Shown in pieces: positions 1 through 42,212 of a stretch of 42,212 bases of DNA. How positions within the stretch are numbered: position 1 is the stretch's first letter; every line of letters starts with the position of its first letter. Under the pieces are notes generated by a model. The model was not told the DNA's origin. It was given only the letters and a program-made list of their open reading frames with translations, and did no database searches. Origin of the DNA: Tolypothrix carrinoi HA7290-LM1 (GTDB lineage Bacteria > Cyanobacteriota > Cyanobacteriia > Cyanobacteriales > Nostocaceae); NCBI GenBank assembly GCA_019358935.1, contig JAHHIK010000070.1, positions 1 through 42,212 of the forward strand, in the 5' to 3' direction. Both the position numbers and the translations under genes were made by a program.

Positions 1-362
<362 letters not shown>

Positions 363-371
363 TCCTTGAAT

Positions 372-400
372 GTAGAGACGTGACGATGGAACGTCTCTAC
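372..400. repeat. REP-like GTAG-flanked palindrome
   Basis: GTAGAGACGT-9 nt-ACGTCTCTAC, a perfect 10-bp inverted repeat with GTAG/CTAC ends. Confidence 0.7.
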
Positions 401-403
401 GAT

Positions 404-441
404 TAAAAAGCGCCTCCTGGGAAACCGGGGGGCGCTTTTTA
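404..441. terminator. Bidirectional intrinsic terminator after psbA
   Basis: TAAAAAGCGCCTCCTGG-GAAA-CCGGGGGGCGCTTTTTA: GC stem flanked by A and T tracts, between convergent genes. Confidence 0.85.
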
Positions 442-496
442 GTTGGAATTAAAAACGAGAAAAGGCACTTTCCTCAAAACTGCGACCACTCTTTGC

Positions 497-670
497 TTAT
501 TGTTTAGTTTCGCCACTTAATTCAGGTTTTCGCGTTGCAGCACGGAGTTTTTCGAGTTCTTGTTCGATGATGGCTTTTCTACCATCATCAGTAGCGAGTT
601 TTAAAGCTGTGAGATAATTAGCCTCTGACTTGTCGTATTTTTTCTCTAGACTATAGAAATAACCCAAAAG
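497..670 (-). pseudogene. Start-less C-terminal remnant with a TPR-like repeat
   Basis: The +1 frame overlapping the end of ORF 651-1478 reads LLGYFYSLEKKYDKSEANYLTALKLATDDGRKAIIEQELEKLRAATRKPELSGETKQ*. Confidence 0.5.
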
Positions 671-1595
671 TGGCTTGTCGTTGGGCTTTTTGTGAATTCT
701 CTTGCGCTTGTTTCTCTTGCTGCAAAGCGATTTCTGTTCTCTGCTGCACCTGTGTTAGTTCCAATTCTTGACTAGCCACCAAAAACTGATAATCTTTATC
801 ACTCAAACTTCTCCCATTTGCCCACGTTAAGGCATTGCGTAAATCATCTCCATGCAACAACCGCTCACTATCACGTCCTGAAGCTTCCCAAGCTGCAAAT
901 GCTTCGGCATATGGTCGCATATTTTGTAGTTCCTTTTCTACCCAAGTGTTATCAAAAACTGACTGGTAGATGCGGTTGTAAACTCTTAATTTACCTGACT
1001 GCTTGATGACTAAGCTTGATAACCGTAATTTCATGATTTCTGGACTGTCATCAACAGCTAATTCCCCAGCTTGTAAAACTTTTTGATACATCCCTAGCGA
1101 CCAACAAGCGAGTTGCTCGTTGTTGAGAATGCGATCGCGTATTGTTTGTAAATGTTGTTGTTTATCCTGCGCTAACCAATTAGAGAGAATACGCGATCGC
1201 ACAATTGTAGCAACACAATCTGCCTCTACTCCATTCTCAATGCATGACAAAGAAGATACAAGCTGACAAACCCATTGCGTCAGAAACGGTTGCCCCCCCG
1301 TCCAAAGTAAAATTTCATGAAGCACTGCACGGGGATTGCTGGTGATACCAACAAATCCTTTTTCTAGGGGTGTTGCTTCATCCAATTGAAAACCAGTTAA
1401 TTCGATTGCTTCGCTTTCGATATTAAACGGTGTATGGTATGAATCTTCAATTAAATCAGCAGGAGTTGCTACCCCCAACAGTGCAAAAGTTAGACGGTTA
1501 TATTTTAGTTTATCAGCACGTTTGTTGTAACATCCGCGAATAAAGGCAAAAAAATCGTCTTTGAAACTTAAATTTAAAACGCTATCGATTTCATC
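651..1595 (-). pseudogene. AAA-like (AAA_35) protein fragment starting at Walker B; N-terminal part and Walker A missing
   Basis: Frame reads DEIDSVLNLSFKDDFFAFIRGCYNKR...LTFALLGVATPADLI...TPFNI...WTGGQPFLTQ...RLLHGDDLRNALTWANGRSLSDKDYQFL; an in-frame stop lies just upstream of DEID. Confidence 0.8.
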
Positions 1596-2859
1596 GGCTT
1601 TGCAGTTTTACCAACCCAAAATCATATAATTTTACTGCATCATCTAAATTTAAATTTGAATTAAATTCAACCGGACTATCTGCTAAAACTATTGTTTTAA
1701 ATGCTGATAAGAGTGGGAGATTTGCCTGTAAATAACGCCAGTGTCTTTCTAAATGATTCCGAAAAATCCCTGAAGCTGTGGGTGCTGATTGCAACAAAAT
1801 TTCTAAAGTCATTTCCTGGCGCGATACTACCTGTATCGCTTTTGTTGTTAGATAGGGATGTCCTCCTACCATTGCCATTAGTTGTTCAACTTGTGTATTT
1901 TTCCAGTTTAATTTATACTGCCGTGACAGAGATTCCACCTGTTCGCTAGTAAAATCTGTTAATTTAATTTCTGTCCCTGCATTAAACGGTGACTGATTGA
2001 TATTTAGCTGGGTATAAACTTGTGTGTGCAATATCAATAACCGCAATTGTCGCCATAGAGGTTTAGTTTTTGCGTCTTCGTGCCAAGTTCGCAGCATTCC
2101 CAAAAATTCTCCAGCGATTTCTCCATGTGCGAACAGTCTGTCTACCTCATCTAAAGCGATCGCAACGGCACTATCTCCTGGTAAAAGATACTTTTCAAAG
2201 TAAGTTCGGCATTTTATCTTACAATTACCCAAACTTTTGCGCCAGTGTTCTTCTACAGATTGTCCTAACTCTAATGTCTCGGCAATAATGGTGATAAACC
2301 ACTGCAAAAACTTATCTAAATTATTAAAATCTTCAACTTCTGCATCTCGTAAGTTTAAAACTACTGTGCGGTATCCTTGTTGTGCAGCGTGGTGCATTAC
2401 CCGTGACATTAACTCCGTTTTCCCAAACTGCAACGGTGCTTGAATTCGCAACAACACACCAGGTTTGCATATCTCTTCATAACAGCGATCGATGGGAGGA
2501 CGTTCAATATAAGGTTCAGAGTCAAATTCCATTGCTGACAATTGAATTTCTGGAATTATGACTGTAGTTTCGCTTTTATTGCCTTGTTTCTCCCACTGTC
2601 GTTGCAGCGCTTGACGAAAATTGGTCTTTTTAACTTCTTCCCCTAATGCTTCGGAAAGATTGTTCCATAATTTACCACCAATTTCACCAATATACTTAAC
2701 TGCTAAATGAGATTCGGAGGCGATCGCGTCATAAGTTTTACCATCCCATGCACCGCGCAGTACCTGTACCTCTGAAGAACCAAGATGCTTTTTCGTTACT
2801 TGAAAAATCAGAGCATCTACTAGGTTTTGTGTCTGCGTCCAGGTTAATTCTGATTTCAT
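1591..2859 (-). pseudogene. N-terminal HTH (vWA-MoxR-associated-like) plus AAA_35 protein, C-terminally truncated
   Basis: Likely start MKSELTW (ATG 2859). HTH region VLRGAWDGKTYDAIA...GGKLWNNLSEALGEEVKKTNF, Walker A-like APLQFGKT, Walker B ALDEVD, SPFNAG, GGHPYL. Ends abruptly at GLVKLQSR*. Confidence 0.8.
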
Positions 2860-2964
2860 AAATTTTAGTAACCCTAAACATATAGTAAGGGTGGGATAAA
2901 GAGCGCCCCTACGATATATCATTACCATTATTTTTGCTGACCTCAGGCGCAACTGTATAAATAC

Positions 2965-2989
2965 CCGGAAAAAACCGGATTTTTTCCGG
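2965..2989. promoter_or_regulatory. Candidate operator in the divergent intergenic region
   Basis: CCGGAAAAAA-CCGGA-TTTTTTCCGG: an inverted repeat with three CCGG motifs 10-11 bp apart. Confidence 0.4.
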
Positions 2990-3208
2990 AACTTTATTTA
3001 TTGCTCAGTTTTTCCAGTTTTCTGAGGGTGAATTGTTTAGTTAGTTGTAAATAAATAACTTGCTTTTTTCCTGCTGACTATTAAAAAACAATCGGTGATT
3101 ATAGGGACATGAAAGAGGCGAATCAATCAAACGCCATCTGCATCAGCAAGTCAAATTATAGATAGTTAGACTGCTACTGAACACAAAAACACGAAGGAGA
3201 AAATTTCT

Positions 3209-3640
3209 ATGGCAAGGCTTTTAGCAGGTACAGTTTCCATCAACGGCACAGATGATGAAAGCTGGCCTTTCGATCATGAAAAGGTTTCAGCAACACGCCC
3301 TGTAAATGGTGTGTTCCTTGATATTAATCAATCAGCGGTTGTCTTGGATATCCCACCTGTAAAGTGGGGAGGCGAGTGCCGTGTCGAAGTGCGAGTGACT
3401 GCTAGAGTTGTAGAAGGAGAACAAGTTCAAATTGAGGGGAATGTAAAACTCTTTGAAGGCATCGACGAGGAAACACAAGACTTAGAAGAGGAGAAAGTGG
3501 TTACTTTTCTTGTGCCGAGGACTACGCGAAGCCAACCTTTGCCTGCCCACTATAGTGTTCAATTGAGCAATGCCGGAATTGGAGGAGGAGATCACGCCGA
3601 GATTGACTTCTCATTCACAAACTCTATTGCTGAAGAATAA
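3209..3640 (+). CDS. Hypothetical acidic, beta-rich protein (143 aa)
   Basis: Strong RBS (GAAGGAG), ATG start, downstream terminator; no recognisable family. Confidence 0.8.
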   Translation: MARLLAGTVSINGTDDESWPFDHEKVSATRPVNGVFLDINQSAVVLDIPPVKWGGECRVEVRVTARVVEGEQVQIEGNVKLFEGIDEETQDLEEEKVVTFLVPRTTRSQPLPAHYSVQLSNAGIGGGDHAEIDFSFTNSIAEE

Positions 3641-3752
3641 TGTCTTTAGCGTAAGATTTTCCTAAATCGGCATAGTGACATCTGTCCCTTAATTTATGAA
3701 GGTTTGGTTACTCATTAAGAACCAAGTTTAAATTTTCGGTATTCACCGACTC

Positions 3753-3780
3753 AGCTCTCACCAAAATGGTGAGAGCTTTT
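3753..3780 (+). terminator. Intrinsic terminator
   Basis: AGCTCTCACCA-AAA-TGGTGAGAGCT followed by a T-rich tract. Confidence 0.8.
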
Positions 3781-3990
3781 ATTTTGTTTAAACCATGACT
3801 AGCAAATGGGACAAGTTAAATCTTCACAGGACAAGTTCCAACTTCATATTGTGGAGCTGAAGGTTCATTTCATCGACTGCAAGAGCGATCGCCCCGCTTT
3901 TATGTAAACTATTTGAACGATATATCCACCGAGCCTTATAGTAGTTTAAAGTTACGCCCATACATCGCAATATGACTGGAGAGCTAAACT

Positions 3991-4632
3991 TTGGGAATAG
4001 AACTACGCAGTTTTGTCTTTCTCGACAGCCTGCAACCTCAACACGCAGCATATATAGGAACGGTAGCCCAAGGTTTCTTGCCATTACCAGGAGATACATC
4101 GTTGTGGATTGAAATCTCTCCTGGTATTGAAATTAATAAAATTACCGATGTAGCCCTCAAATCGGCTTCTGTCCGTCCGGGAGTCCAAGTAGTCGAACGA
4201 CTATACGGCTTATTAGAAGTTCATTCTGCCTCTCAAGGGGAAACGCGAGCTGCTGGTCAAGCGATTTTGGCGATGTTGGGAGTTAAAAAAGAAGAGTGTC
4301 TCAAACCGCGTGTTGTTTCTACCCAGATTATCCGCAATATTGATGCTTATCAAACACAACTTATCAATCGCACGCGACGCGGACAGTTACTATTAGCGGG
4401 ACAAACGCTGTATGTTTTAGAAGTTGAGCCTGCTGCTTACGCTGCACTTGCCGCAAATGAAGCTGAGAAAGCAGCATCGATTAATATTCTTGAAGTGCAA
4501 GCTGTAGGAAGCTTTGGACGGCTTTATTTAGGTGGACATGAACGGGATATTCTCGCAGGTGCAGCAGGAGCCTTAGCAGCGATTGAAAGTGTCGCTGGTC
4601 GAGCAAATCTTCAGGGTGGGCGTCAGGAGTAA
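3991..4632 (+). CDS. ccmP: Carboxysome shell protein CcmP (tandem BMC domain)
   Basis: [35 protein letters not shown]...[11 protein letters not shown]...AANEAEKAA...[10 protein letters not shown]; 213 aa, TTG start. Confidence 0.93.
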
Positions 4633-4642
4633 AGTAAATATC

Positions 4643-5434
4643 ATGGCAAATCGAGAGCATCTAGCTTTACTCAAAGCAGGTGCAGTCACATGGATCGAGT
4701 GGAGAAAGAAAAATCCCCAAATTGAACCAGACCTGAGCGCTGCGAATCTGCAAGGGTATAATCTCAGAGGCGCGAACCTCCAAGGGGTAAACTTGATCCG
4801 GGTGGATTTGAGTAATGCTTTACTCGTGCGAGCAAACCTCAGTGGTGCTAACTTGAGCGGTGCTAACCTTTATAAAGCAAATTTGATTGAAGCTAACTTG
4901 AGTGAAGCTAACTTGAGTGTTGCTAACTTGAGCGGTGCTACACTGACACAGGCAGATTTGAGTTATGCCAATTTGATTGGAGCGTCTTTGAGTGAGGCAA
5001 ATCTGAAAGACGCTGCGATCGCTTATGCTAACTTAATTGGCACTGACTTGAGCAAAGCTAATTTGAAAGGTGCTGATTTGGCTTGTGCAAAACTTTGTCG
5101 GGCTAACCTGTCTTTTGCTAATCTAATGGAAGCTAACTTGAGTGAAGCTGACTTAGCAAGAGCGAATTTATATGAAGCGGAAGTAATCGGGGCTTATCTT
5201 TATAAAACTGATTTGTACAAAGCTAATTTAAGTTATGCTCATTTGGGTGGTGCATATCTGAGCAAGGCTAACTTGAGTGAAGCTGACTTGAGCAAAGCTA
5301 ACTTGAGATGGACTAACTTGAATGGTGCGAATTTGGCAGGGGCTAACCTGAAAGGCGCTAACTTCACCGGCGCTAAAATTAGAGGGGCTAACTTCGCCGG
5401 CGCGAATCTTCAGGAAACCATTATACCTGATTGA
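4643..5434 (+). CDS. Pentapeptide repeat protein
   Basis: MANREHLALLKAGAVTWIEWRKKNPQIEPDL leader followed by long A(N/D)LxX repeats; ATG 10 bp after the ccmP stop. Confidence 0.93.
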   Translation: MANREHLALLKAGAVTWIEWRKKNPQIEPDLSAANLQGYNLRGANLQGVNLIRVDLSNALLVRANLSGANLSGANLYKANLIEANLSEANLSVANLSGATLTQADLSYANLIGASLSEANLKDAAIAYANLIGTDLSKANLKGADLACAKLCRANLSFANLMEANLSEADLARANLYEAEVIGAYLYKTDLYKANLSYAHLGGAYLSKANLSEADLSKANLRWTNLNGANLAGANLKGANFTGAKIRGANFAGANLQETIIPD

Positions 5435-5456
5435 AAGCAGAATTAGATAGATTAAG

Positions 5457-5725
5457 TTAGGACTTATGCAGTTTTTCACGGACGGGACGTAGACGCAAAG
5501 CGGCTTGCCGCAGGCTACCGCTCCAGAACGCAGAGAAGCCAGTGCGTTGCGGAGCCAGTGCTGTGCGGTGAGTCCACTCGGCGGTGTCGGTTTCCGTCCC
5601 GTCGAAGTGGCGAACCCGAAGGGAGGTTCCCTCCGTTGAGGCACAGCCGCGTTGGGGTTCCCCCCGTTGTAGCACCTGGCGCGACACAGAGGAATAAGAG
5701 TTGGAGAGGTATTTTGCGTAGGTTC
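5457..5725. mobile_element. MITE-like element with nested short dispersed repeats
   Basis: Ends TTAGGACTTATGCA and TGCGTAGGTTC form an imperfect inverted pair. Contains duplicated AGCCAGTGC..GCGG, GAACCCGAAGGG and GGGTTCCCCCCGTTGTAGCACCTGGCG motifs. The right end recurs inverted at 20243-20286. Confidence 0.6.
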
Positions 5726-5733
5726 GCTGCGGA

Positions 5734-7335
5734 TTATCGTACATATTTAATACAATTGCGTCCATATGCTTTGGCGGCATACAATGCTTTATCGGCAAGT
5801 TGCAAGAGCTCATCGCTGGTTTTTCCCTGTTCGGGAAATACGCAAACCCCACCCGAAACCGTCGTATTTATTTCCCTGTCTGCAAATTTAACTCGCGCAG
5901 CTTGAAAGGATAACCGGATTTGTTCAGCACGTTGATAGGCATTATTTAGTGTCATACCGGGCAAAGCTAATACAAACTCTTCCCCGCCATACCGACACGC
6001 GATGTCGCTGGAGCGGCTGTATTGGCGCAGCAGGTCTGCAAATACTTGTAACACGCGATCGCCTGCCTGATGCCCAAATGTATCGTTAATCTTTTTAAAG
6101 TAATCAATATCCATTAAAATCACGGCAACTGCATAAGACTCTTGTGCTGCCCTTACCAGTTCTCTTTGGAGTGAGGAGTCAAAATAACGCCGATTGAACA
6201 AGCCAGTAAGTCCGTCCTGCATTGCCTGTTCTCGTAGTTGAGCCTGTAAAGTCTCAATTTCCAGCACCTGAAGACGCAAACGTTCGTTAGCCTGCCGAAG
6301 TTCAACCTCAACCTGATAACGTTGAGTAATGTCACGCAAAATAAGCAGATGTCCTGTTAACTGCTTGCGGCGATCGCGTAATGGCGTAATTTGTAGCTCC
6401 AGATAACGAAGTGTTGCCGAATCGATTAATATCTCTGTCTTGACGCATTCATATTCGTGGTATGTGATGTTATATTGCCATTTTGACAGAACTTGCTCCG
6501 CAGATTGTCCAATAAGGTCTGCTGTAGTCCCAATCAGATTTTGTGCCGCAGGATTAATGTCAAGAATGCGGTTTTGCACATCCAATACAAGCACACCATC
6601 ACTCATTCTGTCAATCAAAATGTCCCGCGCTACCGGAACAAGGTCAAACATGCGGAAGCGAAAGATGTTAACAGCACAGATCAGTCCGGTCAGCATGAAG
6701 CTCATCGGGGTGATGTTCAAACCGGGGGGAGTAAGGCGTAGCATATAAGCACTAGCCCCAAGCAGTGGTATCAACGCACCAGCTAATACCATGCAAGACT
6801 GGTGGCTATACAGAACAGAGGGCAGCAAAGCTCTTTTGGTAAGCAGCAGTACGCCTGCAAGTGTGTAAACATAAATACACCCCATCACCCAAAAAAAGCC
6901 GATACCATGTTGGTAAATCACAATATTACTTTGATGAGGATCGGGCAAAAAGCCATGCCAAATCAGATTATGCCATTCGTTGGTCGCAACCATTGCCACA
7001 TTCAAGGCGGGAATAATCCATAGCAACGCTGTATTCCGAGATGTCAGCCACCGTCTTTTGTTCGTGAAGTGCATCGCGAATATTAAGAAAAGCGTAATTA
7101 CACTATTCGATGCGACGTACTCTAACTTTGACCAAAATATTTTATCCCCAAGAGCGATCGCACCTGCTTCCATCGCCGCAACCGTAGCATAAAGCGCGAT
7201 CGCCAGCATCATCAAAATAAACGGTTTGCTAACAGAAGAAGTTTTGCGACGTAGCCAAGCAGCAAAAGCAACAATAGCTGAAATAATTGCAGTTAAACTA
7301 AGAAAGACAAAGTAGAGGTTGTACTGAAAAAGCAT
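5734..7335 (-). CDS. Membrane diguanylate cyclase (HisKA_7TM-type N-terminus, PAS, GGDEF)
   Basis: About 7 hydrophobic segments, PAS-like DGVLVLDVQNRILDINPAA, DGLTGLFNRRYF, DIDYFKKINDTFGHQAGD, RSSD I-site and RYGGEEF. Confidence 0.93.
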   Translation of the reverse strand: MLFQYNLYFVFLSLTAIISAIVAFAAWLRRKTSSVSKPFILMMLAIALYATVAAMEAGAIALGDKIFWSKLEYVASNSVITLFLIFAMHFTNKRRWLTSRNTALLWIIPALNVAMVATNEWHNLIWHGFLPDPHQSNIVIYQHGIGFFWVMGCIYVYTLAGVLLLTKRALLPSVLYSHQSCMVLAGALIPLLGASAYMLRLTPPGLNITPMSFMLTGLICAVNIFRFRMFDLVPVARDILIDRMSDGVLVLDVQNRILDINPAAQNLIGTTADLIGQSAEQVLSKWQYNITYHEYECVKTEILIDSATLRYLELQITPLRDRRKQLTGHLLILRDITQRYQVEVELRQANERLRLQVLEIETLQAQLREQAMQDGLTGLFNRRYFDSSLQRELVRAAQESYAVAVILMDIDYFKKINDTFGHQAGDRVLQVFADLLRQYSRSSDIACRYGGEEFVLALPGMTLNNAYQRAEQIRLSFQAARVKFADREINTTVSGGVCVFPEQGKTSDELLQLADKALYAAKAYGRNCIKYVR

Positions 7336-7350
7336 GATGCACTATTCAAG

Positions 7351-7379
7351 AACTCATCTCAAAGAATGTGAGATGAGTT
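7351..7379. repeat. Perfect 11-bp inverted repeat just upstream of the cyclase start
   Basis: AACTCATCTCA-AAGAATG-TGAGATGAGTT. Confidence 0.6.
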
Positions 7380-7528
7380 TGACCTATATCATTAGAATGC
7401 CCCAAACTGCATCAGTTTTCCTTGCTGAAGATATATTTCTCAAGCGATCGCTTATTCTTAACCAAATACGTCGAATTTGAGTCAAATGACCAATCCAAAA
7501 TCCTGAAAAATGTCATTATTATAGTAAT

Positions 7529-7542
7529 AGTACGAACATACT
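7529..7542. promoter_or_regulatory. Candidate cyanobacterial LexA box upstream of recR
   Basis: AGTACGAACATACT, a near-palindrome resembling RGTAC-N3-DGTWCB, directly before the GGAG RBS. Confidence 0.4.
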
Positions 7543-7554
7543 GGAGATAAGACA

Positions 7555-8151
7555 ACGGTTTACGCACGTCCTTTAGCACGGTTAATTGAGCAACTGCAAC
7601 GCTTGCCAGGAGTCGGTCCCAAAACTGCCCAACGTCTAGCGCTGCACATCTTGAAGCGTCCAGAATCAGAAGTAGAAGATTTAGCACAAGCTTTAATTGA
7701 AGCAAAAAAAAAGATAGGCTTGTGTTCTGTCTGCTTTCACCTTTCTTCTGAACCTGTTTGTGAAATTTGCCGCAACTCTAACCGCGACAACACCACTATC
7801 TGTGTAGTAGCGGATTCTCGCGATGTGATTGCACTAGAAAAAACCCGCGAGTTCAAAGGCAAGTATCACGTCTTGGGTGGAGTAATTTCTCCCATAGATG
7901 GAATTGGTCCAGAACAATTAACTTTGCAAGCTTTGGTGCGACGGGTAAGTAAAGAACAGCCCAAAGAAGTTATTCTGGCAATTAGTCCCAGTGTCGAAGG
8001 AGAAACGACGACACTATATATTGGTCAATTAATCAAGCCATTTACCAAAGTGACGCGGATTGCTTTTGGTTTGCCTGTGGGTGGCGATTTAGAATACGCT
8101 GATGAGGTGACGCTGGCAAGAGCTTTAGAAGGACGCCGGGAGTTGGATTAG
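7555..8151 (+). CDS. recR: Recombination mediator RecR; probable non-canonical (ACG or GTT) start
   Basis: [28 protein letters not shown]hH motif, CSVC...CEIC zinc finger, [31 protein letters not shown]. Confidence 0.95.
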
Positions 8152-8184
8152 TTGTTGGTTAATAGTTTATTATGTAACTTTGTC

Positions 8185-8200
8185 ATTAGCCACCTAATTA
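8185..8200. promoter_or_regulatory. Candidate MarR operator, copy 1
   Basis: ATTAGCCACCTAATTA (TTAG-N4-CTAA), nearly identical to 8764-8779. Confidence 0.6.
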
Positions 8201-8215
8201 AGGTTCTCGAAGACA

Positions 8216-8725
8216 GTGGTAACACTACATTCTTTCGTCGATCGCCAAACTTTACAAAATCTTGCCAACTCCTATCCTGAATTAGATATCGCTTCTGTAG
8301 AGACTTGTTTAGCGTTTCTCAACACCACGGCTGATGTATATGCAGCTTTAGACGCTCATTTTGCCCGATATAATCTTTCAATGGGGAAATTCACGCTGTT
8401 AATGCAGTTGCTTCAAGCTGATAAACAAGAATTAACACCATCGGAATGTGCTGAACGTACAGGTGTGACTAGAGCTACTGTCACCGGACTGCTTGACGGA
8501 TTAGAACGAGATAAATTAATCATACGTCAGCCTTGCCCGGCAGATAGGCGGATGTTAAGTGTGCAATTAACTGATAAAGGCAGGGAGTTACTTTCTCAAA
8601 TGCTTCCTGACCACTTTTGCCGTACCACAAATTTAATGGCTCATCTGACTGAAGCTGAAAAAAAGACTTTAATTAAACTGCTAGCTAAGGTAAAGGCTGG
8701 AACTCCGGCAATGTTTGACCTGTAA
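8216..8725 (+). CDS. MarR family transcriptional regulator
   Basis: LTPSECAERTGVTRATVTGLLDGLERDKLI...DRRMLSVQLTDKG winged HTH. Confidence 0.93.
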   Translation: MVTLHSFVDRQTLQNLANSYPELDIASVETCLAFLNTTADVYAALDAHFARYNLSMGKFTLLMQLLQADKQELTPSECAERTGVTRATVTGLLDGLERDKLIIRQPCPADRRMLSVQLTDKGRELLSQMLPDHFCRTTNLMAHLTEAEKKTLIKLLAKVKAGTPAMFDL

Positions 8726-8763
8726 AATCTGTTGTGGAAAAATCAGACTTATTGTAAATTTTA

Positions 8764-8791
8764 ATTAGCCGCCTAACTATAAGGTGACTAA
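8764..8791. promoter_or_regulatory. Candidate MarR operator, copy 2 plus an inverted second site
   Basis: ATTAGCCGCCTAACTA followed by AAGGTGACTAA (reverse complement TTAGTCACCTT). Confidence 0.6.
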
Positions 8792-8809
8792 TAACTAAGG
8801 TAAAGCCTG

Positions 8810-9352
8810 ATGAAGAAGCTAAATGTCAAGCAGAAAAACTGGTTGTTATCCTTCCATGTTGCCTTTGGAGGAATTTGGTTTGGAACTGCTTTGTGTATGG
8901 TTGTTATTGCTTGGAGTAACCGCAACACTCCTAACGGGGACTCCTTATATGCAATAAATTCGATTCTTAAACGACTAGATGACTTTGTAATTATTCCCTC
9001 TGCTAATTTATCGCTCTTAACAGGTGGGTTGCTTTGCTGGCTGACGATTTGGGGATTTTTCAAACATTATTGGGTGATTGTTAAGTGGGTAGCAACGGTA
9101 ACACTGATTATCGTCGGTACTATTTGGCTGGGTCCGTGGGTAAACGCTGTAACTGCGATTTCGCAAACCGACAGATTACAAGCGCTGCAAAATCCGCTGT
9201 ATATATTTGACCAAAAGGGAGTGATTATAGGTGGGATTATTCAGACTTTTTGTGTTTTAGCGATCGTTGCTATTTCAGTTCTCAAGCCTTGGGGTAGGCG
9301 CAATTTGAAGAAAGAGCAGAAAGAAAGCGATAAATCGCTTACTACGAGCTAA
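8810..9352 (+). CDS. DUF2269-like integral membrane protein
   Basis: Four TM segments; H..FGGIWFG, LLTGGLL...WGFFKHYWVIVKW and ISVLKPWG motifs. Confidence 0.75.
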   Translation: MKKLNVKQKNWLLSFHVAFGGIWFGTALCMVVIAWSNRNTPNGDSLYAINSILKRLDDFVIIPSANLSLLTGGLLCWLTIWGFFKHYWVIVKWVATVTLIIVGTIWLGPWVNAVTAISQTDRLQALQNPLYIFDQKGVIIGGIIQTFCVLAIVAISVLKPWGRRNLKKEQKESDKSLTTS

Positions 9353-9356
9353 AGTT

Positions 9357-10535
9357 TTATCTGAATCGCACATGTTTATTTTGCATCACCAGCCAGACTG
9401 AGAGTAGCGCAGTGGCAACGCCAGCGATAATAAAACAGGGAACATAACCTGAATTATCGACTATTCTACCAAAGACTGCTGCACCGATTCCCTGTCCCAT
9501 AAACAGGCTAAACACGAACAGCGAAACTGCTGTCCCTCGTGCTACGTTCGATAGTTCTGTGGCTTTTGTTTGGAGGGTGCTGTGCATCATGTAAAAGCCC
9601 AATCCCATGAGGATGCTTAAAAGGATAAACAGCATCCAGTTATGAAATGCTGCTATAGACAAGTTGCCAGCACACAGCAACCACCCTCCAACTGCAATCA
9701 AATTTCTTTCGCCAAGCTTGCGTATTAGCCATTTGACTGTACCACTATAAATTAGACCCCCTAGCCCGAAGCCACAGAGCATAAACCCGATTGCTAAATA
9801 AGGTAAGTTATATCTGTCTCTCAGGAATGCACCAATGTAAGCGAATGCGCCATAGACGAAAAAGCCTTCAATAAAGATTCCTATGATGATAGTGCGAGCG
9901 GCTGTTTGGGTCATAAGTTGATAATAAGGTTTGAACGTTGCCAAACCCAACGGACTTGAAGTATGATGCTGTTCTTTGGGTAAGCGGTGACTTCGACGCC
10001 ACATTAAAGCAGCGATCGCCAAAGATACAACCCCAAACACCAAAAAAATGTCACGCCAGCTAAGATACTCCCCAAAGATACCCCCCAAACTGCCGCCGAG
10101 AACTTGACCCAATATAACTCCACTTAGATACCTTCCGATTGCTGTTTGGCGTTCTTCGTAGGCATAGTTATCGCCAATATAAGCTAGCGATACTGGGATA
10201 ATCCCGGCTGCAACTATACCCGTGAGACACCGCAGCAATGCGAGTATGGCGATGTTTGGCACAAACGCACAAGCAGCTGTCCCCACAGCAAATGCAGCCA
10301 TTGCCGCCGTTATTACCTTGAGTTTACCAATGCGATCGCTCAACGGACCGTAAACTAACTGAAACAGTCCGTAGGGAATCGTGTAGGCACTGACAATCAC
10401 CGCTGTACTGCCAACACCTAGTTTGAAATCGTCGGCGATGACACGTAGCAGCGGGTCAATCACCCGCACGTCGGCAATTACTATGAAGCCAGCAGCCCCC
10501 AACAGTCCTAATGAAACGGGTGTTTTATTTGTCAT
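9357..10535 (-). CDS. MFS transporter
   Basis: About 12 TM segments, motif A GPLSDRIGKLKV; ATGA overlap with the upstream GST gene. Confidence 0.92.
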   Translation of the reverse strand: MTNKTPVSLGLLGAAGFIVIADVRVIDPLLRVIADDFKLGVGSTAVIVSAYTIPYGLFQLVYGPLSDRIGKLKVITAAMAAFAVGTAACAFVPNIAILALLRCLTGIVAAGIIPVSLAYIGDNYAYEERQTAIGRYLSGVILGQVLGGSLGGIFGEYLSWRDIFLVFGVVSLAIAALMWRRSHRLPKEQHHTSSPLGLATFKPYYQLMTQTAARTIIIGIFIEGFFVYGAFAYIGAFLRDRYNLPYLAIGFMLCGFGLGGLIYSGTVKWLIRKLGERNLIAVGGWLLCAGNLSIAAFHNWMLFILLSILMGLGFYMMHSTLQTKATELSNVARGTAVSLFVFSLFMGQGIGAAVFGRIVDNSGYVPCFIIAGVATALLSVWLVMQNKHVRFR

Positions 10536-11227
10536 TGAATCGTCTTCGCCGACTGGTTAAATAATAACTCGCGTGATTTCTCAATATCAAGCGCTTGATT
10601 TTTAAATGCCTCTGCCTTTTGGTAGGCGCGAATTGTTGCCGGACGTGCTTTAATAGCTTCAAACCAGCGCTTCAAGTTAGGAAAATCCTCTAATTTCTGA
10701 CGTTGACCCTCATATCCGGTAATCCACGGATAAGCGGCAATATCAGCGATAGAATAATCACCAGCTACAAATTCTCTATCTGCTAATCGCTTATTTAGCA
10801 CTCCATATAAACGCCCTGTTTCATTCACATAGCGATTAATAGCATAGTCAATCTTTTCGGGTGCGTATTGAACGAAGTGATGATTTTGCCCTGCCATTGG
10901 TCCCAAACCGCCCATTTGCCAGAATAACCATTGCAGGGTTTCAACGCGATCGCGCAAATCTGCGGAAATCAACTTGCCGGTTTTGTCTGCCAAATATAAT
11001 AAGATTGCCCCAGACTCAAAGACGGAAATCGGTTCACCACCAATTGCAGGTTCGCGATCGATTATTGCCGGAATGCGATTATTGGGGGAAATCTGGAGAA
11101 AATCAGGTTTAAACTGCTCGCCTGTTCCTATATTTACTGGAATAATATTGTAAGGCAGTCCGACTTCTTCAAGGAACATCGTGATTTTATGACCGTTGGG
11201 AGTTGTCCAGTAGTAAAGGTCAATCAT
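10532..11227 (-). CDS. Glutathione S-transferase family protein, YfcG-like disulfide oxidoreductase
   Basis: MIDLYYWTTPNGHKI...ISPNNRIPAI...FESGAILLYLA...WLFWQMGGLGPMAGQNHHF. Confidence 0.93.
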   Translation of the reverse strand: MIDLYYWTTPNGHKITMFLEEVGLPYNIIPVNIGTGEQFKPDFLQISPNNRIPAIIDREPAIGGEPISVFESGAILLYLADKTGKLISADLRDRVETLQWLFWQMGGLGPMAGQNHHFVQYAPEKIDYAINRYVNETGRLYGVLNKRLADREFVAGDYSIADIAAYPWITGYEGQRQKLEDFPNLKRWFEAIKARPATIRAYQKAEAFKNQALDIEKSRELLFNQSAKTIQ

Positions 11228-11280
11228 TTGTAATTTCTCCTAATTTGGTGATGATTTTGTCGGTTATATCAAGTTTGGTC

Positions 11281-11313
11281 AGATTCCCGACTTCTTCAAG
11301 AAGTCGGGAATCT
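11281..11313. repeat. Dispersed palindromic repeat
   Basis: AGATTCCCGACTTCTT-C-AAGAAGTCGGGAATCT (16-bp arms); degenerate relative at about 23773-23808. Confidence 0.7.
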
Positions 11314-11379
11314 TGCGGAACATCAATACACTCATAAAAGTGTATTTACTGAGTTAATTTGATTAAAACTTTATTAACG

Positions 11380-12045
11380 TTAACCTTGGTAGGGATTGCC
11401 TAATTTATCTACAAAGACGTTATAAGAAAATGGCAAACGTCCGGGATCGAGACGCGGGGAAGCTGCATAACCTACAGGGACGAGAACAGCGATCGCTAAA
11501 TCTGGCTCATTCGCTGCACCAATAACTTCTTTTACTTTGTCTTCAATCCAGCCATTCATAAAACAGGTGGATAAACCCAAACTTTCGGCTGCTAATACTA
11601 AATGTGTTGCGGCAATCATCGCATCTTTGATAGCGTATTCTCGGCGTTTGTCTCCAAGTGCGCCATGAAACTGAGGAATGGCTGTTTTAAAATAGTTTAC
11701 CGTGCCTTCATTCCAAGCGCCAGTTTGTAACCCTTGCTCAAAAACCGGGGTTAAGTCTTTTTCACCAGCGTAAATATCGGCAGCAAAGACAAACGTAACA
11801 GGTGCTTGGATGATTTGTTGTTGATTCCAAGACGCTGCACATAAAGCTGCTTTTTGCGCTTCATCTTGTACAAGCACAATTCGCCAATCTTGAATATTAT
11901 AACTGCTGGGTGCGGCTACAGTTAACTCAACTAGTTGATGTAGCAGTTCTTTTGATATGGGGTCTGATTTGAAACTTTTAATCGAACGACGTTGAGCGAT
12001 CGCGCTGGGTACATCGAGAGATTGAACTTGCGTGATTGGATTCAT
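11380..12045 (-). CDS. Nitroreductase family protein
   Basis: AIAQRRSIKSF, AAPSSYNIQDW, LAAESLGLSTCFMNG, VPVGY; likely ATG at 12045. Confidence 0.92.
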   Translation of the reverse strand: MNPITQVQSLDVPSAIAQRRSIKSFKSDPISKELLHQLVELTVAAPSSYNIQDWRIVLVQDEAQKAALCAASWNQQQIIQAPVTFVFAADIYAGEKDLTPVFEQGLQTGAWNEGTVNYFKTAIPQFHGALGDKRREYAIKDAMIAATHLVLAAESLGLSTCFMNGWIEDKVKEVIGAANEPDLAIAVLVPVGYAASPRLDPGRLPFSYNVFVDKLGNPYQG

Positions 12046-12122
12046 ATATCTATGGGATAATTGGTACAAAGCAAGAAATTAGCTTCTTGACAAGGCTTTA
12101 TTTGTTACTTGGTTTTTGCTTT

Positions 12123-13199
12123 TTAGAGCCAACTTGCATATTGTATCGGCAATGTAGCAATATTTTTTTGCTGAAGTTCTTGGGCAGCGCGATAAGTCCA
12201 ATAAGGGTCGCGGAGCATTTCCCGTGCTAATAGTACAATATCTGCACGATTATTGCGGATAATTTCATCGGCTTGCATGGCGTTGGTAATCAAACCCACG
12301 GCAGCGGTGGCAATGTCAGCATCGTGACGAATCTTTTCGGAAAAGGGAATTTGCCAACCAGAACCAAAGGGAATGTTTTTGTAATCGGGAGTGTTGAAAG
12401 CCGAACTACAATCAATCAAATCGACACCTTCAGCTTTCAGCTTTTTCGACAATTCCACTGAATCATCAATTGTCCAACCGCCTTCTACCCAATCAGAACA
12501 TGATAATCTAGCAGTTAGAGGCAGGCGATCGGGCCAAACTTCCCTGACAGCGCGTGTTGTTTCTAACAAAAAGCGAATTCTATTTTCAAAACTACCGCCA
12601 TACTCATCTGTACGTTTGTTAGATAGCGGTGAATAAAAGCTATGTGCTAAATAACCGTGGGCAAAATGTAATTCTAACCATTCATATCCGGCTTCAAGCG
12701 ATCGCACTGTGGCAGATCGAAAATCATCTTGTATTTGCTGAATATCTTGATGTGTCATTTCATTGGGAACACGCCATAATTTCTCATTATCAAAGGCGAT
12801 CGCCGAAGGTGCGATTGTCTCCCAACCACCTTCAGAATCTTTAAGCGAATTATCTCCTTCCCACGGACGCGCTGCGCTGGCTTTTCTCCCAGCGTGCGCT
12901 AGCTGAATCCCCGGTACTGCACCATGTTCTTTGATAAACTTGTTGATGCGGTGTAGCGGTTCAATGTGTTTGTCTGACCAGATTCCCGCATCTTTTGGCG
13001 TGATGCGTCCTCGCGGTTCCACAGCAGTAGCTTCGGCGATAATTAATCCTGCACCACCTATTGCACGCGAACCAAGATGAACTAAGTGGAAATCATTAGC
13101 CATTCCATCATCTGAACTATATTGGCACATCGGCGAAATACCGATGCGATTACGTAATGTTACGCTTTTTAGTTGATAAGAATCAAATAATTGTGGCAT
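12123..13199 (-). CDS. NADH:flavin oxidoreductase, YqjM/NamA-type old yellow enzyme
   Basis: SPMCQYS, GIQLAHAGRKAS, ELHFAHGYL, SPLSNKRTDEYGGSFENR, AREMLRDPYW. Confidence 0.93.
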   Translation of the reverse strand: MPQLFDSYQLKSVTLRNRIGISPMCQYSSDDGMANDFHLVHLGSRAIGGAGLIIAEATAVEPRGRITPKDAGIWSDKHIEPLHRINKFIKEHGAVPGIQLAHAGRKASAARPWEGDNSLKDSEGGWETIAPSAIAFDNEKLWRVPNEMTHQDIQQIQDDFRSATVRSLEAGYEWLELHFAHGYLAHSFYSPLSNKRTDEYGGSFENRIRFLLETTRAVREVWPDRLPLTARLSCSDWVEGGWTIDDSVELSKKLKAEGVDLIDCSSAFNTPDYKNIPFGSGWQIPFSEKIRHDADIATAAVGLITNAMQADEIIRNNRADIVLLAREMLRDPYWTYRAAQELQQKNIATLPIQYASWL

Positions 13200-13291
13200 G
13201 ATTTGCTCCCTGTGTTTTTAGTCAAGATGAAGCGATCGCCTGTGCAATCAGCACCGTGACAACTTTGCAGAATTTACGTTAGTAGAATAAC

Positions 13292-14380
13292 TTAACTAGC
13301 GATCGCTGGATAGTCTGTGTATCCTTTTTCACCGCCACCATAAAAGGTTGTCGGATCGGGTTGATTTAACGGTGCATTCAAAGCAAAGCGTTCAGGCAAA
13401 TCGGGATTGGCTATATACAAAGTACCAAATGCAACTAAATCAGCCGCACCTGTCGCCAAAACAGTATCACCTCTGCTTTTGTCGTAACCGCCATTAACGA
13501 TGAGTGTACCTTGAAAGCGCTCTTTCAGATGACTGGTTGGCACCACCGTTGCCCCATGTCTGATGTCTGCTTCTATCGCTTCAAAGATATGCAGATATGC
13601 TAAACCAAATTTATTCAGCGCTTGGGCTGCATAACCAAATGTTTCTGAAGGGTTAGAATCACGTATATCGTTCATCGTACCGCTGGGGGAAAGCCGTACC
13701 CCTACTCTACTAGCACCCCATACACCAATTACCGCTTCTGTCACTTCTACCAGCAGTCGGGCGCGATTTTCAATTGAACCGCCATATTTATCTGTACGCT
13801 GATTCGTACCATCGCGGAGAAACTGGTCAATTAAATAACCATTAGCTGCGTGAATTTCTACGCCGTCAAACCCAGCTTCTAAGGCATTTTCTGCGCCTTG
13901 GCGGTACTGTTCCACAATCTCTGGAATCTCCCAAGTTTCCAAAGCGCGAGGAGTAACAAAAGGTTTCATCCCTTCGTAAGTCAGCACTTGTCCTTTGGGT
14001 GCGATCGCGCTCGGTGCTACAGGCAAAGCCCCATCCGGTTGCAAATCTGGGTGAGAAATTCTCCCAACGTGCCACAGTTGCAGGTAAATTCTTCCTTTAT
14101 GTTGATGTACTGCATCTGTCACCAATCGCCAACCCGCCACCTGTTCTGGCGAATGAATCCCTGGTGTATTCGGATACCCCTGCCCTGATTGAGAAATTTG
14201 AGTTGCTTCGGCGATAATCAGTCCAGCAGTTGCTCGTTGAACGTAATATTCAGCGTTTAACTGATGCGGAACATTTCCCTTACCTGCCCTTCGTCGCGTT
14301 AAGGGAGCCATCACAATTCGGTTTGGTAATTCAAGTTCACCTAACTTGTACGGAGAAAGTAAATTGATATCGGTATTCAT
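13292..14380 (-). CDS. Alkene reductase, classical NemA-type old yellow enzyme
   Basis: MAPLTRRRA, QLWHVGRISHP, EIHAANGYLIDQFL, ANPDLPERF, FYGGGEKGYTDYP. Confidence 0.94.
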   Translation of the reverse strand: MNTDINLLSPYKLGELELPNRIVMAPLTRRRAGKGNVPHQLNAEYYVQRATAGLIIAEATQISQSGQGYPNTPGIHSPEQVAGWRLVTDAVHQHKGRIYLQLWHVGRISHPDLQPDGALPVAPSAIAPKGQVLTYEGMKPFVTPRALETWEIPEIVEQYRQGAENALEAGFDGVEIHAANGYLIDQFLRDGTNQRTDKYGGSIENRARLLVEVTEAVIGVWGASRVGVRLSPSGTMNDIRDSNPSETFGYAAQALNKFGLAYLHIFEAIEADIRHGATVVPTSHLKERFQGTLIVNGGYDKSRGDTVLATGAADLVAFGTLYIANPDLPERFALNAPLNQPDPTTFYGGGEKGYTDYPAIAS

Positions 14381-14394
14381 AAGTTACCTCTATT

Positions 14395-14530
14395 AATGGG
14401 TAATGGGTAATGGGGCATGGGTAATGGGGAATGGGGAATGGGGAATCGGTAATGGGGAAAGAATTATTACCAATTACCAATTACCAATTACCAATTACCA
14501 ATTACCAATTACCAATTCCCAATCCCCAAT
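14395..14530. repeat. STRR heptamer arrays in opposing orientation
   Basis: (TAATGGG/GAATGGG)n followed by (ATTACCA)n. Confidence 0.85.
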
Positions 14531-14536
14531 TTTCGA

Positions 14537-14860
14537 TTACAGATACTGTGATAAAGTTTTAGTCAAGGTTGTTTTGGGTACTGCACCTACAACCGTATCT
14601 ACTTGCCGACCACCTTTAAACACTAATAGTGTGGGAATGCTGCGAATTCCGTAATGGCTGGCAACAGTGGGATTTTCATCTGTGTTCAGTTTCACCACTT
14701 TCACCTGTCCTACGTGTTCACCAGCAAACTCATCCACTACGGGAGCCACCATCCGACAAGGACCGCACCAAGGTGCCCAAAAGTCCACTAACACGGGAAT
14801 TTGACTTTCTAGGACTTCTTGCTTAAAGGTGGCTTCTGTTACGTTTGTAACGGATGACAT
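14537..14860 (-). CDS. trxA: Thioredoxin (m-type, TrxA2-like)
   Basis: [16 protein letters not shown] active site, GIRSIPT; divergent from a RexT-like gene. Confidence 0.96.
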
Positions 14861-14884
14861 AGTTGTCCTCCTGTAAGATTCTTT

Positions 14885-14903
14885 AGTTCGGTATAATCGA
14901 ATA
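14885..14903. promoter_or_regulatory. Candidate RexT operator
   Basis: TTCG-GTATAAT-CGAA inverted repeat in the 79-bp trxA/rexT intergenic region. Confidence 0.55.
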
Positions 14904-14939
14904 AATTAAATATAGTTTATTTAACGAGATAATGCAAGC

Positions 14940-15290
14940 ATGAGATTTCTTTATCACCCAGACAGAAAAGACATTTCTTTATCAGGAGTGCTGTATGCTT
15001 TAGGCGATCCGGTGAGGTTGGAGATTGTGCGGTTGCTTGCGACTGTGGGAGCGCAACCGTGTGCGGGGTTTGATTTTGCGATCGCCAAATCCACGATGTC
15101 CAATCACTTTAAGATTTTGCGGGAATCGGGGGTAGTCTTCACGCGCAAAGAAGGCACGCAGCATATTAACATGCTGCGGCGTCAGGATATAGATGAATTG
15201 TTTCCGGGGTTGCTGGATGCGGTATTGCGATCGGCTCAACCGATGCAAATTTGTCAACAGGAAACTGCTGTGAAAAGTGTTTCACTCTAA
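14940..15290 (+). CDS. rexT: ArsR/SmtB family redox-sensing repressor RexT
   Basis: ALGDPVRLEIV...AKSTMSNHFKILRESG; Cys at positions 41 and 105 as in Anabaena RexT; divergent from trxA. Confidence 0.85.
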   Translation: MRFLYHPDRKDISLSGVLYALGDPVRLEIVRLLATVGAQPCAGFDFAIAKSTMSNHFKILRESGVVFTRKEGTQHINMLRRQDIDELFPGLLDAVLRSAQPMQICQQETAVKSVSL

Positions 15291-15292
15291 AT

Positions 15293-15656
15293 AATGGGCA
15301 TTGGGCATGGGGCAATGGGCATTGGGCAATGGGCATTGGGCATTGGGCATTAGGGAAAGGGGAAAGGGGAAAGGGGAAAGGGGAAAGGGGAAATAATTAT
15401 CGTCGCTTCGCTCCTGGGTGTGGGGTGTGGGGTGTGGGGTGTGGGGAAAACTTTCATGTTTTGTACATCCCACACCCAGGAGCAATTGGGTTTAAAACCC
15501 CACCGTCGCAATAAGTGTCTCCAATTGGTTAGGTGCTGCACCGATCCAATTGACCCCTACACCCACTCAGCCACCCCCAACAAGAGCTGTTCAATACCAA
15601 TGCCCCATGCCCCATGCCCCATGCCCCATGCCCGATGCCCCATTCCCTATTCCCAA
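15293..15656. repeat. Composite STRR / G-rich repeat region between convergent genes
   Basis: (TGGGCAT)n, (GGGGAAA)n, (GGGGTGT)n, a 15-bp inverted repeat at 15410-15424/15469-15483, then (ATGCCCC)n. Confidence 0.85.
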
Positions 15657-15657
15657 A

Positions 15658-16404
15658 TTAAAAAGGTAATTTTAGCAGATTTATAATACTTAATTCTTTC
15701 TTTTCCTGAGGTAAACCTAATTTAATCGCCTTTGGATTGCGAGGATAATTATAAGAATTGAAAAGTATATCCCATATAGTGAAAAAACTCGCATAATTCG
15801 ATGTTGCTTCTTTTCGGGCTTGAGAATGATGAGAGCGATGATAATTTGGTGTGACAATTAGGTAGCTGAGATATCTATCAATTTTTAATGGTATAGCCCA
15901 ATTACTGTGATGAAAGATTAATTCACATGCCAAGAAAATTTCATATAATAATAAGTTTTGCAGAGTAATACCAAATAACCAAATTATAAATAACTTAGGT
16001 AGATTAGCTAAAATTGCTTCAACTGGATGAAAGCGATAAGCAGTAGAAGTATTCATTAACAGTTCTGTATGATGAACTTTATGAAAACGCCATGCAATAG
16101 GCAGAGTATGCATTAATCTGTGCCACGCATACATATATCCATCGAGCAATAAGAAAGAAAAGACTATTTTTAAGACAGGTGAATGAATAAAATGAAAAAT
16201 ACCGAGCCAGAAAGTTTGTTGCCAAATGCAATTTAAGAGTAAAGCTATGGTAAAATTATTTGCCAAGACATTTATCAAGCCGAGAACTAAATTAGTATAA
16301 ACTCTTTTATCGAAACTCTCTTTAAAACTGAAAAACGGAAACAGATTTTCTAAAGTTCCGAATGAAATAACACTGCTGACAACAATAAGTGATTGCCAAT
16401 CCAT
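15658..16404 (-). CDS. Sterol desaturase / fatty acid hydroxylase family protein
   Basis: His boxes WHRLMH, FHKVHH, FHHSN, HRSHHS; RBS AGAGGAG before ATG 16404. Confidence 0.9.
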   Translation of the reverse strand: MDWQSLIVVSSVISFGTLENLFPFFSFKESFDKRVYTNLVLGLINVLANNFTIALLLNCIWQQTFWLGIFHFIHSPVLKIVFSFLLLDGYMYAWHRLMHTLPIAWRFHKVHHTELLMNTSTAYRFHPVEAILANLPKLFIIWLFGITLQNLLLYEIFLACELIFHHSNWAIPLKIDRYLSYLIVTPNYHRSHHSQARKEATSNYASFFTIWDILFNSYNYPRNPKAIKLGLPQEKKELSIINLLKLPF

Positions 16405-16442
16405 GTTGAGATTCGCTCCTCTATAAAAAAACAAGCGAATAA

Positions 16443-16473
16443 GCGATGCCTCCGGCAAGGACTCGTCCTACGC
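16443..16473. repeat. SDR5-like small element in a split HIP1 site
   Basis: GCGAT-GCCTCCGGCAAGGACTCGTCCTA-CGC. Confidence 0.55.
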
Positions 16474-16661
16474 TACCTTTAAGTGTATATAAATTTGTAG
16501 TACTAAATAACACTCTTCCTGGCTGCTAATTAGATCAACCGTCAAGTACCCCACTTGAAAAAAAGTTGCTTTCTGCTGCCTGATTTTTATATTCTCACAG
16601 AAGTGGAGAGTAATAATTACAATTGTTGCTTCCCCCTTTGCCCTCCTCCACTTCTTGAATT

Positions 16662-18284
16662 ATGACCGCACCAGCAGCTTCTGTTTCGATGTGGACTCCC
16701 CTACGTCAGCCTGTGTTTCGTGCCCTTTGGACAGCCTCAGCGGTGTCAAGTGTTGGCACTTGGATGCATGATGTAGGTGCAGCATGGTTGATGACTTCGC
16801 TTTCACCGTCACCGTTTTTAATTGCGTTGATGCAGGCAGCGTCAAGCTTGCCGTTTTTTCTGCTAGCGTTACCTGCGGGAGCGCTGGCAGATGTCGTCGA
16901 TCGCCGAAAAATGATTTTGTGGACTCAGGGTTGGATGCTGGTTGTCGCTACTTTGTTGGGATTTCTCACCCTGGCAAACATTACAACACCGTGGATTCTC
17001 TTAGTTCTCACTTTTGCTCTGAGTCTCGGCAGTTCGATGAATATGCCTGTATGGCAAGCCCTAACCCCGGAACTAGTAGAAAAAGAAGAACTTCCCCAAG
17101 CTGTCACCCTCAGCGGCATTGTGGTTAACCTTTCGCGGTCGATAGGTCCTGCTTTAGCGGGGATAATTATCGCTCAAGCTGGTACGGGAGCAGTTTTTCT
17201 GCTTAATGCGGCTTCCTTCGTTGGGGTAATATTAGTAGTTTATCAGTGGCGTCGCACCCCGCAAAAAAGCGCATTACCGACAGAACGCTTCATTGGAGCG
17301 ATGCAAGCGGGTATTCGTTACGTGCGCTACGCTCCAACTTTTCAATCAGTGCTAATTCGCACCTCAGCTTACATTTTATTTGCTAGTGCCTTATTTGCCC
17401 TTTTACCGCTTTTAGGAAGACGAGAGTTAAAGCTTGATGCTTTCGGATACGGAATGATTCTCGGCTTTTGGGGTATCGGTGGATTAGCGGGAGCGTTCAT
17501 TTTACCGAAGCTACGGGAGCAGTTTTCTATAGATAAATTGGTGGCAGGCTCATCAGTATTGATGGGTATAATGTTGCTGGCACTAGGAACAGTGCGGAAT
17601 TTTTACGTAGTATGTGCGTTGATGCTGTTGGTGGGAATTGCTTCTCTCAGCAGTATGGTTAGTTTCAGTGTATCGGCGCAAACAGCCGTGCCTACCTGGG
17701 TGCGGGCTAGAGCTTTATCCGTGCATTTGCTTGTGTTCCAGGGATGTATGACGTTGGGAAGTTTGTTGTGGGGTGCTGTAGCCCAACGTACAAGCATAAC
17801 CGTAGCTTTGACTACCGCCGGAGTAGGCTTGATTGTGGCTGTGGCACTGACTGCACGCTATCGCTTGCGCTGTGCGGAAAAGTTGGATTTGCGGTCTTCG
17901 CTGCATTGGGATCAACCGATAAACGCTTTTGAACCTTGTCCGAATGATGGACCTGTGTTGATTAGTTTAGAGTATCGCATTGACCCAGCGAACGCGGAGG
18001 AGTTTACCAAAGCGATGCAAGCACTAAGTCAAATTCGCCGGCGTGATGGAGCGATTCGGTGGGGTTTGTATCAAGATTTATCAGACCCAGGTCGCTTTCT
18101 AGAAACGCAAATTGTCGAATCTTGGGCAGAACACAAGCGGCAATTTGAACGGGTGACGAATAGCGATCGCCTAATTGAAGAACGTGTGCGGGCATTTCAT
18201 ATTGGCGAAAAACCGCCGAAAGTTTCGCAAATGATTTACTCAAAATATACAGATGGTAAAGGTTTGCGGCAACCGTGCGGGTGA
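16662..18284 (+). CDS. MFS transporter (MFS_3/DUF894 type) with a soluble C-terminal domain
   Basis: About 12 TM segments, LPAGALADVVDRRK, C-terminal GPVLISLEYRID...RRRDGAIRWGL...SWAEHKRQFERVT. Confidence 0.9.
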   Translation: MTAPAASVSMWTPLRQPVFRALWTASAVSSVGTWMHDVGAAWLMTSLSPSPFLIALMQAASSLPFFLLALPAGALADVVDRRKMILWTQGWMLVVATLLGFLTLANITTPWILLVLTFALSLGSSMNMPVWQALTPELVEKEELPQAVTLSGIVVNLSRSIGPALAGIIIAQAGTGAVFLLNAASFVGVILVVYQWRRTPQKSALPTERFIGAMQAGIRYVRYAPTFQSVLIRTSAYILFASALFALLPLLGRRELKLDAFGYGMILGFWGIGGLAGAFILPKLREQFSIDKLVAGSSVLMGIMLLALGTVRNFYVVCALMLLVGIASLSSMVSFSVSAQTAVPTWVRARALSVHLLVFQGCMTLGSLLWGAVAQRTSITVALTTAGVGLIVAVALTARYRLRCAEKLDLRSSLHWDQPINAFEPCPNDGPVLISLEYRIDPANAEEFTKAMQALSQIRRRDGAIRWGLYQDLSDPGRFLETQIVESWAEHKRQFERVTNSDRLIEERVRAFHIGEKPPKVSQMIYSKYTDGKGLRQPCG

Positions 18285-18295
18285 GGGGGATGAGC

Positions 18296-18425
18296 GAGAC
18301 AAGGAGACAAGGGGGACAAGGGGGACAAGGGGGACTCCTTGGAGACAAGGAGACAAGGAAACAAAAAGACAATTCTTTCTCCCCATCCCCCCCTCTCCCC
18401 ATCTCCCCCTCCCCCCCTGCTCTCG
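18296..18425. repeat. GACAAGGGG/GACAAGGA tandem repeats and a C-rich tract
   Basis: Directly visible 8-9-mer tandem units between convergent genes. Confidence 0.8.
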
Positions 18426-18800
18426 CTAACTTGCGATCGCAACTGGCTTTTTGCGGATGGGACGCTTGCGGTCTGATTTTTTCTTCAATCCAACCGCTTG
18501 AGCTTGATCGCTATCTGTCCCATATTGCCCGCGCACGACATCTTTCATCGCTAATACAGCATTGTGAAATTCCCATTCTGCTAATCGGGCAGCATCCGCA
18601 GCAGCACGGTATAAAGTTAGTTTTTCGGTTTCGGCTTGTTGTTGGGTCAACATAGCCTGATAAGCTTGCTGTAACTTTGTCGCAGAGGCATCAGTACGGG
18701 TTGTGTCATAGGTAGTGATGGTTTGCAAACCGTGCAATGAGTCAACATCTTGACTAATCAGTCGAGGGGACAAACGGCGTGTTGTATCTTGGGCAGCCAT
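18426..18800 (-). CDS. Uncharacterised small helical protein (124 aa) with a basic C-terminal tail
   Basis: MAAQDTTRRL...AEWEFHNAVLAMKDVVRGQYGTDSDQAQAVGLKKKSDRKRPIRKK; likely ATG at 18800. Confidence 0.8.
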   Translation of the reverse strand: MAAQDTTRRLSPRLISQDVDSLHGLQTITTYDTTRTDASATKLQQAYQAMLTQQQAETEKLTLYRAAADAARLAEWEFHNAVLAMKDVVRGQYGTDSDQAQAVGLKKKSDRKRPIRKKPVAIAS

Positions 18801-18896
18801 AGTTGCATACGTGATAAAATATATATTTAATGTACCCATTGCAACAAAAAATCTAACAGTAAGGCGAAGAAAAGGGTAATTTAATGTTTGCAGGTT

Positions 18897-19093
18897 GATG
18901 CAATGGCATTGTCACCCGATGCAATGGCATTGTCACCCGATGCAATGGCATTGTCACCCGATGCAATGGCATTGTCACCCGATGCAATGGCATTGTCACC
19001 CGATGCAATGGCATTGTCACTCGATGCAATGGCATTGTCACTCGATGCAATGGCATTGTCACCCGATGCAATGGCATTGTCACTCGATACAAT
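18897..19093. repeat. Tandem array of nine 21-bp units plus a partial unit
   Basis: Unit GATGCAATGGCATTGTCAC(C/T)C; variant order C,C,C,C,C,T,T,C,T; internal palindrome CAATG-G-CATTG. Confidence 0.97.
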
Positions 19094-19122
19094 ATGATGA
19101 CTAAACCGCAAGATGCTTTTTG

Positions 19123-19232
19123 GTACAGTCAGAATTTTGTAGTACAGTCAGAATTTTGTAGGGTGCGTTGTCGCTCGCGCAACGCACGATTCATCGAGAG
19201 TGCGTTACGGCTAATGCCGTAACACACCCTAC
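19123..19232. repeat. 19-bp tandem duplication followed by a REP-like composite palindrome
   Basis: GTACAGTCAGAATTTTGTA x2 (19123-19160); GTAGGGTGCGTT...AACACACCCTAC (19158-19232) with two internal hairpins. Confidence 0.7.
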
Positions 19233-19276
19233 TGAATACTCATTATTGTAGACATAGAGAAAGAGGAGATTACGCA

Positions 19277-19622
19277 ATGGATAAATTAACCGAGTATCCC
19301 AAGCTAATCAGGCGTATTTTATCTGAGTATGTAGAATTATGCAACCGTCGTCCTAACGGAGACATTGAGACATTTTTGATTGTGGATGAGTCAAAGAAGC
19401 ACTACATCTGGATGAACCTTGGTTGGCAGAACGGCGATCGCATTACTGGTATAACCGTTTATGTTCGCATTCGTGATGGTAAAATCAAAGATTGAGGAAG
19501 ATTGGACAGAAAATGGTATTGCAACTGATATAGTTCGTGCGGGTGTTCCCAAGGAAGATATTGTCTTGGCATTCCACGAGCCTAAGATGCGGCAGTACAC
19601 AGATTTTGCAGTAGCCTTGTAG
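19277..19622 (+). pseudogene. xisI: XisI family protein, frameshifted
   Basis: MDKLTEYPKLI...HYIWMNLGWQNGDR...RIRDGKI, then a +1 shift near 19487-19490 to IEEDWTENGIATDIVRAGVPKEDIVLAFHEPKMRQYTDFAVAL*. Confidence 0.9.
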
Positions 19623-19732
19623 CGGTTGAGATTGATGATTTATCTTTAAACTGAGTTCAGCTTTCGTAGAGCAATTGTTGCTAAAGATTGTAGTAGGAAG
19701 AGAGTAATTATAAAATTTAAATATTACTTTGT

Positions 19733-20218
19733 TTAGGTTTGCACTGTAAATTCTTCTGGATCAATACCCCAATTTACCCAACGAATTGCTTCCCGTGCGG
19801 AGTTAACGCTAGGTGGTACACGCAGTACATGAACATATCCACTGCTTGGGCAAGTCATCTTCAACAGATAAATAGGTTCAACATCAATACTTTCTTCTAT
19901 ACCTAGCAAAACATATTCTTGCCAATAATCTAGCTCTACTGCCTGTAATTCCTGACAGATACGTGCGTAACCAATACCTTGAATTAATACGCGGCGTAGT
20001 TCTGCGTTATCTACTTCTAAAAGCCATCGTGGTTCCCATTCATTTAGGCGAAGTTGACCGTATTTTTCTGGTAGTCTTACACCGTGATAAGCGTAGACAT
20101 TAAATCCTTCGTAGGCTACTGCGGGTTTACCTTCGGCGTGTAATCTGCTTTCATTATCAAGACAAATAACTAAAGGCTTGGGAATAGCAACAGTCTGCGT
20201 CTCTGCGGTTCGTTCCAT
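19733..20218 (-). CDS. DUF6745-like domain protein, possibly 5'-truncated
   Basis: LDNESRLHAEGKPAV...YAYHGVRLP...NAELRRVLIQGIGY...LKMTCPSSGYVHVLRVPP...AREAIRWVNWG. Confidence 0.7.
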   Translation of the reverse strand: MERTAETQTVAIPKPLVICLDNESRLHAEGKPAVAYEGFNVYAYHGVRLPEKYGQLRLNEWEPRWLLEVDNAELRRVLIQGIGYARICQELQAVELDYWQEYVLLGIEESIDVEPIYLLKMTCPSSGYVHVLRVPPSVNSAREAIRWVNWGIDPEEFTVQT

Positions 20219-20242
20219 TGTGGCACGGTTAATTTTACTATG

Positions 20243-20356
20243 TTAGGACTTAAGCAAAATACCTCTCGCTCCTCTTATTCCTCCGTATGTTTATTAATGT
20301 TGAAAAGTTCGTAGTCAGCGCAAAGCGTGAAAACAGCGCTACTACGAACAAGAGCG
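20243..20356. repeat. Solo MITE end plus a GTTCGTAGT...ACTACGAAC palindromic repeat
   Basis: 20243-20286 matches the reverse complement of 5686-5725. The hairpin at about 20307-20349 is related to those at about 28690-28732 and 37127-37176. Confidence 0.6.
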
Positions 20357-20361
20357 TTATT

Positions 20362-21435
20362 TTAGCTAACTGTTGCCCGTGATGATTCGGCATCAATCGG
20401 TTTGAGCAGGTAAATTCGCAACAGATGCCAGATGATGGAAAGTAACAAAGGTAATTTTTGCACTAACTTGATAATTTTTGGGCGATCGCTTACATTAATT
20501 TCCCCCAATTTTAGATTATTCTCGGAACACTTTTCTAGACGAGAGAAAAATTCTGGGTGATTTGTATCCAATATTAATGGAAATGCTCTAGCAGCCGTGT
20601 TGTTCGTCTCCTCGATGACTTTGGTATTATATTCGCGGGGATTTATGCCGATAGATTCATAAAATGTTGCTCGTTCAAATACTGTCAAGGTATGCGTAGC
20701 AAACACTGTCAGCAAAAAGAAACGCACCCACAATCGCGATTGACAATTATTCCATAACTGGGGTTGCGATCGCAGCAGCGCTTTGAAAAAATCTCCATGT
20801 CGGTTTTCATCCTGACACCAACTTTCAAAGTAGCGAAATAACGGATATATTTCATGTTCTGGATGTGCTTCCATATGGCGATAAACTAAAATGTAACGCC
20901 AGTAACCAATTTTCTCAGATAAATAAACAGTATAAATAACCCACTCTGGGGGAAAGAAGGTATAAGTACGATTCTTGGTGAGATAACTTAAGTCTAAGGA
21001 AAGATTAAAATCTGCCATTGACTTATTCAAAAATCCCGCATGACGTGCTTCATCCCGCGACATTAAGAGAAAGGCTTCTGCTAAAATAGGATTTTGCTCT
21101 TTAAGTCGTCGCGATAGTTCTTTAAACAGCAAAAAACCAGAAAATTCTGATGTGCAAGAGCGCTCCAAAAAGTCAATAAAAGAACGTCGCGTTTCCCCAT
21201 CAATGCTATCCCAACACTGTTGAAATTCGCTACCGCGTACAAAATGATGCCGATTATAATCGGCTCTTAGCTCTTCTAAAACTGCTAATAATTCAGGCTC
21301 TTGCGCGGAAATATCCATTTGCGCGATCGCTTCAAAGTCAGTGGTGTAAAACCTGGGTGTTAACAATGTTTCCTGAACTGGTGCTTTAATACCAGGTTTC
21401 AGCAACTCAGGCTCTGGGGTGTGAAGATTAGCCAT
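20362..21435 (-). CDS. acsF: Mg-protoporphyrin IX monomethyl ester oxidative cyclase, probably the low-oxygen (ChlAII/AcsF2) paralogue
   Basis: ETLLTPRFYTTDF, ERSCTSEFSGFLL, di-iron motifs DEARHAG and DENRHGD; linked to hemN. Confidence 0.95.
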   Translation of the reverse strand: MANLHTPEPELLKPGIKAPVQETLLTPRFYTTDFEAIAQMDISAQEPELLAVLEELRADYNRHHFVRGSEFQQCWDSIDGETRRSFIDFLERSCTSEFSGFLLFKELSRRLKEQNPILAEAFLLMSRDEARHAGFLNKSMADFNLSLDLSYLTKNRTYTFFPPEWVIYTVYLSEKIGYWRYILVYRHMEAHPEHEIYPLFRYFESWCQDENRHGDFFKALLRSQPQLWNNCQSRLWVRFFLLTVFATHTLTVFERATFYESIGINPREYNTKVIEETNNTAARAFPLILDTNHPEFFSRLEKCSENNLKLGEINVSDRPKIIKLVQKLPLLLSIIWHLLRIYLLKPIDAESSRATVS

Positions 21436-21539
21436 GAGAATTCTGCTTTTAATCTAATGCTTTATTAGCTATATAACCATAATTTTCTTTCTAGGTCTAT
21501 CAATTGAAAAATAACTTTTTAATCAACAACTAGCTTGAT

Positions 21540-21634
21540 ATATTGGGTTTTTACGCAATTCGTTTGTAGCGTTTTGAATTATTTTATATTTATGCAAAAA
21601 TTAATAATTAAATAATTGAGTAAAAAATCAATAT
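21540..21634. promoter_or_regulatory. Inverted pair of 21-bp motifs in the acsF/hemN divergent promoter region
   Basis: Reverse complement of 21540-21560 (AATTGCGTAAAAACCCAATAT) versus 21614-21634 (AATTGAGTAAAAAATCAATAT): 18/21 identical. Confidence 0.55.
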
Positions 21635-21704
21635 TGCTGGCATCTGCATCTACACTAATGTTTGCAGGCTAAAGTGATGCATATCATTTATCAATATTGA
21701 ATTT

Positions 21705-21897
21705 GTTGGTTGTTGGTGAACCACTGCGTTGCGGGGGTGGAGGAGTTTGTAGCAAGTGGTGAACCCGAAGGGTTGTTAGTTGTTAGTTGCCAAAAGTTAC
21801 CACGCTCCCACTATCCACGCTCCTCTTATCCACTACCCACTATCCACTATCAACTATCCACTATCAACTATCCACTACCCACTAACCACTATCAACT
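21705..21897. repeat. Dispersed repeat plus (ACTATCC/ACTATCA)n STRR running up to the hemN start
   Basis: CCACTGCGTTGCGGGGG...GAACCCGAAGGG, related to motifs in 5457-5725, followed by heptamer repeats. Confidence 0.75.
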
Positions 21898-23280
21898 ATG
21901 GTTTTTATACTTCCTAGCGTAAAGTTCGATTCTAATCTGATTCAAAAATATGATACTCCGACACCGAGATACACCAGTTATCCACCGGCAACTGAGTTAA
22001 CAGAAGCATTTAGTGAAAGTGATTTTAAATCAGCGATCGCTAACTCAAATCAAAGAAAATCTCCGCTTTCTTTGTATTTCCATATACCGTTTTGTCAAAT
22101 TCCCTGTTACTTCTGTGGTTGTAATACGGTAATTTCCAACAATAAGAATATTGCTAAACCTTATTTACAGTCTTTAGTTCAAGATATTAAAAATACAGCA
22201 GCCTTAATTGATTCTGATAGAAAAGTACTGCAAATTCACTGGGGTGGTGGTACTCCTAACTATTTGAATCCCGAACAAGTAGAATTTTTGTGGAAAAATA
22301 TTAGACAACATTTCACCATTGATTCAGAAGCGGAAATCTCAATTGAGATTAATCCCCGCTATGTTGATAAAAATTATATTTTCTTTCTCAGAGAAATCGG
22401 CTTTAACCGAATTAGTTTTGGTATCCAAGATTTTAATCGTCAAGTTCAAGTAGCTATAAATCGCGTTCAACCTGAAGAAATGCTCTTTGATGTCATGAGT
22501 TGGATTAAAGAAGCTAACTTCAAAAGTGTGAATGTAGACTTAATTTATGGTTTACCTTATCAAACTCGCGAAACTTTCAAAGAAACGATTAAAAAGACAA
22601 TTGAATTAGACCCGAACCGAATTGTAGTCTTTAATTTTGCTTATGTGCCGTGGGTAAAACCTGTACAAAAAAATATTCCTGAAGATAAGCTTCCCCTACC
22701 GCAAGAAAAGTTAGAAATTCTCAAGATGACGATTGAGGAATTAACAGCTAATAAGTATTTATTTATCGGGATGGATCATTTTGCTAAAGCTGATGATGAA
22801 TTAGCGATCGCTCAACAAAATCGCACGCTAAAACGCAATTTTCAAGGCTACACCACCCTAGCAGAAACAGAACTCTTTGGTTTTGGTGCAACATCCATCA
22901 GTATGTTAGAAGACGCTTACGCTCAAAATCACAAGCAATTACAAGATTATTATCGCGGAATTGAAGCGGGTGTTTTACCAATTAGTAAAGGCATCAAACT
23001 CAGCCAAGATGACATTATTAGACGAGATGTCATCATGTCTATTATGTGTCACCACGAACTGCATAAGCCAGACATTGAAAATAAATATAACATCAACTTT
23101 GATGAATACTTCAGCTTAGAAATAAAGGCGTTACAGCCATTAGAAGCCGATAAATTAGTCGAGTTATCAACGAAATATATTCATATCACAGAAATCGGCA
23201 AACTACTATTAAGAAATGTTGCGGTTATCTTTGATGCCCATACCAGAAATCAACAGAGAAAATTCTCTCGTGCTATTTAA
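21898..23280 (+). CDS. hemN: Oxygen-independent coproporphyrinogen III oxidase (radical SAM)
   Basis: PRYTSYPPA, HIPFCQIPCYFCGC (CxxxCxxC), HWGGGTP, GMDHFA, RNFQGY. Confidence 0.97.
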   Translation: MVFILPSVKFDSNLIQKYDTPTPRYTSYPPATELTEAFSESDFKSAIANSNQRKSPLSLYFHIPFCQIPCYFCGCNTVISNNKNIAKPYLQSLVQDIKNTAALIDSDRKVLQIHWGGGTPNYLNPEQVEFLWKNIRQHFTIDSEAEISIEINPRYVDKNYIFFLREIGFNRISFGIQDFNRQVQVAINRVQPEEMLFDVMSWIKEANFKSVNVDLIYGLPYQTRETFKETIKKTIELDPNRIVVFNFAYVPWVKPVQKNIPEDKLPLPQEKLEILKMTIEELTANKYLFIGMDHFAKADDELAIAQQNRTLKRNFQGYTTLAETELFGFGATSISMLEDAYAQNHKQLQDYYRGIEAGVLPISKGIKLSQDDIIRRDVIMSIMCHHELHKPDIENKYNINFDEYFSLEIKALQPLEADKLVELSTKYIHITEIGKLLLRNVAVIFDAHTRNQQRKFSRAI

Positions 23281-23742
23281 TTAGCTGCTGGGATAGTGCA
23301 TAAACACTACAGGAACTCCCAGCAGCTTTTTGCCTAATTGCGACAATCCAAACTTACCCTTAAGCGATCGCGGTAAATCTTCAAAGGCAATTACTACAAA
23401 ACCAAAGCGTGTATAAAATTCCGTCAACCGCTGACCAAGACATTCTAAATATAGCGGTTGAGTTGCTTCTTCAATTAAATGCCGTGTAACTAAAGTTCCT
23501 AAACCGCGATTTCTCCAAGCAGGTGAAACTACCAAACTACCAAGTTCTTGTGTATCATAAAAGTTGCGAAGCTGTCCGCAAGCTACTATCTTTTTCTCGC
23601 ATTCAATTACCGAGAATTGCGAAAAGCGTATTTGGGTAGGGTCAAGTTTTGCCGAAAGCACTAACCATCTAATTGACCAAATATCCTCAGATGTAGCCTT
23701 ACGGAGTATACATTCATTTGGCAGTGACACGCTTTGTTTCAT
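23281..23742 (-). CDS. GNAT family N-acetyltransferase
   Basis: LGSLVVSPAWRNRGLGTLV motif A, FYTRFGF. Confidence 0.88.
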   Translation of the reverse strand: MKQSVSLPNECILRKATSEDIWSIRWLVLSAKLDPTQIRFSQFSVIECEKKIVACGQLRNFYDTQELGSLVVSPAWRNRGLGTLVTRHLIEEATQPLYLECLGQRLTEFYTRFGFVVIAFEDLPRSLKGKFGLSQLGKKLLGVPVVFMHYPSS

Positions 23743-23897
23743 AGAACCTCGCAAAAATTATTATTTCCAATCAGATCCCCGACAACTTCTGCGAAGTCGG
23801 GGCAAATCGTTTTTTTCATTCTGTTGTCACTTTTTTGTCACATTTACTTTAAATACTAAAGATAGAACCGATTATTTTGAATATTAAATTTATTAAA

Positions 23898-24455
23898 ATG
23901 CATCAACGTCAATTATCCCCGATACTTTGGATTATGGGGACAGCGATCGCACTTCTGACGACAAGCTGTGAGTCAGCAGTGCAATATTTGCCACCATTAC
24001 CGAGAATTGAGACATCCTCAAACGAAGCGAAATTGCCTCAACAAAACGCCCAATCTGCTAGTAACGCCAAAATTGAGGCAGCAATTCGCCAAGGTATCAA
24101 TCAAGTGCGTCAGGAAAACAAACTGCAACCCTTGCAAAATAATGAAAAACTAGCGCAAGTTGCCCGGAACTACAGCCGACAAATGGCAGAACAAAACTTC
24201 TTCAGCCACACCGGACCTAATGGCAGCACCCTAGAAAAGCGAGTCAAGGCAGGCGGAATTTATTATTGGGTGGTAGGTGAGAACTTGTTCACAAGTAAGA
24301 ATATTTCCCAACCAGTATCACCAGCAATTGACGGTTGGATGAAAAGTCCAGGACATCGAGAGAATATTTTGCGTCCGTTTTTCAGCGAAACCGGCGTAGG
24401 AGTGTGGAAAGTTGGCAACAGCTACTATATTACACAATTGTTTTTGCGGCGTTGA
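23898..24455 (+). CDS. CAP (SCP) domain lipoprotein
   Basis: Lipobox-like LTTSC, FFSHTGPNG, GENL, WMKSPGHRENIL, ETGVGV. Confidence 0.9.
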   Translation: MHQRQLSPILWIMGTAIALLTTSCESAVQYLPPLPRIETSSNEAKLPQQNAQSASNAKIEAAIRQGINQVRQENKLQPLQNNEKLAQVARNYSRQMAEQNFFSHTGPNGSTLEKRVKAGGIYYWVVGENLFTSKNISQPVSPAIDGWMKSPGHRENILRPFFSETGVGVWKVGNSYYITQLFLRR

Positions 24456-24601
24456 AGGACAAGCAAAAACGCTTCTCACAGGCATCGTAAACACAACGTG
24501 ATACCCTTACAGGGTATCGCGACTGCAAAATTGCGATGTTCCCCCCTAGATAGGTGTGGCGATCGCCCATCCAACCCTAAACTACTAATTGTAATCTCAA
24601 C

Positions 24602-25084
24602 TTGACAGCAACCCTTGTGAAAGCAAGATGGATCATCACCGCAGTTTCCGCAGCACTATTTTTTGGTGGTAGTTTGCTAACATCACTGCGCGACCCCTGG
24701 TTTCAAAACTTACAGCGTCCCGCGTGGTTAACTTTTGAATTTTTAATTCCGTTTATTTGGATCTTCATTTGGGTCTGCATCACAATCTCAGCAATTATTG
24801 TGTGGGAAAACTCAAAAAATCGCCCTTGGTTATTGATGGGTATGTATGCTGCGATCGCTCTTTTAACTTCAGCATACAGTCCGATTGTCGTAGAACTTAA
24901 AAGCCTTATAGGGGGAATGATTGCCGGCGGATTGGCTACAATTATCGTCTACATTTTGGCGTTTATAGTCAAGCCAATTTCTCAAAAAGCCTCTTGGCTG
25001 TTCTTACCTTATGCTCTTTGGGGTCCGATTGGAACTTATCTTACTTGGATATTAATTCAACTTAATCCAGGCGCAGCAAACTAA
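24602..25084 (+). CDS. TspO/MBR tryptophan-rich sensory protein
   Basis: WFQNLQRPAW, five TM segments, LFLPYALWG; TTG start. Confidence 0.85.
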   Translation: MTATLVKARWIITAVSAALFFGGSLLTSLRDPWFQNLQRPAWLTFEFLIPFIWIFIWVCITISAIIVWENSKNRPWLLMGMYAAIALLTSAYSPIVVELKSLIGGMIAGGLATIIVYILAFIVKPISQKASWLFLPYALWGPIGTYLTWILIQLNPGAAN

Positions 25085-25093
25085 CAAAATTAT

Positions 25094-25912
25094 ATGAATA
25101 ATACAGTAATTATTACAGGTGCTTCTCAAGGCATCGGCAAAGCCACAGCACTTGAATTTGCTCGTCAAGGATACGATATTGTACTCGCAGCGCGTCAAGT
25201 TGACCGTTTAGAAGCAGCTGCAATCGAAGTACGCGAACTTGGTCGAGAAGCGCTTGCAATTCCCACAGATGTGAGAGATCCGCAGCAAGTAAACAACTTA
25301 GTGGAAAAGGCACTACAGCATTTTGGTCATGTGGATGTGGTAATTAATAATGCTGGTATTTTTGCCTTAGGACCAGTAGAAGAATTTAAACTCAGCGATT
25401 GGCAACAAATAATAAATACAAATCTTTTGGGTTATATTCATGTGATTGATGCTATTTTGCCTCATTTACTGAAACGAGGTAAAGGCACAATCGTTAATGT
25501 CAGTTCTATTGCTGGTTTAGATGCAATTCCTTACCAAATACCTTACAATACCAGCAAGCACGCGATCGCAGGGCTGACCAAATCGCTACACGCAGAATTA
25601 TCAAAGAAAGGAATTCAAGTTACTGGAATTTATCCGAGTTTTATTCGCACCCAAATCGATGAACGCACAATCTTTCGCGGTAACGAAGAAGAAACAACTA
25701 AAGCTCGCTACAATTTAGTCAATACAATGCTGCACACTCCTCTGTTAGAAAAGCCTGAAGATGTAGCGCAAGCAATTTGGAAAGGAGTTAAAAATCAGCG
25801 TGCTGATGTAATTGTCGGTACAGCGAAGTTTTGGACATCAATGTATCATCTATTTCCTGGTTTGATGAAGCCATTATTTCGACTAGTTTTTGGGATGAAA
25901 GAACGTCGCTGA
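25094..25912 (+). CDS. Short-chain dehydrogenase/reductase
   Basis: TGASQGIG, NNAG, NVSS, YNTSK catalytic motif. Confidence 0.93.
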   Translation: MNNTVIITGASQGIGKATALEFARQGYDIVLAARQVDRLEAAAIEVRELGREALAIPTDVRDPQQVNNLVEKALQHFGHVDVVINNAGIFALGPVEEFKLSDWQQIINTNLLGYIHVIDAILPHLLKRGKGTIVNVSSIAGLDAIPYQIPYNTSKHAIAGLTKSLHAELSKKGIQVTGIYPSFIRTQIDERTIFRGNEEETTKARYNLVNTMLHTPLLEKPEDVAQAIWKGVKNQRADVIVGTAKFWTSMYHLFPGLMKPLFRLVFGMKERR

Positions 25913-26356
25913 TTAAAAGTCATCTAAAGAACGTTGACGACGTTGGGTAGAATTAGTAGTGGGACTATGCAGTTTATTTGCCCACAAAACTAAAGGAATG
26001 CTGAGTGTTCCGAAAATCATCATAATAGTGGTGATTATCAAAACCATTATGCGATTGGGGCGATAATTACCCTGTTCAATCTGCCAAAAAACTTGGTTAT
26101 AATGCCAAGCTGCCAAAGCTATCACCACAATGCCCACAATTACTAAGCTGACACCGAGGTTTTCTGAATTAAATATGGGATGAACCTGAGGTTGTTGTTG
26201 AGTTAGGGTAGAATGAAGTTGATGTAGAAATAAGCTGAATCGAGCGATCGCAAACCCAAAACCGATTAAAGCGATCGAAGTTCGCAGCCAAGCCAAAAAC
26301 GTGCGCTCGTTAGCTTGATGCTCCCGCTGACGGTCTACTTGAGAATTTTTTGTCAT
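25913..26356 (-). CDS. YidH / DUF202 family membrane protein
   Basis: REHQANERTFLAWLRTSIALIGFG. Confidence 0.9.
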   Translation of the reverse strand: MTKNSQVDRQREHQANERTFLAWLRTSIALIGFGFAIARFSLFLHQLHSTLTQQQPQVHPIFNSENLGVSLVIVGIVVIALAAWHYNQVFWQIEQGNYRPNRIMVLIITTIMMIFGTLSIPLVLWANKLHSPTTNSTQRRQRSLDDF

Positions 26357-26402
26357 TAAAATTTTAAATCACACAAACCGCGTATTTTCCTTTTTATTGA
26401 AA

Positions 26403-26431
26403 ATGACAGGCAAGGCTATCTTACCTGTCAT
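26403..26431. terminator. Hairpin, terminator or REP-like
   Basis: ATGACAGGCAAG-GCTAT-CTTACCTGTCAT. Confidence 0.45.
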
Positions 26432-26472
26432 AGTACATCTTAATGTTATATGTAATAAGTAGTATCCTAACG

Positions 26473-26847
26473 TCAGAAATTTTTTCGACTTGATTTAGAA
26501 TTTTTGGGTGAATAATCAGAGCAATTCTTTGCTTCTTCAGTCATCACCATCGAAGGTTGTACGGCACACTTAAGGTAATTGTTGCTGCAAAAAAACTCGC
26601 AGTTGTGACAGGGAAGTTTATTTAAACTGTTGATATTAAAAACGATTTTATTGTCTACAACCGTCCGCAGTTTGGATAGCATGAGAAAAAAAACTACCCA
26701 AGCTACAATAAAGCCAAAAGAACCACCCACAGAGATAGCTATTTCCGGAACAGTTAACCCATAAATATTTCCCTCTTCAGTGTGGCTTCTCTGATTTGAA
26801 TTACTATCTACTGCTAAAAGAAGTTGGGAGTTACGATCAAAAGACAT
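26473..26847 (-). CDS. Hypothetical single-TM protein with a Cys-rich C-terminal domain
   Basis: TM helix, then PCHNCEFFCSNNYLKCAVQP...EAKNCSDY. Confidence 0.75.
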   Translation of the reverse strand: MSFDRNSQLLLAVDSNSNQRSHTEEGNIYGLTVPEIAISVGGSFGFIVAWVVFFLMLSKLRTVVDNKIVFNINSLNKLPCHNCEFFCSNNYLKCAVQPSMVMTEEAKNCSDYSPKNSKSSRKNF

Positions 26848-27131
26848 ATTATTTACCTGTGGTGCTACGTAGTGCCGAATAAGTTCCTGGCAAACGCTTT
26901 TAGGATCACCAGTAACTGCTCTTATATATAAGGCTGAGTGGATTCGTCAAAATTGAGCGATCGCAAGGACTCAATTATAGGTGTAGCAAAATAACAATTA
27001 AGGTATCTCTGTCGAGAGTTTTACTTGTAAGTTATTGTTATACACCGAAAGAAAGAACTTACTGAATTAACTGAGAAAAAAGGTTGTTTTTGTGGTAGTA
27101 TTAACGCTCATGAAATCGAGTTAAATAGTTA

Positions 27132-27830
27132 TCAATCGGTTAAGGGCTGATGTTGTTGCTGGAGATACACGAGAGCTTCAGAGGATTCTACTTGAGGAAA
27201 ATCGACATAGAAATTACTAACACTTAAGAAAGGTTCCGGTGTTTCCAAGATAATAAGGCGATCGCACCACTGACTCAACCAAGGTAACAACTTTAAAGGC
27301 GCTACAGGACTACACAACCAAACTGACGCACACCCAAGCGCTTTTGCTGCAATCGCCGCCACAGCAATTGTCATGCCCGTGGCGATGCCATCATCAATTA
27401 AAATAACCGTAGCATTTTCTGTATTTACTTGCGGACAACCAGGAATTAATTGTGCCTCAAGTAGTTTAGCTTTATCGATCGCTTCATTCAAAGCCAATTC
27501 ACGCGATACTCCTGAAACGAGTGGCTGCCGCCATCGCAAATAATTTTTACTGCGAAGTAACTTTTGCTCACTCCAAAGAACATTCCCCGAAGCAGTCACC
27601 GCACCAATTGCCAACTCCGGGTTTTGTGGATGGCTAATCTTTTTCGCCACCATAATCGTCAGCGGACAACCCAAAATTCGCGCTACAGGTGCAGCTACTG
27701 GTAGTCCCCCTCTAGGCAAGGCATAAACAATTGGTCGCTTTGTCAGAGCACTTTGCTTGATTGCATCAATCTGTTGTGCCAGCTTCTCACCAGCATCAGT
27801 GCGATCGCAAAAAAGTGGGGTATATGACAT
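27132..27830 (-). CDS. Phosphoribosyltransferase family protein
   Basis: ALPRGGLPVA, NPELAIGAV, PRPP motif VILIDDGIATGMT. Confidence 0.9.
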   Translation of the reverse strand: MSYTPLFCDRTDAGEKLAQQIDAIKQSALTKRPIVYALPRGGLPVAAPVARILGCPLTIMVAKKISHPQNPELAIGAVTASGNVLWSEQKLLRSKNYLRWRQPLVSGVSRELALNEAIDKAKLLEAQLIPGCPQVNTENATVILIDDGIATGMTIAVAAIAAKALGCASVWLCSPVAPLKLLPWLSQWCDRLIILETPEPFLSVSNFYVDFPQVESSEALVYLQQQHQPLTD

Positions 27831-28011
27831 AATTTCCCCAACACATTAAGACACCATTGTTTTTATCATGAAGGATTTTCGGGCAATTTGATTGATACAA
27901 TAGAATCTCTACAGATATAAGTATAAGAAATGCACATCTGACGTAGCATTTATTTGTTCGCCAATAAACATTAATTATTAGACTGGCGCTGATGTCAGCA
28001 TCTTCATTTTC

Positions 28012-28686
28012 ATGAGCAGCGAAAATCAATTAAGCCTCTTCGATAACTCGAACTTTCAGCAAAAAGATTTAATTCCCACAGATGCCAAAATTCCCATTCC
28101 CAGCGGCACTTACCCCAGCATGACCGAATTGGCACAGCATTGCAACGACTGTCACCGTTGTGGATTAGGAGAAAATCGGACTCATGCCGTCGTCGGACGC
28201 GGCAACCTCAAAGCACTGATTATGATTGTGGGAGAAGCACCAGGTCAAAATGAAGACGAAACCGGATTGCCCTTTGTCGGCAGATCCGGACAGTTGCTAG
28301 AGAAAATATTGGCATCAGTCGAACTGGATACAGAAAAAGATGTATATATATCCAATATCAACAAATGCCGACCCCCAAACAACCGGGCACCTTCCACAAA
28401 AGAAATGGCGGCTTGCAAACCCTATTTATTTGAACAACTTCGCATAGTTGACCCAAAAATTATTCTCTTGACAGGTGCAACTGCCGTCAAAGGTTTAATT
28501 GGCGACAAAGGAGCAATGGGTACAATTCGCGGAAAATGGATTGAATGGGAAGGGCGTTTGTGTATGCCGATTTTCCACCCATCTTACTTGCTGCGTAACC
28601 CTTCCCGCGAAGTAGGCGCTCCTAAATGGTTGATGTGGCAAGATATTCAAGCAGTGCGTGCCAAATTCGATGAAATTCGACATTAA
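28012..28686 (+). CDS. Uracil-DNA glycosylase, family 4 (Fe-S)
   Basis: CHRC, GEAPGQNEDETGLPFVGRSG, NKCRPPNNR, FHPSYLLR. Confidence 0.93.
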   Translation: MSSENQLSLFDNSNFQQKDLIPTDAKIPIPSGTYPSMTELAQHCNDCHRCGLGENRTHAVVGRGNLKALIMIVGEAPGQNEDETGLPFVGRSGQLLEKILASVELDTEKDVYISNINKCRPPNNRAPSTKEMAACKPYLFEQLRIVDPKIILLTGATAVKGLIGDKGAMGTIRGKWIEWEGRLCMPIFHPSYLLRNPSREVGAPKWLMWQDIQAVRAKFDEIRH

Positions 28687-28908
28687 TCAGCGCTCTTGTT
28701 CGTCGTGAGCGATTTATCGCTCAATTACGAAGCTTTAAATTTTTTGCGCTAGACCACTAGTATCTCACCATAACTTTGGCAGAAATTCTGGAATGCTTTC
28801 GCTTCACTTGGTAGCTAACTAAATTGATTCAAAAGTTAGATGCTCGTAACAACTAACAGTAGCGCAGATGTTTGAGCATCTCACGTACTATTGCCAAGGA
28901 GAAGGCTT

Positions 28909-29208
28909 ATGACGGGCTTTTTGATATTAGTTACAATTGCGGTGGTGGTGTTAGTTATTGCATCTGCTCGAAGCAGTTCTTTTAGAGGTCGTAGAAGCAA
29001 ATCGCGTAACCATTCTAGTAACAGCCACAACAATTTCTTTAACACCGCTGCTGGGGGATATAACAGTAGTACCACTGATAGCGGGTATAGCGGTGGTGAT
29101 GGCGGCAGTTCTAGTAGTGGCTGTGACGGCGGCGGTTTTAGCGGTGGTGATGGCGGCAGTTCTAGTAGTGGCTGTGACGGCGGCGGCTCTAGCAGTGGCG
29201 GATTTTAG
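28909..29208 (+). CDS. Small membrane-anchored Gly/Ser-rich protein with a duplicated 17-aa unit
   Basis: RBS AGGAG, N-terminal hydrophobic helix, basic patch, (Y/F)SGGDGGSSSSGCDGGG x2 (51-bp period). Confidence 0.7.
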   Translation: MTGFLILVTIAVVVLVIASARSSSFRGRRSKSRNHSSNSHNNFFNTAAGGYNSSTTDSGYSGGDGGSSSSGCDGGGFSGGDGGSSSSGCDGGGSSSGGF

Positions 29209-29272
29209 ACAAGCTAATTTTTTGCTCAACAACTTCGCATTCCCAGCGCTTAATTGCTTATGTTGAATCAAG

Positions 29273-29307
29273 GCGATGTCTGACGACAAGACGCTCTGCG
29301 TCTACGC
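29273..29307. repeat. SDR5-like element in a split HIP1 site
   Basis: GCGAT-GTCTGACGACAAGACGCTCTGCGTCTA-CGC; a related inverted copy lies at about 5487-5521. Confidence 0.6.
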
Positions 29308-29315
29308 TTGTCAAC

Positions 29316-29984
29316 TTACCAGTAAAATGAAATTGGTAATTTCGAGTCAAAAAGTTGGATTTGACCTGATTGAGCTTGATTAAACTCGATTTCTAGGTGA
29401 AAGCGATCGCCTCGCTTCAATTCCACCAATCCTAACTCAGTTAGTTTTCTCAATTCAGCAGAGAAATTTTTCTCTCCTGGTAAGGTGATTTGCAACTTTG
29501 TAATTTCATCAAATCCAGGTTTATTAATTAATAATCCGCGTTTTAACGGCGAAGCTGAAGGAATTAGGCTGACTGGTGACATAAAAATCAGCGGTTCTGA
29601 TAAATTTTCACTGTTAGCAGCGACGGTAAGTGAGGCTCCTTTTGGCAAAAAAGGTGCGTAATAATTCCAAGTAGCAAATGGCAATTCTAGAGAACCGGGT
29701 ACATCTGAGCGAAGCGAAATACCAAATGGACAAGCTTGAGTTTCTCCCCAACAACAACGCTCCCACAAACTCAAAGGACGAACCACACTTGAGAGGATTT
29801 CATTTATATCACTCAGCCAAAGTAATTCTAAATAAGCATTATGAAATAAAAAGCAAACGTTTGCAGTGCCTTGACCTAGATGAGTGCGGCGATTACCTTC
29901 TTGGAATCCGAAGGCTTTGAGAAACTCAGCCTCAGGCGCTTCTGGTTCAACACAAACGAAAATATGATCTAGTTCAAGTCCCAT
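29316..29984 (-). CDS. VOC / glyoxalase-like domain protein
   Basis: ELDHIFV...HLGQGTANVCFLFHNAYLELLW...PFGISLR. Confidence 0.8.
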   Translation of the reverse strand: MGLELDHIFVCVEPEAPEAEFLKAFGFQEGNRRTHLGQGTANVCFLFHNAYLELLWLSDINEILSSVVRPLSLWERCCWGETQACPFGISLRSDVPGSLELPFATWNYYAPFLPKGASLTVAANSENLSEPLIFMSPVSLIPSASPLKRGLLINKPGFDEITKLQITLPGEKNFSAELRKLTELGLVELKRGDRFHLEIEFNQAQSGQIQLFDSKLPISFYW

Positions 29985-29995
29985 AATTTATCTTT

Positions 29996-30694
29996 TTAAT
30001 TCGCCGAACTCATACGTATACTTCCCGCTCGACAATCTCGCAACCAAGCATTAATTCCTTGAGCAACAGTACCATTACTACTATCGCGTGGGGGTGTTGG
30101 CGGATTTTTGGTAACTGGATACGAACCAATTTGCGAAAACATTGTTACCATCCGCCAACCACTCTGGCTTTTCGTTAAAAACAGCCAGTGAAATTCTTGC
30201 AATTGCACCGCTTTTCCACGTATGTATTGCCGCTCTAAAGTAGTAAAAAACACTTGCTCCACTTTTTCGTCAGAGCTTTTTAGCGCATCTGTATTATTAA
30301 TACCAGCGTTCAGCGGCAACGGAGTAAAATCAGGTTTTCCTGCCAGAGCCATGTAACTGTAAACGTCCGTTTTTCTTTTCAAACGGCGGGCGCGTTGACT
30401 GGCGCGATTAGCGTAGCTAGGTAAATCCCGCAGTAATGGTGTAATTAAATTTTCTATACTCTGCTCTGAACAAAAAGATTTTTCCTTGCCTGTGTCCCTT
30501 GTCTGTGTAGGTTGAGAACCACTGGCAAACAGCTTTCTCGTTTTCTGGTGCCAGGGAATGCCTACTGTGGGCTGCTGCCTCAGATTATATATGACTTTGG
30601 CGGCAGAGCCTCCAGATGTGCGTTCCCAGTCTGAGACTGGGAACGACGAGAGAAAATGTAACGATAAAAATAGGGAGACAAAAAACATAATCAA
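29996..30694 (-). CDS. Cyanobacterial hypothetical protein, probably exported, with a repeat inserted near the N-terminus
   Basis: Hydrophobic N-terminus; core LLRDLPSYANRASQR...QVFFTTLERQY...HWLFLT...PPTPPRDSSNG..AQGINAWLRDC. Confidence 0.75.
   Translation of the reverse strand: MIMFFVSLFLSLHFLSSFPVSDWERTSGGSAAKVIYNLRQQPTVGIPWHQKTRKLFASGSQPTQTRDTGKEKSFCSEQSIENLITPLLRDLPSYANRASQRARRLKRKTDVYSYMALAGKPDFTPLPLNAGINNTDALKSSDEKVEQVFFTTLERQYIRGKAVQLQEFHWLFLTKSQSGWRMVTMFSQIGSYPVTKNPPTPPRDSSNGTVAQGINAWLRDCRAGSIRMSSAN
30537..30646. repeat. About 110-bp REP/MITE-like repeat inside the CDS
   Basis: CTCGTT...GGGAATGC...CTGCCTC...GGCAGAGCCTC...CGTTCCCAGTCTGAGACTGGGAACGA with a terminal hairpin. Confidence 0.65.
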
Positions 30695-30710
30695 TGCGAT
30701 TTTTGTATAA

Positions 30711-30892
30711 TAATTAGCGGCTTGATCCGCTAATTAACGTGAATTTGACGAACCTCTCCCCAACTCTTCTCCTGCAAGGAGAGGGGCACATAACCCTTGT
30801 TTTCAGCCCCAAATAAAAAGAATCATATCAAGAAAATCATGTTTTTAAGCCTCTCCCCGCATCGGGGAGAGGAATGGAAGCAGGGTCAAATC
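30711..30892. repeat. Hairpin plus a CCTCTCCCC/GGGGAGAGG dispersed repeat
   Basis: TAATTAGCGG-N6-CCGCTAATTA at 30711-30736; TTTGAC..AACCTCTCCCC ... GGGGAGAGG..GTCAAA. Confidence 0.6.
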
Positions 30893-30942
30893 AAATAAGA
30901 ACGAACTGACGCTAATTACGAACGAATCATCTTTTAATTCGA

Positions 30943-31677
30943 CTACCCAGATACAGTTATTAACTCCTCACAAGTTCTCTGCCAAGCTAATTGTGGATCG
31001 GCGGCGGCGGTGATTGGACGCCCAATTACGAGATAATCGGCTCCAGAAGCGATCGCTTGTTTTGGTGTAAGCGATCGCTTTTGATCTCCTTTATCTGCCC
31101 AAGTCGGTCTAACTCCCGGACAAACTAACAAAAAATCATCCTTGCAAGTTTGCCGCAATTGTGCTACCTCTAGCGGCGAACAAACTGCCCCATCTAACCC
31201 AGTCTCTTGAGCCATCAGCGCCATTGCAAGAGCATATTCTGGCAATTCTAGAGGAATTTTCAAATCAAACGCCAATTGCCGAGAAGAAATACTCGTTAAC
31301 AAAGTAATCGCAATTAACTTTGGCGGCTTTATATTGGCTTTTGCGGCTTCTTCTTGCACCGCTTGTGAAGCTGCTTTCAGCGCATCTGTTCCACATGTAG
31401 CATGAATTGTCAGCAAATCCACACCATAACGAGCCGCACTGCGACAAGCACCCGCGACTGTATTCGGGATATCGTGAAACTTCAAATCCAGGAAAATGCG
31501 CTTTTGGCGGGATTTGAGCAAATCTAAAATTTTCGGTCCAGTGCTGGTAAACAACTCCAAACCAACCTTGAAGAAAGTAACTTGCTCAAGTTTGTTTACC
31601 AAAGCGATCGCACTTTCTTCATCTGGCACATCCAAAGGTACTATAATCCGCTTGTTAGCGTTCATATGTGTTGTCAC
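30943..31677 (-). CDS. pyrF: Orotidine-5'-phosphate decarboxylase (start may be ATG 31665)
   Basis: [40 protein letters not shown]. Confidence 0.97.
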
Positions 31678-31684
31678 CCTTCAT

Positions 31685-32911
31685 TTACGGCACCAAGCGG
31701 ACAAACTTATTTTTACCAACTTGCAAAACCTTACCTTCTAAATCAGTTAGCGAATCGAAAGTAGTATCAATATCGGTAATGCGATCGCCATTTAAGCGCA
31801 CCCCACCTTCTTGAATTTTTCGCCTACCTTCATTGCCACTTTTGCACAAACCGCTAACATTGAGGATAGAAAATAACTTAGCAGGAAACTGCACCTGTGA
31901 TAACGAGAATTCTGGGACTGCACCACCTTGTCCCCCTGTTTTAGCCGCAACTCTTGCTTCATTCGCGGCTGTTTCGCCATGATATTGTCGAACAATATCC
32001 CAAGCGAGAAGTTGTTGGCGATCGCGTGGCTTTTCTGGTAATTTTTCGGCATGTAAATCCGTCAGCAGTTGAAAATAATCTTCCAGCAAGTTATCCGGAA
32101 CCTGTTGCAGCTTCTGATACATCTGTGATGGATGTTCTGACAAACCGACATAATTACCCAAAGATTTAGACATTTTTTGTACACCGTCAAGACCATTTAA
32201 AATAGGTAACAGTACACAATATTGCGGTTTTTGCCCAAAATGACGTTGTAAATCTCGCCCAACAGCCAAGTTAAATTTCTGGTCAGTACCGCCTAATTCT
32301 ACATCAGCTTGCACTGCCACAGAATCATAACCTTGCATCAATGGATAAAGGAACTCATGAAGGAAAATTGGATTCTCTTTCTTATAACGTTCGGCGAAGC
32401 CTTCTTTTGCTAGCATCTGCCCCACCGTCATCGTGGCAAGTAACTCTAAAATTTTTCCTAAGTCAAGTTTAGAGAGCCATTCGGAGTTATAACGTACCTC
32501 TAATCTCCCTGGTGTGTCAAAATCTAAAATCGGACGCACTTGGTCAAGATAAGTTTGGGCGTTTTGCGCTACATCTACCTCTGTCAGTTGGCGTCGTACC
32601 TCAGATTTACCAGTCGGATCGCCAATGCGAGCTGTAAAATCGCCAATAATCAGCACTGCTGTGTGACCGGCATCTTGAAAATTTCGCAGTTTCCGCACAG
32701 GAATGCTGTGACCTAAGTGAATTTCTGCTCCTGTAGGATCAATTCCGAATTTTACCCTTAAAGGTCGGTCTGTAGTTGCCAAGAGCTTTTCTAAACTTTC
32801 ACTTTCACTGTCAGAATTACTATTGTGTGGGAAAATTTCAGTTAATCCACGATGTAGCCAAGAAAAATTTTGCGCCATACTAGAAGACTGAATATTAGTT
32901 ATGCTTTGCAT
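31685..32911 (-). CDS. tyrS: Tyrosine--tRNA ligase (start may be ATG 32878)
   Basis: [31 protein letters not shown]-terminal S4 domain. Confidence 0.98.
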
Positions 32912-33052
32912 TGCTAGAAGTTGAGTTAGTTATTTTTACTGGCAATTTGTCATCTAACTGATCTGCCAAACTACTATAATTGCAAAAAAATAACCGCCTT
33001 GCTTCGCCGAATAAATTACAGTTATATTTACAAGTGAGGAAGTGAAATCGCC

Positions 33053-34987
33053 GTGTCGTCTAGGACTTTTGAAGAAAAACAACCGCAAGGTCAGGCATCA
33101 TCAGGTTTTGACTTTTTTAAAGGAGTAGGTCAGGTAACTGGCGGCACTCTTTTATCCCTGACTATGCTAACAAGTTCGATTGTCGCGGGAGGACTAGTGG
33201 GTTTAGCCGTTAGTTTCCGGAACTTGCCTGATGTGAGACAATTACGTAACTTTTTTCCATCAGAAACTACTTACATTTATGACGTTAAAGGTAAACTTTT
33301 AACCAGTGTTCACGGAGAAGCTAACCGGGAAGTCGTATCGTTAGATAGAATTTCGCCAAATTTAAAACGGGCGGTATTGGCAAGCGAAGATGGTCACTTC
33401 TACGATCATCATGGAATTAACCCCAGTGGGGTTGGACGTGCTGTAGTGACAAACTGGGCGGCTGGTGGCGTCAAAGAAGGTGGTTCCACCATCACCATGC
33501 AATTGGTGAAAAATTTATTTTTGTCTCGCAAGCGTGCTTTTACTCGTAAGATTGCCGAGGCTGTTCTAGCGATTCGTCTAGAGCAAATTCTCAGCAAAGA
33601 CCAAATTTTAGAAATGTACCTCAATCAAGTGTATTGGGGTCATAATAACTATGGCGTGCAAACCGCAGCTCGCAGTTACTTCAACAAGTCCGCCGAAAGT
33701 TTAACTATCGGTGAATCGGCGATGATGGCGGGTTTGATTCCAGCACCTGAAGAATTGAGTCCGTTTATCAGCATGGCTAAGGCAAAGCAAAAACAAAAAG
33801 AAGTCTTAGGACGGATGCGGGAATTGAACTGGATCACCCAGGAAGAGTACGACGAAGCGCTGAAGCAAGAAATTAAACTTGGTAAAATCAGGTCGTTTCA
33901 GGGTAGTGCTTTACCTTATGTTACTAATGCGGTGTCGCAAGAGTTGGCGAAAAAGTTTGGACGTGACGCCTTAATTAAAGGTGGGATGCGCGTACAAACC
34001 ACCGTTGATGCTGATTTTCAACGCATGGCAGAGCAAACAGTCAGCAAGTGGCACGAAAGACTTTTAGGACAGGGATTATATAAGAATCAAATGGCATTGG
34101 TGGCAGTTGACCCCCGCACCCATTTTGTGAAAGCATTGGTGGGGGGTGTGGATGCGAAAACCAGTGAGTTCAATCGAGCAACTCAAGCTCAACGTCAGCC
34201 TGGGTCTTCTTTTAAACCGTTTGTTTACTATGCTGGTTTTGCCAGTGGGAAGTATGGTCCAGATTCGACGGTGGTAGATGCGCCGGTCAGCTACCGCGAT
34301 GGTGACGGTTGGTACTATCCAAGAAACTATGATGGTGGCTTTTCGGGTGCGATGTCAATTCGCACTGCCATAGCGCAGTCTCGCAACATCCCGGTAATCA
34401 AAGTTGGCAAAGCTGTAGGGATGAATAAAGTTATCGAAACCTGCCGGACTTTAGGAATTATGAGTCCGATGGAACCGGTGAGTTCTTTGCCTCTAGGTGC
34501 GATTGGTGTCACACCTTTGGAAATGGCTAGCGCTTATGCTACCTTTGCCAATTATGGCTGGCAGTCGCCAACAACGGTAATTGTCCGCGTGACTGATAGT
34601 AGTGGTAATGTATTGCTAGATAACACGCCGAAACCTCAGCAAGTTCTCGATCCTTGGGCATCGGCGGCAATTATCGATGTAATGCGATCGGTTATTACTA
34701 ATGGTACTGGTAAAAATGCGGCGATCGGTCGTCCGGTTGCTGGGAAGACGGGAACAACTTCCTCTGAAAAGGATATTTGGTTTGTCGGTACTGTGCCACA
34801 GTTAACGACTGCTGTTTGGGTCGGTAGAGACGACAATAGACAATTAGCAAGCGGTGCAACAGGTGGTGTGATGGTAGCACCGATTTGGCGCGATTTTATG
34901 CAAAAAGCGTTGAAGAATACACCTGCGGAAAACTTCAAGTCTCCATCGCAGTTTCCTCGCCCCAAATTTAATGACAATGAAAATTAG
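33053..34987 (+). CDS. Class A penicillin-binding protein (transglycosylase-transpeptidase)
   Basis: SEDGHFYDHHG, GGSTITMQL, RKIAE, SSFK (SxxK), SRN, KTG. Confidence 0.96.
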   Translation: MSSRTFEEKQPQGQASSGFDFFKGVGQVTGGTLLSLTMLTSSIVAGGLVGLAVSFRNLPDVRQLRNFFPSETTYIYDVKGKLLTSVHGEANREVVSLDRISPNLKRAVLASEDGHFYDHHGINPSGVGRAVVTNWAAGGVKEGGSTITMQLVKNLFLSRKRAFTRKIAEAVLAIRLEQILSKDQILEMYLNQVYWGHNNYGVQTAARSYFNKSAESLTIGESAMMAGLIPAPEELSPFISMAKAKQKQKEVLGRMRELNWITQEEYDEALKQEIKLGKIRSFQGSALPYVTNAVSQELAKKFGRDALIKGGMRVQTTVDADFQRMAEQTVSKWHERLLGQGLYKNQMALVAVDPRTHFVKALVGGVDAKTSEFNRATQAQRQPGSSFKPFVYYAGFASGKYGPDSTVVDAPVSYRDGDGWYYPRNYDGGFSGAMSIRTAIAQSRNIPVIKVGKAVGMNKVIETCRTLGIMSPMEPVSSLPLGAIGVTPLEMASAYATFANYGWQSPTTVIVRVTDSSGNVLLDNTPKPQQVLDPWASAAIIDVMRSVITNGTGKNAAIGRPVAGKTGTTSSEKDIWFVGTVPQLTTAVWVGRDDNRQLASGATGGVMVAPIWRDFMQKALKNTPAENFKSPSQFPRPKFNDNEN

Positions 34988-35195
34988 GGGATAGTGGTTA
35001 GTGGATAGTGGATAGTGGATAGTGGGGCATGGGGCATGGGGCATGGGGCATGGGGGAGGCAGTGCGGTCTTGGGGTCTCCCCAAGTGGAGCACCTGCCGT
35101 CATGGGGCATGGGTAATGGGGAAAGGGACTCATGTGAAAGAATTATTACCAATTCCCAATTCCCAATTCCCAATGCCCAATGCCCAATGCCCATT
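34988..35195. repeat. STRR arrays with an embedded dispersed repeat
   Basis: (GGATAGT)n, (GGGGCAT)n, GGCAGTGCGGTCTTGGGGTCTCCCCAAGTGGAGCACCTGCC, (AATTCCC/AATGCCC)n. Confidence 0.85.
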
Positions 35196-35209
35196 GACAA
35201 CTAACTTCT

Positions 35210-35533
35210 CTAAGCCTGCTTTGCTAAATCGGCTTTCATCCGTTGTAAAGTTAGGTTCATTTGGTCAAACATTTGTTGCGGGGTGACGCCAAATTGACCT
35301 AACTGTGTTTTAATCTGCTCCATAGTCATTTGCGCCATAAAATCTTCTGATAGCTCGAAGCGCTTCATAAAGATGCGATATCGATCCATCATCGCTTCCA
35401 TTTGTTCAATAAACAGCTTTTTACCTTCGAGATCAAATTTGCCGTAATTGTTGCCAAGTTTGATCAACGCTTGATAATCTTCAAACAGCTGCTTCGCTTC
35501 TTGCTGAACTATATCAGAATCAAAGAATCCCAT
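35210..35533 (-). CDS. DUF1825 family protein
   Basis: MGFFDSDIVQQEAKQLFEDYQ...YGKFDLEGKKLFI...RFELSEDFMAQ. Confidence 0.85.
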   Translation of the reverse strand: MGFFDSDIVQQEAKQLFEDYQALIKLGNNYGKFDLEGKKLFIEQMEAMMDRYRIFMKRFELSEDFMAQMTMEQIKTQLGQFGVTPQQMFDQMNLTLQRMKADLAKQA

Positions 35534-35700
35534 TTTTACCATCTTCAACTGAGTTACAATACTCAGAGCGCGTATAGTTTTGCCTTTATAGTTTAATTTT
35601 AGTGTAGGGAACTAATCTAGAGAAGAAGCTTCGGTTTGAGTACGGTTTTTTACCGAAATTTCAACACTTGACTTGAGAAGTTTTTCTTGCTGTCTAACAA

Positions 35701-35808
35701 CTTACAGCGATTTTCACCTAAATGAACCACATTATTTTTATCTCACGCAAAGGCGCAAAGACGCAAAGGAAGAAAAGTGTGGTCTAAATACATGAAAATT
35801 GCTGTAAG
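35701..35808. mobile_element. MITE with terminal inverted repeats and TA flanks
   Basis: CTTACAGCGATTTTCA ... TGAAAATTGCTGTAAG (15/16 inverted match), inner ACCACA/TGTGGT, internal (CGCAAAG)x3. Confidence 0.75.
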
Positions 35809-36178
35809 CTGGCAGTGGCTTTTTTGAGAATAAGATTTATGAAATGATTAAGATTTCGCTTTGGCTTTGATGCGTTCGCTTGCTCAAAAAATCTCACTGC
35901 TTGTGCAGACATTTCTCCAAGTTTTTCAGCTATCAGACTTTAAAGCAAGTAAAGTCTAAAATAAGCAGACCAATTTGAATGCTTGTGTTCGTGTTACCCT
36001 TCAAAAAGGGCAAGTTTCCCATCTCCCAAAGAAAGACGCTGTGCGAACGACGCAAAGCTTAAGATGTGGAACTTGCGCTCCTAAATATGTGTTTGCATTG
36101 TAGCATTGAAAAGAGCGTTGGCTGCATCGATCGCTCTAGTTGTGTCAGAACTATGGTAGTGATAAATTAATTGGGAAT

Positions 36179-36553
36179 ATGTTGACTAAGCGAAAAAGCC
36201 GAAGCATAGCTGCCATTTTAGCTTTTTCTGGCACGCTGACAATTTCGGGATTACATAAATTTTATTTGGGACAGCCTTTATGGGGTTTATTATATGTGTT
36301 GCTTTCCTGGACACCGATTCCCAAGGTAGCTAGCGCCATTGAGGGAGTTTGGTATTTAGCGCAAGATGAAGAAGCTTTCGATCGTAATTTTAATTTAGGT
36401 AAGTCAGCGGTAAAAAATTTACAAGCGAATAGCGATCGGATAACTGCTATGGCTGAAGCTTTGCGATCGCTGGATACTCTCAGACAAGATGGATTGATTT
36501 CTGAGTACGAATTTGAGCAAAAACGCCGCCAATTGTTAGACCAAATTACCTGA
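36179..36553 (+). CDS. TM2/NINE domain membrane protein with a C-terminal SHOCT domain
   Basis: KSRSIAAILA...GLHKFYLGQ...GLLYVLLSWT; LDTLRQDGLISEYEFEQKRRQLL. Confidence 0.85.
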   Translation: MLTKRKSRSIAAILAFSGTLTISGLHKFYLGQPLWGLLYVLLSWTPIPKVASAIEGVWYLAQDEEAFDRNFNLGKSAVKNLQANSDRITAMAEALRSLDTLRQDGLISEYEFEQKRRQLLDQIT

Positions 36554-36564
36554 AAAGTGCGAAA

Positions 36565-37098
36565 ATGATGAACAATTGGCTACCTTTGAATCCCAGGTTG
36601 CAAAAACTCCGTTCGCGGCTGCTTAACGATCCCTATTATCGACTACAATCTGGGGAAGAGATTGCGATCGCTGCACAATTGGGTATCCGGATTGATGCGA
36701 ATCAAGCAACTGTAGATGATTGGTTGCGTTTACCGGGTTTATCGATTCATCAAGCGCGATCGCTTGTGGAACTTTCGCGTGTTGGTGTGAAATTTTACTG
36801 TATTGAAGATATTGCGGCTGCTTTGAGTATACCAGCGCAACGACTAGAACCATTAAAGCTGATTCTAGATTTTAGTTATTATGACGACGAAGCTTTAGGC
36901 AATCCTACGCAAATTAATATTAATACGGCAACGGTTGAGAATCTAGTAAAAATTCCTTTTATAAATGCGTCTTTGGCTGAAGCAATAGTAGAGAATCGTT
37001 TATCAAAGGGACATTATCGCAACTTAATAGATTTTCAGCAGAGGTTGAATATATCTGGTGAGGCGATCGCGCAATTAATGTATTATCTCAGGTTTTAA
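36565..37098 (+). CDS. ComEA-like helix-hairpin-helix DNA-binding protein
   Basis: IDANQATVDDWLRLPGLS and ININTATVENLVKIPFI HhH repeats. Confidence 0.85.
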   Translation: MMNNWLPLNPRLQKLRSRLLNDPYYRLQSGEEIAIAAQLGIRIDANQATVDDWLRLPGLSIHQARSLVELSRVGVKFYCIEDIAAALSIPAQRLEPLKLILDFSYYDDEALGNPTQININTATVENLVKIPFINASLAEAIVENRLSKGHYRNLIDFQQRLNISGEAIAQLMYYLRF

Positions 37099-37196
37099 AG
37101 TCACGACAAACGTAACTTTAAGCTTGTAGTAACCACTAAAGTGGTTATCTTGAGCACTCTTCGTGCTCACTACGAGTATATAATAACTATCCCTAT

Positions 37197-37427
37197 CGAG
37201 TTCCAAACACGAAACTTCGAGTTCCAAACACGAAACTTCAGCTTCAGAAGGTGAAACTTCGAGTTCCAAACACGAAACTTCAGCTTCAGAAGGTGAAACT
37301 TCGAGTTCCGAACACGAAACTTCAGCTTCAGAAGGTGAAACTTCGAGTTCCAAACACGAAACTTCAGCTTCAGAAGGTGAAACTTCGAGTTCCGAACACG
37401 AAACTTCAGCTTCAGAAGGTGAAACTT
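37197..37427. repeat. Hierarchical tandem array of eleven 21-bp units
   Basis: A=CGAGTTCC(A/G)AACACGAAACTT, B=CAGCTTCAGAAGGTGAAACTT; order A A B A B A' B A B A' B. Confidence 0.97.
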
Positions 37428-37449
37428 GCAAATTTCACCTTTGTAGTAG

Positions 37450-38478
37450 CTACCCCAGCCACTGTGGATTCTTAGCTGTACCGTCAAAGCGATCGCTAAT
37501 CTTGAATAATTCGTACTCACCTTTTGCAGCAACGGTCGCCGTTTTCTTTAGCAAAGCTGCGGTTTGTTCTTGACTCATCGGCTTAAATGTGCGTGCTGCC
37601 TCAAACGCTTGGTTGAGAATTTGCATACTGTCAATGCCTGTAATTACAGTTGAAGTTGGCAGGTTCATTGCGTAATGAAGGCACTCAATAGGCTTAACTG
37701 TATTACTCTTAAGAATAATTTGATCGCCCATTGATTTCATACCCAGGACACCGATTTGATTTTGTACCAATTTGGGTAAAACTGCACGCTCAAAACTGCG
37801 AAAATGGGCATCCATAACATTAAGTGGCAGCTGCACTGTGTCGAAACGGAAGTTATTTTGAGCGGCAATTTCTAGCATTCTCAGGTGAACCAAGGGATCT
37901 TTGTGTCCGGTAAAGCCAATGTAACGAACTTTACCTGCTTTTTGCGCTTCTAGCACTGCTTCTGCTGCACCACCTTTAGCAAAAATCCGGTCTGGGTCTT
38001 CTAAACGGATAATTTCATGAAATTGGATTAAATCGACACGATCTGTTTGTAGACGTTTCAGAGACTCGTCAATTTGCTTGGCAGCAGATTCTTTTGTGCG
38101 ACCATCAATTTTGGTCATGAGAAAGACTTTTTGGCGGTAGCCGTCTTGTAACGCCTTACCCATGCGAATTTCGCTACCACCGTTATGGTAATCCCAGCAG
38201 TTATCCATGAAATTAATTCCACGGTCGATCGCACTGCGGATAATTTTAATGCTTTCTTGCTCGTCTTTTTGCCGTCCGATATGATGACCACCCAAACCGA
38301 TGACAGAGACTTTCTCTTTTGTGCGTCCCATTGTGCGGTAGATCATATCACCGCTTCTAGTTGTCTGTTGCGGTGTTGCCGCTAAAAGTGGATTGAGAAA
38401 ACCTTCAGAAGCTGCTAGTCCCGCAGCCAAACCGGAAATCGAAGCTGTCTTCAGGAAATCTCGTCTGTTGATATCCAC
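37450..38478 (-). CDS. Aldo/keto reductase with a twin-arginine signal peptide
   Basis: NRRDFLK Tat motif; GINFMDNCWDYHNGGSE, LMTK, SLKRLQTDRVDLIQFH, GKVRYIG. Confidence 0.9.
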   Translation of the reverse strand: MDINRRDFLKTASISGLAAGLAASEGFLNPLLAATPQQTTRSGDMIYRTMGRTKEKVSVIGLGGHHIGRQKDEQESIKIIRSAIDRGINFMDNCWDYHNGGSEIRMGKALQDGYRQKVFLMTKIDGRTKESAAKQIDESLKRLQTDRVDLIQFHEIIRLEDPDRIFAKGGAAEAVLEAQKAGKVRYIGFTGHKDPLVHLRMLEIAAQNNFRFDTVQLPLNVMDAHFRSFERAVLPKLVQNQIGVLGMKSMGDQIILKSNTVKPIECLHYAMNLPTSTVITGIDSMQILNQAFEAARTFKPMSQEQTAALLKKTATVAAKGEYELFKISDRFDGTAKNPQWLG

Positions 38479-38610
38479 GAAGTCTATCCTTAATCGTGTT
38501 TGTTCCTAATAGACAATCTTCGATCTCTGAGCTTGGAGCGACATCAGTCAAATGGTTTACTTAGTGTTGTTTCGTCTTCTATCCTAAGGTAGGCACTTGA
38601 GGTATATAAG

Positions 38611-39183
38611 TTAAATCAATCCAATGCGATCAAGGGGCCAAAAGCGAAAAATTGCTTTACCAATGATGTTTTTTCTCGGTAAAAACCCCCAGTAACGAGA
38701 ATCGTTGCTATCGTTACGGTTGTCTCCCATAACAAAAAATTCATCTTTGGGGACTGTCACGGGTGGGAAGGGCTGATTTGCTGGTTCAGCGATGTAGTCT
38801 TCTTGCAGGGGTTGCCCGTTGAGGTAGACTTTACCTTTGACAACGGTAATTACTTCCCCTGGTTCACCGATGACGCGCTTGATGAAAGCTTGGTCTTTGG
38901 GATATCCGCGACGTTGCAGTTCTAGTGGTGGCTGAAATACGATGATATCCCCAGTTTGGGGGGGGTGGAATTTGTAGGAGATTTTTTCCACCACCAAGCG
39001 ATCGCCTGTGTATAATGTTGGCAACATCGAATCAGAGGGAATGTAGCGCGGTTCGGCGATAAATGTGCGGATTAAGAGGGCAAGACATAAGGCGATCGCT
39101 ACTAACGTCAGATTTTCTTGCCAAATACGCCATACTTTAGACGAAGCGGAAGTCTGTTTTGCGTCACTTTCGTGAAGAGTCAT
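38611..39183 (-). CDS. lepB: Signal peptidase I
   Basis: IPSDSMLPTL, FIKRVIG, GDNRNDSNDSRYWG. Confidence 0.95.
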   Translation of the reverse strand: MTLHESDAKQTSASSKVWRIWQENLTLVAIALCLALLIRTFIAEPRYIPSDSMLPTLYTGDRLVVEKISYKFHPPQTGDIIVFQPPLELQRRGYPKDQAFIKRVIGEPGEVITVVKGKVYLNGQPLQEDYIAEPANQPFPPVTVPKDEFFVMGDNRNDSNDSRYWGFLPRKNIIGKAIFRFWPLDRIGLI

Positions 39184-39518
39184 AGAAATTTTCAGCTGTT
39201 ATTGAACAAGTTATAACAATACTGGATTATTCTGACGCTAAATATATGTTTATAACCAGTCGTTTTTCTAGGAAAATGCGTTTGAGTGCGTATTCGGACA
39301 CCAAGCTGTTCATCAGCGTGAAGTGCTTTATCTGCTTTTTGCAGAGGAGATTCGGGAATTTCACCCACCGATACGCCATATTGCCAGTTTGGTGGACAGA
39401 CAGCAATAAAGCAAGCATAACCTCCCAAGTTACCTTTTAATTTAGGATGTGCGATCGCTACGCTTTGCAGCTGTCTTTTGGTACTCGATTCTCTTTCAAT
39501 TTTTAGGTTGTAACCATT

Positions 39519-41561
39519 ATGAGGTACTGCATCAACCCCTACTGCCGAAACCGCCAAAACCCCGACAACTTAGATAAGTGCCAAGTTTGTGACAATGACT
39601 TGCTCATTAAAGGTCGGTATTGGCTTGTTAAACATCTACGCCCACTTAATACACCCTATTTTGATGTTTTTGAGGCAGATGATCGAAAGACAGCGAAAGT
39701 TTTGAAGGTTCTGAAGACAAACCAGCATCAGAAGTACGTCGAACTTTTTGAACAAGAAGCAAGAATATTGACTAATCTGAGACATCCAGGGATTCCAAAG
39801 GCAGAACCAGAGGGAGACTTTCTCTGGCAGCTTAATAACGATCAAAAGCTACGCTGTTTACTAATGGAGAAAATTGAGGGGCAAAATTTAGAGCAGTGGT
39901 TGCAGCAAAATCAGCGAATTTATCAAGATTATCAAGCACTTGATTGGCTGATAAAAATCACAAATATTTTGGATTATGTGCATAGCAATCGTTTTTTCCA
40001 TCGGGATATTAAGCCATCCAATATCATGTTGAAACCTGATGGACAACTCGTGTTGATTGATTTTGGCACAGCTAGGGAACTCACCGAGACAGTGATTAAT
40101 GGGCGGGATGTCACGGAAGTTTGTTCACATGGCTACACTGCACCAGAACAAATCGAAGGCAAAGCTGTTCCGCAATCAGATTTCTTTGCTTTAGGACGTA
40201 CATTTGTCCATCTACTAACTGGTAGACATCCTGATAGGTTTTCTCAGAACCGTCAAACAAAGCAGTTGATTTGGCGAGAAGATGCGGCAAATATATCACC
40301 TTTAATAGCAAATTTTATTGATGAACTGATGGCTCCATTAGTTAACAAACGACCCCGTAATGCAGAAATTATCTTGCAACGTCTAGAGCAAATTGGTCAC
40401 TCATTGCATCTGGCAGATGACCGAACTGAGCCGCCGTCACCTCCTCGCCGTTATTGGTCGGTTATTACCTTTGGGTTTTTCATCATCCTATTAGTAACTG
40501 TGTCGATAGGGTGGCGGAGATTTTTTGAACAGTCGCCTACAGCCGACCTCACCCCACCTTGTAGTTCACCTGCCTTAGATGTGAGTGAGATGGCTTTCAG
40601 CCCTAATGGCAACTATCTAGTCACAGCAAGTTTGGACAACACAATACGAGTGTTAAAAGCAAGCAGTGACAACAAGCAAGTCGCGTGCGAAAAAAAACAT
40701 GATAATGGCGTAGTAGCCGTCAAATTAAGTCCAGATGAGGGAAAAATTATCGCTACAGCCAGTTTGGATGGCAAAGCAGGCTTGTGGAATATGAATACCG
40801 ACGGTAGCATCAGCCTGTTACAATTTTTGGAGCACGAAAAAAGTCCCGTAGTCGCTCTCTCCTTTAGCCCCTATGGTAACTATCTAGCTACAGCTACAGC
40901 AGGTGGCAGCGTAAGAGTGTGGGATACAAAAACTTTTCAAGAAATGAAGCTCATACCATACAACGAATACGTCAGGGCTATTAGCTTCAGTCACGATGAA
41001 AATTATCTAGCTATAGTCGGCTTGACAAACAAAGTACATCTGTGGGAGTGGCAAGCCGATAAACCTATGGTTATACTACCCAATGAGGTAGTATCCCTTG
41101 CCTTCAGTCCAACAGATGGCAAGTATCTAGCCACAACTGATGCTAAAGGCAATGCACAAGTAAGGGACATAACTACTTTCAACGTTGTCAAAACTGTAAA
41201 TCTCAAAACTTATCCAACAACTTTCAACTTTAGTCCAGAAGGAAAAGATTTGGTCTTTATCGGTGGGGATAAAAAAGCAAAGTTGTGGAAGTGGGAAAAG
41301 TCCGACACAACTATACCCCTGGAACACAAGCCAAACAATAAGGTAGTAGTAGTTGCCTTCAGTCCAAAAGATGGGAAATATATAGCCACAGCTAGTGCTA
41401 ACGGCATTGTAACAGTGTGGAATAACAATGGTACTAAGATTATGGACTTGCCAAACACAAACAAAAACAATAGTTTAGTGGCACTGGCATTTAGTCCAAC
41501 AGACGAGAGGCAGTTGGCAGTAGCTAGTGCCGACGGTAGCGTACAGATAAGAAAGTGGTAA
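39519..41561 (+). CDS. Ser/Thr protein kinase with a 4-Cys prefix, a TM helix and C-terminal WD40 repeats
   Basis: YCINPYC..CQVC, VLKVL, HRDIKPSN, DFG, GYTAPEQ, hydrophobic helix, repeated AFSPxGxYLATAS. Confidence 0.93.
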   Translation: MRYCINPYCRNRQNPDNLDKCQVCDNDLLIKGRYWLVKHLRPLNTPYFDVFEADDRKTAKVLKVLKTNQHQKYVELFEQEARILTNLRHPGIPKAEPEGDFLWQLNNDQKLRCLLMEKIEGQNLEQWLQQNQRIYQDYQALDWLIKITNILDYVHSNRFFHRDIKPSNIMLKPDGQLVLIDFGTARELTETVINGRDVTEVCSHGYTAPEQIEGKAVPQSDFFALGRTFVHLLTGRHPDRFSQNRQTKQLIWREDAANISPLIANFIDELMAPLVNKRPRNAEIILQRLEQIGHSLHLADDRTEPPSPPRRYWSVITFGFFIILLVTVSIGWRRFFEQSPTADLTPPCSSPALDVSEMAFSPNGNYLVTASLDNTIRVLKASSDNKQVACEKKHDNGVVAVKLSPDEGKIIATASLDGKAGLWNMNTDGSISLLQFLEHEKSPVVALSFSPYGNYLATATAGGSVRVWDTKTFQEMKLIPYNEYVRAISFSHDENYLAIVGLTNKVHLWEWQADKPMVILPNEVVSLAFSPTDGKYLATTDAKGNAQVRDITTFNVVKTVNLKTYPTTFNFSPEGKDLVFIGGDKKAKLWKWEKSDTTIPLEHKPNNKVVVVAFSPKDGKYIATASANGIVTVWNNNGTKIMDLPNTNKNNSLVALAFSPTDERQLAVASADGSVQIRKW

Positions 41562-42091
41562 ACTACCCACACTGAACTTGCGTTACAGTGTGGGCTTTTA
41601 GTAGCCCTGAAGAGTCCATGATGAGCGAGCAGCATAAACCATTCGAGCCTCTGGGCTGGTTTACAAAAACAGCCCCAATAGCAGCAATATTTTTTGCTCC
41701 GTTCAAATCGGCATCCCCACACCATCCACAAGTTTCATTTGCACACTTGAAGCGTTTGTTGGATCGTAGTCCAATATGCAAGCAGCAGTGGCAAGTTTGA
41801 CTGGTATATGCAGGAGGTACAGCGATTACCTCAATACCTGCTTGAATCCCTTTGTAATCCAAAAAAGAACGCAATTGATAGAAAGACCAAGAATTAGAAC
41901 GCCTACGTTCAGTCTTGTTCCTTGGTTGCTGATTAGTTCTTTCCCGAATACCAGTTAAATTTTCAATTGCCACTGTTGCGTTATTAGACAACGCATCCTG
42001 AATAATAGATTTGCTGATGTTATGGTTTAGCCATTGTTGAAAACGCTTCTCCTTCCCCGACAGCCGTTTCAAAATCTGTCTCGCACGACGG
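41558..42091 (-). mobile_element. Right part of an IS200/IS605-family element, including the right end
   Basis: Subterminal hairpin CCCACACTG-N11-CAGTGTGGG (41566-41594), followed on the minus strand by TAGTTTAC; carries the tnpB 3' half. Confidence 0.85.
41563..42091 (-). CDS. tnpB: RNA-guided endonuclease TnpB, 3' exon
   Basis: RRARQILKRLSGKEKRFQQWLNHNISK, VAIENL (RuvC-II Glu), WSFYQLR, PAYTSQTCHCC...FKCANETC zinc finger, DADLNGAKNI (RuvC-III Asp). Confidence 0.93.
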
Positions 42092-42212
42092 GTAGGGTCG
42101 AGGTGTGCATTACTGCAACACCCCTCCCATTCGGAACCGTGCTTGCAATTTTCATCGCACACGGCTACTCAATGTGTTGTCCATTTGTCAAAAGCGGACT
42201 TCCTGACGGCAT
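42092..42212 (-). ncRNA. Group II intron 3' end (domains V and VI); the rest lies outside the window
   Basis: Minus strand 42167-42134 reads TAGCCGTGTGCGATGAAAATTGCAAGCACGGTTC: a 34-nt DV with AGC triad, GAAA loop and 2-nt bulge. A DVI hairpin follows and ends ...CGACCCTAC (AY terminus). Confidence 0.92.

Follow-up and report, generated by a model that had tools for sequence, protein, structure and literature searches.

Group II introns in the tnpB genes of cyanobacterial insertion sequences have been described from Coleofasciculus chthonoplastes PCC 7420, where an intron encoding an RT–HNH protein occupies tnpB of IS605-1_CC and of IS605B-1_CC (Kapitonov et al., 2016; PMC4810608, Supplementary Figure S9). 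As presented there, near-identical intron copies are found at one site of tnpB genes that are about 60% alike, which is ascribed to independent site-specific integration; "many other examples" at different tnpB positions are mentioned with data not shown, and the HNH domain of IscB/Cas9 is suggested to derive from an intron in tnpB. The TeI3 family F4 introns of Thermosynechococcus elongatus reside in ISEL1, an element of the IS200 family (Mohr et al., 2010; PMC2882425), and group II introns have been described as "hiding" in mobile elements (Waldern et al., 2020; PMC7306698); introns of another report adjoin an IS605 element and do not lie within it (PMC7923331). In the literature searched, we found no measurement of splicing-dependent TnpB arising from a group II insertion.

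The window analyzed here, 42,212 nt of Tolypothrix carrinoi HA7290-LM1 DNA, is the entire contig C70 of assembly G000 (7.96 Mb, 184 contigs, only contigs of at least 10 kb being included). Its last 122 bases, on the minus strand, form the 3′ end of a group II intron, with a stop-free 3′ half of tnpB downstream (Table 1). We assign a probability of about 0.85 to the reading that this is a recently mobile, multicopy group IIB retro-intron that retrohomed into tnpB of a TnpA-less IS605-superfamily element. The preliminary description of the locus was right about the intron inside tnpB, its sense orientation, domain V, the exon residues, and the reach into other tnpB genes; it misplaced the splice boundary by one base, and neither hitch-hiking, as it proposed, nor novelty is supported. 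The ORF 41563-42162, seen there as an intron/tnpB chimera, is indeed one by its RF00029 and TnpB profile matches; as listed, with a GTG start and 199 aa, it is a false ORF.

Table 1. Features at the intron end of the window.
Feature	Coordinates	Strand	Basis
Ser/Thr kinase–WD40 gene, IS in last codons	39519..41561	+	ORF list, profiles
Predicted guide, flank 3′ of right end	41540..41557	-	IS605 biology
Likely omega-RNA scaffold and IS right end, subterminal hairpin, ending ...GGTAGTTTAC at 41558	41558..41700	-	Fold z -4.47
tnpB 3′ exon, 175 aa, residues 224-398 of intact homolog	41563..42090	-	NF040570, PF07282, L012
RuvC-III Asp	41709-41707	-	Residue check of tnpB exon
RuvC-II Glu	41964-41962	-	Residue check of tnpB exon
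Group IIB intron 3′ end (end of domain IV, domains V and VI)	42091..42212	-	RF00029; cut by contig end
Domain VI, bulged branch A at 42098, end ACCCTACC	42091..42128	-	Fold, lineage comparison
Domain V, 34 nt, AGC triad, GAAA loop, AA bulge	42134..42167	-	RF00029, fold
End of intron-encoded RT/maturase/HNH ORF (AVRKSAFDKWTTH, stop)	42169..42212	-	Alignment to relatives

The sole Rfam match within the window is RF00029 at 42092-42169 on the minus strand, covering the full model with 48.5 bits versus a cut-off of 40, so that the Rfam run suggested earlier comes out in favor of the intron. The 34-nt domain V predicted at 42167-42134 is recovered with its AGC triad and GAAA loop, and domains V and VI fold with a z-score of -4.38, none of 200 shuffles being equally stable. 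The domain V triad and the bulged A of domain VI, both characteristic of group II introns, are present; the bulged A is the one proposed earlier, yet domain VI extends not to 42092, 7 nt from this A, but to 42091, 8 nt away. A distance of 8 nt between the branch A and the 3′ end is typical of IIB introns. We would place the intron in subgroup IIB, given this spacing in the window and the EBS1/EBS2 pairing of its relatives.

A degenerate D5–D6 pattern served to collect these relatives. Genome contigs yielded 85 stretches (80 fetched, with 82 matches, or 78 without four duplicates) and metagenomes 31 (24 after removal of seven duplicates), which makes a lineage set of 102 copies (78 and 24). The intron ends with ACC, in place of the AY of the group II consensus. 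Lineage copies end with ACCCTACC (70), ACCCTAAC (23), ACCCTATC (8), or otherwise (1); the non-AY end, with its invariable last C, characterizes the lineage and is no defect.

By comparison with the lineage, the intron ends with ACCCTACC at 42091, and TnpB resumes at 42090 (RRARQ), between codons; the C at 42091, formerly taken for the first exon base, is the last base of the intron. This boundary follows from the fixation of the terminal C, the variability of the next base, the splices of relatives, and a 5′ junction in phase 0. Of 102 copies, 101 have a C directly after CCCTA(C/A/T), and the position following that C is variable (A37/C27/T25/G12). When 21 complete relatives are spliced in silico at the earlier boundary, no host ORF extending 60 aa or more to either side of the junction is restored; moving the junction one base further restores four (dnaB, tnpB, a DinB-type gene, and one unnamed ORF), and moving it two bases restores two. 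Splicing the window at 42092/42091, as first suggested, would thus be out of frame, the correct junction being 42091/42090. A phase-2 insertion, with "C at +1" as IBS3, is ruled out by the splices of relatives and by the junction in proteins P0001 and P0005 described below; a frameshifted splice in relative L071 was also considered and dropped, as the corrected boundary yields a 523-aa TnpB ORF there.

The tnpB exon matches NF040570 (guided_TnpB; 135 bits, model positions 254-387) and PF07282, and is 82% identical to L012, an intact 398-aa homolog. In agreement with the preliminary description, it has no stops and retains the RuvC-II Glu (AIENL), four zinc-finger Cys, and the RuvC-III motif DADLN, as expected for a TnpB of the IS605 superfamily. 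A 5′ exon carrying the RuvC-I Asp had been called for as well, and a matching half does exist among public proteins: a search with the N-half of the intact homolog yielded P0001 and P0005, both of 232 aa, 223 of them TnpB, with the RuvC-I motif GVDFG and the C-terminus KGTRSTR/VRFVQSKPN followed by a stop. The motif KGTRSTR is found in 84 of the 120 matches listed, and only these two run into a VRFVQSKP-type tail. Of 25 complete relatives, 13 give VRFVQSKP when the 5′ end of the intron is translated in frame 0; therefore, the 5′ junction also lies between codons. Projected on L012, the two proteins cover residues 1-223 and the window exon residues 224-398, with neither gap nor overlap. We consider P0001 and P0005 putative N-halves for the window exon, the tie being one of sequence. 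Splicing would give a collinear 398-aa TnpB, and since the halves are collinear, the locus would yield a full TnpB only after splicing, as initially proposed.

The intron body and the 5′ exon are absent from the assembly: no G000 contig end holds the N-half of the window's tnpB, and none of the 18 intron starts in G000 has the VRFVQSKP reading. Two contig ends were considered as the missing 5′ end; the head of C148 is ruled out, reading VRFVLEKT, and the tail of C24 reads VRFVQSK followed by a stop and pairs with another intron in an ATPase gene. The corrected 5′ junction pattern was found in none of 401 genomes of the order, just 27 of which are from the family.

Relatives of the intron occur in filamentous cyanobacteria, namely Nostoc, Stigonema, and kin. 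The complete ones measure about 2.55-2.77 kb, and a GTGCG start is seen in 25; the same start is implied for the intron adjoining P0001 and P0005 by their tail. Relative L023, 95% alike to the window intron over the last 116 nt, encodes an intron-encoded protein (IEP) with RVT_N, RVT_1, GIIM, and HNH domains (TIGR04416, 318.9 bits). Among PDB entries, 6ME0 (E 2e-89), which we take to be the TeI4h protein of T. elongatus, is the one that a relative's IEP matches best. The window holds the last 14 IEP codons, and one extra base compared with relatives alters the last eight; ORFs of the relatives end with ...VRKS(D)xTNGQH(T/I)E and vary in this tail as well. EBS1–IBS1 pairing of at least 5/6 is seen in 15 of 22 relatives versus 18% of mismatched pairs, both values being inflated by scoring the best of a short window; EBS2 behaves likewise. 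No EBS1 fitting the window's tnpB site was found among 24 complete relatives with the anchor.

The lineage is not tnpB-specific. By HMM, 8 of the 102 copies adjoin a sense tnpB, each at a different site and four in one genome; Pfam confirmed tnpB for seven contexts, among 51 with an open frame. Other contexts are dnaB, RHS, Uma2, DinB-type, GST, and hydrolase genes, or nothing recognizable. The insertion site of the window is common to none of the 102.

The same intron is nevertheless found repeatedly. Contig C125 begins with an identical intron end (121/121 nt), followed at the same codon by another tnpB, which resembles that of the window to 61% in protein and to 70% in DNA, is also stop-free, and keeps the catalytic residues. 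In run X1, possibly the source sample, Logan contigs join the intron to a third tnpB that differs at 40 positions in 316 nt (DNA likeness about 87%). The intron has reached other tnpB copies, as foreseen in the preliminary description. The intron unitig in X1 (1698 nt) has a depth of 2435 versus 493-517 for its flanks, a ratio of about 4.7-4.9 that is a rough guide only, and the depth of the tnpB exon of the window corresponds to a single copy. The fourth 3′ flank in X1 is that of L150, whose intron is identical to the window intron in 125/125 bases and is inserted antisense in an unrelated gene, outside any IS. The empty allele of this gene is found in 3 of 11 congeners, and 14 of the 18 bases before the insertion point match the tnpB site as taken from intron-less homologs; a match of at least 14/18 to the tnpB target occurs at 26 of 15.9 million positions in G000. 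The four intron-less tnpB genes of the window's subfamily in G000 depart from the target. A plasmid search for the intron gave just short D5/D6 matches, in nine records.

The right end of the host IS recurs in seven other copies in G000 (C148, C159, C25, C34, C24, and C125 among them) and in four relatives (L012-L014, L020), and the intron end lies 533 nt inside it. In four intron-less homologs, TCAC directly precedes the left end and tnpB starts about 200 nt behind it, leaving no room for tnpA; in an IS-free allele from run X4 (one contig, depth 2.8), TCAC directly precedes the flank found in the window. The hairpin right end and the tetranucleotide, which are expected of IS200/IS605 elements along with insertion free of target duplication, are thus both present, the left-end part being read from homologs and the IS-free allele. 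Hence, the target motif (TAM) is probably TCAC, 41557-41540 is likely the guide, by analogy, and the host IS appears to be a TnpA-less element of the IS605 superfamily. Profile matches in G000 number 67 for tnpB and 7 for Y1 tnpA. The IS end supplies the TAA stop of the kinase–WD40 gene; the IS-free allele has TGA at the same place, and therefore the protein is unchanged. The 3′ end of the kinase gene was not found in 10 congeners, so the IS-free allele is known from the single X4 contig.

These data suggest the following course of events. The intron, about 2.7 kb long in relatives, where it encodes an RT–maturase–HNH protein, would use EBS/IBS pairing of its RNA to recognize an approximately 18-nt target (GGCACAAGRTCTACTCGC-like), which encodes GTRSTR where the Arg-rich bridge helix ends; the window copy would presumably have fitting EBS sequences and an intact IEP. 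It would reverse-splice between codons 223 and 224 of the sense strand, after which it would be copied to DNA; HNH cleavage and reverse transcription, and later IEP-assisted splicing through the branch A, would proceed as in established group II intron biology. Unspliced RNA would give a dead 232-aa N-half devoid of two of the three RuvC motifs, and precise splicing, if it occurs in the cell, would restore the 398-aa TnpB. The tnpB genes may be good landing pads, being dispensable, present as dozens of paralogs with conserved coding motifs, and themselves mobile. TnpB output would depend on splicing simply because any gene with such an intron does; nothing in the sequence indicates selection or regulation.

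Possibly, though we doubt it, the insertion is dead: after correct homing, the intron is spliced inefficiently or never, so that tnpB is inactivated and the pair is decaying. This is compatible with retrohoming as the origin and departs from our reading in the outcome. The four intron-less tnpB genes mentioned above are all pseudogenes with frameshifts, stops, or insertions, the exons of other intron-bearing tnpB genes in G000, C84 and C31, carry frameshifts or stops, and the IEP tail is shifted, all of which would fit decay. However, the window and C125 exons are free of stops and keep their catalytic residues, P0001 and P0005 are intact N-halves, and the intact D5/D6 and 100% identity of the copies point to recent mobility, hence to splicing.

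It is improbable that the intron spreads mainly as IS cargo, by TnpA transposition or TnpB restorative homing, or that splicing is a selected switch of TnpB. Such a composite is consistent with the recent look of the IS (the IS-free X4 allele, the intact right end) and with the seven Y1 transposase matches, which could act in trans; for two identical copies, it could not be excluded in the published case (Kapitonov et al., 2016; PMC4810608). On the other hand, intron ends are identical in three tnpB genes that are 70-87% alike in DNA, the window exon is single-copy, one intron copy lies outside any IS, and the 3′ junction was not found in the metagenome contigs scanned and, among 389 family genomes, is seen only as the two G000 copies, with none in the 388 others. 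Identical introns that share one target in divergent hosts point to independent retrohoming and speak against the earlier idea of hitch-hiking on IS spread. An assembly artefact, in which repeat collapse joined the intron end to an unrelated tnpB, is largely refuted. The contig does stop within a repeat, after 122 nt of it, and just 24-25 intron letters are included in the Logan record across the junction, but the join coincides with a codon boundary and keeps the register of intact homologs, is found again in another tnpB, is mirrored by the 5′ halves in independent protein records, and has its target matched by the non-tnpB copy.

Intron ends in G000 are enriched next to tnpB. Nine of 23 RF00029 matches are immediately followed by a sense tnpB, in five intron lineages at five different sites, compared with 4 of 1500 random G000 positions (about 0.3%). 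In five congeners, a sense tnpB directly follows 4 of 72 intron ends among the matches listed (74 of 87 matches were fetched, two at contig ends were dropped, and six look-alike G001 matches were excluded); all these counts are descriptive, as kin and copies are non-independent. The counts (9/23, 4/72, and a chance level of about 0.3%) put numbers on a statement made with data not shown in the Coleofasciculus report (PMC4810608). As separate observations, one further congener match starts at codon 20, and by eye the intron ends of C65 and C93 resemble insertions in the RuvC-III Asp codon, and that of C180 an insertion in iscB.

For annotation, split tnpB genes deserve a check for introns. One intron in three divergent tnpB genes and one unrelated gene forms a natural test system, and evidence of spliced mRNA and of active TnpB would add to the weight of the finding. 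A much broader proposition, that conserved tnpB motifs serve as a landing network shared by many unrelated group II lineages of filamentous cyanobacteria and, moreover, that splicing is a selected brake on TnpB, seems to us unlikely; if true, sense in-frame insertions would make splicing set the level of active TnpB and the restorative homing of the IS.

The nesting of a group II intron in tnpB is real, but the habit has already been described in cyanobacteria, and novelty is not supported: in the published account of the Coleofasciculus introns, identical copies occur at one tnpB site (PMC4810608). As in the window, the host is a cyanobacterium, the intron has the same orientation as tnpB, and one site is used in tnpB genes about 60% alike; the intron itself is different, the site is near residue 50 there and after residue 223, at the end of the bridge helix, here, and the host IS here appears to be TnpA-less, both cases being known from sequence alone. 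The TeI3 F4 introns are similar in multiplying through a conserved site in an IS200/IS605-type element of a cyanobacterium, but they have no ORF, and their site is given, where the family is described, as within ISEL1 and is not placed in tnpB (PMC2882425). Introns other than class C are generally enriched in transposases and other mobile DNA, as here; neither IS200 nor IS605 occurs in its main text (PMC7306698). With IStrons, the locus shares the presence of a self-splicing intron and a tnpB element in one place (PMC10690162, PMC13565253). However, an IStron, as outlined in these reports, combines a group I intron with IS605/IS607, the intron ends being the IS ends and tnpB lying inside the intron; such a reading of the window is ruled out by its anatomy, by RF00029 being the only Rfam match, and by the intron end found outside any IS. 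The window shows the inverse arrangement, in which tnpB contains a group II retroelement that has ends and targets of its own and also moves without the IS.

A second intron family in the Tolypothrix carrinoi assembly (G000) is represented by five identical ends, four of which lie in different tnpBs at a common ..DLNVxG-M site, directly after the RuvC-II Glu. At two other loci (C65 and C93; contigs are listed in the table), a pair of mutually identical intron ends appears, as judged by eye, to split the RuvC-III Asp codon of tnpB, the stretch being too short for scoring. Two different group II introns appear to occupy one tnpB, after ...YEDI and after ...STKTC (C84/C66); this tnpB is itself nested in another RT ORF, and its middle exon carries a frameshift.

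Group II intron features and relics of the window's IS
Feature	Location	Strand	Remark
Two identical intron ends	G000:C65:48405-48481; C93:27-103	(-); (+)	then ..ENAALNIL
Group II introns, then iscB/isrB-like sequence	G000:C180:8554-8630; L195, L217, L218 (relatives)	(-) for C180	by eye
Second-family intron ends	G000:C27:42-120, C123:23135-23213, C146:16758-16836, C151:264-342		
Second-family intron 5' halves	G000:C85:37137; C166:12032		
tnpB with apparently two different group II introns	G000:C84:1-3300; G000:C66:48055-48246	(-), both	
Identical copy of the window's intron, antisense in a gene for a ~670-aa protein	L150:126-917 region; L161-L163		
Right-end-only relic	G000:C148:12993-13173	(-)	181 nt, matches window 41558-41738 at 100% identity
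Right-end-only relic	G000:C159:133-318	(+)	85% copy

Outside tnpB, the antisense copy of the window's intron in stretch L150 must disrupt the host gene. Twintrons, with a second RT-encoding intron within the ORF of an intron of the window's lineage, are seen in L024, L025, L026, L027, and L031 (G031), several of them in tnpB; L028 holds two tandem copies.

Each of the two relics could yield an omega-RNA with another guide. The intron-less tnpBs of C25 and C34, from the subfamily of the window's tnpB, share a 45-nt in-frame insert (..QRVGRLCRLEATAVR..) just past LSGR, which is probably a short dispersed repeat. In the window, a tandem repeat between two genes (37075-37532; unit ~42 nt) produces ORFs of repetitive sequence (..SPSEAEVSC(S/L)ELEV..) on each strand.
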